The position numbers and the translations under genes are program-made. 52,477 nucleotides of DNA from Acutalibacteraceae bacterium (lineage in GTDB: Bacteria > Bacillota > Clostridia > Oscillospirales > Acutalibacteraceae), in NCBI GenBank assembly GCA_045534095.1, contig JAZSJA010000002.1, forward strand, positions 1 to 52,477, read 5' to 3'. Below are positions 1 through 52,477 of the stretch, one piece after another; within the stretch, counting starts at the first letter, position 1; every line of letters starts with the position of its first letter. The notes below the pieces were generated by a model that was given only the letters and a program-made list of their open reading frames with translations, did not search any database and had not been told where the DNA came from.

Positions 1-88
1 TGCTGATTGTGTTTTGATTAGTATTTAAATCCATTGCCATTTTAATTTGAGAAATACCTTTTGCTTTTCTAAGTTCACGTATTTTCAT
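1..88 (-). CDS. XRE-family helix-turn-helix transcriptional regulator (5' part only; the gene runs off the left edge)
   Basis: The reverse complement of 1-88 reads MKIRELRKAKGISQIKMAMDLNTNQNTIS, a canonical HTH_3/XRE N-terminus. An AAGGGGTG Shine-Dalgarno (complement of 94-101) lies 5 nt upstream of the ATG. It is absent from the ORF track because the window edge truncates it. Confidence 0.75.
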   Translation of the reverse strand, partial: MKIRELRKAKGISQIKMAMDLNTNQNTIS

Positions 89-99
89 AAAAACACCCC

Positions 100-128
100 T
101 TGACATTATTATCCCACAATGGTATAAT
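100..128 (+). promoter_or_regulatory. Sigma-A type promoter for the 171-1796 gene string
   Basis: TTGACA (100-105), an exact 17-nt spacer, then TATAAT (123-128). It lies about 45 nt upstream of the ATG at 171. Confidence 0.6.
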
Positions 129-130
129 AA

Positions 131-153
131 AAATATCCCAAATTGGGATATTT
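131..153. promoter_or_regulatory. Perfect 23-bp palindrome (putative operator, probably for the divergent XRE regulator)
   Basis: AAATATCCCAA-A-TTGGGATATTT has 11-bp perfect arms around a single central base. It starts 3 nt after the -10 box, in the divergent XRE/lipoprotein intergenic region. Confidence 0.55.
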
Positions 154-170
154 AAAAGGAGGTTAAAAAA

Positions 171-578
171 ATGAAAAAATTAGTTAGTTTAGTAGTAGTT
201 TTTGTTTTAGCACTTAGCTGCTTTGTTGGTTGTGAAAGTAGCGAAATAAGTAATGAAATAAGCAGTGAAATAAGTAGTAAAATAAATTTTAAAGATGGGC
301 CTACTCTTAGAGAAGTGGAAAGTGATGTTGCGTCGTACATAAGGGGTAGAGGCTACTCGACGCTATCAACAGAATTTGAATTTACAGACGTTGAGTATGA
401 TAATACAACAGATACATGTATTGTTTCTGTTTCTTCTACTGTTTATGAGTTAAGAGATAGCAGTAGGACACAAAGAGCAGGTTTTAGGTTGACTTATAAG
501 CGATCTACTGATGGAACTTGGGAACAACAAGGAGAGTATCCTCAAATTACATCGGGCTTTTTCCCTGACATAAGATGA
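171..578 (+). CDS. Small putative lipoprotein, function unknown
   Basis: AAGGAGG RBS at 157-163. The signal peptide ends in a lipobox-like SCFVGC followed by a short SEIS repeat linker. No recognisable family. Confidence 0.7.
   Translation: MKKLVSLVVVFVLALSCFVGCESSEISNEISSEISSKINFKDGPTLREVESDVASYIRGRGYSTLSTEFEFTDVEYDNTTDTCIVSVSSTVYELRDSSRTQRAGFRLTYKRSTDGTWEQQGEYPQITSGFFPDIR
240..287 (+). repeat. In-frame 12-nt tandem repeat x4 (SEIS/NEIS/SEIS/SKIN)
   Basis: agcgaaataagt / aatgaaataagc / agtgaaataagt / agtaaaataaat, read directly from the sequence. It encodes the linker just after the lipobox cysteine. Confidence 0.8.
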
Positions 579-619
579 TTTGAGTATATTTAAGCGTATG
601 TTTAAAGGAGAAAATAAAT

Positions 620-1066
620 ATGTTAAAGACTAAAAAATCAAAAATTATTGTTGGGATAATTTCTTTGTTTTTTGTGATTTTTGTTTTTGGTATTGTTTGG
701 TTTTTCACAGCCTCAGAGTATGCTCATTTTAAAACGGTATCAGAAGAAGCACTAGATATTGCCGGTAATATAGGAACAGGGGATTATTATTTCACGCTAG
801 ATACAAAGTTTTCTGAAGTTCCGTTTGAAGAAATGAGCGATTTTCAATATAGATTGCATTTGAAATCTGAAGAAAAAGCAATTAAAGCTATAAAATACAC
901 TAATTTAAAATTGGGATTTGATGATTCTCTTTATAGTCGTATGTTAGAAACGACGGCTAATATGGGGGAGCAATACGAAGAAAATGATAAATATATCGTT
1001 TCTTGGAGTTTTGCTAAAGACGATGGTTTAGAAGTTAAATATAAAATTAAAAACATATTATTTTAA
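620..1066 (+). CDS. Membrane-anchored hypothetical protein (single N-terminal TM segment)
   Basis: AAAGGAG RBS upstream. The N-terminus KSKIIVGIISLFFVIFVFGIVWFF is a signal anchor. No recognisable family. Confidence 0.65.
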   Translation: MLKTKKSKIIVGIISLFFVIFVFGIVWFFTASEYAHFKTVSEEALDIAGNIGTGDYYFTLDTKFSEVPFEEMSDFQYRLHLKSEEKAIKAIKYTNLKLGFDDSLYSRMLETTANMGEQYEENDKYIVSWSFAKDDGLEVKYKIKNILF

Positions 1067-1076
1067 GAGGTAAAAA

Positions 1077-1574
1077 ATGAATAAAAGGTTGATTTTAAAA
1101 AGTTTAGTATTTTTATTGGTTTTTAGTGTTCTTTTAACTTTGATAGGTTGTAATAAAAAAAGCAACGACGAAAAAAGTAGTAATGAAAAAACAATTACAT
1201 ATACGAAATATACTGAAAGAGGCATTAGCTATGAAGTACCTCGTGAAATGTTCGAAGCAGAAGGCAATAATGCTATTTTTGAAATGACTGTTAACGAGAG
1301 TATGACAGATGACATTCATGATTATTTCTTTGAAACGTATATACTTGAAATGTATTCATCAATGAATTTGCGTAAGGTGGATGTAGTAAATTCAGGTAAT
1401 GGCAAACATGAAATTTATGTATATGAGGGAAATGGAAATTTGGTTGATGGAATGCATCAAGTCAATATTGCGGGTATTGGTTATAATGATGCTATTTATG
1501 TGTATATTTTTATATGGGATGATTTTTATACAAGTGATGAGATTTTCCCGCATTTTCTTAATTCAATAGAATAA
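1077..1574 (+). CDS. Putative lipoprotein, function unknown
   Basis: GAGG RBS at 1067-1070. The signal peptide has the lipobox LTLIGC followed by a K/S/N-rich linker. Confidence 0.7.
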   Translation: MNKRLILKSLVFLLVFSVLLTLIGCNKKSNDEKSSNEKTITYTKYTERGISYEVPREMFEAEGNNAIFEMTVNESMTDDIHDYFFETYILEMYSSMNLRKVDVVNSGNGKHEIYVYEGNGNLVDGMHQVNIAGIGYNDAIYVYIFIWDDFYTSDEIFPHFLNSIE

Positions 1575-1598
1575 ACTATTTGAAATGAGGTCTTGAAT

Positions 1599-1796
1599 AT
1601 GAAAAATATTTTATTCTTTATAATATTTATGTTTTTATGTGCTATTTTAATCTGTGGTTGCGACTCTGAATCTGAACTCGAAAGAGCAAAAAAAGACGAG
1701 AAAGTAGCTCAAGAACGCTATGAAGATGCAGTTGATGATTATTATGATTTGATAAAAGATAAAGCGACATACGATTATTATCAGCAACAGTTTTAG
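1599..1796 (+). CDS. Small putative lipoprotein (65 aa), function unknown
   Basis: The ATG at 1599 lies 8 nt after GAGG (1587-1590). The TTG at 1593 in the ORF track is less well spaced. The signal peptide ends in ILICGC and the mature part is acidic and helical. Confidence 0.55.
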   Translation: MKNILFFIIFMFLCAILICGCDSESELERAKKDEKVAQERYEDAVDDYYDLIKDKATYDYYQQQF

Positions 1797-1826
1797 CATT
1801 GGATTATAAACGTTAATTTTCAAAAT

Positions 1827-1866
1827 AGTCGAAGTGTGTTTTTAGTGCATACTTCGGCTATTTTTC
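1827..1866 (+). terminator. Rho-independent terminator ending the lipoprotein gene string
   Basis: A 12-bp stem, AGTCGAAGTGTG / CATACTTCGGCT (two G-U pairs), is followed by ATTTTTCTC. Confidence 0.7.
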
Positions 1867-1868
1867 TC

Positions 1869-1897
1869 TTGACATAATATTCCGTTTTGTGTATAAT
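1869..1897 (+). promoter_or_regulatory. Sigma-A type promoter of the marR-family gene
   Basis: TTGACA (1869-1874), a 17-nt spacer, then TATAAT (1892-1897). Confidence 0.6.
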
Positions 1898-1901
1898 AAT
1901 T

Positions 1902-1919
1902 TTGTTGAAATATCAACAA
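1902..1919. promoter_or_regulatory. Inverted repeat TTGTTGA-AATA-TCAACAA (candidate MarR autoregulatory operator)
   Basis: A 7-bp perfect inverted repeat lies between the -10 box and the RBS of the MarR gene. MarR proteins typically bind such palindromes in their own promoters. Confidence 0.45.
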
Positions 1920-1935
1920 CGAATGGAGATAATTT

Positions 1936-2388
1936 ATGGTAAACAGATTTGAAAGATTTTCCTTTGCAATTTCCGAGATACATCGTTTTTGGCATAAAAT
2001 CGCATCAGATGAAATGACAAAACTCGGTCTTAAAGGGCCTCACATAGTTTATTTGGTTGCACTTAAAAGATTTCCCAAAGGCGTAACTGCTGCTGAGCTT
2101 TCTGAAATGTGCGGCAGAGATAAATCGGACGTATCTCGTGCCATTGCGGCTATGCAGGAAAAAGGTTTGGTTGCAAAGCAGGGTGTTAATCAGAATTTAT
2201 ATCGTGCCAAGCTCACTCTTACCGCTGAGGGTAAAAAAGCGGCTGCCCATATAAGCGAAAGGGCAGGTCTGGCAGTTGAAATGGGTGGCAAAGGTCTTTC
2301 GGATGAGGATAGAGAGAATTTTTACAACGCTCTTGAGCTTATAGCCGTTAATCTTGGTAATATAAGCAAAGATGGTTTGCCGGAATAA
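1936..2388 (+). CDS. MarR-family transcriptional regulator
   Basis: 150 aa with a winged-HTH core (GVTAAELSEMCGRDKSDVSRAIAAMQEKGLV) of typical MarR length and layout. Confidence 0.85.
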   Translation: MVNRFERFSFAISEIHRFWHKIASDEMTKLGLKGPHIVYLVALKRFPKGVTAAELSEMCGRDKSDVSRAIAAMQEKGLVAKQGVNQNLYRAKLTLTAEGKKAAAHISERAGLAVEMGGKGLSDEDRENFYNALELIAVNLGNISKDGLPE

Positions 2389-2430
2389 TATTTAAAATAA
2401 ATTAAATGGGCTGTAAAAAACGTCCCAAAT

Positions 2431-2480
2431 AAAAAAGACTACAAACTTATCCAAAAAGGATAGGAATGTAGTCTTTTTTT
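2431..2480. terminator. Bidirectional rho-independent terminator (marR on + and the pqqD-like/OPT block on -)
   Basis: AAAAAAGACTACA...TGTAGTCTTTTTTT with an inner AACTTATCC/GGATAGGAA helix. A and T runs on both sides, between convergent genes. Confidence 0.7.
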
Positions 2481-2536
2481 GCGATATGATGTAGTCGATG
2501 AAAAACAAAATAATCTACAATTTACCGTTTAGAGTT

Positions 2537-2896
2537 TTAATGCTCAACCCACTCAATAAAATGGTAACTATCCATTATTTGGAAATACTTTGCAAGCCGT
2601 TCGTAAAGTGGATGTGCTTCACTTCCAAACTTGTTATTCACAAGGTTGCCAATGGCAGTTATATCTCGTTTACCATCTATTAAAGGCCATATAAAGCTGC
2701 CGAATTTATCCAAATGTATTTGGCTTACTTTAGGCTTTTTAAAAATCAGTTGAGCAAACTTGTTGGCAAATCCGGTATTTTTGATTTTTAGAGTTACAAT
2801 GCCTTTTGTACTCTCGCTCCATTTTATCTCTTTTGTATGGGTGGGAATTTTGTTTAAATAATTTTTTGTTATAATGTTTTTGCCATTTTCTTTCAT
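2537..2896 (-). CDS. PqqD-family (RRE-like peptide-binding fold) small protein
   Basis: The C-terminal half (FIWPLIDGKRDITAIGNLVNNKFGSEAHPLYERLAKYFQIMDSYHFIEW) matches the PqqD-family pattern. I moved the start to the ATG at 2896, which lies 7 nt after a GGAGG and 2 nt after the OPT stop codon. The 2971 start in the ORF track would overlap OPT by 73 nt. Confidence 0.65.
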   Translation of the reverse strand: MKENGKNIITKNYLNKIPTHTKEIKWSESTKGIVTLKIKNTGFANKFAQLIFKKPKVSQIHLDKFGSFIWPLIDGKRDITAIGNLVNNKFGSEAHPLYERLAKYFQIMDSYHFIEWVEH

Positions 2897-2898
2897 AA

Positions 2899-4839
2899 TT
2901 ATTGGGATTTCCTCCTTCTTGACTGTGTAGAGGAGATTTTTTTGTTCCAAATTGTAAATTTCAATAGGCATAAAATCATTAGTCCAAATACCACTATGCT
3001 ACTGATTTCGCCCGCCCAAAGAGGAAGGCTCAAACGCTTTGAAACATCTAAAGTATCGCTTGCTCCGACAATTGCAATTACGGCAAGAATTACACCAATA
3101 AGACCCTCACCGGCAATCATACCCGAGCAGTATAAAATCCCCTTTGAGACGATTTTATCTTTTCTTTTAGTATCTTTAATCCTTTCAAAGAAAAGCCGTA
3201 TAAGTCCACCAATCATAATGCAGGCACTTAGTTGTACAGGCAGATAAATGCCAATGGCAACCGGAAGCACCGGTATGCGTAGAATTTCTACAATAATTGC
3301 AATAAATATACCAATTAAAATAAGCCCCCAAGGGAGATTCCCACCCATAATTCCTTCAACAACCATCTTCATAAGGGTTGCTTGAGGTGCACCGATTTCG
3401 TTAGAGCCAAAGCCCCAAGCGGCATCCAAAAGATAAAGGGTGGCACCAATAGCAAGAGAGGCGGAAATAACACCGATAATTTCGCCGTATTGTTGCTTTT
3501 TGGGGGTTGCACCTAAAAGGTATCCTGTTTTAAGGTCTTGGGAGGTGTCACCTGCAATAGCCGCAACAATACAAATTATAGAGCCTATTGCAATAGCCGC
3601 TTGCATACCGCTCGCCCCAACCTGACCGCAAAGCTTTAAAATCAAGGTTGCCATAAGAAGGGTCGCAATAGCCATACCCGAAATGGGATTGTTAGAGCTT
3701 CCCACAAGTCCCACCATACGGGAGGAAACAGTGGCAAAGAAAAATCCGAAAATCACAACAATAACGGCACCTATAAGGGATACGGGAATTGCGGGTACAA
3801 GCCATACCAAAAGCGTTAAAACGAGAATTGCTATAAGCACAGCCTTCATATTTATATCCTGTGAGGTGCGTTTTTTACTATTATCACCTTTAAGGTTAAA
3901 GCCTTTCATAGAATCGTTAAAGGTACGAACAATTAAGGGTAAAGATTTAAAAAGGCTTATAATTCCCCCTGCCGCAAGAGCTCCGGCACCAATGTAACGT
4001 ATATAGGTGCCCCATATTCCGACGGCACCACTTGTGGCATAAATTTCGCCAATTGCTTCGCTGCCGGGATAAAGGGTAAGGGTATTGCCGAAAATAACAA
4101 TAGTTGGAATAATAACAAGCCAGCTTAGCAGCCCGCCAGAAAACATATAAGATGCAATTTTAGGTCCGCAAATGTAGCCTACGCTCATAACAGCGGGATA
4201 AATTTGCGTGCCGACCGCACCGGGATAATTCTTCAAGGAACCCTCTAAATTAACCTCAGATGGAACTATTTTAAGTCCGTCGATTATAAATTTAAAAAAG
4301 GCGGCAAACCCCATACCTGCAAATACAGTAGATGCAGTAGTGTCGCCACCTTCACCGGCCAGCATAACCTCTGCACAGGCCTTGCCCTCAGGGTAGGGAA
4401 GTACCCCGTGTTCTCTGACTATTAGTGCATTCCTAAGAGGAATCATAAAGAAAACTCCAAGCAATCCTCCGAGGAGAGCGATTATGCTTATTGTTAAAAT
4501 GTCAGGCTTTTCCATAACCCCGCTTTTTGCCCAAAGAAAAAGGGCGGGCAAGGTGAATATAGCACCTGCCGCAACCGATTCACCTGCCGAGCCTATAGTT
4601 TGCACAAGGTTACTTTCAAGCACCGAGTTTTTGCGTAAAATAATCCGTATAACACCCATTCCTATAACTGCAGCCGGGATTGAAGCGGAAATCGTCATAC
4701 CTACTCTAAGTCCCAAATAAGCGTTAGCGGCACCAAAAATTACTGCCAAAAGAACCCCAACAATAATTGAGGTTAGGGTAAGCTCCGGCGTGATTTTTTC
4801 TGCAGGAACGTAGGGCTTAAAATCATTTTGTTTTTCCAT
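2899..4839 (-). CDS. OPT-family oligopeptide transporter
   Basis: A 646-aa polytopic membrane protein. The N-terminus (PYVPAEKITPELTLTSIIVGVLLAVIFGAANAYLGLRVGMT) and overall layout are typical of bacterial OPT (TC 2.A.67) proteins. Confidence 0.88.
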   Translation of the reverse strand: MEKQNDFKPYVPAEKITPELTLTSIIVGVLLAVIFGAANAYLGLRVGMTISASIPAAVIGMGVIRIILRKNSVLESNLVQTIGSAGESVAAGAIFTLPALFLWAKSGVMEKPDILTISIIALLGGLLGVFFMIPLRNALIVREHGVLPYPEGKACAEVMLAGEGGDTTASTVFAGMGFAAFFKFIIDGLKIVPSEVNLEGSLKNYPGAVGTQIYPAVMSVGYICGPKIASYMFSGGLLSWLVIIPTIVIFGNTLTLYPGSEAIGEIYATSGAVGIWGTYIRYIGAGALAAGGIISLFKSLPLIVRTFNDSMKGFNLKGDNSKKRTSQDINMKAVLIAILVLTLLVWLVPAIPVSLIGAVIVVIFGFFFATVSSRMVGLVGSSNNPISGMAIATLLMATLILKLCGQVGASGMQAAIAIGSIICIVAAIAGDTSQDLKTGYLLGATPKKQQYGEIIGVISASLAIGATLYLLDAAWGFGSNEIGAPQATLMKMVVEGIMGGNLPWGLILIGIFIAIIVEILRIPVLPVAIGIYLPVQLSACIMIGGLIRLFFERIKDTKRKDKIVSKGILYCSGMIAGEGLIGVILAVIAIVGASDTLDVSKRLSLPLWAGEISSIVVFGLMILCLLKFTIWNKKISSTQSRRRKSQ

Positions 4840-4892
4840 ACTAAAATCCTTTCGTTTAAAAAGAAAAACATAAGATTTTAGCGAAAAACAAC

Positions 4893-6167
4893 CTAGTTTG
4901 CGTTTTGGTTTATTGTTTCTTCGCTAATCTTTGAAAAAATGAATTTTTGCCCTGAATAAAGACCGGTATAACCCGAAATAGCAAAGCTTATTATTGCACT
5001 CAATGCCAAATAAATAATGGCTTTTCCGCTGAATATTTCCATACAAATAAAGATGGTGGCAATGGGACAGTTGGTAACTCCGCAAAACATTGCAGCAATA
5101 CCCAAAGCGGCGGCAAAGGCAGGATCTAAGCCCAGCAAAAGACCCATACTTGCTCCAAAGGTTGCACCAATAAACAAGGTTGGCACTATTTCTCCGCCTT
5201 TAAAACCAACTCCGATTGTAATAGCGGTAAATATTATTTTTAAAATAAACGCTTCATAACGTACGTTGCCGGTATGAAAAATTTTTTCTATTATTTCCAT
5301 TCCGCCGCCATTATAGTCGGTAGTTCCCAAAATAAGAGTCAGCAACACTATCAAGATACCACCGATAAAAATTCTCAAAAATTCATTTTTAAAATATTTT
5401 TTGAAGAATTTATGTGAAATATGCATTGTCTTGCAAAAAAATATACTAACAATGGCTGCCGATACGGAGATTATTGCAACCTTATAAGAAATTTCAAAAT
5501 TAAAATCGGGAACTGTTTTTAAAGCAAATCTTTCGGGATGAAGATTAAATAAGTGTGACACGTAAAAAGCGGAGTAAGATGATATTATTCCGGGCAGTAG
5601 TGCGGCAGAACAAAATTCCCCAACGCTTACTACCTCAATGGCGAAAACAAAAGCACCCAAAGGAGTGCCGAAAACAGCTGAAAAAACAGCACCCATTCCG
5701 CACATTGTTAATATGTGAGCGGATTTATTATCTAGTTTTAAAATTTTTCCTACAAAAGATGAAACGCTACCTCCAAGTTGAAGTGCGGCGCCTTCGCGTC
5801 CGGATGAACCACCACAAAGGTGGGTGATTACCGAGCCTATAAATATGGCGGGTGCAAGCAAAATCCTAATTCTTTTTTCTCCTCTGACGTTTTTAAAAAC
5901 TTCATTGGTTCCCAAATTTGTTACACGGCAAAGCTTATAAATTAAAACTATGATAATACCGCCAAGAGGAAGGAAGTATAAAATCCAATTATTAGCTTTT
6001 CTAAGTTCTGTCACAAAGCTGATTGATTTGGCAAAGCTTACACCTAAAAGACCGCAAACTCCACCAATTAAAGTTCCTAAAAATAACCATTTAAAAATAT
6101 TTAAATAGTAGCTTTGGGTTTTTGTTATTTTTTTAAAAATGTTTTCGTTACAGTTCAATAGAAACAA
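4893..6167 (-). CDS. ClC-family anion channel/antiporter (motifs resemble the CLC-F fluoride/H+ antiporter subclass)
   Basis: 424 aa with about 10 or more TM helices. It has GSSGREGAALQLGG (the gating-glutamate motif, without the Pro of canonical GKEGP) and GGEIVP in place of the canonical GxFxP. Confidence 0.8.
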   Translation of the reverse strand: MFLLNCNENIFKKITKTQSYYLNIFKWLFLGTLIGGVCGLLGVSFAKSISFVTELRKANNWILYFLPLGGIIIVLIYKLCRVTNLGTNEVFKNVRGEKRIRILLAPAIFIGSVITHLCGGSSGREGAALQLGGSVSSFVGKILKLDNKSAHILTMCGMGAVFSAVFGTPLGAFVFAIEVVSVGEFCSAALLPGIISSYSAFYVSHLFNLHPERFALKTVPDFNFEISYKVAIISVSAAIVSIFFCKTMHISHKFFKKYFKNEFLRIFIGGILIVLLTLILGTTDYNGGGMEIIEKIFHTGNVRYEAFILKIIFTAITIGVGFKGGEIVPTLFIGATFGASMGLLLGLDPAFAAALGIAAMFCGVTNCPIATIFICMEIFSGKAIIYLALSAIISFAISGYTGLYSGQKFIFSKISEETINQNAN

Positions 6168-6180
6168 CCTCTTATAAATA

Positions 6181-6741
6181 TCACTCTATCCAACCAAAGA
6201 ATTTGAAATTTTCGCCGTATTCAATTTCTTCTATATCACAATAATCAATTTGCCATTTACCTGTAAATCGGCGGATAACTCCACCGTGACTTACAACAAT
6301 TATTTTTTTATATCCTAAAGTATAATATTTGTCAATTACAGGTTTTATTCGGCTTATAATCTCGGTTAGAGATTCCCATTTTTTTGTTTCGCCTTTTGGG
6401 ACCTCGCCCGAACACTTAATAAAATCTAAATTCAAGGCCTTGGCTTCTTCGGTACCCTTTACCATAAAGGTTTTATCGAAAATTTGCTCGTGCAAATCGG
6501 TTTCCACAGCGAGTTCAAGCCCTGTGCTTTTGGAGATAACCGCCGCCGTTTGAAGAGCCCTTGTGTATGGCGAGGAAACAATAAGCTGGGCTCCCTCTAA
6601 AATAGGATTTTTTGAAACCGATTCAGCTTGGTCGATTCCGTTAGGCGTAAGTGGAGCAAACTCTCTGCCCAAGCCTATAAAGTTTTTGGAGTCAACTATA
6701 TTAAAATCGGGTTCGCCGTGACGAATAAAAACAATTTTCAT
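6181..6741 (-). CDS. Histidine phosphatase (phosphoglycerate-mutase superfamily) protein
   Basis: It has an N-terminal RHGE motif (FIRHGEPD) and a C-terminal SHGG (VVSHGGVIR). Length is 186 aa. Confidence 0.85.
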   Translation of the reverse strand: MKIVFIRHGEPDFNIVDSKNFIGLGREFAPLTPNGIDQAESVSKNPILEGAQLIVSSPYTRALQTAAVISKSTGLELAVETDLHEQIFDKTFMVKGTEEAKALNLDFIKCSGEVPKGETKKWESLTEIISRIKPVIDKYYTLGYKKIIVVSHGGVIRRFTGKWQIDYCDIEEIEYGENFKFFGWIE

Positions 6742-6745
6742 AGTA

Positions 6746-8029
6746 TTAGCTCTTTATAACAGATTTCTTTTCTTTTGTCTTTTCAAGATGTTTAAGGTAT
6801 AAAATTTCGGTTGCAAAGGCAAGCTTTGTAATAACGTTTTTCTTTGTGGGATAACAGTAAAAGGAATCCTTTTCGGTGGAAATATCTAAGCAGTCAAAGG
6901 GCTTGATATAGCAGTAATCATATTCTATATGCAAGCTGTTTGTTTCAAGTGGGGTTCGGTTTATTTCGTAATCCTCACCTCTATAATGACCTTCCAAAAC
7001 AAATCCCTTTTCGGGGTTATGGGTTAACCTTGCTTTGCCCAGAGGGATAAATCTCCAACAACGGGGTAGGGAGTAAACCTCAACCTCATCACTAAAGGAG
7101 TATTCACCATTTTCAATTTGTTTTTCAACCTGAGTGCGTTCCCATCTGAACCAATCGGGAATATGTGGAAATTCAGTTTCTCCGTTAAGTGCAGAAAGGG
7201 ATCCATCTTCATTAAAGTTCCAACGCTTGCCGCAGTGAGTACAGAAAATCTCGCTTCCTTTAGAATCCATTTTTGATTCGGTAAGGCAGTGAGGACATTG
7301 ATAAAGCACCTTGTGTAGCCCTTCGGCTCTGAAGGGTTCTTTTATAAGAATGCCATTTTCCTTTTGATAGCGATAATCATCGTAATCCAAAGCCTTTTTA
7401 ACTGCTTCGTTTATTTGGTCAACCGACATTGATTTTATTTCTTCGGCGGTTAAAATCTGCGTCATGGTAGTGTGGAGAGGCACCTTGCGTTTTTTTCTGA
7501 AATTCCAAAAGGGGGAATGGAGATGGTTTCCATGATGCACTACCGCCACAACGGGTACCTTGTTAAGCTTAATAAGTTTTCCAAGAGATTCAGGCATATA
7601 AGACGTTATACCGCAGGGAGAGTAACGAGCCTCGGGGTACATCGAAAGTATGTCACCCTTTTTAAATACTCGGTTAATAGATTTTATCAGGTGCATATCG
7701 CGGGTGTATTTTCTGGTGCAAATTCCACCTATAAGTGTTAAAAGCCAAGGACGACGATAGTAGCCGTCGATACTCACAACGTTGTTTACTCGGTGGGGTA
7801 GGGTACCCATAGCCGTAAGTTCAAAATCAATAAAATACATATGATTACTAAGCATCATATAGGGGGGCTTCAAACCCTCCATATTTATTTTTTCAACCTT
7901 GTACTTTTTGTTAAGGAGCATAATTTTTGAAAGCAACCATATAAGCCATACTATTACAATAGGTTGTCTTATGGGATATTTTGCGGTGTTATAAGTTTTT
8001 TTGTTTTTATAATTTACTTCCTTTTTCAT
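6746..8029 (-). CDS. PlsC-type acyltransferase with a C-terminal Cys4 zinc-ribbon-containing extension
   Basis: It has an N-terminal TM segment, an HX4D motif (NHMYFID), YPEARYS (block III-like), and CPHC...CTHCG about 240 aa in. Confidence 0.7.
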   Translation of the reverse strand: MKKEVNYKNKKTYNTAKYPIRQPIVIVWLIWLLSKIMLLNKKYKVEKINMEGLKPPYMMLSNHMYFIDFELTAMGTLPHRVNNVVSIDGYYRRPWLLTLIGGICTRKYTRDMHLIKSINRVFKKGDILSMYPEARYSPCGITSYMPESLGKLIKLNKVPVVAVVHHGNHLHSPFWNFRKKRKVPLHTTMTQILTAEEIKSMSVDQINEAVKKALDYDDYRYQKENGILIKEPFRAEGLHKVLYQCPHCLTESKMDSKGSEIFCTHCGKRWNFNEDGSLSALNGETEFPHIPDWFRWERTQVEKQIENGEYSFSDEVEVYSLPRCWRFIPLGKARLTHNPEKGFVLEGHYRGEDYEINRTPLETNSLHIEYDYCYIKPFDCLDISTEKDSFYCYPTKKNVITKLAFATEILYLKHLEKTKEKKSVIKS

Positions 8030-8111
8030 TAAAATATCACATCCTATTCATAAATTTTACACTATCCACCCCTAAAAAGCAAGATATTTAATTTTTCAAC
8101 AATTTTTTTCC

Positions 8112-8140
8112 TTGAAAGAATAATCCTACTTTGATATAAT
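8112..8140 (+). promoter_or_regulatory. Sigma-A type promoter of the alpha/beta-hydrolase gene
   Basis: TTGAAA (8112-8117), a 17-nt spacer, then TATAAT (8135-8140). This placement excludes the TTG start at 8140 proposed by the ORF track. Confidence 0.55.
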
Positions 8141-8169
8141 TGAATCATACTAATAAAGTAGGTGACAGT

Positions 8170-9135
8170 ATGACTGCAGTATATATTATTTTGGGCATTT
8201 TAGGGGGAACGGTATTCCTTGCTTTGCTTATAGCCTTTGTATGCTTTATGATTACCTTTTATGGTATTCCTGAAAAGCAAACCGATGAATATAAAATTCC
8301 GCCGGGAGAAATTTATGAGCCCTATCGGGATACCATGGTAGAATGGATGAAAGAGGTTAGAGAAATGCCCTCTAAAGAGGTTAAAATAACATCTTTTGAC
8401 GGCCTTACCCTTTACGGAAAATATTACGAATATTCTAAAGATGCCCCTATTGAGCTTATGTTCCATGGATATAGAGGAACGGGCGAGAGAGATTTATGCG
8501 GCGGCGTTCAACGTTGTTTTAAGCTTGGTAGAAGTTGCCTTATAGTAGACCAACGTGCGGCAGGCAGAAGCGATGGCAGAGTAATAACTTTTGGTATTAG
8601 AGAAAGCCGTGACTGCCTTAAATGGATTGATTATATAATAGAAAATATAAACAAAGATGCCAAAATTATAATAACCGGAATATCTATGGGAGCGGCTACA
8701 GTTACCATAGCGGCGGGGGAGGACTTACCAAAAAACGTTATATCCGCCCTTGCCGATTGCGGCTACACCTCACCCGAGGCGATTATAAAAAAGGTTATAG
8801 CCGATTTTAAAATGCCGCCCAAACTTATGTATCCTTTCATAAAACTTGGTGCAAGGCTTTTCGGCAGACTTAATTTAGATGAATATTCCCCCATAAAAGC
8901 TATGGAAAATTGCAAAATCCCCATAATTTTTATTCATGGCACAACGGATGATTACGTGCCTTATGAAATGAGTGTGGAGAATTTTAACAGATGTACCCAT
9001 AAATGCAAAAAGATGGTAACGGTTGAGGGAGCAGGTCACGGTCTTGCATATCTTGTAGATACCGAAGGCTATTTCAGGGCAATAGAAGAATTTAACGAGA
9101 TGCTTTATGATGAGCAAATAAAATCAAAAAAATAA
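8170..9135 (+). CDS. Membrane-anchored alpha/beta-fold hydrolase
   Basis: The ATG at 8170 lies 5 nt after AGGTGA. It has an N-terminal TM helix, a GISMGA nucleophile elbow (GxSxG), and a late HG...D..V and GAGHG region. Confidence 0.8.
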   Translation: MTAVYIILGILGGTVFLALLIAFVCFMITFYGIPEKQTDEYKIPPGEIYEPYRDTMVEWMKEVREMPSKEVKITSFDGLTLYGKYYEYSKDAPIELMFHGYRGTGERDLCGGVQRCFKLGRSCLIVDQRAAGRSDGRVITFGIRESRDCLKWIDYIIENINKDAKIIITGISMGAATVTIAAGEDLPKNVISALADCGYTSPEAIIKKVIADFKMPPKLMYPFIKLGARLFGRLNLDEYSPIKAMENCKIPIIFIHGTTDDYVPYEMSVENFNRCTHKCKKMVTVEGAGHGLAYLVDTEGYFRAIEEFNEMLYDEQIKSKK

Positions 9136-9151
9136 GTGAAATTCCAAAAAA

Positions 9152-9187
9152 ACAAGGCTGAAGGGTTGCAAAACCCTTCAGCCTTGT
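9152..9187 (+). terminator. Hairpin terminator after the hydrolase gene
   Basis: A 14-bp perfect stem, ACAAGGCTGAAGGG / CCCTTCAGCCTTGT, with an 8-nt loop. The U-tract is weak. Confidence 0.5.
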
Positions 9188-9229
9188 GTTATAATATCTT
9201 TTAATTAAAAATCCAGGAGGATTACCTTT

Positions 9230-10969
9230 ATGAAAACTTTAATGTTGGGTAATGAGGCCGTTGCTCGCGGTCTTTATGAAGCAGGGTGTAGCTTTGTTTC
9301 AAGCTATCCCGGTACCCCTAGTACCGAAATTACAGAATACGTAGCAAAATACAGTGAGGTATATGCCGAATGGGCACCAAACGAAAAGGTTGCTATGGAA
9401 TCGGCTTTTGGTGCCGCTTTAGCCGGTAAAAGAAGCTTTTGCGGTATGAAGCACGTTGGTCTTAACGTTGCCGCTGATCCGCTTTTTACCATCAGCTATA
9501 CAGGTGTAAACGCAGGTATGGTTATTGCTGTTGCAGATGATGCCGGTATGCACTCTTCACAAAATGAGCAGGATTCCCGTCACTATGCATTAAGCTCTAA
9601 AATTCCTATGTTAGAGCCTGCCGATTCGGCCGAGGCTATTGAATTTACCAAGCTTGCTTATGAGCTTTCGGAGAAGTTTGATACCCCTGTGCTTATTAAA
9701 ATGTGCACCCGTGTTTCACATTCGCAGAGTGTTGTTGAGCCGGGCGAAAGGGTAGAGGCCGGCAAAAACTATGAGAAAAACCCCCAGAAATACATAATGA
9801 TGCCCGGTAATGCAAAGCTTCGTCATCCTATTGTGGAGCAGCGTACCAAAGATTTAACAGAATACGCCGAAACTGCCCCTATTAACGTAATTGAAAAGGG
9901 CGAAAGCAGTAAAATGGGTATTATTACCTCCTCCACCTCTTATCAGTACGTTAAAGAGGTATTTGGTGATAAATATCCTGTTTTCAAGCTGGGTCTTATT
10001 TGGCCTATGCCCGAAAAGGCAATTTTGGATTTTGCTGCATCGGTTGAGGAGCTTATTGTTGTAGAGGAGCTTGACTCCTTTATTGAAGCTCATTGCCGCA
10101 ACTTAGGCCTTAATCCAAGGGGCAAGGAAATTTTCTCTAATATTGGCGAAATTAGTCAGAATATAGTTGCTGAGAAGTTTGGCGTTAGTACCGAGGTTGG
10201 AGCAAGCATTGACGCTGTAATTCCTGTTCGCCCTCCCGTTATGTGTGCAGGTTGTCCTCACCGCGGACTTTTCTACACCCTTTCCAAAAATAAAATTACG
10301 GTTATTGGCGATATCGGTTGCTACACCTTAGGTGCCGCCGCCCCCCTTAACGCCATTGATGCCGTTGTTTGTATGGGTGCCTCTATTTCGGGACTTCATG
10401 GCTTCAACAAGGCTCAGGATAATGCATCATCAGGTAAATCCGTTGCAGTTATTGGTGATTCTACCTTTATGCACTCCGGTATGACCGGTCTTGCAAACAT
10501 TGCATATAACAGCTCTAATTCTACCGTAATTATTTTAGATAACTCTATCACCGGTATGACAGGCCATCAACACAACCCAACCACAGGTTATAATCTTAAA
10601 GGTGATCCCGCCTCTAAAATCGATTTGGAGGCACTTTGCAAATCAATCGGTATTAAACGAGTAAAAGTTGTTGATCCTTATGATTTAGCAGAATGTGATA
10701 AAGTAATTAAAGAGGAGCTTGCGGCAGAGGAGCCTTCGGTTATTATCTCACGCCGTCCTTGTGCTCTTCTTAAATACGTTAAATACAATAAACCTCTTGT
10801 TGTTGATACAGACAAGTGCAAGAGTTGTAAAATGTGTATGAAAATCGGTTGTCCTGCTATTAGCATGAAGGATGGAAAAGCTGTTATTGATAATACCCTT
10901 TGTACAGGTTGTGGCGTTTGCGAACAGCTTTGTAAGTTTGACGCACTTAAAAAAGGTGAGGAGGCATAA
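9230..10969 (+). CDS. iorA: Indolepyruvate:ferredoxin oxidoreductase, alpha subunit
   Basis: 579 aa. The N-terminus MLGNEAVARGLYEAGCSFVSSYPGTPSTEI, a TPP-binding GDIGCYTLG...GDSTFMHSG region, and two C-terminal CxxCxxCxxxCP 4Fe-4S motifs are present. Confidence 0.9.
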   Translation: MKTLMLGNEAVARGLYEAGCSFVSSYPGTPSTEITEYVAKYSEVYAEWAPNEKVAMESAFGAALAGKRSFCGMKHVGLNVAADPLFTISYTGVNAGMVIAVADDAGMHSSQNEQDSRHYALSSKIPMLEPADSAEAIEFTKLAYELSEKFDTPVLIKMCTRVSHSQSVVEPGERVEAGKNYEKNPQKYIMMPGNAKLRHPIVEQRTKDLTEYAETAPINVIEKGESSKMGIITSSTSYQYVKEVFGDKYPVFKLGLIWPMPEKAILDFAASVEELIVVEELDSFIEAHCRNLGLNPRGKEIFSNIGEISQNIVAEKFGVSTEVGASIDAVIPVRPPVMCAGCPHRGLFYTLSKNKITVIGDIGCYTLGAAAPLNAIDAVVCMGASISGLHGFNKAQDNASSGKSVAVIGDSTFMHSGMTGLANIAYNSSNSTVIILDNSITGMTGHQHNPTTGYNLKGDPASKIDLEALCKSIGIKRVKVVDPYDLAECDKVIKEELAAEEPSVIISRRPCALLKYVKYNKPLVVDTDKCKSCKMCMKIGCPAISMKDGKAVIDNTLCTGCGVCEQLCKFDALKKGEEA

Positions 10970-10971
10970 AA

Positions 10972-11544
10972 ATGGGAACTAAAAATGTAATGATTGTCGG
11001 CGTAGGCGGACAGGGTAGCCTTTTAGCCTCTAAACTTTTAGGTAAACTTTTGCTTACAAAGGGCTATGATATTAAGGTGTCTGAGGTTCACGGTATGAGT
11101 CAACGCGGTGGTAGCGTTGTAACCTACGTTAGATTTGGCGATAAGGTTTATTCTCCAATTATAGATAAAGGCGAGGCAGATTTCATTGTTTCTTTTGAAA
11201 TGTTAGAGGCTGCACGCTATACTGAGTTTTTAAAGCCAAATGGTAAAATTATCACCAATACTCAAAAAATCAACCCTATGCCCGTAATTACAGGTGCAGT
11301 AGAATATCCTGCTGAGCTTGATGAAAAAATCAAGGCGGCAGGTGTGGATTTGATTGCTGTTGACGCTCTTTCTTTAGCAGAAGAGGCAGGTTCATCAAAA
11401 GCGGTTAATATTGTTCTTATGGGTGTTCTTTCAAAGTATTTTGATTTTACTGAGGAGGAGTGGAACAAGGCTATCGAAAGTAGTGTTCCACCCAAGTTCT
11501 TAGAACTTAATAAAAAGGCATTTGCTTTTGGTAGAGAAGTATAA
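10972..11544 (+). CDS. iorB: Indolepyruvate:ferredoxin oxidoreductase, beta subunit
   Basis: 190 aa with VGVGGQGSLLASK...HGMSQRGGSV, the gamma-type domain of 2-oxoacid:Fd oxidoreductases. It starts 2 nt after the iorA stop. Confidence 0.9.
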   Translation: MGTKNVMIVGVGGQGSLLASKLLGKLLLTKGYDIKVSEVHGMSQRGGSVVTYVRFGDKVYSPIIDKGEADFIVSFEMLEAARYTEFLKPNGKIITNTQKINPMPVITGAVEYPAELDEKIKAAGVDLIAVDALSLAEEAGSSKAVNIVLMGVLSKYFDFTEEEWNKAIESSVPPKFLELNKKAFAFGREV

Positions 11545-11596
11545 TTTATGCTTAATATGTAACATAAAGATACTACTTAAAAAGGGATGTTGAAAA

Positions 11597-13723
11597 ATGT
11601 TCAAATTTGTTAAAAATTCAAATACCATAGACATTATAGGTGGTAATACGGTATTTAAAAATATTTCTCTTTCAGTTAAAACTGAAGATAATAAGGTTTT
11701 TAATCTTCCAATAACCGAAATTTCAGATACTGAGATTTACGGCTCGGTTAGCGAAGCCGAGGCTAGAGTTAAACTAAATGAAAAGGATGGCTTTGTAACT
11801 CTTTTAGCCGAGGGTGGGCTTATTCGTGACCGTTCAAAAGGTCAGTTCTATGACCATTCCAATACAAATCTTAATGCTAATTCGGCTTTTTCCTTAACTT
11901 TTAGTGAAATTGAAAATTTAAAAAGCTATACCGCAAGTAATTTAACTACTTTTTGGACTCAAAACGACGTTATAGGCAGTAGTGATATTAAAGAGGTTAA
12001 ACCTAAAACACAAGCCATCGTTTATGAGGGCGAGGGTGCCTACGGTTGTCTTTTTGCTACCTGCGATAAAGAATACAAGAGTGCTTTTTCAGGTAGCGAA
12101 GCCGGACTTTCGGTGTCCTTACAATCCTATAAAAGAGGTTTGATGAACTTTTCTTCGGTGCTCTTTTTCTTTGCAACTGATAAAGATCCTTATTTTCTAC
12201 CTCAAAAAGTTACCACTTATGGTCTTAAATTTCTTGGTAAAAAGGCGGCTCCCGCAAGGGAGAAACGTTACCCTGAAATATTTGAATATCTCGGTTGGTG
12301 CAGTTGGGATGCATTCCCTTATTGCATAAACCATCAAGGACTTTTGGATAAATTTGAAGAGTTTAAAACTAAAAATATTCCTGTTAAATGGGGTATTTTA
12401 GATGATATGTGGGCAGTTCTTGATGGTGAAAACAACTCTGAAGTTATGCACGACCGCAAACTTGTTGATTTTAAAGCCCATCCCGATCAATTCCCCAAAG
12501 GTCTTAAAGGCGCAGTTAGTGAGGTTAAAGAAAAGTATGACGTTAAATTGGGTGCCTGGCATCCTCTGGAGGGCTATTGGTATGGCTTCGCTCCTGATGG
12601 TGTAACGGCAAAAGAATATGCAAAATATCTTACCCAAAATGATGATGTAAGACTTGTTGTCAAGCCAACAATAGAGGATATGTTTGGCTATCATAACGCA
12701 TTTTATACCTATCTAAAGGATGCAGGTATTGATTTTGTAAAGGTAGATTGCCAAAGCTCAATTGAGTGGTTCTACCGTAATATGGGTACTGTTGGCGAGG
12801 TCGCAGATGCCGTTCATACCGGTATTGAGGGTGCAGTTGGACTTAATTTTGATGGCACTATAATCAACTGTATGGGTTGTGCTACCGAAAATATTTGGAA
12901 TCGTCCAAATAGTCTTATAAACCGTTGCAGCGGTGACTTCTTACCTGAGGATAGAAATTGGTTTATAGACCATATTATTCAGTGTACTTATACCTGTTAT
13001 TTCTATTCGGGACTTTTTAAAGGTGACTTTGATATGTTCTGGACAGATGATGGTCAGGCTGTTAAAAACTGTCTTCTTCGTGCAATAAGCGGCGGTCCCG
13101 TATACGTTAGCGACAAACTTGGCAGAAGTGTTGCGGAAAGACTTTTGCCCCTCGCTTTGGCAGATGGTAAAGTGCTCCGCTTGAATAATTCCGCAGTTCC
13201 TACCGCTGATTGCCTTATGGAAAACCCAATAAATTCTAAAAAGCCTTATAAGGTGTGGAATGCTAGCAATAATGGTTTTGTTGTTGCCGCATTTAATTTA
13301 GATAGTGGCGAAAAACCTGTACAAGGTAAAATTTCGCCCTTTGAGTTGCCAAACGCAAACAATGATAAATACTTGAATTATGATTTCTTTAATGGCACCA
13401 TGGATATTTTAAACAAGGGCGACACCATTGCAGTTGAACTTAACAATTACGACGATTATAAATTCTGTAATTTTATACCCGTTGTAGATGGATTTGCACC
13501 AATAGGTCTTGTAGATAAATACGTAACCTCTGCAACCTATGAAAAATTTGGCGAAAACAAATATAACGTTTTGAATGGCGGAAAATTTGCATTTTATAGT
13601 GAAACTAAGCCTGAATGTGTATACGTGGATGGAAAAAAAGTTTCCTTTACCGCTAAAAATAATTATTATTTGGTGGATTTGGGAGAAATTAGCACCTCAC
13701 ACATTCTTGAATTTGAATTTTAA
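11597..13723 (+). CDS. GH36-clan raffinose-synthase/Sip1-like alpha-galactosidase or transglycosidase (no signal peptide)
   Basis: GWCSWDAF, FPKGLKG, LGAWHPLEGYWYG, DFVKVDCQ (nucleophile Asp context) and RCSGDF (acid/base context) match the raffinose-synthase/Sip1 pattern. LDDMW replaces the usual DDGW. Confidence 0.75.
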   Translation: MFKFVKNSNTIDIIGGNTVFKNISLSVKTEDNKVFNLPITEISDTEIYGSVSEAEARVKLNEKDGFVTLLAEGGLIRDRSKGQFYDHSNTNLNANSAFSLTFSEIENLKSYTASNLTTFWTQNDVIGSSDIKEVKPKTQAIVYEGEGAYGCLFATCDKEYKSAFSGSEAGLSVSLQSYKRGLMNFSSVLFFFATDKDPYFLPQKVTTYGLKFLGKKAAPAREKRYPEIFEYLGWCSWDAFPYCINHQGLLDKFEEFKTKNIPVKWGILDDMWAVLDGENNSEVMHDRKLVDFKAHPDQFPKGLKGAVSEVKEKYDVKLGAWHPLEGYWYGFAPDGVTAKEYAKYLTQNDDVRLVVKPTIEDMFGYHNAFYTYLKDAGIDFVKVDCQSSIEWFYRNMGTVGEVADAVHTGIEGAVGLNFDGTIINCMGCATENIWNRPNSLINRCSGDFLPEDRNWFIDHIIQCTYTCYFYSGLFKGDFDMFWTDDGQAVKNCLLRAISGGPVYVSDKLGRSVAERLLPLALADGKVLRLNNSAVPTADCLMENPINSKKPYKVWNASNNGFVVAAFNLDSGEKPVQGKISPFELPNANNDKYLNYDFFNGTMDILNKGDTIAVELNNYDDYKFCNFIPVVDGFAPIGLVDKYVTSATYEKFGENKYNVLNGGKFAFYSETKPECVYVDGKKVSFTAKNNYYLVDLGEISTSHILEFEF

Positions 13724-13872
13724 ATAATTAGTAATAAAGATAGGTGAAAAAGTCTACCTTTGTTTTTTGAAAAAATTTGGTTAATCGTCTTTATTTTAGT
13801 ATATTTTATTTTTGTTTTGTGTATTTATAAAAATCAAAAATGTTGTAAAATAAGCTTATAGGAAGTGAAAAT

Positions 13873-15618
13873 ATGGCTTTTTCGTTTGTTGCAGAACTTA
13901 ATTTAAAGGATAAAACCCAAATAAATATAACCCCCGAAATTCAAAAAACTTCTGATGGATTTATATTAAAAATTCCTGCCGAAAAAGTCCCACAAGATGC
14001 TGATTATATAGATATTTCACCCAATAGCGTAATTGGAATCCCGGGTGACAACGGTTATTTTGTTATGCCGTTTCAGTATTCTGATTTCCTTTGTGAATTT
14101 AAGTGCGGTGAGGACTGTGAACGTGAATACACCCTTTATTCTATGCCTATTTTTGGCTTTAAAAATGGAGATGCCGCACTTCTTGCCGTTGTAAGTTCTA
14201 TGGCGTGGGAATATAAAATTATAATCAGGCGTCAAAATAACAAATACTACGCATTCCCGCGTTTTAATCTTACAGGTTATGGTGCGTATGAGGATATTAT
14301 AATTGAATATTTTGAACTTAAAGGTGAAAATGCCAACTATGTTGGTATGGCTAATCGGTACAGAGAATACCAATACAAGCGCGGCGCATTTAAAACTCTT
14401 AAGGAAAAAATAGCAGAACGTCCCTTCCTTAAAGGCATTGCCGATTCGGTAAATATACGAATACGTATGGGTTGGAAACCTGCTCCCTCAGAAATTTTTG
14501 AGCAGACTGTTGAAAATGAGCCTGAAATGAAGGTGGCGATGAAATTCAATCGCATTTTGGATCTTGTTGATGAAATGAAGGCGTCGGGCGTAAAAAATGC
14601 AGATATATGCCTTGTCGGTTGGAATCGAAAGGGTCACGACGGAAGATGGCCTGAGGCATTTCCTGTCGAGGAGGCTTTGGGTGGTGAGGAAGAACTTGTA
14701 AAAGCTATTAAAAAGACTGAAAATGCAGGTTATACCATAAACGCCCACACAAATTCAAGCGATTCCTACAGTATTGCAAAAAACTTTAATATTGATGATT
14801 CTATTGTTAAAGAAGATGGTGAGATTTGTAGGGGACATTTTCCGTGGTCGGGCGGAAAGGCTTACATAATTTGCCCAAAGTGTGGATATAAAACCTGTAG
14901 AGAAAACCTTGAAAAATCTCGTAAACTCGGTTTTAACGGTATGCATTATATTGATGTTTTAGGTACGGTACCGCCAAGGGATTGTTTTTCCGATAAACAT
15001 CCCATAACCAAAAAGCAGGGGGGAGAATACTTTTTTAAAACCCTCCTTGAGGCAAAAAATCTTTTTGGCGGCGTATCTTCTGAGGGTGGATATGATTATC
15101 TTATAGGTGTGCTGGATTATGCCCTTTATACCTGTTCAAATCTTTTAGAGGACACTCCCGCTAATGATCCCTTTATAAACGTTAAAATCCCTCTTTATCC
15201 GCTTGTTTATCATGGAGTAATTCTTTATTGCCCTTCGGGTGATATAATGAATTGCACTATGGGTAAAAGAAAAAAACTTTTAAAACTTGTGGAATACGGT
15301 GGCAGACCTGCCATTTATGTTTATAAGCAATTTATCGATAAAAAACGTAGCAGCTTTGAATTTTTGGGCAAGGAAAATCCCGTGTGCGATACCGATGATG
15401 ATTTAAAAGAAACGGTTGAGGTTATAAAAGCGGCGGAGGAACTTTACAACCATTTAGAGCCTATCCGTTATACCGCTATGGTGAATCACGAAAAATTGTC
15501 AGATGGTGTTTTTAAGACTACATATGAAAACGGTAGATTTACTGTGGTTAACTATAATACCTCAGACTTTGTGTCAAATGATTTTACAGTAAAAGCAGAA
15601 GATTTTATAATAATATAA
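13873..15618 (+). CDS. Uncharacterised cytoplasmic protein, probably a glycoside-hydrolase-like enzyme (resembles what I recall as the DUF5696 family)
   Basis: A 581-aa ORF with an AGGAAG RBS and no signal peptide. The central VGWNRKGHDGRWPEAFPVEEALGGEEEL...GYTINAHTNSSDSY block is reminiscent of DUF5696-type TIM-barrel proteins. The family call is from memory only. Confidence 0.45.
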   Translation: MAFSFVAELNLKDKTQINITPEIQKTSDGFILKIPAEKVPQDADYIDISPNSVIGIPGDNGYFVMPFQYSDFLCEFKCGEDCEREYTLYSMPIFGFKNGDAALLAVVSSMAWEYKIIIRRQNNKYYAFPRFNLTGYGAYEDIIIEYFELKGENANYVGMANRYREYQYKRGAFKTLKEKIAERPFLKGIADSVNIRIRMGWKPAPSEIFEQTVENEPEMKVAMKFNRILDLVDEMKASGVKNADICLVGWNRKGHDGRWPEAFPVEEALGGEEELVKAIKKTENAGYTINAHTNSSDSYSIAKNFNIDDSIVKEDGEICRGHFPWSGGKAYIICPKCGYKTCRENLEKSRKLGFNGMHYIDVLGTVPPRDCFSDKHPITKKQGGEYFFKTLLEAKNLFGGVSSEGGYDYLIGVLDYALYTCSNLLEDTPANDPFINVKIPLYPLVYHGVILYCPSGDIMNCTMGKRKKLLKLVEYGGRPAIYVYKQFIDKKRSSFEFLGKENPVCDTDDDLKETVEVIKAAEELYNHLEPIRYTAMVNHEKLSDGVFKTTYENGRFTVVNYNTSDFVSNDFTVKAEDFIII

Positions 15619-15621
15619 GTA

Positions 15622-15652
15622 AAAAAATCGCTCGTTATACGGGCGATTTTTT
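15622..15652 (+). terminator. Rho-independent terminator
   Basis: AAAAATCGCTCG-TTATAC-GGGCGATTTTTT (one G-U pair) followed by a T-run. Confidence 0.6.
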
Positions 15653-15678
15653 ATTTCAAATTAAAGGGTTTGATTTTA

Positions 15679-15707
15679 TTGAAAATTATTTTAAAATGTT
15701 GTATAAT
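15679..15707 (+). promoter_or_regulatory. Sigma-A type promoter of uvrC
   Basis: TTGAAA (15679-15684), a 17-nt spacer, then TATAAT (15702-15707). Confidence 0.55.
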
Positions 15708-15742
15708 AAATCTATAAATACTTGTTAAGGAGGTGTTGTTTT

Positions 15743-17572
15743 ATGAATCCAAATCTAGCCGAACTTAGAAAAAAATCTATGTCTTTACCGCTTCTTCCCG
15801 GTGTTTATATTATGAAAAACAAATCTAGTCAAATTATTTACATCGGCAAAGCAAAAAAACTTAAAAATAGGGTTAGTTCTTATTTTGGAAGCGACAAACA
15901 GCACACCCTTAAAGTTAAAAAAATGGTGGATCAGGTAAATGATTTTGATTATATTATCTGCGATACCGAGCTTGAAGCACTCCTTTTAGAATGTTCTCTC
16001 ATAAAGCAGCATAGCCCAAAATATAATATCCTTTTAAAGGATGATAAGGGTTATCACTATATAAAAATCACAAGTGGCGATTGGCCAATGATAAGCGAAG
16101 TCAAGCAGAAATTAAACGATAAAGCCGAATATTTAGGCCCTTATAATTCGGGTTGGATACTAAAACAAACGGTGGATGAAGCACAAAAAATATTTAGGCT
16201 TCCCCGTTGTTCGAAACAGTTTCCGCGAGATATTGGCAAATCTCGCCCCTGTCTTAATCATCATTTAGGACTTTGCTCGGCTCCATGTAGCGGCAAAATA
16301 AAGCAAAAAGATTATTTAGAGTCGGTAAGATCCGCAGTTGAATTTATGAAAGGCGGTAGTGCGGTTACTACAACAAAACTCCAAAAGCAAATGGAGCAGG
16401 CGGCTGAAAATCTTGAATTTGAGCTTGCCGCAAAGCTTCGTGACCGAATTAAGGCTTTGGCTCGAGCTACCGAGCGTCAAAAGGTTATAACCTCCTCTTA
16501 TAAGGAGCAGGATGTTATTGCGTCTGCCCGAACCGAAAGGGCACTTTGTTTTGCAGTTATGTGCTTTCGTTCAGGGCATTTAACCGATATGAACTGTTTT
16601 GTTATAAATTCTCCCGATGAGCTTGTTTTGGACCGTACTGAATTTTTAGAACGATATTACAGTACTACCGCTGAAGTTCCCAAAAGAATAGTGTTGGATG
16701 GAGATGTAACCGACCTTGAACTAATTTCAAATTGGTTATCTCAAAAGGTCAATCGCAAGGTAGAGGTTGTAATCCCCAAAAAGGGAGAGCAGTTAAATCT
16801 TATTAAAATGTGTGCTTTTAATGCGGCGGAGCATCTGGCAAAAATGGAACAACGTCAAACCCATGAAACTGCAGCGTTGGACGAGCTCGCAAGACTTTTA
16901 TCCCTTCCCACACCGCCGTCGTATATTGAAGCCTATGATATTTCTCACACAATGGGCAATGAAAACGTGGCAGGTATGACAGTTTTTGAAAATGGAAGAC
17001 CTTTAAAATCAGCATATAAAAAATTCAGAATAAAATCCTTTTCAGGTCAGGATGATTACCGCTCAATGGCAGAGGTGCTTGACCGTAGATTTGCCGAATA
17101 TGAAAAAGCTTTGGAAAACGGGGAAAAGGATGGATTTGGACGATTACCTGACCTTATTTTACTTGATGGAGGTCAAGGGCAACTCAGTGCAGTTTTGCCG
17201 GTTATGCAAAAACACAGTTTAAATATCCCTGTTTTTGGTATGGTTAAGGATTCCAAGCACCGCACCCGAGCAATTACCGCAGGTGGTGGGGATATTTCCA
17301 TTCGTGCTAATCATATAGCTTATACACTTATAGCAACAATTCAAGAGGAAACTCATCGATTTGCTATAACCTATCACCGCACCTCAAGTCGAAAAAAAGG
17401 GCTTACTGCTGAACTTTCCTTGGTTTCAGGAATGGGGGATAAGCGAATAAAAATTTTGCTTAAAAAGTTTAAAAGTATATCTAAAATAAAAGAAGCATCG
17501 GTGGAAGAACTTAAAAACTTAACGGGATTTCCCCTTAAAGTTTGCCAAAATATCTATGATTTTTATCACTAA
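15743..17572 (+). CDS. uvrC: Excinuclease ABC subunit C
   Basis: It has a GIY-YIG N-terminus (GVYIMKNKSSQIIYIGKAKKLKNRVSSY), a UvrBC domain (LEFELAAKLRDRI), an RNase-H-like endonuclease domain and a C-terminal (HhH)2. The ATG at 15743 lies 8 nt after AGGAGG; the TTG at 15722 in the track is upstream of the RBS. Confidence 0.93.
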   Translation: MNPNLAELRKKSMSLPLLPGVYIMKNKSSQIIYIGKAKKLKNRVSSYFGSDKQHTLKVKKMVDQVNDFDYIICDTELEALLLECSLIKQHSPKYNILLKDDKGYHYIKITSGDWPMISEVKQKLNDKAEYLGPYNSGWILKQTVDEAQKIFRLPRCSKQFPRDIGKSRPCLNHHLGLCSAPCSGKIKQKDYLESVRSAVEFMKGGSAVTTTKLQKQMEQAAENLEFELAAKLRDRIKALARATERQKVITSSYKEQDVIASARTERALCFAVMCFRSGHLTDMNCFVINSPDELVLDRTEFLERYYSTTAEVPKRIVLDGDVTDLELISNWLSQKVNRKVEVVIPKKGEQLNLIKMCAFNAAEHLAKMEQRQTHETAALDELARLLSLPTPPSYIEAYDISHTMGNENVAGMTVFENGRPLKSAYKKFRIKSFSGQDDYRSMAEVLDRRFAEYEKALENGEKDGFGRLPDLILLDGGQGQLSAVLPVMQKHSLNIPVFGMVKDSKHRTRAITAGGGDISIRANHIAYTLIATIQEETHRFAITYHRTSSRKKGLTAELSLVSGMGDKRIKILLKKFKSISKIKEASVEELKNLTGFPLKVCQNIYDFYH

Positions 17573-17600
17573 TTTTAAATGAATTATTTTATAACTTTTA

Positions 17601-17645
17601 AAAGCCGTAAATTTTGCAGTTTTATCTTGTAAAATTTATGGCTTT
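17601..17645 (+). terminator. Hairpin terminator after uvrC
   Basis: 15-bp arms, AAAGCCGTAAATTTT / AAAATTTATGGCTTT (one G-U pair), overlap the next promoter. Confidence 0.55.
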
Positions 17646-17655
17646 GTTGTATAAT
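17627..17655 (+). promoter_or_regulatory. Sigma-A type promoter of the ABC exporter gene
   Basis: TTGTAA (17627-17632), a 17-nt spacer, then TATAAT (17650-17655). Confidence 0.5.
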
Positions 17656-17693
17656 GAAAATGTATTTGTAAAAAATGTTTTGAGGTGATCTTT

Positions 17694-19616
17694 ATGGCTG
17701 GTCCTCCACGTTTGGGAATGGATATGAATAAACTCAAAGAACCAACACCCAAAAGCATAAGGGAAGTACCGGGATATCTAAAAAGAGTTGTGACAAAATT
17801 TTTCAAACGCCTTTTTTATATATTCAGTTTGGTGTGGAATACAGCACCTTGGATACTCATAACCTTAACGGCTATTGCTTTGTTTACCGGCTTGTTGCCT
17901 GTTTTAACTGCTTGGGTAGCATCTCAACTTTTAAACGTTTTGGCAGAGGCATATACCGCTTCGCAAATGGGGAATGCTATTGAATTTGGAAAGATTATAT
18001 TCCTTTTAATAATGCAGTTTATTTGTATTATTTCAAATAGCTTCTTCACCCATCTTAATTCACTTGTTGTAAGGGTTTCGGGCGAAATGGTTTCAAATCA
18101 CGTAAAGACCATTATGATGGAAAAATCAAAAACCTTGGATTTACAAAGCTTTGATAAACCCGAGTTTTACGAGAGATTGGAAAATGCTCAGCGTGAAGCA
18201 ACTATGCGGCCGGTTCAAATTATAAATGCTACTTTTAGTTCTATAAGTACCTGTATCAGTGTTGTTTCATTTGTGGGTATTTTGTTTACAGTAAGCCCTT
18301 GGGCACCACCACTTATAATAGCACTCTCTCTTCCTGCAGGATTTGTAGCTTATATATACCGAAAAAAAGCATTCAATTATATTCGTATGCGCTCTAAGGA
18401 TAGACGTCAACTTAACTATTATTCAGGCCTGATAACAAATAAGGATTTAGTTAAAGAAATAAGAATTTTTGGCCTTTCAGACGTATTTATAGAAAGATAC
18501 ACCAAAACCTTCAAAAAATATTTCAAGGGTCTTAAAAAAATATATCTTAAAGAAGGCTTTTGGAATATGGTTGTATCCACTTGTTCCGCCTTATCACATT
18601 GTGCTTTATTCCTTTTTGTTGCGTGGAGAGTTTGGCTTGGTAAATTAAAGGTTGGTAACTATTCCCTTTATACCGGTGCATTAAACTCAATAACCTCCGG
18701 ACTGAATTCACTTATTTCTTCCACCTCTACCGTCTATGAGGGCACCTTGTTTATCGATAATCTTATTGTTTTTATGGAAGAAAAACCAACCATTTTAATG
18801 GATGTGGAAAATAGGACAGAGGTTAAGCGTCACGTTCCTCACGAAATTGAATTCAGACATCTTTCCTTTAAATATCCCGGTACCGAAAGATATGTTATTA
18901 AAGATTTGAACGCTACCATAAAAGCGGGAGATACCGTAGCCCTTGTAGGTGTTAACGGTGCGGGAAAAACCACTCTTATTAAGCTTATAACCCGTCTTTA
19001 TGATCCTACTGAGGGCGAAATTCTTTTGGATGGGCGAAATCTTAAAGATTATGATCCCGAAGAGCTTTACAAAATATATGGTATTATATTCCAGGATTTT
19101 GGAAAATACGCCGTTACCTTGGCAGAAAATATCGCTTTTGGCGAAATTGAAAAGGAACTTGATTTTGAAAGGGTTAAAGCCGCAGCAGAGCAGAGTAACG
19201 CTACTGAATTTATTTCCAGACTCCCCAAGGAGTATGATACACCTCTTATGCGTTATTTTGAGGAGGATGGCATTGAACTTTCGATAGGTCAGTGGCAAAA
19301 GATTTCGGTAGCAAGAGCCTTTTACAGCGATTCAGATATTCTTATTTTAGATGAGCCTACCGCCTCTCTCGACGCTATTGCAGAACAAGAAATTTATGAT
19401 CAATTTGATTCTTTAAGAAAAAACAAAACTACAATTTTTGTATCTCATCGTCTTTCAAGTGCAACCACCGCAGACGTTATTTTTGTATTAGATAACGGTA
19501 TTCTTACCGAAAGTGGAAGCCATAGGGAGCTTATGGAAAAAGGTGGCACATACCACAAACTGTTTACCACTCAGGCAGGAAGATACCTGGAAACTGATAA
19601 AACTAAAGAAATTTAA
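17694..19616 (+). CDS. ABC exporter, fused permease/ATPase (half-transporter)
   Basis: It has an N-terminal six-TM domain, Walker A GVNGAGKTT, the signature LSIGQWQK and Walker B ILILDEPT. The ATG at 17694 follows GAGGTGA. Confidence 0.85.
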   Translation: MAGPPRLGMDMNKLKEPTPKSIREVPGYLKRVVTKFFKRLFYIFSLVWNTAPWILITLTAIALFTGLLPVLTAWVASQLLNVLAEAYTASQMGNAIEFGKIIFLLIMQFICIISNSFFTHLNSLVVRVSGEMVSNHVKTIMMEKSKTLDLQSFDKPEFYERLENAQREATMRPVQIINATFSSISTCISVVSFVGILFTVSPWAPPLIIALSLPAGFVAYIYRKKAFNYIRMRSKDRRQLNYYSGLITNKDLVKEIRIFGLSDVFIERYTKTFKKYFKGLKKIYLKEGFWNMVVSTCSALSHCALFLFVAWRVWLGKLKVGNYSLYTGALNSITSGLNSLISSTSTVYEGTLFIDNLIVFMEEKPTILMDVENRTEVKRHVPHEIEFRHLSFKYPGTERYVIKDLNATIKAGDTVALVGVNGAGKTTLIKLITRLYDPTEGEILLDGRNLKDYDPEELYKIYGIIFQDFGKYAVTLAENIAFGEIEKELDFERVKAAAEQSNATEFISRLPKEYDTPLMRYFEEDGIELSIGQWQKISVARAFYSDSDILILDEPTASLDAIAEQEIYDQFDSLRKNKTTIFVSHRLSSATTADVIFVLDNGILTESGSHRELMEKGGTYHKLFTTQAGRYLETDKTKEI

Positions 19617-19628
19617 GGAGTTTTTAAT

Positions 19629-20549
19629 ATGTACACACTTAAATTAAAGCCTGCTTTAAAGGATTATTTATGGGGCGGTACTCGCCTTAAAACCGAATTC
19701 AAAATGGAAACCGATTTGGAAAAGGTTGCAGAGGCCTGGGTTCTTTCAACCCACAAAGATGGTGCAGGCATTGTTTTAAACGGTGAGCTTTCGGGCAAAA
19801 CCTTAAACGAAGCAGTGGAGAGTTTTGGCGCAGATTGTCTTGGTGAAAATGGTAAAAAATTCAGTTATTTCCCAATTCTTATAAAACTTATTGATGCTAA
19901 GGATTACCTTTCTGTTCAGGTGCATCCCGATGATGAATACGCCCTAAGAGTAGAGGGTGAATACGGCAAAACCGAAATGTGGTATATCGTAGACTGCGAA
20001 GAGGGTGCTTGCCTTTATTACGGATTTAAAAATGAAATTTCAAAGGATGAATTTCGCCAAAGAATTGCAGACAATACAATAACCGACGTGCTTAATAGCG
20101 TTCCCGTTAAAAAGGGTGAGGTTTATTTCATTCCATCGGGCACAATTCACGCAATCGGCAGCGGAATTTTAATAGCCGAGATTCAGCAAAATTCCAATAC
20201 TACATATCGTGTTTCAGATTATGGCAGACTTGGGGCAGATGGCAAACCCCGTCCACTTCATATCGATAAAGCGGTTGAGGTAACAAATCTTACCCCCCCA
20301 CCCCAAAAGGCAAATTTACCAAATGGTGTTTTAGCAGAGTGTGAGTATTTTAAGGTTAGAATTTTTGATACCGAGGTTGAAAATGAGATAGAGGTTGACG
20401 GTTCCTCTTTCACCGCACTTTTGTGCCTCGAGGGTGAGGTTTCTTTCGGCGATATTACTCTTGTTAAGGGCGACTGTGCATTTGTTCCCGCTAACAGCGG
20501 CAAGATTATCTTTAATGGTAAGGCTACGGTTATCGAAAGTAGGGTATAG
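19629..20549 (+). CDS. manA: Class I mannose-6-phosphate isomerase
   Basis: 306 aa. It has LKDYLWGG, LSVQVHPDD, EMWYI and GTIHAIG cupin metal-site motifs typical of Firmicute ManA. Confidence 0.85.
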   Translation: MYTLKLKPALKDYLWGGTRLKTEFKMETDLEKVAEAWVLSTHKDGAGIVLNGELSGKTLNEAVESFGADCLGENGKKFSYFPILIKLIDAKDYLSVQVHPDDEYALRVEGEYGKTEMWYIVDCEEGACLYYGFKNEISKDEFRQRIADNTITDVLNSVPVKKGEVYFIPSGTIHAIGSGILIAEIQQNSNTTYRVSDYGRLGADGKPRPLHIDKAVEVTNLTPPPQKANLPNGVLAECEYFKVRIFDTEVENEIEVDGSSFTALLCLEGEVSFGDITLVKGDCAFVPANSGKIIFNGKATVIESRV

Positions 20550-20552
20550 GCT

Positions 20553-21074
20553 TTGAGTATTTTGAATATAGTTTTGGTGGAGCCTGAAATCCCACAGAAT
20601 ACCGGCAATATTGCTCGTACCTGTGCCGCAACGGGAGCAAGACTTCACATTGTAGAGCCCATGGGATTTAAACCCGATGATAAGCAACTCAAAAGAGCTG
20701 GGCTGGATTATTGGCATCTTTTGGATATAACCTATTATAAAAATCTTGATGATTTTTTTGAAAAGAATAAGGGTGGCGAATTTTACTTTTTCACCACCAA
20801 AGGCAGAACGGTTTATTCCAATGTAAACTATCCCGATAACGCCTATATCTTTTTCGGTAAAGAAACTAAAGGTCTTCCTGAAGAATTATTACTTAAATAT
20901 CCCGATAGGGCGGTAAGAGTGCCAATGATTGGTGATGCAAGAAGCCTTAATCTTTCAAATACCGTTGCACTGGCAGCATATGAAGTGCTTCGCCAATGGG
21001 ATTTCCCCGAGCTTCAAAATTTTGGTGAGCTTCACCGTTATGATTGGAATACGGGCGAAATTAAAGAGCAGTAA
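20553..21074 (+). CDS. trmL: tRNA (cytidine/uridine-2'-O-)-methyltransferase TrmL (SpoU/TrmH family)
   Basis: LNIVLVEPEIPQNTGNIARTCAATG parallels E. coli TrmL [23 protein letters not shown], and the C-terminal SLNLSNTVA knot motif is present. The start (TTG at 20553 or TTG at 20562) is uncertain. Confidence 0.85.
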   Translation: MSILNIVLVEPEIPQNTGNIARTCAATGARLHIVEPMGFKPDDKQLKRAGLDYWHLLDITYYKNLDDFFEKNKGGEFYFFTTKGRTVYSNVNYPDNAYIFFGKETKGLPEELLLKYPDRAVRVPMIGDARSLNLSNTVALAAYEVLRQWDFPELQNFGELHRYDWNTGEIKEQ

Positions 21075-21143
21075 AATATGCATAACAATCATTCAAATTA
21101 GTAAAAACGTAGAACCATTATTAAATAAAAAAGAGGTTTTATT

Positions 21144-22130
21144 ATGAAAAAAATTGTTATGATTGGACCTAAGCAAAGCAAAATTATTCAGGTAGATGTA
21201 CCTAAGATCAACGATGATCAGATCCTTGTTAAAATAAAGTATACCGGAATGTGTCACTCAGAGTGGTATCCTTGGTCTACTGCTACACCCGGACAATCCT
21301 TTGGACATGAGTCTATGGGATACGTTGCAGAGGTTGGACGCAACGTAAAGGGCTTTAGCGTTGGCGATCGTGTAACGGGGCTTGGTGGCGGTGGCTATCA
21401 GGAATATATTGTAATGGAGCCTTTAAAAACTATGCACATCCCTGAAAACATAAAGGATGAAGACGCAATAGTCGAACCTCTTGGTTGCCTTATGAGTGCA
21501 GGTACAAGAATGATGCCTAAGTATTTTGGTGATGACATTGCGGTAGTAGGTGCGGGGTATATGGGTCTTGGAATGATTTCTATGTTTCGTGCCCTTGGCT
21601 ATAATAATATTCTTGCCGTAGATAAGCGTGATGAAGCATTGGAAAACGCTATTAAATTTGGTGCAACCAGAGCAATACATCCCGAAGAATTAGAAAAATA
21701 TGAGTATCTCAATTGGGAAACTTGGGAAGAACCTGACTTGAAGCGTGACGGCCATAAAACTGACGTTTTCCATACAGGCTTTAATAATGTTATGGAGTTT
21801 ACAGGCAGCCCTGACGGTTTAAAACTTGCCGCCGATATGGTGTGTGCACACGGAAGATTGGGAATTGGCGGTTATCACAACGATGGAACACGCACTGTAG
21901 ACTTTATGCTTTGGAATATGAAAGCTATAGATATGATTAACTGCCATGAGCGTAGAATTGAATTTGAAGCAGATCTTTGCAAAAGAGCTTTGGATTTAAT
22001 TTCTAAGGGAATTTGGAAATTTAAAGGTGTTACAAACCACATTTACACTATGGAAGAGTTTGATAGGGCAAATGAGGAAATGGAAGCCCACACCAACAAT
22101 TTTATTAAAGGTGCAGTAATTTGCGACTAA
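21144..22130 (+). CDS. Zinc-dependent alcohol/polyol dehydrogenase family protein
   Basis: GMCHSE and GHESMG catalytic-zinc motifs and a GAGYMG Rossmann motif. Length is 328 aa. Confidence 0.8.
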   Translation: MKKIVMIGPKQSKIIQVDVPKINDDQILVKIKYTGMCHSEWYPWSTATPGQSFGHESMGYVAEVGRNVKGFSVGDRVTGLGGGGYQEYIVMEPLKTMHIPENIKDEDAIVEPLGCLMSAGTRMMPKYFGDDIAVVGAGYMGLGMISMFRALGYNNILAVDKRDEALENAIKFGATRAIHPEELEKYEYLNWETWEEPDLKRDGHKTDVFHTGFNNVMEFTGSPDGLKLAADMVCAHGRLGIGGYHNDGTRTVDFMLWNMKAIDMINCHERRIEFEADLCKRALDLISKGIWKFKGVTNHIYTMEEFDRANEEMEAHTNNFIKGAVICD

Positions 22131-22151
22131 TAACATAGTAAAATAAAAAAC

Positions 22152-22196
22152 AAAAAGTCAGCCTACAAGAGTAGTTTCTTGAAGGCTGATTTTTTA
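22152..22196. terminator. Bidirectional terminator between convergent genes
   Basis: GTCAGCCT-A-CAAGA-GTAGTT-TCTTG-A-AGGCTGAT composite stem, flanked by an A-run and a T-run. Confidence 0.65.
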
Positions 22197-22210
22197 ATAT
22201 GTATTATAAA

Positions 22211-23323
22211 TTATTCGTAGAGAGTACTTCTTATGGTTTCTGAAACGTTGGTTTTATTAAGGCTTGAAAGGATTTTTGACATTTTTTCAAGTTCTTCTTT
22301 ATTATTTAAAAGAGATAAACAATTTTCTTCTAATTCCTTTACAGAATTACTGGTGATTGCAGCACCTAATTCAACAAAGAAGTTACGATTATATTCCTCG
22401 CAGCCTGCAACGGCATCTATAAATACCATTGGAAGGTTTTTTTGCCTTGATTCGGAAACGCTTAGTCCACCCGGCTTTGTTAGATAAAGGTCTGCGCTGT
22501 CTAAAAGTTCTGACATATTTTTTACAAAGCCTTTAACGTGAATCTTGGTGTTTTCTTTGTGCTTCTTGCTTAGAGATTTTTTAAGTCGTTTATTAGTTCC
22601 GCATACAATAGTTATTTCGGTGTTGTTGGGGATTTTTGCAGAAATATGTTTCAATATTTTTTTAATAGGTCCGCAACCCATACTGCCACACATAACAAGC
22701 AAATGGGTGCTTTCTTTTTTTACCCCGGCTTTTTCTTTGGCCTCATCTTTTGGTAGATTTTCATAGAACATCTGCTTTACGGGTATTCCCACAGGGCAAA
22801 CTTTGTTTTTATCAATTCCGTATTTAGCAAAAAGATCAACAATTTTGGAATCTGCAATAAAATAAACGTCGATGCCTGTGGCACTAACCGTTGGGGCACA
22901 GGTGTAATCGGTTGCCACAAAGGCAGTTTTTACTTTTAAATCGTATTTTGAAATAGCGGCCGCTAACATAACCGTGGAGAAAGGATGTGTGCATATTACC
23001 GTATCAAAGCCACCATTTTTAACATATTCGTTTAATTTTTTTGCACCTAACGCTAAAAAACGGTTGGTGAGGGTGCCTTTGGGTTTGTTGTATGAATCAA
23101 AGTGCTTTTCCATATGGGTGTAGCCGATTCTGAAAGCAGCAGGGAAGTGACGATATATGGCGGTATGTCCTTTAGTCATAACTGCCGTAGCAAATTTTGA
23201 AATAAAGTGAAAAATTTCATATACTTCGCAAACGTCACCGTGGCGGTCAAAGGTCTCTTTAAGTGCATATGCACAAGAATCGTGACCTGCGCCGGTGCTA
23301 CTACTTAATATCAAAACACGCAT
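22211..23323 (-). CDS. MGDG-synthase-type (GT28) diacylglycerol glycosyltransferase
   Basis: The N-terminus MRVLILSSSTGAGHDSCAYAL is the MGDG_synth/UgtP-type signature, followed by a C-terminal GT-B domain (LTKPGGLSVSES). Confidence 0.8.
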   Translation of the reverse strand: MRVLILSSSTGAGHDSCAYALKETFDRHGDVCEVYEIFHFISKFATAVMTKGHTAIYRHFPAAFRIGYTHMEKHFDSYNKPKGTLTNRFLALGAKKLNEYVKNGGFDTVICTHPFSTVMLAAAISKYDLKVKTAFVATDYTCAPTVSATGIDVYFIADSKIVDLFAKYGIDKNKVCPVGIPVKQMFYENLPKDEAKEKAGVKKESTHLLVMCGSMGCGPIKKILKHISAKIPNNTEITIVCGTNKRLKKSLSKKHKENTKIHVKGFVKNMSELLDSADLYLTKPGGLSVSESRQKNLPMVFIDAVAGCEEYNRNFFVELGAAITSNSVKELEENCLSLLNNKEELEKMSKILSSLNKTNVSETIRSTLYE

Positions 23324-23652
23324 ATGTAAAATCCTTTCATCAAAAATACGATAAAAACAAATGAATATAACTAATTATATAAAGTATATCACAAAACATT
23401 CAAAATTTCAATACAAAGCATATGGAATAAAACAATAATTGTTTTTTTAGCAAAAAACATCATTTTGACTATTGATTTTTCCAAAGCAACGATATATAAT
23501 TATTATAATTGGTAAAATGGCGGAGAAGGGGCTTTTTTGTTGGCCTTATAGGTTGTTTTGCCAAATAAAAGGTATTTTTTAAGGCTTTTTTGCCAACAAT
23601 ACTTTTGTATAATAAAAAATAAAAATTTCGTACCGAGTGGAGGTGTAAAAAA

Positions 23653-23985
23653 ATGAACAATTTTTTAACCGCAGCTAAAAATCCTTTAAAAATTGACGAC
23701 CTTTACGTTATTGTATTAGGAGTAGGTATTGTCTTTATAGGACTTGTTTGTATTATACTTCTTTGTAAAATCTTAGGTGTATGTTGCAAACTTTTAGCTA
23801 AAAAAGAGGACGTAGTTGCTACAACTTCAGCACCTGTTACTACTTCGGCAGCACCTGCAGCAGCACCAGTTCCCGCAGTTATCCCTAATCGTAGAGAAAC
23901 TGTTGCCGCTATTGCAGCCGCAATCGCAGAGGATTTAGGAGAAGATATTTCTGCAATCAGAATAGTATCTATTGAAAAACTTTAA
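23653..23985 (+). CDS. oadG: OadG-family small membrane subunit of a Na+-translocating decarboxylase
   Basis: 110 aa with a single N-terminal TM helix, an A/P/T-rich linker and a C-terminal VAAIAAAIAEDLGEDISAIRIVSI motif typical of the OadG family. Confidence 0.75.
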   Translation: MNNFLTAAKNPLKIDDLYVIVLGVGIVFIGLVCIILLCKILGVCCKLLAKKEDVVATTSAPVTTSAAPAAAPVPAVIPNRRETVAAIAAAIAEDLGEDISAIRIVSIEKL

Positions 23986-24017
23986 ATTTATTTAAAAACA
24001 TAAAGGAGTTATCTATT

Positions 24018-24401
24018 ATGAAAAACTACAAAGTAAACGTTAACGGAACCGAATATAAGGTTTCTATCGAACTTATTAGCGAAACCGAGGCAGCAGCTCC
24101 CGTAGCAGCACCTGCACCTGCAGCAGCACCTGCACCTGCAGCAGCACCTGCACCTGCAGCAGCTCCCGCAGCAGCAGCTCCCGCAGGCGGCGAAAAGGTT
24201 AACGCACCTATGCCCGGTACAATTCTTTCTGTAAACGTTAAAGTTGGCGATGCAGTTAAGAAGGGCGACGTTCTTGTAATTTTAGAGGCTATGAAAATGG
24301 AGAACGAAATTATGTCTCCTGTTGATGGTACTGTTACATTCGTTGGCGTAAATCAAGGTGCTTCTGTAGAGTCCGGCTCTGCAATCTGCGTAATCGAGTA
24401 A
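24018..24401 (+). CDS. Free-standing biotin carboxyl carrier subunit of the decarboxylase
   Basis: The C-terminal biotinyl domain has the EAMKMEN biotinylation motif. A long (AP/AA)n linker precedes it. AGGAG RBS. Confidence 0.85.
   Translation: MKNYKVNVNGTEYKVSIELISETEAAAPVAAPAPAAAPAPAAAPAPAAAPAAAAPAGGEKVNAPMPGTILSVNVKVGDAVKKGDVLVILEAMKMENEIMSPVDGTVTFVGVNQGASVESGSAICVIE
24105..24158 (+). repeat. 18-nt tandem repeat x3 (gcagcacctgcacctgca) encoding an AAPAPA linker, with degenerate continuation to about 24186
   Basis: Three identical 18-mers read directly at 24105-24122, 24123-24140 and 24141-24158. Confidence 0.85.
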
Positions 24402-24419
24402 TAAGGCGGTGTTCAAAAA

Positions 24420-25688
24420 GTGGGTACTGCTATAATAGACTTTTTAAAGCAGACAGGCTTTGCAATGCTTGCTAATAATTGGCAATCAATTATTATGGTG
24501 CTTGTTGCTTGCTTACTTTTCTTTCTTGCAATAGTTAAAAAGTTTGAGCCATTGCTCCTTTTACCTATCGCATTTGGTATGTTGCTTACAAACCTTGTAG
24601 CCTCCGACGTTTATCATGAGGCACTTTTTGCAGGCGGTCAGATCCATTGGGATATGTTCTTCCACGGTGACCCCGGCGTACTAGCTGATAGACTTGTTGG
24701 ATTACAGGTTGACAATCCTGCCCTTATTGATTCTCTTAGAGAGATGGCCGCAAACGGTGCGGAAATCAGTGCAGGTCTTGTAGATTTCCTTTACCTTGGC
24801 GTTAAGCTTGGTATTTATCCTTGTCTTATTTTTATTGGCGTTGGAGCAATGACCGACTTCGGTCCTCTTCTTGCAAACCCCAAGAGTTTGATTCTTGGTG
24901 CAGCAGCTCAAATTGGTATTTTTGCAACATATGCCGGTGCAAGACTTCTTGATTTCACCCCTGCACAGGCCGCATCCACCGGTATTATAGGTGGTGCAGA
25001 CGGTCCTACTGCTATATTTGTTACCGGCAAGCTCGCTCCCGAGCTTTTAGGACCTATAGCCGTTGCAGCATATTCTTATATGGCTTTGGTTCCGGTTATT
25101 CAACCTCCCATTATGAAGGCTTTAACCAACAAAAAAGAGCGTTCTATTGTAATGAAAGAGCTTCGTCCTGTTTCTAAAACAGAGAAGATTGTTTTCCCCA
25201 TTGTTGTAACAATCTTTGTTGCTTGGCTCGTTCCTTCAGCCGCACCCCTTGTTGGTTGCTTAATGCTTGGTAACTTAATGCGTGAGTCAGGTGTTGTTGA
25301 TCGTCTTACCAAAACTGTTCAGAACGAGCTTATGAATATTGTAACAATATTCCTTGGCGTTTCTGTTGGTGCTACGGCAACCTTTACCACATTCTTAAAT
25401 ACTCAAACCTTGTTTATTATTTTACTTGGTATTGTTGCTTTTGGTATGGGTACTGCAAGTGGTGTGTTACTTGCCAAGTTTATGAACTTGTTTACCAAAA
25501 ACAAAATCAATCCCCTTATCGGTTCGGCCGGCGTTTCGGCAGTTCCTATGGCGGCTCGTGTATCACAAACAGTTGGTCAAAAGGAAAATCCCTCCAACTT
25601 CCTTCTTATGCACGCTATGGGCCCCAACGTTGCAGGTGTTATAGGCTCGGCTATCGCTGCCGGTGTTCTTATCGCTTGTTGCGGTTAA
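24420..25688 (+). CDS. oadB: Na+-translocating decarboxylase beta subunit (membrane Na+ pump)
   Basis: A 422-aa polytopic protein with [27 protein letters not shown] and [13 protein letters not shown] motifs characteristic of OadB/GcdB/MmdB. GTG start. Confidence 0.88.
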
Positions 25689-25715
25689 TGACTTTAAAGA
25701 AAGAGGCATTATCGT

Positions 25716-27122
25716 ATGAATAAATTAAACATTACAGATACCATTCTTCGTGACGCCCACCAATCTCAGGCCGCCACCAGAATGAGAGTTGAGGATATGC
25801 TTCCCGCTTGTGAGATTTTAGACCAAATGGGTTATTGGTCTCTCGAGTGTTGGGGCGGTGCTACCTTTGATAGTTGTATGCGTTTCCTTGGTGAAGATCC
25901 CTGGGAGCGTCTTCGCAAGCTCAAGGCCGCTATGCCTAACACCAAGCTTCAAATGTTACTTCGCGGACAGAACATCCTCGGTTACAAGCACTATGCTGAT
26001 GACGTTGTAGATGCTTTTGTTAAAAAATCCATTGAAAACGGTATTGACGTTATCCGTGTGTTTGACGCACTTAACGATACCCGTAATATGGAACAGGCTA
26101 TGAAGAGCATTAAAAAGTACGGCGGTGTTTGTGAGGCTGCTATCAGCTACACCATCAGCCCTGTACACAACGAGGAATACTTTGTAAACCTCACCAAAAA
26201 ATTGGTAGAGATGGGTGCCGATACCATTTGTATTAAAGATATGGCTAACCTTCTTTTACCTGTTGATGCTTATAACCTTGTTAAAAAGCTTAAAGAGGCA
26301 GTTAACGTTCCCATCCACCTTCACACTCACAACACCACAGGTACAGGTGATATGACCAACCTTATGGCTGCTTGGGCAGGTGTAGATATTGTTGACTGTG
26401 CACTTTCTCCTTTAGGTAACGGTACTTCTCAGCCCGCTACAGAGGCTTTGGTTGCTACATTAAAGGGCACCGAGCGTGATACCGGTTTGGATCTTGAAAA
26501 ATTAAGTGAAGCAGCAGTTCATTTCCGTAAAATTGCTACCAAGCTTAAAGATCAAGGCGACCTTGATCCCAAGGTTTTAAACGTAGATACCAACACCCTT
26601 TTATATCAGGTTCCCGGTGGTATGCTTTCCAACCTTATCAGCCAGTTAAAACAGCAGAACGCTGAAGATAAATATTATGAAGTGCTTGAGGAAATCCCCC
26701 GTGTTCGTGAGGACTTCGGTTATCCTCCTCTTGTTACTCCCACCAGCCAGATTGTTGGTACTCAGGCTGTTCTTAACGTTCTTATGGGCGAACGCTACAA
26801 GATGATCTCTAAGGAGTCTAAAGGCCTTCTCCGTGGTGAGTATGGTCAGGTTCCCGGTAAGGTTAACGAGGAAGTTCGTAAAAAGGCTATCGGTGACGAT
26901 GAGGTTATTACCTGCCGTCCCGCAGATCTTTTGGAGCCCGAGATGGACAAATACCGTGAAGAGGCTAAGGATCTTGCACGCAGTGAGGAAGACGTACTCA
27001 GCTACGCACTTTTCCCACAGGTTGCATCCAAATTCTTGGCAGAGCGTAATAAAAAGCTTGACCATCCCGAAGGTGACCCCGATGAGGTAAGAACAATTAT
27101 AGTTCAAGACCTTTCGGAGTAA
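25716..27122 (+). CDS. oadA: Oxaloacetate decarboxylase alpha subunit, carboxyltransferase (5S/PycB-type) domain only
   Basis: ITDTILRDAHQSQAATRM, ECWGGATFD and HLHTHNTTG (HMGL-like TIM barrel of OadA/PycB/transcarboxylase 5S). The 468-aa protein has no C-terminal biotinyl domain. Confidence 0.88.
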   Translation: MNKLNITDTILRDAHQSQAATRMRVEDMLPACEILDQMGYWSLECWGGATFDSCMRFLGEDPWERLRKLKAAMPNTKLQMLLRGQNILGYKHYADDVVDAFVKKSIENGIDVIRVFDALNDTRNMEQAMKSIKKYGGVCEAAISYTISPVHNEEYFVNLTKKLVEMGADTICIKDMANLLLPVDAYNLVKKLKEAVNVPIHLHTHNTTGTGDMTNLMAAWAGVDIVDCALSPLGNGTSQPATEALVATLKGTERDTGLDLEKLSEAAVHFRKIATKLKDQGDLDPKVLNVDTNTLLYQVPGGMLSNLISQLKQQNAEDKYYEVLEEIPRVREDFGYPPLVTPTSQIVGTQAVLNVLMGERYKMISKESKGLLRGEYGQVPGKVNEEVRKKAIGDDEVITCRPADLLEPEMDKYREEAKDLARSEEDVLSYALFPQVASKFLAERNKKLDHPEGDPDEVRTIIVQDLSE

Positions 27123-27133
27123 TTAAAAAATGT

Positions 27134-27176
27134 AAAAGTTGCCGTTTACCAGTTTTGATAATCGGCAACTTTTTTG
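27134..27176 (+). terminator. Rho-independent terminator of the decarboxylase operon
   Basis: An 11-bp stem, AAAAGTTGCCG / CGGCAACTTTT, followed by TTTTTG. Confidence 0.75.
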
Positions 27177-27196
27177 TTGATTATGTGTATTTTATC

Positions 27197-27225
27197 TTGA
27201 ATTTTTAATTTAAAAATGATACAAT
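27197..27225 (+). promoter_or_regulatory. Sigma-A type promoter of the tRNA-Arg gene
   Basis: TTGAAT (27197-27202), a 17-nt spacer, then TACAAT (27220-27225), 29 nt upstream of the mature tRNA 5' end. Confidence 0.55.
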
Positions 27226-27254
27226 AATAAGCGTGCCGTTGCACGTTTATATTT

Positions 27255-27331
27255 CCGCCCGTAGCGAAGCTGGATATCGCAGCGGATTCCGATTCTGAAG
27301 GCCGGGGGTTCGAATCCCTTCGGGCGGGCCA
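27255..27331 (+). tRNA. tRNA-Arg (anticodon CCG), 77 nt with encoded CCA
   Basis: Hand-folded cloverleaf. Acceptor CCGCCCG/CGGGCGG. D-arm GCGA-AGCTGGATA-TCGC (G18 G19 A20). Anticodon arm GCGGA-TTCCGAT-TCTGA (4 of 5 pairs, T33, A37, anticodon CCG). 5-nt variable loop. T-arm GGGGG-TTCGAAT-CCCTT. Discriminator G plus CCA. Confidence 0.85.
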
Positions 27332-27366
27332 AAAAATAGACTTGCTTTTGCAAGTCTATTTTTTTA
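27332..27366 (+). terminator. Rho-independent terminator directly after the tRNA
   Basis: TAGACTTGC-TTTT-GCAAGTCTA followed by TTTTTTT. Confidence 0.75.
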
Positions 27367-27367
27367 T

Positions 27368-27558
27368 CCATTGCGAAAGCAATGGCATATCATCAGCCGT
27401 TAGGCTGTATATCATCAACAACGGTTGCGCCGTTGTTGTATCTCATCACACCTTTAGGTGTGTATCAAAAATTCTTTCGCAATGATGATATACAAAGCGT
27501 TCCGCTTTGATGATATGCAATTCCTTGCGGAATTGATGATATACACGGCTTCGCCATG
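27368..27558. repeat. Array of seven short hairpins, each flanked by the decamer YATATCATCA, in two inverted blocks (see findings)
   Basis: Plus-orientation units: 27368-27395, 27394-27417, 27416-27448 and 27447-27470 (degenerate flank). Minus-orientation units: 27483-27508, 27508-27535 and 27534-27558. All were read directly from the sequence. Confidence 0.75.
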
Positions 27559-27627
27559 ATTCAAATATGTAGGGGTTTGAACACATAGGTCAAAAAACAA
27601 AAGGGTTCGAATTTGTACAGCCCTTCC

Positions 27628-27667
27628 AAACGAAAATCCGTTCTCGCAAGAGGGCGGATTTTCGTTT
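27628..27667. terminator. Long hairpin with a GCAA tetraloop (on +); plausible terminator for the bofA transcript arriving on the minus strand
   Basis: AAACGAAAATCCGTTCTC-GCAA-GAGGGCGGATTTTCGTTT is about 18 bp including G-U pairs. It lies about 100 nt downstream of the bofA stop on the minus strand. No clean U-tract lies outside the stem. Confidence 0.45.
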
Positions 27668-27763
27668 CCTAAAAAATGGCACCCATGAATAGAGGATAAA
27701 TTGTAGTTTGCATCCTTAGGCTGTAAATAGCAAAGTATATTTGGCATTTGTGCTTTTTTATCT

Positions 27764-28021
27764 TTACATAAATATCACCCTCAAAACCAAAAGACCAATT
27801 GTCCCGGGTAGACCTAATGCGGCGGAGGTGCCTAAGGTATATGAATTTATAGGTATGTAAACACCGCTGAACGTTGCGGTAAGGTCGATAAGTGCAAGTG
27901 CCGATATCCCTAAAAAAGCAAACGTAAAAATGGTTTTAAAGGGTTTTTGTGTTAGTATAGCAAAAAGAAAATATAAAAATCCGTAAAGGGCGCAAAGGCA
28001 AATTATAATAGTTTTAAGCAT
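27764..28021 (-). CDS. bofA: BofA-family pro-sigmaK processing inhibitor (small two-TM protein)
   Basis: 85 aa. YIPINSYTLGTSAALGLPGTIGLLVL aligns with B. subtilis BofA HVPINLVTTAISGILGIPGIAALVV, and size and topology are the same. Confidence 0.8.
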   Translation of the reverse strand: MLKTIIICLCALYGFLYFLFAILTQKPFKTIFTFAFLGISALALIDLTATFSGVYIPINSYTLGTSAALGLPGTIGLLVLRVIFM

Positions 28022-28077
28022 AATAAAAACTCCTTGTTATTCTCATAGAATTTTATGAGAAAACAAGGGGTTTTATG

Positions 28078-29085
28078 TTATTTATAAAGTTTTTGAATTT
28101 GATTTGCTCGGTCGGTAATTTTAGCCTTTAGAGATTCGGGAGATTCCACAAGCATTTTGTCCGAGAACTGCATTATCCATGTTACAAGACCGTCGCTAAT
28201 ACAGGCCTTATGGCTAAATTTAAATCTGTTTTCACCACTTTGACGTATAAAAATGTTATCTCCAAATCTGTCAATAACCTGCTCTAAAATAGCAGTACTG
28301 CAATCAAGCACAATTTCTTCTTCCTTACCGCTAAACATATTAAATACCTTTGCCGAATAATCAGCGGTATTAAATTCTTGGGTGTATTCGCTAACCTCGC
28401 TAAAATGTCTGAAATCCTCATTTGTCAGGGTAACGTTTTTCATTCTGTCCAAACGCAGATGCATAAGATTGTCATACTTTTCGTTATTGCAAACCAAGTA
28501 GTAGTGGTCGTCTGCCCAAATAAGTGCGTAGGGGCTTACAATCATTTTTTTGGTGTTCAAAACGGGGGTACGGCCGTTTTCAAGAGAGTGACGAATATAT
28601 TTAAGGGAGATTTTTTTCTTGTTGGATATTGCCTTATCAATAGCATCAATACTATAATAAATTTCTTCATTATCGCCCTTATTACGGTTATCGATGAAGG
28701 TGCGAGTTGCAAATTTTTCTGCTTGATATTCGTTAAGAAGTCCCTTTAATTTTTTCACAAGTGTGGCGGTTTTTTTGCGGGTTATAAAATCGGCGGCTAA
28801 AACGGCATCGGTAAGGAGTGCTACCTCAGGGGGTTCAAAATCTCTGCTACTTAAAAAATATCCCGATTTTGCACCCCGTACGCTAATAATATCGTATCCA
28901 CTTAAAACAAGGGCTTCAATATCCTCGTATATTGTTTTGCGGTCGCAGGAAATATCCTGCCTTTCTAAAAGGGCGATAAGCTCGCTTGCGTTTAAGGGAT
29001 GATCTTCATCGGTTTTTTGCATTAAAATATTTAAAAGAGCAAAAATTCGTTGCTTTTGATTGCGTTTACCCGACACACTAGTCAC
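28078..29085 (-). CDS. WYL-domain transcriptional regulator (wHTH-WYL-WCX architecture, YafY/BrxR/CapW-like)
   Basis: It has an N-terminal wHTH (RIFALLNILMQKTDEDHPLNASELIALLERQDISCDRKTIYEDIEAL) and a central WYL-type beta-barrel region (VSPYALIWADDHYYLVCNN). The start is either the GTG at 29085 or the GTG at 29076, which is better spaced from GAGG. Confidence 0.8.
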   Translation of the reverse strand: MTSVSGKRNQKQRIFALLNILMQKTDEDHPLNASELIALLERQDISCDRKTIYEDIEALVLSGYDIISVRGAKSGYFLSSRDFEPPEVALLTDAVLAADFITRKKTATLVKKLKGLLNEYQAEKFATRTFIDNRNKGDNEEIYYSIDAIDKAISNKKKISLKYIRHSLENGRTPVLNTKKMIVSPYALIWADDHYYLVCNNEKYDNLMHLRLDRMKNVTLTNEDFRHFSEVSEYTQEFNTADYSAKVFNMFSGKEEEIVLDCSTAILEQVIDRFGDNIFIRQSGENRFKFSHKACISDGLVTWIMQFSDKMLVESPESLKAKITDRANQIQKLYK

Positions 29086-29086
29086 C

Positions 29087-29662
29087 TCATTTATAATTTT
29101 TCATAATTTTTATAATTTCATCTTCGCTTGAGATTTCGCTAAGCACTTTTTTTAGAGTAGCAGGGGAAATGGAGTAGGGGAGATTAAGCTCTTTTAAAAG
29201 ATACTGCCTTCTGAGTAGGCTGTCACTAGTGCCGCTAAGACCTTGTGACATTAAAAAAGCGGTGGTTATGGGCTTTTTATCTTTTTGTGGAGTAGTAGGT
29301 AAAAAACGCTCAAAAGCCCTTAAAATAATATCTTTATCAATACCCTCCACACCAAGAAGTCCCTCGGAAGAGCTTTTGGTTTTGCGTTTTTCTTTGCCCT
29401 TGATTGGGGGCATAAAAATATGGTGAATTTTATCTTCACTGAGTATATTTTTAAGGTAAGAGCGTATAATTGAGCCGGCACTATCACTATCGGTTAAAAC
29501 TATTATTCCCTTTTCGGATAACCGTTTTATAAGTTCAACTTTTTCTTTGTTTTTAAAAATACCAAAGCCATCTGTGGTGAGTATAACCGTATCAAAAATG
29601 GATGAAAGTTTTATTTTATCGTACTTGCCTTCAACAATTATGGGTAAATCAAGTTTTATCAT
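29087..29662 (-). CDS. TOPRIM-domain protein, ribonuclease M5-like (TOPRIM plus DUF4093-type C-terminus)
   Basis: PIIVEGKYDKIKL (TOPRIM Glu) and VLTDSDSAG (DxD). The 191-aa protein overlaps the holA stop by 4 nt (ATGA). Confidence 0.7.
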   Translation of the reverse strand: MIKLDLPIIVEGKYDKIKLSSIFDTVILTTDGFGIFKNKEKVELIKRLSEKGIIVLTDSDSAGSIIRSYLKNILSEDKIHHIFMPPIKGKEKRKTKSSSEGLLGVEGIDKDIILRAFERFLPTTPQKDKKPITTAFLMSQGLSGTSDSLLRRQYLLKELNLPYSISPATLKKVLSEISSEDEIIKIMKNYK

Positions 29663-30717
29663 TTGCCGCTACCTGCCGCGATTTTTAGTATTTTAGTTAT
29701 AAGAATTTCAAGGGCGGTGGCACTGCCGTTTCCGCTAAGCTTGGTGGTGTTTTTAACGGCCGAATCACTTTTAAGAATTTCCTTTAAAATATCACTAATT
29801 TGCTTTTGGTTAAGATATTTACCATCTCTAGCCGCATTGTTTAAAACAAAAATTCGGTTGGTTGGGTATCCAAAATCGGCGGCAATGCTATCGGGCTTTT
29901 TGCCTGCATCCAGTGCTGCTTTTACCCTGAAAATATCCACGTATGCCGAGGAAATAAGGGCGTGAATTTCAACGGGGGAAACACCTGATGCCAATAGATT
30001 GTTAAGGGTGTGGTAAACCCTTTCGGGCTTTTTTTGAAGGATGAATCTTGTGATATCATAAACAGATGCCTCTAAGGTTTTAACGCATATTGCATCAACA
30101 GTTTCCTTTTCAATTGTTCCGTTTTCGGGCACAAAAGCACAAAGCTTCTCAAGTTCGTTAATTAAAATATTCAAATCCGTTCCACATACCGAAATCAAAT
30201 ATTTTGCAACACTAACGTCTAGATTTCTAAGTCTTTTGCCCGCAGATGAGGTGAGGATTTTAGCAAGCTCAGTTTCGGTTTTGTGGTTAAGCTCGCATAC
30301 CACACCGCCACCCTTTTCAACCGATTTCATAAGTTTTTTAAATCGGTCGGATTTTTTTGTGTTTATTGAAAGTACATCATAATATAAAACTAACACATTG
30401 CAGTCGTGTGGGGATTCCACAAGCTCTTGAAGTTCTTTGAAGTTTGCAATAGGGCAGCCCTCAAAATCAAAATTGGAGGCCAAAACACAAATTCGTTCCC
30501 CTGTGAAAGAAAACTGAAAATATCGGTCGTATATATCTTGTAGGGTGCAATTTTCCTGCATTGTGAAAAGGTTGAAATCGGGATTTTGGGGTACCGATTT
30601 TTTGGCAATTAAACTTGCATAGTGTTTGGTGAGATACGGGTCGTTGCCTACAAGTAAATAAACGGGTTTGATGCTGCCGCGTGATACGGTGGCTTTTAAA
30701 TCGTGTTCTTCAATCAA
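29659..30717 (-). CDS. holA: DNA polymerase III delta subunit
   Basis: 352 aa. The N-terminal PVYLLVGNDPYL and the position directly downstream of comEC, as in most Firmicutes, support the call. Confidence 0.85.
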   Translation of the reverse strand: MIEEHDLKATVSRGSIKPVYLLVGNDPYLTKHYASLIAKKSVPQNPDFNLFTMQENCTLQDIYDRYFQFSFTGERICVLASNFDFEGCPIANFKELQELVESPHDCNVLVLYYDVLSINTKKSDRFKKLMKSVEKGGGVVCELNHKTETELAKILTSSAGKRLRNLDVSVAKYLISVCGTDLNILINELEKLCAFVPENGTIEKETVDAICVKTLEASVYDITRFILQKKPERVYHTLNNLLASGVSPVEIHALISSAYVDIFRVKAALDAGKKPDSIAADFGYPTNRIFVLNNAARDGKYLNQKQISDILKEILKSDSAVKNTTKLSGNGSATALEILITKILKIAAGSGK

Positions 30718-30731
30718 AGGTATACCTCCTT

Positions 30732-32936
30732 TTAAAATTTTATGGTAATGGTTTTTTCACCCAGTAGTTCGTACTTAATATGTTGTGAATTAAGGACTTT
30801 AGCGGCACTTGATTTTGCCTCATCTGAGCCGATTACAATGCATCGTGAAATGGTATGATTTAGTTTTTGCTTTAAATTGTTTGAACATATAAAAATAGGG
30901 TTTTTATGTTTCGCATTATTAAATAAAAGATTTACGTCACCGTTTCCCGAATATATAACCAAAGAAAAATCTTTGAAATTTACGGTACATCCAATATGAG
31001 CCTTGGATATTATTTCTGCCTCAGGCATACTCACAGTTGCGGTATCTTCAAATCTGGTGAAGTTTTGGTTAGAGATGTAACTGAGTTTATTAGAATAATT
31101 ATGACCTTCAGGGAATATTACTTTTGAATTTGGATTATTAAAAGCCATTTCAGGGGCACCTGCTGCAAATTGTTTGTTATCAGACGGAAGAATAATATAA
31201 TCAATATCCCTATGGCACATTTTAAATATTTCGGTTTCTATTTTGTGGTAATCGGATGGTGAATCTCCTGCACCAATGGCTAAAATTTGTTTTTCGCTTT
31301 TTAAAAGTACGCAGCATCCTTTTCCAACGTTGGGTATGGCAATTTCCCATTTGGGTGATGCCGTATAAAAGAAAAGTGTGCTGCTTATAGAAACCAGTAC
31401 CAAAATACAAGCGGAAATTTTCAAGGATATTCTTGTGCGATTTTTGGCACTATATTTTTTCGCTAACATCAGTAGCGGAATAATCAAAATAATTAAGAAA
31501 AGGGGAATGAGATACTCGTTAAGTGCGGGTACTGCGGCAAAATCAAGGCTTGCACACAAATCGGTCGCTTTTACTATAAATCTGACAAGGGCGTAAAGAA
31601 TAAATATGGGAAGCAGGGCGAGTGGCTTAAAAAGGTTTGGCATACAAAGAAGAATTACCGCCAAAAAAGCGAAAGAGGTGAGTAGGGTTGAAGCGTAACC
31701 TGTTAAAAGGTTAGCTAGTGGTGAGATTAGAGAGATATAACCTATTCCTAAAATGCAAACGGGCATTGTTGCAAGTATGGCAGAAAGGGTTTGAGAAAAC
31801 GAAAACACCAATGCCTTGGTTATTCTCTTAGGAGTATAAATTTTTGCGATGATATCCATAATAGATTGTTGTAAAATCGGGCAAATAAATAAAAGTCCAA
31901 AGGTGGAAAGTAGTGATAAAAGTAAAGATAGATTGCCAAATCCCAAAGGATTTATGAATAACAAAATTATGGTTGCGATACCCAAGGAGTTAAGAGGATC
32001 CGGTTTTCTAAAAAGCAAATTGCCTATTACAATGATTACGTAGGTGAGGGATGCCCTTAAAACCGATGGAGTAAATCCGCACACTGCGGTAAGTGCGAAT
32101 ATGGCAAAAAGCATTAAAACCTCAGCGGCACCTCTGCGTATTTTAAGCTTGCGAAAAATTTTGCTCAAAATTTGAAAGATTATACCCAAATGCATACCTG
32201 ATACAACCAACATATGGGTGGTACCGGCTAAACGGGAATTGTTTTCAAAATCTCTATCCAAATGGGTTTTATCACCTAAAAGAACGGCCGAGATTACAGC
32301 AGCATCTTCATAATGCATATTTTCAAAAAGAAGATCGTTTATCGATTCTTTTAAGTCGTAAAATATAGCGTAAAATGGTCTGTTTTGACCTAAATGCTCC
32401 TCTAAAGAGAGAATATGACCGCCTGCATAAATTTTATTGGCATAGGATGACGTTTTGTATATATCTAAATCCTTAAAGGATACGTTAAGACGTAATTTAT
32501 CAAACACCTTGGCACCGATTTTGTTTACGTCGGTTAGTCGCAGTTTAAGATTTTGTGGCACCCTTATGGGTTGAGCAGTTTCGTCGGTGATTTTAAGTTT
32601 AATTTGCTCGGTTTCAATTATATAGACGGTATAGTTGTCATATACTGTTGGAAACTCAGAAACAGTTCCTATAATTTCTGCATCATAGCCAACAAGCGGC
32701 TCGGTGGGTTTTATTTTAAAAAGCTGAGTGTGAATGCCCAAAAGGGTAAAGATTAAAACTACACAAAGTAAAAGGGTTAAACCGTACACTTTTATCTTTT
32801 TGTATAGAATAATGCGAAGTGTTAAAAGTATTAAAACTGATAATGCTATAATAATAGAAAAATAGGTTGGAAGATATAAAAGAGTTGCCGATACCGCAAG
32901 TAAACTTAAACCGGTATAAAATAAAACTCTTGCCAT
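30732..32936 (-). CDS. comEC: ComEC/Rec2 DNA-internalisation channel protein with a degenerate C-terminal metallo-beta-lactamase domain
   Basis: 734 aa with an N-terminal DUF4131-type region and a polytopic competence domain (GTTHMLVVSGMHLGI). In the C-terminal domain the expected DVGQGD and HxHxDH motifs read NVGKGC and PSDNKQ. Confidence 0.85.
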   Translation of the reverse strand: MARVLFYTGLSLLAVSATLLYLPTYFSIIIALSVLILLTLRIILYKKIKVYGLTLLLCVVLIFTLLGIHTQLFKIKPTEPLVGYDAEIIGTVSEFPTVYDNYTVYIIETEQIKLKITDETAQPIRVPQNLKLRLTDVNKIGAKVFDKLRLNVSFKDLDIYKTSSYANKIYAGGHILSLEEHLGQNRPFYAIFYDLKESINDLLFENMHYEDAAVISAVLLGDKTHLDRDFENNSRLAGTTHMLVVSGMHLGIIFQILSKIFRKLKIRRGAAEVLMLFAIFALTAVCGFTPSVLRASLTYVIIVIGNLLFRKPDPLNSLGIATIILLFINPLGFGNLSLLLSLLSTFGLLFICPILQQSIMDIIAKIYTPKRITKALVFSFSQTLSAILATMPVCILGIGYISLISPLANLLTGYASTLLTSFAFLAVILLCMPNLFKPLALLPIFILYALVRFIVKATDLCASLDFAAVPALNEYLIPLFLIILIIPLLMLAKKYSAKNRTRISLKISACILVLVSISSTLFFYTASPKWEIAIPNVGKGCCVLLKSEKQILAIGAGDSPSDYHKIETEIFKMCHRDIDYIILPSDNKQFAAGAPEMAFNNPNSKVIFPEGHNYSNKLSYISNQNFTRFEDTATVSMPEAEIISKAHIGCTVNFKDFSLVIYSGNGDVNLLFNNAKHKNPIFICSNNLKQKLNHTISRCIVIGSDEAKSSAAKVLNSQHIKYELLGEKTITIKF

Positions 32937-32975
32937 AATATCTCCAACCTATTAAGTGTTATTGGTTAAAATTTA

Positions 32976-33314
32976 TCAACCGGGAGGCCAAGCTAAATTT
33001 CTTCTTGCCAACAAATGGAAGTGAATATGACCTACAGTTTGACCGCCGTCCTCACCGCAGTTGTTAACAACCCTAAAGCCTTTTTCAAGGTTGTTCTCCT
33101 CTGCGATTTTTGCAATGGCTTCATATATTGCGGCAATATAATGACTGTTATTGGAATTTATATCAGCGGCCGATACAATATGCTCCTTGGGTACCACAAT
33201 AACGTGAAAGGGTGCCTGAGGGTCAATATCGTTAAAGGCGTAAACCTTGTCGTCCTCATAAACCTTAGTGCTGGGAATTTCACCCGCAATTATTTTGCAA
33301 AAAATACAATCCAT
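32976..33314 (-). CDS. HIT-family (histidine triad) nucleotide hydrolase
   Basis: 112 aa with an N-terminal CIFCKI and the histidine triad HIHFHLL. Confidence 0.9.
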   Translation of the reverse strand: MDCIFCKIIAGEIPSTKVYEDDKVYAFNDIDPQAPFHVIVVPKEHIVSAADINSNNSHYIAAIYEAIAKIAEENNLEKGFRVVNNCGEDGGQTVGHIHFHLLARRNLAWPPG

Positions 33315-33331
33315 TATAAAAACCTCCGTTT

Positions 33332-35959
33332 TTATTTTTTAAGATTTGCAACAATTTCTACAACCTTGTCAATGGCTTCGTTAACCTTAGAGGCATCTTT
33401 ACCGCCTGCCATTGCAGAATCGGGCTTACCGCCACCGTTACCACTTGTGATTTTGGCAACCTCACGAACGATGTTACCTGCGTGGCAACCCTTGCTGATT
33501 GCATCCTTACCGCAAGCAGAAACAAAGGTAACCTTCTCACCACTTGAAACGGCAAATACCAAAACAGTATCCTCAAATCTGGATTTTATTGTGTCACAAA
33601 GGGTGCGAACAACGGGAACGTCCATTTGTGTAAGCACTTTTGCAACAACACGAACGTCATCAACCTCAACTGCAGATACCATCATTTCGCTTACCTTTGT
33701 AGCGGCTAATTTGCTCTCGAGTTCAGAGATTTGACGATCTTTTTCTTTAAGCTCTGCAGATAACTGGGCTGCTTTAGCAGTAAGCTCTAAGGGATTTGCA
33801 AGTTTAAGTTCGTTAGCTGCATTTAAAACAAGATTTTTGTAATCATCTAAAAGTTTTAATACGCCTGCACCGGTAACGGCAGTAATTCTTCTTACGCCGG
33901 CGGCAACAGAACTTTCGGAAATGATTTTAAACAAACCAATGGAAGAGGTGTTGGTAACATGTGTACCACCACAAAGCTCAGTAGAAAATCCATCTACTGC
34001 AACAACGCGAACGGTGTCTCCGTATTTTTCGCCAAAGAGAGCCATAGCACCCATTGCCTTAGCCTCTTCAATAGGCATTTCTTTAGTAATTACGGGAGAG
34101 CCCGATAAAATAACCTCATTAACGGTATTTTCAACCTTGGTTAATTCTTCGGGAGTAAGGGCAGAGAAATGTGTAAAGTCAAAACGAACTTCATTGTTAT
34201 TTACAAGCTGACCTGCCTGCTCAACGTGGTCGCCCAAAACCTTTCTGAGAGCGGCTTGAAGCAGGTGAGCAGAGGTGTGATTTCTGCAGGTTGCAGAGCG
34301 GTTTTCAACGTTAACCTCAGCAAAAATAACATCACCTGTATTGGCAGAGCCGGATACAAGTTCGCCGCTATGGAGGAAAATGCCGTTTCCGTTTTTGCTA
34401 ACACCGGTTACGTTAAATACAAAGGTACCGGAACGAATAACACCGCAGTCACCAACCTGACCGCCGCTTTCGGCGTAGAAAGGAGTGACATCTAAAACCA
34501 AGGTGGCTTTTACTCCGTTAGAGATTGAAGAAACAAGCTCGCCTTCGCTGATAATAGCAGTGATATTAGATGTAGACATAAGCTTAGAATAACCAACGAA
34601 TTCAGTAGCAGCAATGCCCTCTAAAATGGCGTCGTCGCCTTTCCAGGCATTGGTGTCTGAGTCTTTTCTTGCTTTTCTTGCTCTGTCTTTTTGTTCTTGC
34701 ATAAGCTTTTTAAAGCCTTCAACATCAACAGAGATGCCCTTTTCCTCTAAAATATCGCAGGTGAGATCAAGGGGGAAGCCGTAGGTATCGTTAAGTTTAA
34801 ATGCCTCTTCGCCGGAAAGAACCTTTTCACCTGAGGCGATGAAATCGTTAAGACGAGTAAGGCCTTGGTCAATAGTTTTAAGGAAGTTTTCTTCCTCGCG
34901 ACCTACAACCATTTTAATGTGAGCCATTTTTGTTTTAAGCTCAGGGTATGCGTTACCGCTCTCGCCAACAACTGTATCAATAAGTTCAACAAGGAAAGGA
35001 CGGTCAATACCAAGGAGTCTGCCGTGGCGAGCAGCTCTTCTGAGAAGTCTGCGAAGAACGTAACCTCTGCCTTCGTTAGAGGGCATAACGCCATCAGCAA
35101 TCATAAAGCTTGTAGAACGTATATGGTCGGTGATAACACGCATAGAAACGTCAGATTTTTCGTCAGTTTTATACTCTGTACCGCATATTTTAGAAAGGTG
35201 CTTCATTATGTTTTGAATGGTGTCAACCTCAAAAATATTATCAACGCCCTGAGAAATACAAGCCAAACGCTCAAGGCCCATACCGGTATCAATGTTGGGA
35301 TGCTCAAGGGGAGTGTAGTTGCCATTTCCGTCGGAATCAAATTGAGTAAACACCAAGTTCCAGAACTCAACGTAGCGGTCGCACTCACAACCAATTGCAC
35401 AGTCGGGCTTACCGCAACCATATTTTTCGCCGCGGTCGTAGTGAAGCTCGGAACAAGGACCGCAAGGACCGGTACCATGCTCCCAGAAATTATCCTCTTT
35501 TCCCATACGAACAATGCGGTCGGGTGCAACGCCAACCTCTTTAGTCCATATGTCAAAGGCTTCATCATCATCTTGATAAATGGTAACCCAAAGCTTATCT
35601 ACAGGCATTTCTAAAACCTTGGTGCAGAACTCCCAAGCCCAGGCGGTTGCTTCATGTTTGAAGTAATCGCCAAAGGAGAAGTTACCAAGCATTTCGAAAA
35701 AAGTACCGTGACGAGCGGTTTTACCAACGCTTTCAATATCGGGGGTACGAATACATTTTTGGCAGGTGGTTACCCTTTTTTTAGGGGGAGTAACCTCGCC
35801 TGTGAAATACTTTTTCATAGGAGCCATACCCGAGTTGATAAGTAATAAAGATTTGTCATTGTTGGGTACTAAAGAAAAGCTGTCAAGACGCAAATGCTCC
35901 TTGCTCTCATAAAAGGAAAGATACTTTTCTCTAAGTGTGTTAAGTGACATCCATTCCAT
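33332..35959 (-). CDS. alaS: Alanine--tRNA ligase
   Basis: Class II core motifs (RFDFTHF region, HTSAHLL editing HxxxH, CGGTHV) and a C-terminal DHHA1 domain with GGGKPD. The start is set at the ATG 35959 (MEWMSLNTLREKYL), 7 nt after GAGGTG. The track's 36028 start lies within the promoter -35 box. Confidence 0.95.
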   Translation of the reverse strand: MEWMSLNTLREKYLSFYESKEHLRLDSFSLVPNNDKSLLLINSGMAPMKKYFTGEVTPPKKRVTTCQKCIRTPDIESVGKTARHGTFFEMLGNFSFGDYFKHEATAWAWEFCTKVLEMPVDKLWVTIYQDDDEAFDIWTKEVGVAPDRIVRMGKEDNFWEHGTGPCGPCSELHYDRGEKYGCGKPDCAIGCECDRYVEFWNLVFTQFDSDGNGNYTPLEHPNIDTGMGLERLACISQGVDNIFEVDTIQNIMKHLSKICGTEYKTDEKSDVSMRVITDHIRSTSFMIADGVMPSNEGRGYVLRRLLRRAARHGRLLGIDRPFLVELIDTVVGESGNAYPELKTKMAHIKMVVGREEENFLKTIDQGLTRLNDFIASGEKVLSGEEAFKLNDTYGFPLDLTCDILEEKGISVDVEGFKKLMQEQKDRARKARKDSDTNAWKGDDAILEGIAATEFVGYSKLMSTSNITAIISEGELVSSISNGVKATLVLDVTPFYAESGGQVGDCGVIRSGTFVFNVTGVSKNGNGIFLHSGELVSGSANTGDVIFAEVNVENRSATCRNHTSAHLLQAALRKVLGDHVEQAGQLVNNNEVRFDFTHFSALTPEELTKVENTVNEVILSGSPVITKEMPIEEAKAMGAMALFGEKYGDTVRVVAVDGFSTELCGGTHVTNTSSIGLFKIISESSVAAGVRRITAVTGAGVLKLLDDYKNLVLNAANELKLANPLELTAKAAQLSAELKEKDRQISELESKLAATKVSEMMVSAVEVDDVRVVAKVLTQMDVPVVRTLCDTIKSRFEDTVLVFAVSSGEKVTFVSACGKDAISKGCHAGNIVREVAKITSGNGGGKPDSAMAGGKDASKVNEAIDKVVEIVANLKK

Positions 35960-35999
35960 TAAAAAACACCTCAAAATCAAAACATAATAATACTTATAA

Positions 36000-36028
36000 A
36001 TTATATACTTTATCCCCCTTTTTGTCAA
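36000..36028 (-). promoter_or_regulatory. Sigma-A type promoter of alaS
   Basis: On the minus strand: TTGACA (36028-36023), a 17-nt spacer, then TATAAT (36005-36000). This leaves only a leader of about 35 nt. Confidence 0.6.
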
Positions 36029-36119
36029 TACAAAAGGGTGTAAAAATAAGCTTTTTCTATTGAAATTTATTGTAAAGAGTTGTAAAATAATAAAAAACGT
36101 AAAAGGGGCGCTTTAAAAA

Positions 36120-37481
36120 ATGAATATCACCGCGATTTCCCTACAAATGGGCGAAAACGATTTTGAAAGAAGATTTGTATGGTATGCAGAAAAAAGCACA
36201 AAATCTGCCGCAGTTCAGTATATCAAAAAATCAGAATATATAAAAAGTAATAGCTTTGAAAATGGCGAAATCGCCTTTGGTACAGTTGAGGAGATTTACA
36301 ATAATACCCAAAACCTTAGTTGTAAGGTTAAAATAGAAAATCTTGACCCAGGTAGTGAATACTGTTACCGAGTTGGCGATGGTACTGAATTTTCAAAAGA
36401 GGTTTTTAACTTTAAAACCCCATCGGCTAATAAAAATCGCTCCTTTGCGGTAATAAGCGATTTGCACTGTATGTATAAGCCCGATGCTCCTAATCTTTGG
36501 GAGTACCGCCGCCCTCAGTGGCAAAAGACCATAAATCAAATAAATAATTTTGATGATAATATCGCTTGCCTTATAAGTGCGGGAGATAACATTTCAAGCT
36601 ATAATATGGGGCTTAATGGTGATGAAGAAAACCTTAGAATAATCTGTGAAAAGGAGCACGAGTTTCTTTTTGAGCCCGAGCTTACAAAATCTATTCCTTT
36701 TGCCACCGTAATGGGTAATCATGAGGCAGAGTATTATTTGGATGAAAATCCCGCCTCCAGCGTTATGGGGTACCATTTTTATATGCCTAATGATGATGGC
36801 GTTTCGGGTCACGTGCCCCAAAATACTTCGGGTAATTTTTGCTTTTTGTCGGGGGACGTGCTTATAATTGGTCTTAATTTTGCGGTAGATACCAAAGGCA
36901 ATTACGCAAAAACCGATTATGAAACAAACGAAAATTATTTAAAATGGGCAGTTAATAAATACCCCGATGCATTGTGGCGAGTGGTTGTTACCCACATTCA
37001 AGGCTATACCTTTATCGGGGATAGTAAAGGCGCAGAAACCCCTTATATGATGCAAAAGCAAGACGCACTTTGTACTAAATTTAATATTGATTTAATGCTA
37101 ACAGGTCACGCCCATGGATTTTCACGTTCCTACCCAATAAAAAATGGTAAAGCCAACAAAAACGCAGTTAAAAATATAAATGGCGTAGATACTATTTGTA
37201 ATGGCGAGGGTACGGTGCATTATAATATTCCAAGTGCACTTAATCACTCCTTTACAAGCGTTTTTCCACAGTTTAATGACTATATTAAAAGCTACGGAGT
37301 AGCAAAAACAAGAAGCGAGTCTGCCAAAATGCCCGAAGGTTTTATAGAGTATGAGTCCCCAATGTTTTTGCATATTGATATGGACGAAAACAAAACCAAA
37401 AGTCGTACGACTATTAAAATTATCCAGAGTCAAGACCTAAAATCAATTGATGAGTTTGTGATAATAAAAACAAAAATATAA
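36120..37481 (+). CDS. Cytoplasmic purple-acid-phosphatase-like metallophosphoesterase
   Basis: An N-terminal FN3-like PAP domain (YCYRVGDG) is followed by SDLH, GDNIS, GNHE and GHAHG metallophosphoesterase motifs. No signal peptide. Confidence 0.8.
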   Translation: MNITAISLQMGENDFERRFVWYAEKSTKSAAVQYIKKSEYIKSNSFENGEIAFGTVEEIYNNTQNLSCKVKIENLDPGSEYCYRVGDGTEFSKEVFNFKTPSANKNRSFAVISDLHCMYKPDAPNLWEYRRPQWQKTINQINNFDDNIACLISAGDNISSYNMGLNGDEENLRIICEKEHEFLFEPELTKSIPFATVMGNHEAEYYLDENPASSVMGYHFYMPNDDGVSGHVPQNTSGNFCFLSGDVLIIGLNFAVDTKGNYAKTDYETNENYLKWAVNKYPDALWRVVVTHIQGYTFIGDSKGAETPYMMQKQDALCTKFNIDLMLTGHAHGFSRSYPIKNGKANKNAVKNINGVDTICNGEGTVHYNIPSALNHSFTSVFPQFNDYIKSYGVAKTRSESAKMPEGFIEYESPMFLHIDMDENKTKSRTTIKIIQSQDLKSIDEFVIIKTKI

Positions 37482-37548
37482 AAAATATTGATTTTTTTAC
37501 AAAAATATGGCAAAATATAAGTATAATATTTTTTAGGAGGCTATAACT

Positions 37549-38085
37549 ATGGATTTAAAAGGTTCAAAAACCGAAGCTAATTTGATGGCTGCTTTTGCAG
37601 GCGAATCACAGGCTCGCAACAAGTACACATATTATGCTTCTAAGGCTAAAAAGGATGGTTTTGTTCAAATTGCAGAGCTTTTTGAGGAAACCGCAAATAA
37701 CGAGAAAGAGCACGCAAAAATTTGGTTTAAGCTTTTGCACGATGGTATGCCCGATACCGCTACTAATCTGGAAGATGCTGCCGCCGGCGAGAACTATGAG
37801 TGGACCGAAATGTATGCTGAGTTTGCTAAGGTAGCTAAGGAAGAGGGCTTTGATCATATCGCATTCCTTTTCTCTGAGGTTGCTAAAATCGAAAAGGCTC
37901 ACGAAGAGCGTTATCGCAAGCTTTTAAGCAATGTTGAGGGTGGCGTTGTATTCTCAAAAGACGGCGACATTATGTGGGAATGCTCCAACTGCGGACATCT
38001 TGTGTTTGGTAAACAAGCACCTGAGGTTTGCCCCGTTTGTGCACATCCCCAAAGCTATTTTAAAGAGAGAGCAACAAACTATTAA
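37549..38085 (+). CDS. rbr: Rubrerythrin
   Basis: It has a ferritin-like diiron domain (two ExxH motifs: EKEH, EERY region) and a C-terminal rubredoxin CSNCGH...CPVCAHP. AGGAGG RBS. Confidence 0.92.
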
Positions 38086-38105
38086 AAATAATTTAAATTG
38101 AGTTT

Positions 38106-38146
38106 AAAAGGGGAAGAAGTTGTTTTTAACTTCTTCCCATTTTTGT
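38106..38146 (+). terminator. Rho-independent terminator of rbr
   Basis: GGGGAAGAAGTT-GTTTTT-AACTTCTTCCC followed by ATTTTTG. Confidence 0.8.
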
Positions 38147-38274
38147 TGATGTTTTGTAAGTGCGATAAATTGTAGGTTGAATAATTCTGCATTTGTTTTG
38201 TAACCATAATTCTTTCTTTTTCATAAAATATATTGCCAAGCTTTTTGGTAATAAAATAAAAAGGAGGAAGATTT

Positions 38275-39129
38275 ATGGCTATTTTTTCTAACCAAGCAAC
38301 CTTAACCTATAACGGACAAAGCACCAATTCCAACGTTGCGTATGGTGAAATACTTGACGTATTAGCGATTACTAAAACCCCCGTTGAATCCAGCTATTCC
38401 GCGGGTGAAACGGTAACCTATACCGTGGCTTTGCGTAATACGGGTGGTAACGCTTTGAGCGGACTTACCCTTACCGACGATTTAGGTGGATATCTGTTTG
38501 GCACTACCACCGTTTATCCCTTAACCTATGTTGACGGTTCTGTTTTGTATTACGTTGATGGTGTGATACAGCCTGCACCTGCCGTAACAGCAGGCCCACC
38601 CCTTGTAATTAGCGGAATAAATATTCCTGCAAATGGTGATGCAGTTATTATTTATCAAGCCGTTGCCAATAATTTTGCAAGCCCCGAGATTGGCGGAGCA
38701 ATAACCAATACAGTCACCGCAACGGGGGATGGACTAAGTGCACCCATAACCGCTACTGCTACAGTAGATGCCTTGACTGCTGCTGAGCTTTCTATTTCAA
38801 AATCCATTACCCCATCTCAGGTGGTAGATAACGACCGTGTAACCTACACCTTTGTTATTCAAAACACAGGCAATGAGGCCGTTACCGCTACTGATGATGC
38901 CGTAATAAGCGATACCTTTGATCCCATTTTAACTGCCCTTAGCGTTACTTTTAACGGCACACCTTTGGCAGAGGGTACTGATTACACCTATAACCAGGCA
39001 ACAGGTTTGTTCCAAACCACAAACGGAACCATTACAGTTCCTGCCGCAACCTATACGGTAGACCCAACAACCGGCGAGTATATTTCAACCCCCGGCATTG
39101 CAACCCTTATCGTTACAGGAACAATTTAA
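38275..39129 (+). CDS. Leaderless two-domain DUF11 (conserved repeat domain) protein
   Basis: AAGGAGGAAG RBS. There are two internally related Ig-like modules (ITKTPVESSYSAGETVTYTVALRNTGGNALSGLTLTDDLG and ISKSITPSQVVDNDRVTYTFVIQNTGNEAVTATDDAVISDTFDP). The protein has no signal peptide, TM segment or sortase motif and is T/A/G/V-rich. Confidence 0.7.
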   Translation: MAIFSNQATLTYNGQSTNSNVAYGEILDVLAITKTPVESSYSAGETVTYTVALRNTGGNALSGLTLTDDLGGYLFGTTTVYPLTYVDGSVLYYVDGVIQPAPAVTAGPPLVISGINIPANGDAVIIYQAVANNFASPEIGGAITNTVTATGDGLSAPITATATVDALTAAELSISKSITPSQVVDNDRVTYTFVIQNTGNEAVTATDDAVISDTFDPILTALSVTFNGTPLAEGTDYTYNQATGLFQTTNGTITVPAATYTVDPTTGEYISTPGIATLIVTGTI

Positions 39130-39134
39130 TAAAT

Positions 39135-39162
39135 CTGGGAGCGATTTACACGCTCCCTTTTT
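39135..39162 (+). terminator. Rho-independent terminator
   Basis: GGGAGCG-ATTTACA-CGCTCCC followed by TTTTTTT. Confidence 0.8.
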
Positions 39163-39174
39163 TTGAATTATTTT

Positions 39175-39203
39175 ACTTGAAATTAAAACTGATTTTTATT
39201 ATA
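39175..39203 (+). promoter_or_regulatory. Sigma-A type promoter
   Basis: TTGAAA (39175-39180), a 17-nt spacer, then TATAAT (39198-39203). Confidence 0.6.
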
Positions 39204-39237
39204 ATAAAGGCAGAAAGCATAAAGGAGATGTTATATA

Positions 39238-40548
39238 GTGAAGAGTTATTTTAAAAAGAAATTGATTCTTGTCGTTTCCATTTTATTGGTTTCCCTTTTA
39301 TGTTCATGCAGTCAGCCTGTTGTTAATACCTCGTCTAAAGGCACCGAGACATCCGAAATAACTTCTGTCAATACAGATTCAAGCAAAATTTCTTCCGTAA
39401 ATGTGTCATCCAAGAAGTCGCCATCCTCTAAAACAACTTCTATTTATATCGATTCAAGTAAAAACACATCTGCAAAACCTTCTTCCCAAAAGGGGGTATC
39501 GTCCGAAAAAAATTCTCATAAAAAGCCAGTTTCAACAACTACTTCCTCTAAGAATTATGATTACGAAGATGATTATGATTATGACTATGACTACGACGAT
39601 GATGATTATTATGAATACATAAGGCCCAAATATGAAATTACACCTGATAAAAACTTAAATCCTTTTACAATTGCAATTTATCCCGATACGCAGCAAGAGG
39701 TGATTGTAGAGGAAGCAGTAAAAAATAAACATTTTTTAAATCGTTCACAATGGCTTGTAGATAATGCTAAAAATCTTAATTTAAAATTTGTCGTTCATAC
39801 AGGCGACGTTGTGAATTGGGGTAATGAGGAGCCAAAGCAGTTTGATATTGCTTCCGAAGCACTTAAACCATTAGAGGTAGCCAATATTCCAACAATGTTG
39901 TGCCTTGGAAATCATGATACGGCAGCAGTAGGAGTGGGAGGATCTGCGGCGGATCCGGAAAACACATGGATTCGTGTGCGTGATACTTCGGCTTTTAATA
40001 AAGCTTTTCCTACAAGCAGATATCCAAGATTTGTTCCCTTTGAGGAAGGTAAAATAGATAACGGATTTCAACTTATTTCAGCAGGAGGTCTTAAATGGTT
40101 GGTTATGACCTTGGAGCTTTGGCCAAGGGATGAGGTTATAACCTGGGCTAATCTTGTGATTTCAGATTATTCTGATTATAACGTTATTATTGCTACCCAT
40201 TCATACCTTACCGATAACGGCGATATCTACAATAGAGCGGACTATGGCAGTAATTCGCCTAAAGAACTTTACGAAAGATTGATAAAGCAACACAAAAATA
40301 TTAAAATGGTTTTTTCGGGACATACCGGAAACGCACGTACTCGTGAGGATACAGGTATTTACGGAAATAAAATAACCACCTTTTTGGGAGCGTTTCATAG
40401 CAACACACAGAATCCCGTTCAGCTTATGAGTGTAGACCCTGCAAACGATAAGGTTTCGGTGCGTTTTTATAGTCCAATAGATGATACGGAATTAACTGAG
40501 TATAATCGTACAATTGGCAATATGGGATTTATAAAACCTAAAAAGTAA
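39238..40548 (+). CDS. Lipoprotein metallophosphoesterase with a Ser/Lys-rich linker and a D/Y acidic repeat
   Basis: GTG start 8 nt after AAGGAG. It has the lipobox LLCSC, about 90 aa of S/T/K-rich low-complexity sequence, YDYEDDYDYDYDYDDDDYYEY, and then HTGD, GNHD, ATHSY and GHTG phosphoesterase motifs. Confidence 0.8.
   Translation: MKSYFKKKLILVVSILLVSLLCSCSQPVVNTSSKGTETSEITSVNTDSSKISSVNVSSKKSPSSKTTSIYIDSSKNTSAKPSSQKGVSSEKNSHKKPVSTTTSSKNYDYEDDYDYDYDYDDDDYYEYIRPKYEITPDKNLNPFTIAIYPDTQQEVIVEEAVKNKHFLNRSQWLVDNAKNLNLKFVVHTGDVVNWGNEEPKQFDIASEALKPLEVANIPTMLCLGNHDTAAVGVGGSAADPENTWIRVRDTSAFNKAFPTSRYPRFVPFEEGKIDNGFQLISAGGLKWLVMTLELWPRDEVITWANLVISDYSDYNVIIATHSYLTDNGDIYNRADYGSNSPKELYERLIKQHKNIKMVFSGHTGNARTREDTGIYGNKITTFLGAFHSNTQNPVQLMSVDPANDKVSVRFYSPIDDTELTEYNRTIGNMGFIKPKK
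39556..39618 (+). repeat. Imperfect gat/gac-tat/tac microsatellite-like tract encoding a (D/E,Y) run
   Basis: Read directly: tat gat tac gaa gat gat tat gat tat gac tat gac tac gac gat gat gat tat tat gaa tac. Confidence 0.8.
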
Positions 40549-40551
40549 AAC

Positions 40552-40586
40552 AAAAAAAGATGCATAGGATGATGCATCTTTTTTGT
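40552..40586. terminator. Bidirectional terminator between convergent genes
   Basis: AAAAAAAGATGCAT-AGGATG-ATGCATCTTTTTT. Confidence 0.8.
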
Positions 40587-40606
40587 TTTACTTTCTGGTT
40601 TAATTT

Positions 40607-42475
40607 CTATTTTATTCTAAGCCAAGCGGCACAGCGTGACTCCTCATCCCAGGTTTTGCCTGCAGATGCATAATCAATAAGTCTTGCAGTTTCGCCTGAT
40701 GCAAGAGGTACTTCAAAGCAAATATGCGCTTCTTTAATCTCAGGGCAAGATACCTCTTTAGCATCAACAAAGCCATCTTTATCACAAACAACATCCAAAA
40801 CAGAATCGGGATCGGTTATGCGTTTGTCGGCCGCTAAAACTAAAGGTCCATAGGTGTATGCCGCAAAAATATCCCTATTTACTGCACCATCAGGGGGTAA
40901 AACTTGCTTAACCTTCATAGGTAAATCAAGGGTGATTTCGTCGTTGTTATTCCAAATTGCCTTCAGATTAGCGTATCCCGAGGCAAAAGTTTTTGTTTTA
41001 CCCTTATATGTAATGGTTGCGTTATTGCACCAGGCGGGAATTCTAAAGGATATTTCAAACTCCTCGTTTTTTCCCAGTTCAAGGGCAATTTTAACTGTAC
41101 CATTATAGGGGTAGGCAGTATCCATAATGAATTTAACTGTGGAACCTGTAGGTGTAAAGGAGTTGATAAATCCTTTTTCGTAATAGTTAATTACAAATCC
41201 TGTTTCTTTTTGTAAAAGTGCAATTTCGGGAATTACGCCTGTACCTGCTGAGCCAATGCAAGCACAGCAACCATAGTAGGTGTTATCAGGTAAAACGTTG
41301 TAACCACCCGTCTGTCTGCCTCTGGTATCGGCAACAAGGGGAGCGTAACTATCAAAGGGCATTACCCCTGAAAATGTGTTAAGAACCTCTTTGTGTCGTT
41401 TGTCGTTATGAATTATACGATTAGTGTTAAACGATCCGCGATATGCGTTGTAAAAGGATTGTTCAATTCTATCGGCATAGTCTGAGCGACCGGTAAGTTC
41501 AAGTAACTGAGATGCAAATTTCATCCAGGTAACGGTAACGCAGGTTTCTTGAACAATTCCCTCATAATCGGTTTGAGTTTGTCTGATTGCGGTGTGGTCA
41601 AAAAGCTCGTGAGTACAACCACTGCAACCAATTATGCTAAACTCTGTGTTGATAATATTTTTACCAAAGTTAATTAAAGCGGTTTTATATTTCTCAATAC
41701 CGGTAATATAGTAAAACTGTAAAAGTCCCTCAAAGCAGGACATCATCTCATAAGCCTTAACAACGGGATAATCGTGAGGTGATACGTTATTATAGGCAAG
41801 TTCTATAAGATTATCAGACAGAATGAATCCTGTAGAAATAATATATTCGGCAAATTCAAAATATTTTTTGTTGCCGGTTAATCGGTAAAGACGAACAATA
41901 GGCTCTAAAATTGAGCAGGAGTTAAGCCCCTCCCAATGCTTGGAGCATCTGCGAATGTCAAGCTTATCGGCACCAATGCGGGCAATGATATAATCGGCTT
42001 GTCGGCTCATAGAGGCGATGATTTGCTTGTTGAGTTCTTCATCTTTGGAGATTTCCATAAAATACATAAGACCAAGCATAACGTATTTTCTGCCCCAAAG
42101 ATCCCAAAAATTAAACTGTTCTCTTGGGCGATAGCCTGAAATTCTGCCAAATTTATCTTCAGTGCTTAAAATATCACGAACGCTGTTTTCAAGAATTTCA
42201 TAAATCTCATCATTACCTGTGTATCTTGTAACCATAGATGCACCACGCATCATTTTGCCCCAAAATTCACTTCGCCAGGTAACGTACCAGTCGCCTCTGC
42301 CATCATCTTGAATACGAAAAATATCAACAAACTTTTTCCAAAGAGCAACGTCGTAAAGTTGGTTTCTTTCAATAAAATCAACCGATTCTTTAACCGTGCC
42401 CTCAAAAAACAGATTAAGCTCATCGGTTTTTTTAAAGGTTTTTAAGTCTTTTTCAGGAATGATTTTTTCAACCAT
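40607..42475 (-). CDS. GH127-type (DUF1680) beta-L-arabinofuranosidase-like glycoside hydrolase, paralogue 1
   Basis: FWGKMMRG and YEMMSCFEG are present. ETC (VQETCVT) and CC (YYGCCACIG) match the Glu-x-Cys and Cys-Cys zinc/nucleophile positions of HypBA1. The start is set at ATG 42475, 7 nt after AAGGGGG. No signal peptide. Confidence 0.8.
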   Translation of the reverse strand: MVEKIIPEKDLKTFKKTDELNLFFEGTVKESVDFIERNQLYDVALWKKFVDIFRIQDDGRGDWYVTWRSEFWGKMMRGASMVTRYTGNDEIYEILENSVRDILSTEDKFGRISGYRPREQFNFWDLWGRKYVMLGLMYFMEISKDEELNKQIIASMSRQADYIIARIGADKLDIRRCSKHWEGLNSCSILEPIVRLYRLTGNKKYFEFAEYIISTGFILSDNLIELAYNNVSPHDYPVVKAYEMMSCFEGLLQFYYITGIEKYKTALINFGKNIINTEFSIIGCSGCTHELFDHTAIRQTQTDYEGIVQETCVTVTWMKFASQLLELTGRSDYADRIEQSFYNAYRGSFNTNRIIHNDKRHKEVLNTFSGVMPFDSYAPLVADTRGRQTGGYNVLPDNTYYGCCACIGSAGTGVIPEIALLQKETGFVINYYEKGFINSFTPTGSTVKFIMDTAYPYNGTVKIALELGKNEEFEISFRIPAWCNNATITYKGKTKTFASGYANLKAIWNNNDEITLDLPMKVKQVLPPDGAVNRDIFAAYTYGPLVLAADKRITDPDSVLDVVCDKDGFVDAKEVSCPEIKEAHICFEVPLASGETARLIDYASAGKTWDEESRCAAWLRIK

Positions 42476-42610
42476 AATAATAGCCCCCTTTTTATAAGTA
42501 GGATTATAGCACAAATGTTTATAAATGTCTATGCAAAAATTACATTTTTATAAAATTATAAGAATCGTAAAATTCGGTATATTATCTATTGTTGAAAATA
42601 ATATATTTTA

Positions 42611-42639
42611 TTGACTTTGTATTTTGTTGGTAGTATAAT
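42611..42639 (+). promoter_or_regulatory. Sigma-A type promoter of the GH130-GH127 pair
   Basis: TTGACT (42611-42616), a 17-nt spacer, then TATAAT (42634-42639). The 12-bp palindrome GTATAATTATAC (42633-42644) overlaps the -10 box. Confidence 0.6.
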
Positions 42640-42672
42640 TATACCAAATTCTAGCTAATAGGAGATAATAAA

Positions 42673-43842
42673 ATGAACGAGATAGTTTTATGGCGTAAAA
42701 AATTGCTTTCACCTGTAGAAAATTCGGACTGGGCAAGCGAAATGGTATTAAACCCTGCAATTATTGAAGATCCTAAAACTAAAAGGATACATATGCTTTT
42801 TCGTGCTACCGGTCCTTACCCACAGGCCCGCATTGAGGGTGAGCCTATGCCATATCCCATATTTTTAGGGTATGGTTACAGTGATGATGGTGAGAATTTC
42901 ACCTTTGATTTAGAAAAACCCGCTTTAGCACCTGCACTTAATTATGAAAAAGAAAATATTTATTTAACCAATTACAAGGGCGAAAAGGTGCCTGATTTCA
43001 CAAATGGTTGCATAGAAGATCCAAGACTGTTTTTTATAGATGACGTATGCTATATGACCGTTGCTTGCAGAATGTTCGCTCCGGGTGCCTATTGGTCTAA
43101 GGAGTATAGAGGTCATTGTTTACCAAGCTGGGCACGAATTGAAGATGAAAATCCTTTTGGTACTCATGAGAATCCTACAATTACTGTTCTCTATAAGGTG
43201 GATTTAAAAGAACTTTCAGCAAAGAATTATGAAAAAACATTTACCTATATTACTCATTTAAACGACCCCGCATATGGTGAGGATCGAGATGTTGTTTTCT
43301 TTTCAAAAAAAATGATGGTGGATGGTAAGCTTTGCTACATAATGCTTCAGCGCCCCGTAACACCTGACACTTACCCCGAATTCACTGCAACAAAGCCTTC
43401 AATGGTTATTTCCGCCGCTGAAAGCTTTGAGGATTTTGCAACCGACAATAACGTAAAAAGAAGATTGATATTAAGCCCAACCGAACCCTGGCAAGATGAA
43501 CGAGTTGGCGCAAGTTGTCCTCCACTTGAAATAGGTGAGGGCAGATGGCTACTTAACTATCATGGCAAGCAAGATGCTATTGGGGGATACGGTCAGTCCT
43601 TTATGACCTTTAAAGAAGTAGAAAACGATATGCCGGTAATAGAAAAATTAAGTCTTGAAAAAATGATTGGTTGTGAAGCGGATTTTGAAGAGCCGGCTCG
43701 ATTCACAATCCCTTGTGTTTTCTTTACAGGTATGATATTCCATAAAGGCGATTTACTTGTAAGCTACGGCGCCGCTGATGAGCGTGTAGGTTTACTTAAA
43801 ATTGACTATAAAAAACTTATGGAAAAAATGGATGAGCTTTAA
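42673..43842 (+). CDS. GH130-family beta-mannoside phosphorylase/hydrolase
   Basis: VLNPAIIED, LGYGYSDDGENF, IEDPRLFFID and VSYGAADERVG follow the five-bladed GH130 pattern. AGGAG RBS, no signal peptide. Confidence 0.85.
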   Translation: MNEIVLWRKKLLSPVENSDWASEMVLNPAIIEDPKTKRIHMLFRATGPYPQARIEGEPMPYPIFLGYGYSDDGENFTFDLEKPALAPALNYEKENIYLTNYKGEKVPDFTNGCIEDPRLFFIDDVCYMTVACRMFAPGAYWSKEYRGHCLPSWARIEDENPFGTHENPTITVLYKVDLKELSAKNYEKTFTYITHLNDPAYGEDRDVVFFSKKMMVDGKLCYIMLQRPVTPDTYPEFTATKPSMVISAAESFEDFATDNNVKRRLILSPTEPWQDERVGASCPPLEIGEGRWLLNYHGKQDAIGGYGQSFMTFKEVENDMPVIEKLSLEKMIGCEADFEEPARFTIPCVFFTGMIFHKGDLLVSYGAADERVGLLKIDYKKLMEKMDEL

Positions 43843-43872
43843 AGCTTTTTCATATAAATATTTTTAAGTATA

Positions 43873-43916
43873 AAACAGCAACGTTGGAGGATATTTGTTT
43901 TATCCAACGTTGTTTT
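43873..43916 (+). terminator. Hairpin (terminator or attenuating intercistronic structure) between GH130 and GH127
   Basis: CAACGTTGGA-(14 nt)-TCCAACGTTG followed by TTTTC. Confidence 0.65.
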
Positions 43917-43957
43917 CAAAATACTATAAATAGTATAAAAAAGAGTGGTGTAAAGTT

Positions 43958-45904
43958 GTGAATTACAAAGTGGAGTACAAAGTACAAAATCTTATGGAAG
44001 CTGCACCTTTGGGTAATTGTTTTTTAGAGGGCGAGATAGGTGCACGTTTTGATCGCTTTATTTATGAACGTGTAAATGGTAAATTTGCCGTAGAAAACAT
44101 TCTGCGTGAGGCAGAAGAGTACTTTGCAACTCAGTATGATGATATATATACTCTAGGGTATTGGAGAAGTGAGTTTTGGGGCAAACTTATGCTTAGTGCC
44201 GTAAGATGCGCCAGATATAATAACGATACCGGTTTAAAAGAAGATATTATAAAATCTTGTTATAAAATACTGTCATTCCAAAGGGAGGATGGTTACCTTT
44301 CTACCTACAGAAATTCAGATAATATTTATCCTGTAGATACGGTTAAATCTGCATTTTATTCGGGGTGGGAGGCTAACTACTGTTGGAATATTTGGGGAAT
44401 GAAATATACCCTTTGGGCACTTATTGAAGCCTACTCTTTTTTAGATGATAAAAAAATATTAGCAGGTGCTATAAAGCTTGCTGATTGGATTGTAGCAAAA
44501 TTCCAAAAAGACGGCACTAGGGTTAAAGATAGTGGAGTTATGGATGGTATGCCATCCGATTCTATTTTAAAACCTATGCTTATTTTGTACAGAATTACAG
44601 GGGATGAAAAATATTTAATCTTTGGTGAAGATATTGTTAAAGAGTGGTCCAGAGAGGATAACGAACGCCCTAATCTTTTAAACAACGCTTTATCGGGTGT
44701 ATCTGTTCCAAATTGGTATGGCTTGGTTGATAAAAAACTTGCCGAAGACCACGATTTGGGTTCAGAGTGGGTTCCAAAAGCGTATGAAATGACAAGTTGT
44801 TTTGATGGAATAATTGAACTCTACCGCATAACGGGAAAGGAAGTTTTACTTAAAGCATCAAAGGCATTTTATGATATACTGCTTAAATATGAAAGTAATA
44901 TTTTAGGTTCGGTGGGGTATTGCGAGCGTTATCAAAATGCTGCTGAGTATGGCGATAGTGCTACCGAAATTTGCGACGTTTTACATTGGATGCGTCTTTG
45001 TTTTGAACTGTTTTCTTTAACGGGCGAAGCAAAATATATGGAATCCTTTGAAAAGGCTTTTGTAAATGCTTTTATGGCTGGTGTATATGCCGATGGCAGG
45101 AACAGTGCATTCTTCGTTCGTAGTGCAGGTAGGCATTTAACCGCAATCCCTCAGTGCGAATCTCGTTATCAGCATTGTTGCCTTAATAACGTTGGACGTG
45201 GCTTTACTAATGCAGCAGAAAGTGCAGTAACCAAGGGCGAAAAAGGTTATTACGTTAATCTGTTTACGCAAAGCTATGTGCGTTTTGATGATACCGAGAT
45301 ACGAGTTGGAGCAAATTATTTTGATTCCGGTTGGGTTGGCATTTCTGTAAGAAATCCTGAAAAAAACAAAAAACTTTACATAAGAATCCCACAGTGGAGC
45401 AAAACTACCCAAATTCGTGTTGGAATTGGCGATGAGGTGAAGGTGCCCTTGTGTGGGGACTATTATGAGGTGGATTTAAACCCCGATACAACCATTATGA
45501 AAATCCGCTTTGATATGTCAGTTCAGGTTATAAACTGTGAGTGGCAGGAAATAGAGGATAGCGATTATCATATTCACCGTTGGAGAGATGGCGTATACGG
45601 ACTTTGCAATAAAGAAAGTATGCTAAGTTGTTCTAAAATCGCATTGCGTCGTGGCCCCGTAATTCTTGCAAGAACTAAAAAGTTTGGTGCTGTGGAGGAT
45701 GATATGTTCGGGCGCGAAACCCTTTATGGCAAAAATATTGAAGCTATATGGGCACCGCACATTCAAAATAATAGCGGTACACTTGTTACAACAAGGGTTT
45801 TTATAACGGTAGATGGCGAGAAAAAGGAATACGTAATGTGTGACTTTGCCTCAGCAGGTAACTTAGATTCCACCGACCCAAAATTATTTTCGGTTTATAT
45901 TTGA
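43958..45904 (+). CDS. GH127-type (DUF1680) glycoside hydrolase, paralogue 2
   Basis: FWGKLMLS and YEMTSCFDG are present. EIC (ATEICDV) and CC (YQHCCLNN) sit at the HypBA1 zinc/nucleophile positions. GTG start, no signal peptide. Confidence 0.8.
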   Translation: MNYKVEYKVQNLMEAAPLGNCFLEGEIGARFDRFIYERVNGKFAVENILREAEEYFATQYDDIYTLGYWRSEFWGKLMLSAVRCARYNNDTGLKEDIIKSCYKILSFQREDGYLSTYRNSDNIYPVDTVKSAFYSGWEANYCWNIWGMKYTLWALIEAYSFLDDKKILAGAIKLADWIVAKFQKDGTRVKDSGVMDGMPSDSILKPMLILYRITGDEKYLIFGEDIVKEWSREDNERPNLLNNALSGVSVPNWYGLVDKKLAEDHDLGSEWVPKAYEMTSCFDGIIELYRITGKEVLLKASKAFYDILLKYESNILGSVGYCERYQNAAEYGDSATEICDVLHWMRLCFELFSLTGEAKYMESFEKAFVNAFMAGVYADGRNSAFFVRSAGRHLTAIPQCESRYQHCCLNNVGRGFTNAAESAVTKGEKGYYVNLFTQSYVRFDDTEIRVGANYFDSGWVGISVRNPEKNKKLYIRIPQWSKTTQIRVGIGDEVKVPLCGDYYEVDLNPDTTIMKIRFDMSVQVINCEWQEIEDSDYHIHRWRDGVYGLCNKESMLSCSKIALRRGPVILARTKKFGAVEDDMFGRETLYGKNIEAIWAPHIQNNSGTLVTTRVFITVDGEKKEYVMCDFASAGNLDSTDPKLFSVYI

Positions 45905-45998
45905 TAACTCGTATTTGTTTTGTTACAAATTTTTAGTAATAAAATGTACTTGTCAAAGAAACCCAATAAGGCTAAAAAATAAAGAGGAATGTTGTTAA

Positions 45999-46254
45999 AT
46001 GGTAAATTATCTTATTTTTGATGATGAAATAACGTTATATTGGGAAAAAGCCCTTTGGTTTTGAGGTTATTGATATAAGACTTGGCGGCTTAAAGCAAAG
46101 GCTTATTCATTGCCGCGAGGTCTTAGAGCAGTTTGATAGGGGAGAAATCAACCAAATTGAGGAGCTTGAGGTTGAAATTATTGAAACGGGCAAAGGCTCA
46201 CAAATCAATGAATGGATGCACCTTGTTACTGCGAACTATATGGAAAAATTATAA
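45999..46254 (+). pseudogene. Decayed or frameshifted small ORF (possible remnant of a larger gene)
   Basis: AGAGGAAT RBS and an ATG at 45999 give MVNYLIFDDEITLYWEKALWF-stop. A +1 shift at the GGGAAAAAGCC run continues as KKPFGFEVIDIRLGGLKQRLIHCREVLEQFDRGEINQIEELEVEIIETGKGSQINEWMHLVTANYMEKL-stop at 46254. Confidence 0.3.
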
Positions 46255-46270
46255 TTTAAAATTATTCAGT

Positions 46271-46308
46271 AAAAAGCTACAATCCAATTTTCAGGATTGT
46301 AGCTTTTT
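46271..46308. terminator. Bidirectional terminator
   Basis: 15-bp perfect arms, AAAAAGCTACAATCC / GGATTGTAGCTTTTT, abut the araC-family stop codon. Confidence 0.8.
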
Positions 46309-47103
46309 TTAACGTGAAATAAATTTTTCAATATATTTTTTTGGTGTTGTTCCCATATATCTTTTGAATGCGTAACAAAAATAGCTTTGTGATGAAAAAC
46401 CACATTCAAAGGCAATTTCCGAAAATGATAAATTCGTTGTAACCAAAAGGTCGCAGGCTTTTTTTATTCGTCTTTCTTCAACAAAAACACGCGGAGTTTT
46501 GTGCATAACCGTTTTAAATATATTATGAAAATGTATTGGGCTGATTGAAAATTTGTTTGCAAGACTTTCCAGACTTAAATCTTCGGTTAGATTATCCTTA
46601 ATGTATTTTACGGTTTTTTTTATAATTTCGGTTTGCCTTGAGCTTGATGCCTCAAAAAAATGTGCAGGTATTTCATTTGAGTCACATTTTAAATTATATA
46701 TGAGCTTTAACAGTAAGCTTTCAAGCATAATTTTGCTTTCGTAGGAGTTTATGTTAAAATACTTTTCTGCCTCTAAAAATATATTTTTGTAAAGCTCTGT
46801 GTTTTCTACGGTAAAGGTATCGGGCAGAGTCAAAAGGTTGTTGTAAAGCTTTTCGTTTTTTGTATCAAAATTTATACTGTAAAATCTTGAAATAGGGGAA
46901 AGACCCAGCTTTTGTTTTGGCTTTAAGCATAAAACTGTGTTTTTAAGTATAGGAATTTCTTTATCGTTAATTGTTGCGTAATAGCCACTGTTTTCACAAA
47001 AGAAATCTAATTCAAACATTATTACAGGGCGCTCTTTATCAATGTAATCCTTATTTGCTTTTGTTATGTAGTTATAACCTACGTAATCAAATTCTGCTAA
47101 CAT
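46309..47103 (-). CDS. AraC-family transcriptional regulator (cupin-like sensor plus two HTH_18 motifs)
   Basis: The C-terminal SLESLANKFSISPIHFHNIFK...LSFSEIAFECGFSSQSYFCYAFKRYMGTTPKKY is the AraC/XylS signature. It is divergent from the dockerin gene. Confidence 0.9.
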   Translation of the reverse strand: MLAEFDYVGYNYITKANKDYIDKERPVIMFELDFFCENSGYYATINDKEIPILKNTVLCLKPKQKLGLSPISRFYSINFDTKNEKLYNNLLTLPDTFTVENTELYKNIFLEAEKYFNINSYESKIMLESLLLKLIYNLKCDSNEIPAHFFEASSSRQTEIIKKTVKYIKDNLTEDLSLESLANKFSISPIHFHNIFKTVMHKTPRVFVEERRIKKACDLLVTTNLSFSEIAFECGFSSQSYFCYAFKRYMGTTPKKYIEKFISR

Positions 47104-47220
47104 AAGTATTCACCCCTATAAGATTTCTAAAAAAATGAGTAATTTTTCATATATATTTTTGATATATTTTATGATATCATATAATAAAGAAAATATCAAT
47201 TATTTTAAGGAGAGAATTTT

Positions 47221-50200
47221 ATGAAAAAAATACTTAGCGCATTTTTAACGTTTGTTCTACTGCTTACTACCGTTTTTTCGGTAAGTGTTTTTCCTGCTTC
47301 GGCAAGCTCTGCCAATGATTATTTGAATAATTATAAAAATTGGCAGATGTTTTGGGCGAACGGCGAAAAGGAGATACCGGGATACGACAGTAACGGTGAT
47401 GGAAAAAACAGTAAAAACGATACCAGCGTTCACGATAATAGTAACGAGGTTGTTACCATTAAACTCGATACAACTTATGGCAGAACCGATAATTCTTCCA
47501 TTCAGCTTGCAGGTTATTATAATTATCACTATATTATGTTGCCTGATATTAAGCAGAACAGAAATTACACCCTTACCTTCTATTATAGCGGTGAAGCTAA
47601 AAAAAGCGGTCAGGATTGGCTTATAAATCAAATGTATTTATTTGCTCCCACCGTTACCGATGCAAAATTAAGCTATAATACAAACGGTTCCCTCTATGCG
47701 GTAGGTACAAACTATGGTTTTACCACTCCCGACGGCTTGTACGCTAATAAAACGGGTATTACAGACAGAACCGTTTCGGCTACTGCAGATAAAGGCAATT
47801 GGAATAAGGTAGAAATAACCTTTAATTCAGGAAATCTTACTACCTTGGCGCTTGTTTTGCTTTTAAACGGAACTCAGGCAGAGCCCACTACCTGCAAGCG
47901 TTGGATTGACGACATTTCTCTTGTTGAGCAAAATCAGAGCAACGATGTTTCATTATGGACGGTATACGACAGTAATTCTCCAACCATTGGTGGCAGTAGT
48001 GCTACGTTTGCTACTTGGGTAGGTAAGGAGTACAATACTACAGATACCGATAATATCTACCCAGGACAGAAAGGTTCAATCCATTTTTCAAATGCCAAAT
48101 ACCAAAAGCCTGCCACTACCTTTAGTGTTGATAAGAACTTAGATTACGTTTTAAGCATAAAATACAAATCCCCCAATACCCCTATTACTTCAAATGAAAA
48201 TAAAACCTATCACATAACCAATATGGCGGTGTTGCCCGTAGGCGGTTCTGCCAAGGTTTCAACCACAAGTGACAGAGGTGACGTAATTTCCGCAAAGGCA
48301 TATAATTTTGGTTTTAAAAATAAAGCCGAAGGCAACGATTATAAATATATTACGGCTATTGACCCCGAAAAGCCCAACGATTGGTATGAGCTTACCCTTG
48401 AATTCAATTCGGGCGATAACAGAGAGCTTGCTTTCTTTATGGCTATTGGTGTAGCTGACGTTTACGTTACCGATTTTGAGGTTACTAAGGTTGGCGGCAA
48501 TTCCGAGCCTGAACAACCTGAAATCCCCGAAGATTCTATTTTATACGAGAATTTTGAAAACATTTCCGACCCCACAACCGTTATTAACAATTCAACAAAT
48601 GAAGATTGGTCAAAACCAAAGCTTTGTACCACCGATTCGGTTTCGGGTGATAAGTGCATCAGCGCTTATGCAATGTATCAGAATATTATAATTCCTATGG
48701 ATAAAACTCTTTTCACTGACGGTGAAATTTATGAATTTTCATTGAATTGGAAATTGAAAGCATATACCTCTGATAAAACACGTACTTTAACAGCCGTACA
48801 GTTGGTTGGTTGGAATCCAAGTCAGGTTGATAAATTTAAAGGTAATTACACAAGTCTTTCAGGCTCGTTTAGTAGTATCAAGGCAACCGGCAATTGGGAG
48901 AATACCGCAATACGCTTTAAATGGTTAAGCTCTTTTGAAGAATATGAGCAGATTTGCATAAGAATTGATTATTCTACCTCCGGTACTTATTCCTCCGCAG
49001 AGGATACCATTTATATTGATGATTTAATGCTTACCAAAGCAGAAAATCAGGTATTTATTCCTCTTGAATTAAATGAAGAGCCCAGAACAGAAGATACCAT
49101 TAAGGTGCTTGCCTTTGGTAACAGCTTCTCTAACGACGGTACCGCATTCATTGATGATATTGCTAAGGCAGACGGTAAGGATATCCGCGTTGCTGATTGC
49201 TCTATCGGCGGTTGCTCCTTAGAGCGTCATTACGGTAATATAAGCAACGGCACTTCTGATTATTCCTTTAATTACAGAACCGTTACGGGTACAAAAGGCT
49301 TTTCAAACGTTAGTATGAAGCAAGCCTTAGCCGCCTCCGATTGGGATTACATTACCATTCAGCAGGTAAGTGGTCTTAGCGGTAAACCCGAAACCTTTGA
49401 GCCTTATTTAAAAGAGCTTATTGCCTACTTTAAAGAAATCTGCCCCGATGCAGAAATTCTTTTCCACGCAACTTGGGCTTATGCTCAAAACAGTACGCAT
49501 CAGGATTTCCCAAATTATAATAGCTCTCAGTCCCAAATGCACGAGGCTATTGAAGATACCTATTTGCAGATTTCGCAGAATTACGGATTTGCCCGCCTTA
49601 TTCCCACAGGTGAAGCAATCCGCAGAGCAAGAGCTACCACAATGGGCGATAATTTCAACCGCGACGGATACCATCTTAACGATAAGGGTCGTTTGGTTGC
49701 CGCTCTTACCTGGTATGAAACCTTTACGGGTATTTCTGCGCTTGATGCTAAAGTGGATTTAGCAAGCGTAATCGGTACTGTGGGTGATACAAACGGTGTT
49801 GCTATCGGTGTTACCGAAGAAGAAAGCCTTTTAATGCGTACCGCCGCTCACGAAGCCGCCGCACTCTTTAAAAAGGCAAATGAAACTCAGCTTGCTATTG
49901 AAGCAATCGGCACCGTAACCGAAGAAAGCGGCGAAGCAATCACAAAAGCAAATGCTCTCCGCAAAGAACTGGATGATGATGAACTCTTGCCCAATTTGCA
50001 GACCCTTCTTGATGCAAATGAAGCCTATGCCGAATTTGCCCCTGTTAAAACGGGTGACGCAAACGGTGACAATACAGTTAATCCGGAAGACGTGAACAGA
50101 TTGGCTCAGCATCTTGCAGGCTGGGATGTTGAAGTCAACGAACAAACTCTTGATACAGACGGTAATGGCACGGTAGATCTTAAAGACCTTGTTTTGCTTG

Positions 50201-50241
50201 CGCAGTTTGTAGCGGGTTGGGACGTTAAGCTCGGAGCTTAA
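47221..50241 (+). CDS. Secreted cellulosomal protein: signal peptide, three CBM-like beta-sandwich modules, an SGNH/DUF4886-type esterase and a type-I dockerin
   Basis: AAGGAGAG RBS and a signal peptide ending in PASASS. Three modules end in WIDDISLVE, VYVTDFEVTKV and IYIDDLMLTKA. The esterase block I is KVLAFGNSFSNDG and block V is RDGYHLND. A C-terminal dockerin is present. Confidence 0.8.
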   Translation: MKKILSAFLTFVLLLTTVFSVSVFPASASSANDYLNNYKNWQMFWANGEKEIPGYDSNGDGKNSKNDTSVHDNSNEVVTIKLDTTYGRTDNSSIQLAGYYNYHYIMLPDIKQNRNYTLTFYYSGEAKKSGQDWLINQMYLFAPTVTDAKLSYNTNGSLYAVGTNYGFTTPDGLYANKTGITDRTVSATADKGNWNKVEITFNSGNLTTLALVLLLNGTQAEPTTCKRWIDDISLVEQNQSNDVSLWTVYDSNSPTIGGSSATFATWVGKEYNTTDTDNIYPGQKGSIHFSNAKYQKPATTFSVDKNLDYVLSIKYKSPNTPITSNENKTYHITNMAVLPVGGSAKVSTTSDRGDVISAKAYNFGFKNKAEGNDYKYITAIDPEKPNDWYELTLEFNSGDNRELAFFMAIGVADVYVTDFEVTKVGGNSEPEQPEIPEDSILYENFENISDPTTVINNSTNEDWSKPKLCTTDSVSGDKCISAYAMYQNIIIPMDKTLFTDGEIYEFSLNWKLKAYTSDKTRTLTAVQLVGWNPSQVDKFKGNYTSLSGSFSSIKATGNWENTAIRFKWLSSFEEYEQICIRIDYSTSGTYSSAEDTIYIDDLMLTKAENQVFIPLELNEEPRTEDTIKVLAFGNSFSNDGTAFIDDIAKADGKDIRVADCSIGGCSLERHYGNISNGTSDYSFNYRTVTGTKGFSNVSMKQALAASDWDYITIQQVSGLSGKPETFEPYLKELIAYFKEICPDAEILFHATWAYAQNSTHQDFPNYNSSQSQMHEAIEDTYLQISQNYGFARLIPTGEAIRRARATTMGDNFNRDGYHLNDKGRLVAALTWYETFTGISALDAKVDLASVIGTVGDTNGVAIGVTEEESLLMRTAAHEAAALFKKANETQLAIEAIGTVTEESGEAITKANALRKELDDDELLPNLQTLLDANEAYAEFAPVKTGDANGDNTVNPEDVNRLAQHLAGWDVEVNEQTLDTDGNGTVDLKDLVLLAQFVAGWDVKLGA
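50053..50238 (+). other. Type-I dockerin module (two Ca2+-binding EF-hand-like repeats)
   Basis: GDANGDNTVNPEDVNRLAQHLAG and DTDGNGTVDLKDLVLLAQFVAG form the classical duplicated dockerin segment. Confidence 0.85.
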
Positions 50242-50251
50242 ACCTAAAATT

Positions 50252-50316
50252 AAAAACACAAAGATAATATGCCCATGCTTCTATATGAAGTGTGGGCATA
50301 TTATCTTTGTGTTTTT
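50252..50316. terminator. Unusually long perfect hairpin (24-bp arms) acting as a bidirectional terminator
   Basis: AAAAACACAAAGATAATATGCCCA (50252-50275) pairs with TGGGCATATTATCTTTGTGTTTTT (50293-50316). The 17-nt loop has an inner CTTC/GAAG helix. Confidence 0.75.
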
Positions 50317-50433
50317 TTATTTTTCTATAAAGTTTTTAATATATTTTTTTGGTGTAGTTCCCGTATAGCGTTTAAATGCATAGCAAAAGTAGCTTTGTGA
50401 AGTAAAACCACATTCATAGGCAATTTCGGAAAG
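50317..50433 (-). pseudogene. 3'-terminal fragment of a second AraC-family gene (paralogue of 46309-47103)
   Basis: The reverse complement reads LSEIAYECGFTSQSYFCYAFKRYTGTTPKKYIKNFIEK-stop, which parallels LSFSEIAFECGFSSQSYFCYAFKRYMGTTPKKYIEKFISR-stop of the intact gene. The remaining ~225 codons are missing. Confidence 0.75.
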
Positions 50434-50435
50434 AT

Positions 50436-50855
50436 GACGTTACCACAACTGCAGTTCGCCTTAAAATAACCAAAGCCGCAATGAACCCAATTTTAAAATA
50501 TTTTGGCCTTTATGTTATGAATAAAAACTATTTTCCAAAACCAAAGCCTGAGTATTATCAAAAAGAACTTACCAAACTTCCAACCGCTAAAATCACAAAG
50601 GTTGAAGATGGCTTTGAGGTTGATTTCGGCGGAATTTACACCTTTAGTAGATTTGTTTTTGTATCGGACGGTGTTCCAAAATATGAAATTTTTGCCTTTG
50701 ACGGTCAGGAATATCAATCGATTTACAAGGGTGAAAACCCATCAACAGTAGAGGTTTGTTTCTTTAAACCTGTAGACTATGCTTACAAACTTAAACTCGC
50801 TTTATACGATTGTGAAATCGGCGATGACCGAAGCATAAGCGTAATGTACGAATAA
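50436..50855 (+). pseudogene. C-terminal fragment of a larger protein (discoidin/F5-8-type-C-like ending, probably from a glycosidase)
   Basis: The reading frame is open upstream of the annotated ATG (50481) and reads DVTTTAVRLKITKAAMNPILKYFGLY, which looks like the last strands of a galactose-binding-like domain. A second similar module follows. There is no RBS, and the frame abuts the AraC fragment. Confidence 0.35.
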
Positions 50856-50880
50856 ATATATAGCAAAAGGCGTGTTTAAA

Positions 50881-51084
50881 ATGACAGAATCTATTTGGAA
50901 CGGATTTAAGCGTATAGATTTTACTTTTGAGGGAAGAGAAGCAATTTTTGTATTTCCAAAGGAGCCCAATCAAAATAAGAACTGGTTATTCAAAACTGAA
51001 TATTTTGGCGCTTTCCCAAATTTTGAAATTGAAATGTTAAAACGCGGTTGGCACCTCGCCTTTGTAAAAAACAAAACACGTTAG
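50881..51084 (+). pseudogene. N-terminal fragment (67 aa) of a larger protein, possibly an esterase-like alpha/beta hydrolase
   Basis: MTESIWNGFKRIDFTFEGREAIFVFPKEPNQNKNWLFKTEYFGAFPNFEIEMLKRGWHLAFVKN then stops at TAG. The same frame continues into unrelated transposase-like sequence. The family call is from memory only. Confidence 0.3.
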
Positions 51085-51216
51085 TGCCTTGATGAAGATC
51101 TTGATTTAAAAAAGCGCTTTTCAATATGGCAAAAATCTTATAATGATCATATTATTCGTGGTTTAGATGATTATAAAAATATTTGGGAATATATTGAAAA
51201 TAATCCTTTAAAATAA
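51085..51216 (+). mobile_element. C-terminal remnant of an IS200/IS605-type Y1 (RayT/REP-associated tyrosine transposase-like) gene
   Basis: Translation gives ...KKRFSIWQKSYNDHIIRGLDDYKNIWEYIENNPLK-stop. The WQ[KR]S[YF]xDHIIR...Y..IW.YI..NP pattern is the conserved C-terminus of RayT-like proteins. The catalytic HUH and Tyr regions are missing. Confidence 0.55.
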
Positions 51217-51220
51217 TAAC

Positions 51221-51243
51221 GGGCGAGCAATGCTCGCCCCTAC
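51221..51243 (-). repeat. REP-like element 1: GTAG plus a 9-bp-arm palindrome (read on the minus strand)
   Basis: Plus strand GGGCGAGCA-A-TGCTCGCCC-CTAC. Minus strand GTAG-GGGCGAGCA-T-TGCTCGCCC. It lies 4 nt after the transposase remnant stop. Confidence 0.55.
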
Positions 51244-51261
51244 GAAGAAAATCAAGGTAAT

Positions 51262-51299
51262 ATGTAAAACAGGCATCATCCAAAACGGACGATGCCTGT
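51262..51299 (-). terminator. Hairpin terminator for a minus-strand gene fragment
   Basis: ACAGGCATC-(13 nt)-GATGCCTGT. On the minus strand it is followed by TTTTAC. Confidence 0.45.
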
Positions 51300-51334
51300 A
51301 AATTTTTAATAATCAAGAATTATTTGTTGTTTGC

Positions 51335-51358
51335 GGTCGATTCACGAATCGACCCTAC
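51335..51358 (-). repeat. REP-like element 2: GTAG plus a 9-bp-arm palindrome (read on the minus strand)
   Basis: Plus strand GGTCGATTC-AC-GAATCGACC-CTAC. It has the same architecture and orientation as element 1 but a different stem sequence. Confidence 0.55.
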
Positions 51359-51473
51359 AAAATCCGCATAAATCCTTATTTATTAAGTGCCTCGTTAACT
51401 GCAACTGCTGGGGCAACCTTATTTTTGACAACATACATTTGAATGTCGTGAGCTTTACAATATTCTTTTAACT

Positions 51474-51816
51474 TGACTCCTTCTTTAAAGGAAATATAAA
51501 ACTTATTAATGATTTCATATTAGCTATAGCAGAAGAACAAATAAAAGCTGCCTTCGACCAGGCGGAAAAAGAAGTTACCGACTTGCATACACGTATTAGC
51601 CAAGGCATTAGAGAAGCTAAGAAAAACGGTACACAAATCGGACTTATCAAAGGAACAACCCTGACAACTGATAAGTCCGTAAAATGTAAGGAAATAGTAA
51701 AAAAGCATGCCCTCAACTTCGGGGGCACACTTAACGATACGGAAGTAATGACACTCTGTAAGATTTCAAGAAATTCGTATTACAAGTACAAACGAGAACT
51801 AAAGGAGGAATTATAA
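51474..51816 (+). pseudogene. Truncated small serine recombinase (resolvase/invertase): helix-E region plus C-terminal HTH only
   Basis: The open frame from 51474 reads LDSFFKGNIKLINDFILAIAEEQIKAAFDQAEKEVTDLHTRISQGIREAKKNGTQIG... AAFDQAEKEVTDLHTRISQGIREAKKNG aligns with the resolvase consensus AxFERExIxERxxEGIxxAKxxG. The C-terminal LCKISRNSYYKYKRELK is an HTH_7-like motif. The catalytic Ser domain (about 90-100 aa) is absent, and a stop codon lies immediately upstream. Confidence 0.5.
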
Positions 51817-52004
51817 TGGGCGGAAATTTAGGACCGACAAAAACCTGGAAGGTTACATATTACCCCAAGACACTTAATGGTGGTGTGATGGGCGTGGCTT
51901 TGGTTGAGGCTGATACAAAGCATTGGGCTATGCACACTTTTCAACAATTATATGCTGGTCAATATCATACTATCGACAAGTGCGAAGAACTATTTAAACA
52001 ATAA
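51816..52004 (+). CDS. Hypothetical small protein (62 aa)
   Basis: The ATG overlaps the preceding stop (TAATG), with AAGGAGGAA 6 nt upstream. No recognisable family. Confidence 0.55.
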   Translation: MGGNLGPTKTWKVTYYPKTLNGGVMGVALVEADTKHWAMHTFQQLYAGQYHTIDKCEELFKQ

Positions 52005-52031
52005 ACATTTATTAGTTATGGAGGAAGAACT

Positions 52032-52385
52032 ATGGAACCCCAAAAAATCGAAGATCTTACTTGCGAGTGGCGAGCTGCAACATGGAAGGTTATTGAGTTT
52101 GTAAAAATTGATCTTACAGAGATAGGTAGACTATTTAAAGATACATATAACATTATAGAAATATATAGTAAAGAAAAACTTGTGCCTAAGGAAATAAGTG
52201 GATTGCTTATCGAAATGTATGAGTTTGGTGGTTGGGTAAGTGCTCTAGATGAAACCCCACTACATTACTTATATCAAGATATAGTATCGCTAATTTATAA
52301 ACTTAATAAATACTTTCTAACCCGTGACGCAAACACAAAAGAAATTGAATACATAATAAATAAAAAACTAATAGTTGAGTGCTAA
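52032..52385 (+). CDS. Hypothetical protein (117 aa), predicted all-helical, immunity-protein-like in size and composition
   Basis: GGAGGAAG RBS 5 nt upstream of the ATG. No signal peptide or TM segment and no recognisable family. The immunity-like comment is an impression only. Confidence 0.55.
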   Translation: MEPQKIEDLTCEWRAATWKVIEFVKIDLTEIGRLFKDTYNIIEIYSKEKLVPKEISGLLIEMYEFGGWVSALDETPLHYLYQDIVSLIYKLNKYFLTRDANTKEIEYIINKKLIVEC

Positions 52386-52423
52386 CCAGTCTTTTAAGAC
52401 TAGTTAGCAAATTTCATATAAAC

Positions 52424-52468
52424 TAAAAAAACCGTGCTATCTTATACAGAGAGTGGCACGGTATTTTT
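52424..52468 (+). terminator. Rho-independent terminator
   Basis: AAAAAAACCGTGC-(18 nt)-GCACGGTATTTTT. A separate near-perfect 13-bp-arm hairpin overlaps the stop codon at 52381-52408. Confidence 0.55.
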
Positions 52469-52477
52469 ATAGTGATT

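Follow-up and report, generated by a model that had tools for sequence, protein, structure and literature searches.

The array of small hairpins that follows the tRNA-Arg gene in the window (the whole stretch of 52,477 nucleotides that was analysed) is best read as the cis partner of a PF05635 protein at tRNA ends. Judging from the sequence, we consider the chances about even that it represents the non-coding part of a cassette widespread at the 3' ends of tRNA and tmRNA operons in gut Clostridia, here as an orphan without the gene, and that its linker is a putative PF05635 recognition motif. In its full form, this cassette consists of a tRNA with CCA, a bidirectional terminator, the inverted hairpin-linker array and an outward promoter; the PF05635 gene follows directly on the distal block, and its transcription leads away from the array. 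In the window, no PF05635 match was found within 52 kb and the neighbour is a convergent bofA gene, which is why this copy was filed as an orphan array.

The tRNA-Arg gene (anticodon CCG, CCA encoded) was located by ARAGORN at positions 27255-27331 of the plus strand; Rfam assigned it a score of 52.4 bits, and tRNA was the sole significant Rfam match in this region of the window. The first base of the cassette lies directly after the last base of the tRNA. Like other members of the family, the window copy begins with an A-run, a stem and a T-run behind the CCA (27329-27364). This is the bidirectional intrinsic terminator T1 (AAAAAATAGACTTGC-TTTT-GCAAGTCTATTTTTT, 27331-27364), which corresponds to inverted repeat I3 (15 nt, 100% complementary) and folds on both strands. 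There follows hairpin H1, CCATTGC-GAAA-GCAATGG, at 27368-27385, which was assigned from its sequence and conserved position and represents the type A terminal hairpin; the alternative is type B, CCAAGCC-GCA-GGCTTGG. In the tRNA-proximal block (27386-27448, plus strand, defined by the family alignment), the linkers CATATCATCA (27386-27395), TATATCATCA (27408-27417) and TATCTCATCA (27439-27448) are separated by the hairpins H2 (CAGCC-GTTA-GGCTG, 27394-27407) and H3 (CAACAACGG-TTGCG-CCGTTGTTG, 27416-27438). Hairpin H4 (CACACCT-TT-AGGTGTG, 27447-27462) forms, together with a degenerate linker and the A/T-rich spacer TATCAAAAATT, the plus-strand segment 27447-27473, both being assigned from the sequence; its position is kept across the family as ..GATACA plus a hairpin on the other strand (alignment columns 95-121).

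The centre piece CTTTCGCAATG (27474-27484) had been described in the first-pass annotation as a half-copy of the first hairpin. The relationship is real and closer than that description implied: all 11 nt of the centre piece are perfectly complementary to 27369-27379 (repeat I11), the 5' half of H1 together with its loop. The distal block (27483-27561, minus strand) is an inverted copy of the unit design and ends with the conserved ATT of the family end ..TGATT. It contains the inverted linkers TGATGATATA (27483-27492, with a second copy at 27534-27543) and TGATGATATG (27508-27517) as well as the hairpins H5 (27493-27509), H6 (27518-27535) and H7 (CACGGC-TTC-GCCATG, 27544-27558); the single C:A mismatch of H7 on the plus strand is a G:T on the minus strand. 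With this centre piece, the window element shows three motifs per orientation in two inverted blocks, and the seven units of hairpin plus decamer reported previously were confirmed to the base in position and sequence. The motif TATCATCA occurs in 5 copies within 160 nt, compared with 1.5 expected across the entire 52 kb, and the element folds about 10 standard deviations better than shuffled sequences on both strands. Clustering and folding excess together exclude chance.

Beyond the array lies a distal module (27559-27627; repeats D5, D8 and D9) with two motifs that resemble a tRNA T-loop, GGGGTTTGAAC and AAGGGTTCGAATTTGTACAGCCCTTCCA. It is conserved in three further loci (L001, L110 and L062) and is followed by a second terminator-like hairpin, T2 (27628-27667; inverted repeat I2, 18 nt, 89% complementary), which stands directly after the ..CCA-like end of the module and 3' of the convergent bofA gene (27764-28021, minus strand, assigned by Pfam). 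An exact look-up of the BofA protein returned no record. The stretch 27559-27667, that is, a T-loop-like module of about 65 nt ending in ..CCCTTCCA and then its own A-run terminator, mimics the layout of a tRNA end plus terminator without a second array; modules of this kind were also found between stacked arrays in L113 and L064. On the bofA side (28078-29662), the window encodes a WYL-domain regulator (HTH + WYL + WCX) and a Toprim/DUF4093 protein, both of ordinary chromosomal appearance and without a link to the array.

For the scan of other genomes, a pattern of three TGATGAKAT motifs with gaps of 8-30 nt was applied to one genome per species of 185,579 species. At least 120 genome stretches carried this three-linker pattern, compared with about 15 that we estimate to occur by chance. 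Among the matches listed, hairpins were found between the linkers in 95 of the 120 stretches, and about 12 of the 120 were unrelated coding or tandem repeats. The pattern is present in many relatives, contrary to the refuting condition set in the first-pass annotation, and no fewer than 95 species-level genomes from Clostridia of gut and rumen contain the family. The hosts are almost all metagenome assemblies of gut or rumen Clostridia (Acutalibacteraceae, Oscillospiraceae, Eubacteriales, Christensenellaceae); note that nearly all data stem from metagenome-assembled contigs and that some loci represent one locus sampled repeatedly. A scan of viral sequences with the DNA pattern gave matches that were nearly all coding repeats, and a blastn comparison of 27332-27760 with phage and plasmid records gave no match.

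A member of the family begins with a T-run and ATCC, which are followed by H1, three to four units of hairpin plus linker, an A/T-rich spacer, the centre piece, three to four units of inverted linker plus hairpin, and the end ..TGATT. Proximal units consist of a mini-hairpin and YATATCATCA, distal units of TGATGAKAT and a mini-hairpin; the commonest layout has three linkers per orientation (42 of 67 elements among the matches listed). In agreement with the first-pass annotation, the flanking motif is conserved across the family alignment, in which the linker spacing varies between 19 and 40 bp. The centre piece is a perfect complement of the terminal hairpin over 11-13 nt in 48 of 66 elements, with about ten sequence variants, and over at least 10 nt in 54 of 66. 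In L113, the two copies have exchanged their partners, a sign of recombination between them.

The pairing within the hairpins is kept while the stem sequences change, as had been proposed for the window copy. RNAalifold recovered the seven hairpins from an alignment of 39 elements; double changes were found in 27 of the 47 consensus pairs and one-sided changes almost nowhere. At the H1 position (columns 200-217 of this alignment), each pair showed 17-19 double changes. About 90% of 298 inter-linker segments form stems of at least 5 bp, compared with about 2% after shuffling, and the 1892 stem pairs comprise 1851 Watson-Crick, 8 G:T, 17 A:C and 16 other non-Watson-Crick pairs. The earlier statement that the stems are unrelated is correct within one element; across elements, however, each position keeps its own repertoire, for example ATTCC-N3-4-GGAAT at H6. 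In the block that is read from outside inward, C(GNA)G and C(GNNA)G account for most loops, and the loops of the other block are the reverse complement, which indicates that the two halves are true inverted copies. These two kinds of loop match the extraordinarily stable DNA mini-hairpins GCGNAGC and GCGNNAGC (PMC13037366, PMC3201870).

The heavy covariation would suit a stand-alone structured small RNA like Gut-1, which would be transcribed from the minus strand, start at a promoter-like site at 27593-27564, reach T1 after about 225 nt and have a function of its own without PF05635, such as that of a scaffold or protein sponge. A promoter-like sequence, TTGACC-18 nt-CATATT, is indeed aimed at the array from these positions (minus strand; 9 of 12 matches in a promoter scan); it would place the start near the conserved AATCA beginning and is kept in L001, L110 and L062. 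Moreover, a terminator always comes next on the minus strand, Gut-1 was judged to be an RNA by its describers (PMC2864571), and a copy found in a phage lies in line with transcription and is then followed by a terminator, before terS. However, the box that precedes AATCA forms, at many loci, a perfect extended -10 of the opposite strand (TGCTATAAT or TGATATAAT), which faces outward. G:U pairs are almost absent, and the C(GNA)G triloops belong to the hyperstable DNA mini-hairpin type and are not typical RNA tetraloops (PMC13037366, PMC3201870). The placement relative to the tRNA differs among linker types, and truncated half-elements persist (L244). In view of both sides, we regard an independent small RNA as unlikely.

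Strand symmetry, GNA triloops, the lack of wobble pairs and the position between terminator and outward promoter speak for a role as DNA, or for both strands mattering. The sequence TATTATAGCATAAAAG was rejected as a promoter of a minus-strand RNA, because it is a perfect extended -10 on the other strand and faces outward. As a proof of a DNA role, the restriction of the stems to Watson-Crick pairs is weakened by bidirectional terminators, which show the same pattern.

The closest known element is Gut-1 (RF01706), which has the same design and a different linker, the window staying below its threshold. The previous statement that no described family matches has thus to be qualified with respect to the design; the best match of the window to Gut-1 (27382-27470, minus strand) gave 16.8 bits (E = 2.2) and did not reach the threshold of 50 bits. 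Noise matches of Rfam to C/D-box families were caused by the TGATGA string. Both types of element consist of variable, covarying hairpins separated by a short conserved linker, which is GUGAAAU in Gut-1, whereas the window has UGAUGAUAU / AUAUCAUCA (UGAUGAKAU / AUAUCAUCA); in addition, seen from the tRNA, the two block types come in the opposite order. True Gut-1 matches, of which the members L113 and L002 scored 63.7 and 53.9 bits, lie right after a tRNA plus terminator, occur as an inverted pair and possess a centre piece complementary to the first hairpin; in L318, L309 and L338, arrays of the Gut-1 type are then followed by a PF05635 gene. The description of Gut-1 by Weinberg et al. 2010 (PMC2864571) is confined to human gut metagenomes and contains no tRNA link, inverted partner or protein partner. 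Beyond the linkers of the window type and the Gut-1 type, there are at least 8 further linker types; the architecture does not change with the linker type, and neither does the complementarity of the centre piece to H1. In the literature that was searched, the link to tRNA and tmRNA, the inverted-pair architecture, the multiple linker types and the association with PF05635 were not found described; a literature search for repeats downstream of tRNAs yielded nothing relevant.

ORF clustering around 82 elements identified PF05635 (23S_rRNA_IVP, 23S rRNA IVS protein; NCBIfam TIGR02436, 'four helix bundle protein') as the sole enriched neighbour family. Its gene has a promoter, predicted from the sequence, in which the element end TTGATT is the -35 box and TGcTATAAT follows 17 nt further. 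The PF05635 neighbours are 74-100% identical across species and different tRNAs, and the genes beyond them differ. A PF05635 gene adjoins only about 13 of about 95 arrays of the ATATCATCA type, which speaks against the partner reading, as does the absence of the gene from the 52 kb of the window. For a test from the protein side, metagenomes were scanned with an alignment of the neighbour proteins; 80 loci were kept, 65 of them with at least 330 nt upstream. In 48 of these 65 loci, a tRNA or tmRNA on the same strand ends 214-533 nt upstream of the gene, and in 49 an inverted family of 7-mer repeats lies between the tRNA side and the gene. The 7-mer motif, called by means of a simple 7-mer heuristic, changes with the clade of the PF05635 protein: ATATCAT was found in 14 of 15 loci of the window-type clade, ATATCAC in 19 of 20 of a clade that is largely one human-gut locus sampled in many metagenomes, ATGTAAT in 4 of 6, and (G/A)TGAAAT, the Gut-1 type, in 6 of 7; AATGATG and its relatives are a further clade-linked motif. 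Among the candidate explanations of the first-pass annotation, a family of protein-binding sites fits best, as the motif co-varies with the adjoining PF05635 clade.

PF05635 proteins are functionally uncharacterised and are known from insertions in rRNA genes (PMC11270868). These rRNA intervening sequences resemble the cassette in that a small PF05635 gene is embedded in or attached to a stable-RNA gene (PMC11270868); they differ in that the cassette follows the 3' ends of tRNA and tmRNA genes and does not lie inside rRNA helices. An array of repeated motifs, present here, has not been described for them. A structure has been solved for a single relative: 2RLD, an 'uncharacterized protein' whose deposited entry comprises five chains. 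We take the PF05635/TIGR02436 proteins to be relatives of the retroelement protein Avd. With the defence models of PADLOC, only a weak match to AbiJ (E = 0.003) was obtained.

As a mechanism, we propose that the conserved linker of 7-10 nt (YATATCATCA here) would be recognised by the matching PF05635 clade and that each array would present this recognition motif 6-8 times. In the mini-hairpins, the structure alone would count: they may act as spacers that set the display of the motif copies. By pairing with H1, the centre piece would turn the tRNA-proximal block into a closed loop. Orphan arrays such as that of the window might be served in trans by a protein encoded elsewhere in the genome. 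Candidate forms of the ligand are duplex DNA, folded single-stranded DNA, or RNA. Alternatively, the agreement between motif and clade could reflect plain co-inheritance of adjoining DNA and not recognition. Folding also predicted a pairing of plus-type with minus-type linkers across the two blocks, giving a stack of four-way junctions; covariation did not back this pairing, as the frequent TGATGAGAT variant is almost never met by a partner C and associations of the flanking bases are weak.

More tentatively, the reading as a PF05635 partner may be extended to the whole set of arrays. These arrays, Gut-1 included, might be the missing nucleic-acid ligands of PF05635/TIGR02436, each clade reading its own motif of 7-10 nt, which several copies would display between hairpins that count by structure alone, and the nucleoprotein complex might mark or guard tRNA and tmRNA ends; we consider this extension possible and worth stating, short of calling it probable. 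It would join two long-standing puzzles, namely Gut-1, which has been listed since 2010 with no function, and PF05635/TIGR02436, which is very common and has a solved structure and no role. If the arrays are a binding platform of PF05635, both can be tested by simple binding assays. If true, this would be a new kind of protein-array module, present in Clostridia that are abundant in gut and rumen; the tRNA and tmRNA ends that it occupies are the main landing sites of integrative elements such as genomic islands and prophages.

The closeness to a tRNA gene, noticed beforehand in the window, is a property of the whole family. A distance of 26-40 nt to the 3' end of a tRNA or tmRNA was measured for 43 of the 73 elements with enough flank, and about 9 further elements lie 185-323 nt from a tRNA. 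The adjoining tRNA is the last of its operon; 13 amino-acid identities are represented, plus tmRNA. In nearly all members, the next feature after the tRNA is a terminator made up of A-run, stem and T-run, the A-run starting at the CCA. Identical terminator sequences were observed beside different tRNAs, which indicates that the terminator belongs to the element and travels with it.

The 3' ends of tRNA and tmRNA genes are classic integrase targets, which would agree with an array that acts as double-stranded DNA with clustered binding sites, be it arm-type sites of a tyrosine integrase that have stayed behind at an attachment site in the tRNA, or a BIME-like insulator or gyrase site between transcription units. 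At 8 loci, an exact copy of the tRNA 3' end (16-23 nt) stands directly before the array terminator with another insert in between, and in L094 the two copies enclose the array itself. An integrase C-terminus adjoins one cassette (L342, in the order integrase C-terminus, tRNA 3' fragment, terminator, array, PF05635 gene), and the position of the array between terminator and promoter would also suit duplex sites. On the other hand, integrases are not enriched nearby, a spacing of 19-40 bp would put the sites on different faces of the helix, and binding to a double strand does not explain why palindromes of free sequence are strictly kept. In the accretion cases, furthermore, the array is older and the other insert is the newcomer. 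Plain duplex sites are in our opinion quite improbable.

We read the tRNA 3'-end copies as signs that other integrative elements enter the tRNA and push the resident array outward. For this reason, the direct repeats were discarded as a proof of array mobility: in 8 of the 9 cases they enclose another insert, which came later than the resident array. An expansion of the array by its own transposition, which the first-pass annotation had considered, is not supported; most of these repeats are explained by such outward displacement. The inserts between a tRNA and its 3'-end copy in L035, L096, L030, L031, L062, L087, L026 and L015 have a length of 150-470 nt, carry a terminator of their own and look like scars of integrative elements.

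Close strains show four different states of the window locus. L001 encodes an OadA identical to that of the window, and its flanks are 98.8% and 94.7% identical, whereas its array is only 70.6% identical: 6 of the 8 hairpins are replaced, including a change of H1 from type A to type B together with the centre piece. L243 and L244 have identical OadA proteins and mutual flank identities of 99.5% and 98.6%, and they differ only between the CCA and a fixed downstream point. In this interval, L244 contains a terminator and half an array, L243 a TTCACT/AGTGAA element that is unrelated and has no hairpins. In other oadA relatives, the equivalent position lacks a tRNA. We propose that the region after the CCA is a hot spot in which arrays may be swapped, truncated or pushed outward. 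As arrays turn over fast between close strains, they would serve well as strain markers and probably cause contigs to break. The contigs of L242, L243 and L244 end within or right after the tRNA/array region, which suggests that arrays break short-read assemblies. L001 (2140-2620) also has about 470 bp more than the window just after T2 (about position 27672 of the window), made up of a hairpin-rich stretch and a terminator, for which Rfam reported no family at the gathering threshold; in a relative with 89%-identical oadA (L251, 3400-5398; also L252), a phage terminase region replaces the downstream tRNA-Arg, which is a further state of this position in the chromosome.

The four states of one locus, the sharp left boundary at the CCA, the conserved right end ..TGATT and the DNA-type hairpin loops on Watson-Crick-only stems would all be compatible with a non-autonomous mobile element that inserts after the CCA and serves as a single-strand DNA substrate of an HUH/Y1 transposase, in the manner of REP/RAYT or IS200/IS605. 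The first-pass annotation had listed such a substrate, and the neighbourhoods speak against it: neither HUH/Y1 enzymes nor integrases nor other recombinases are enriched around the arrays, and no Y1/HUH gene was found by neighbour clustering within 2.5 kb of 82 elements or by Pfam among 20 ORFs of the window. No pair of empty and filled sites shows a clean insertion of the array alone, and the case of L094 can be explained otherwise. The stems are not conserved within a genome, unlike those of REP elements. We judge a transposase substrate to be very improbable. For none of the rival readings, be it a small RNA, a transposase substrate or duplex sites, was a gene association found that would back it.

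The REP/BIME elements of enterobacteria, which are associated with RAYT, share with the array the short palindromes, the alternating orientation, the mosaic composition, the location after the 3' ends of transcription units and the many copies per genome. However, REP conserves the palindrome, whereas the array conserves the linker and has stems that differ within and between copies; it also lacks the GTAG/CTAC motif, and no RAYT gene was found near 82 elements or among the tested ORFs of the window. Elements derived from IS200/IS605 have subterminal hairpins at both ends and insert 3' of a fixed target of 4-5 nt without duplicating it; the array always has its left boundary right after CCA and its right end at ..TGATT, and a clean pair of empty and filled sites was not found. 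Integron attC sites likewise combine a conserved structure and free sequence with adjoining short conserved core motifs; in contrast to them, the array has no R''/L''/L'/R', GTTRRRY core, gene cassettes or intI, and its units measure 15-25 nt as opposed to 57-141 nt. CRISPR arrays have repeats of at least 23 nt and non-palindromic spacers, whereas the repeat of the array has 9-10 nt and two orientations and its 'spacers' are palindromic. Nor does the locus resemble an attachment site of the lambda type, as the distal piece of the window shares only a T-loop-like 10-mer with tRNA-Arg and integrases are not enriched. In plasmid centromere or operator arrays such as parC of R1, blocks of short repeats are bound by a small protein encoded next door. 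Like the cassette, parC-type arrays place two blocks of short repeats by the promoter of a gene for a small nucleic-acid-binding protein; they differ from it by plain duplex repeats without intervening hairpins and by the absence of a tRNA link.

Several minor observations concern variants of the array and its linker. A hairpin-less relative (L243, 3605-3745; L098, 3850-4085; L120) consists of tandem (A/C)TTCACT heptamers and inverted copies of them after a tRNA terminator, and ends with the last hairpin of the family, CAAGGCTTYGCCTTG; in L098 and L120 it is then followed by a divergent PF05635 gene. The existence of this type indicates that the inverted motif blocks, and not the hairpins, are the universal part. 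The phage copy mentioned above is found on contig L128 (8640-8800; also in L168 and L216) and comprises six hairpins with ATGATATG as linker, all in one direction; this array is flanked by a RusA gene and a Cys-rich ORF of 75 aa on one side and by a terminator, terS, terL and the portal gene on the other. The linker itself reads as a weak extended -10 box. In the window, the promoter region of tRNA-Arg (27209-27233; TTGAAT, 17 nt, TGATACAAT) resembles positions 27475-27499, a minus-type linker together with its flank (TGATGATATACAA).
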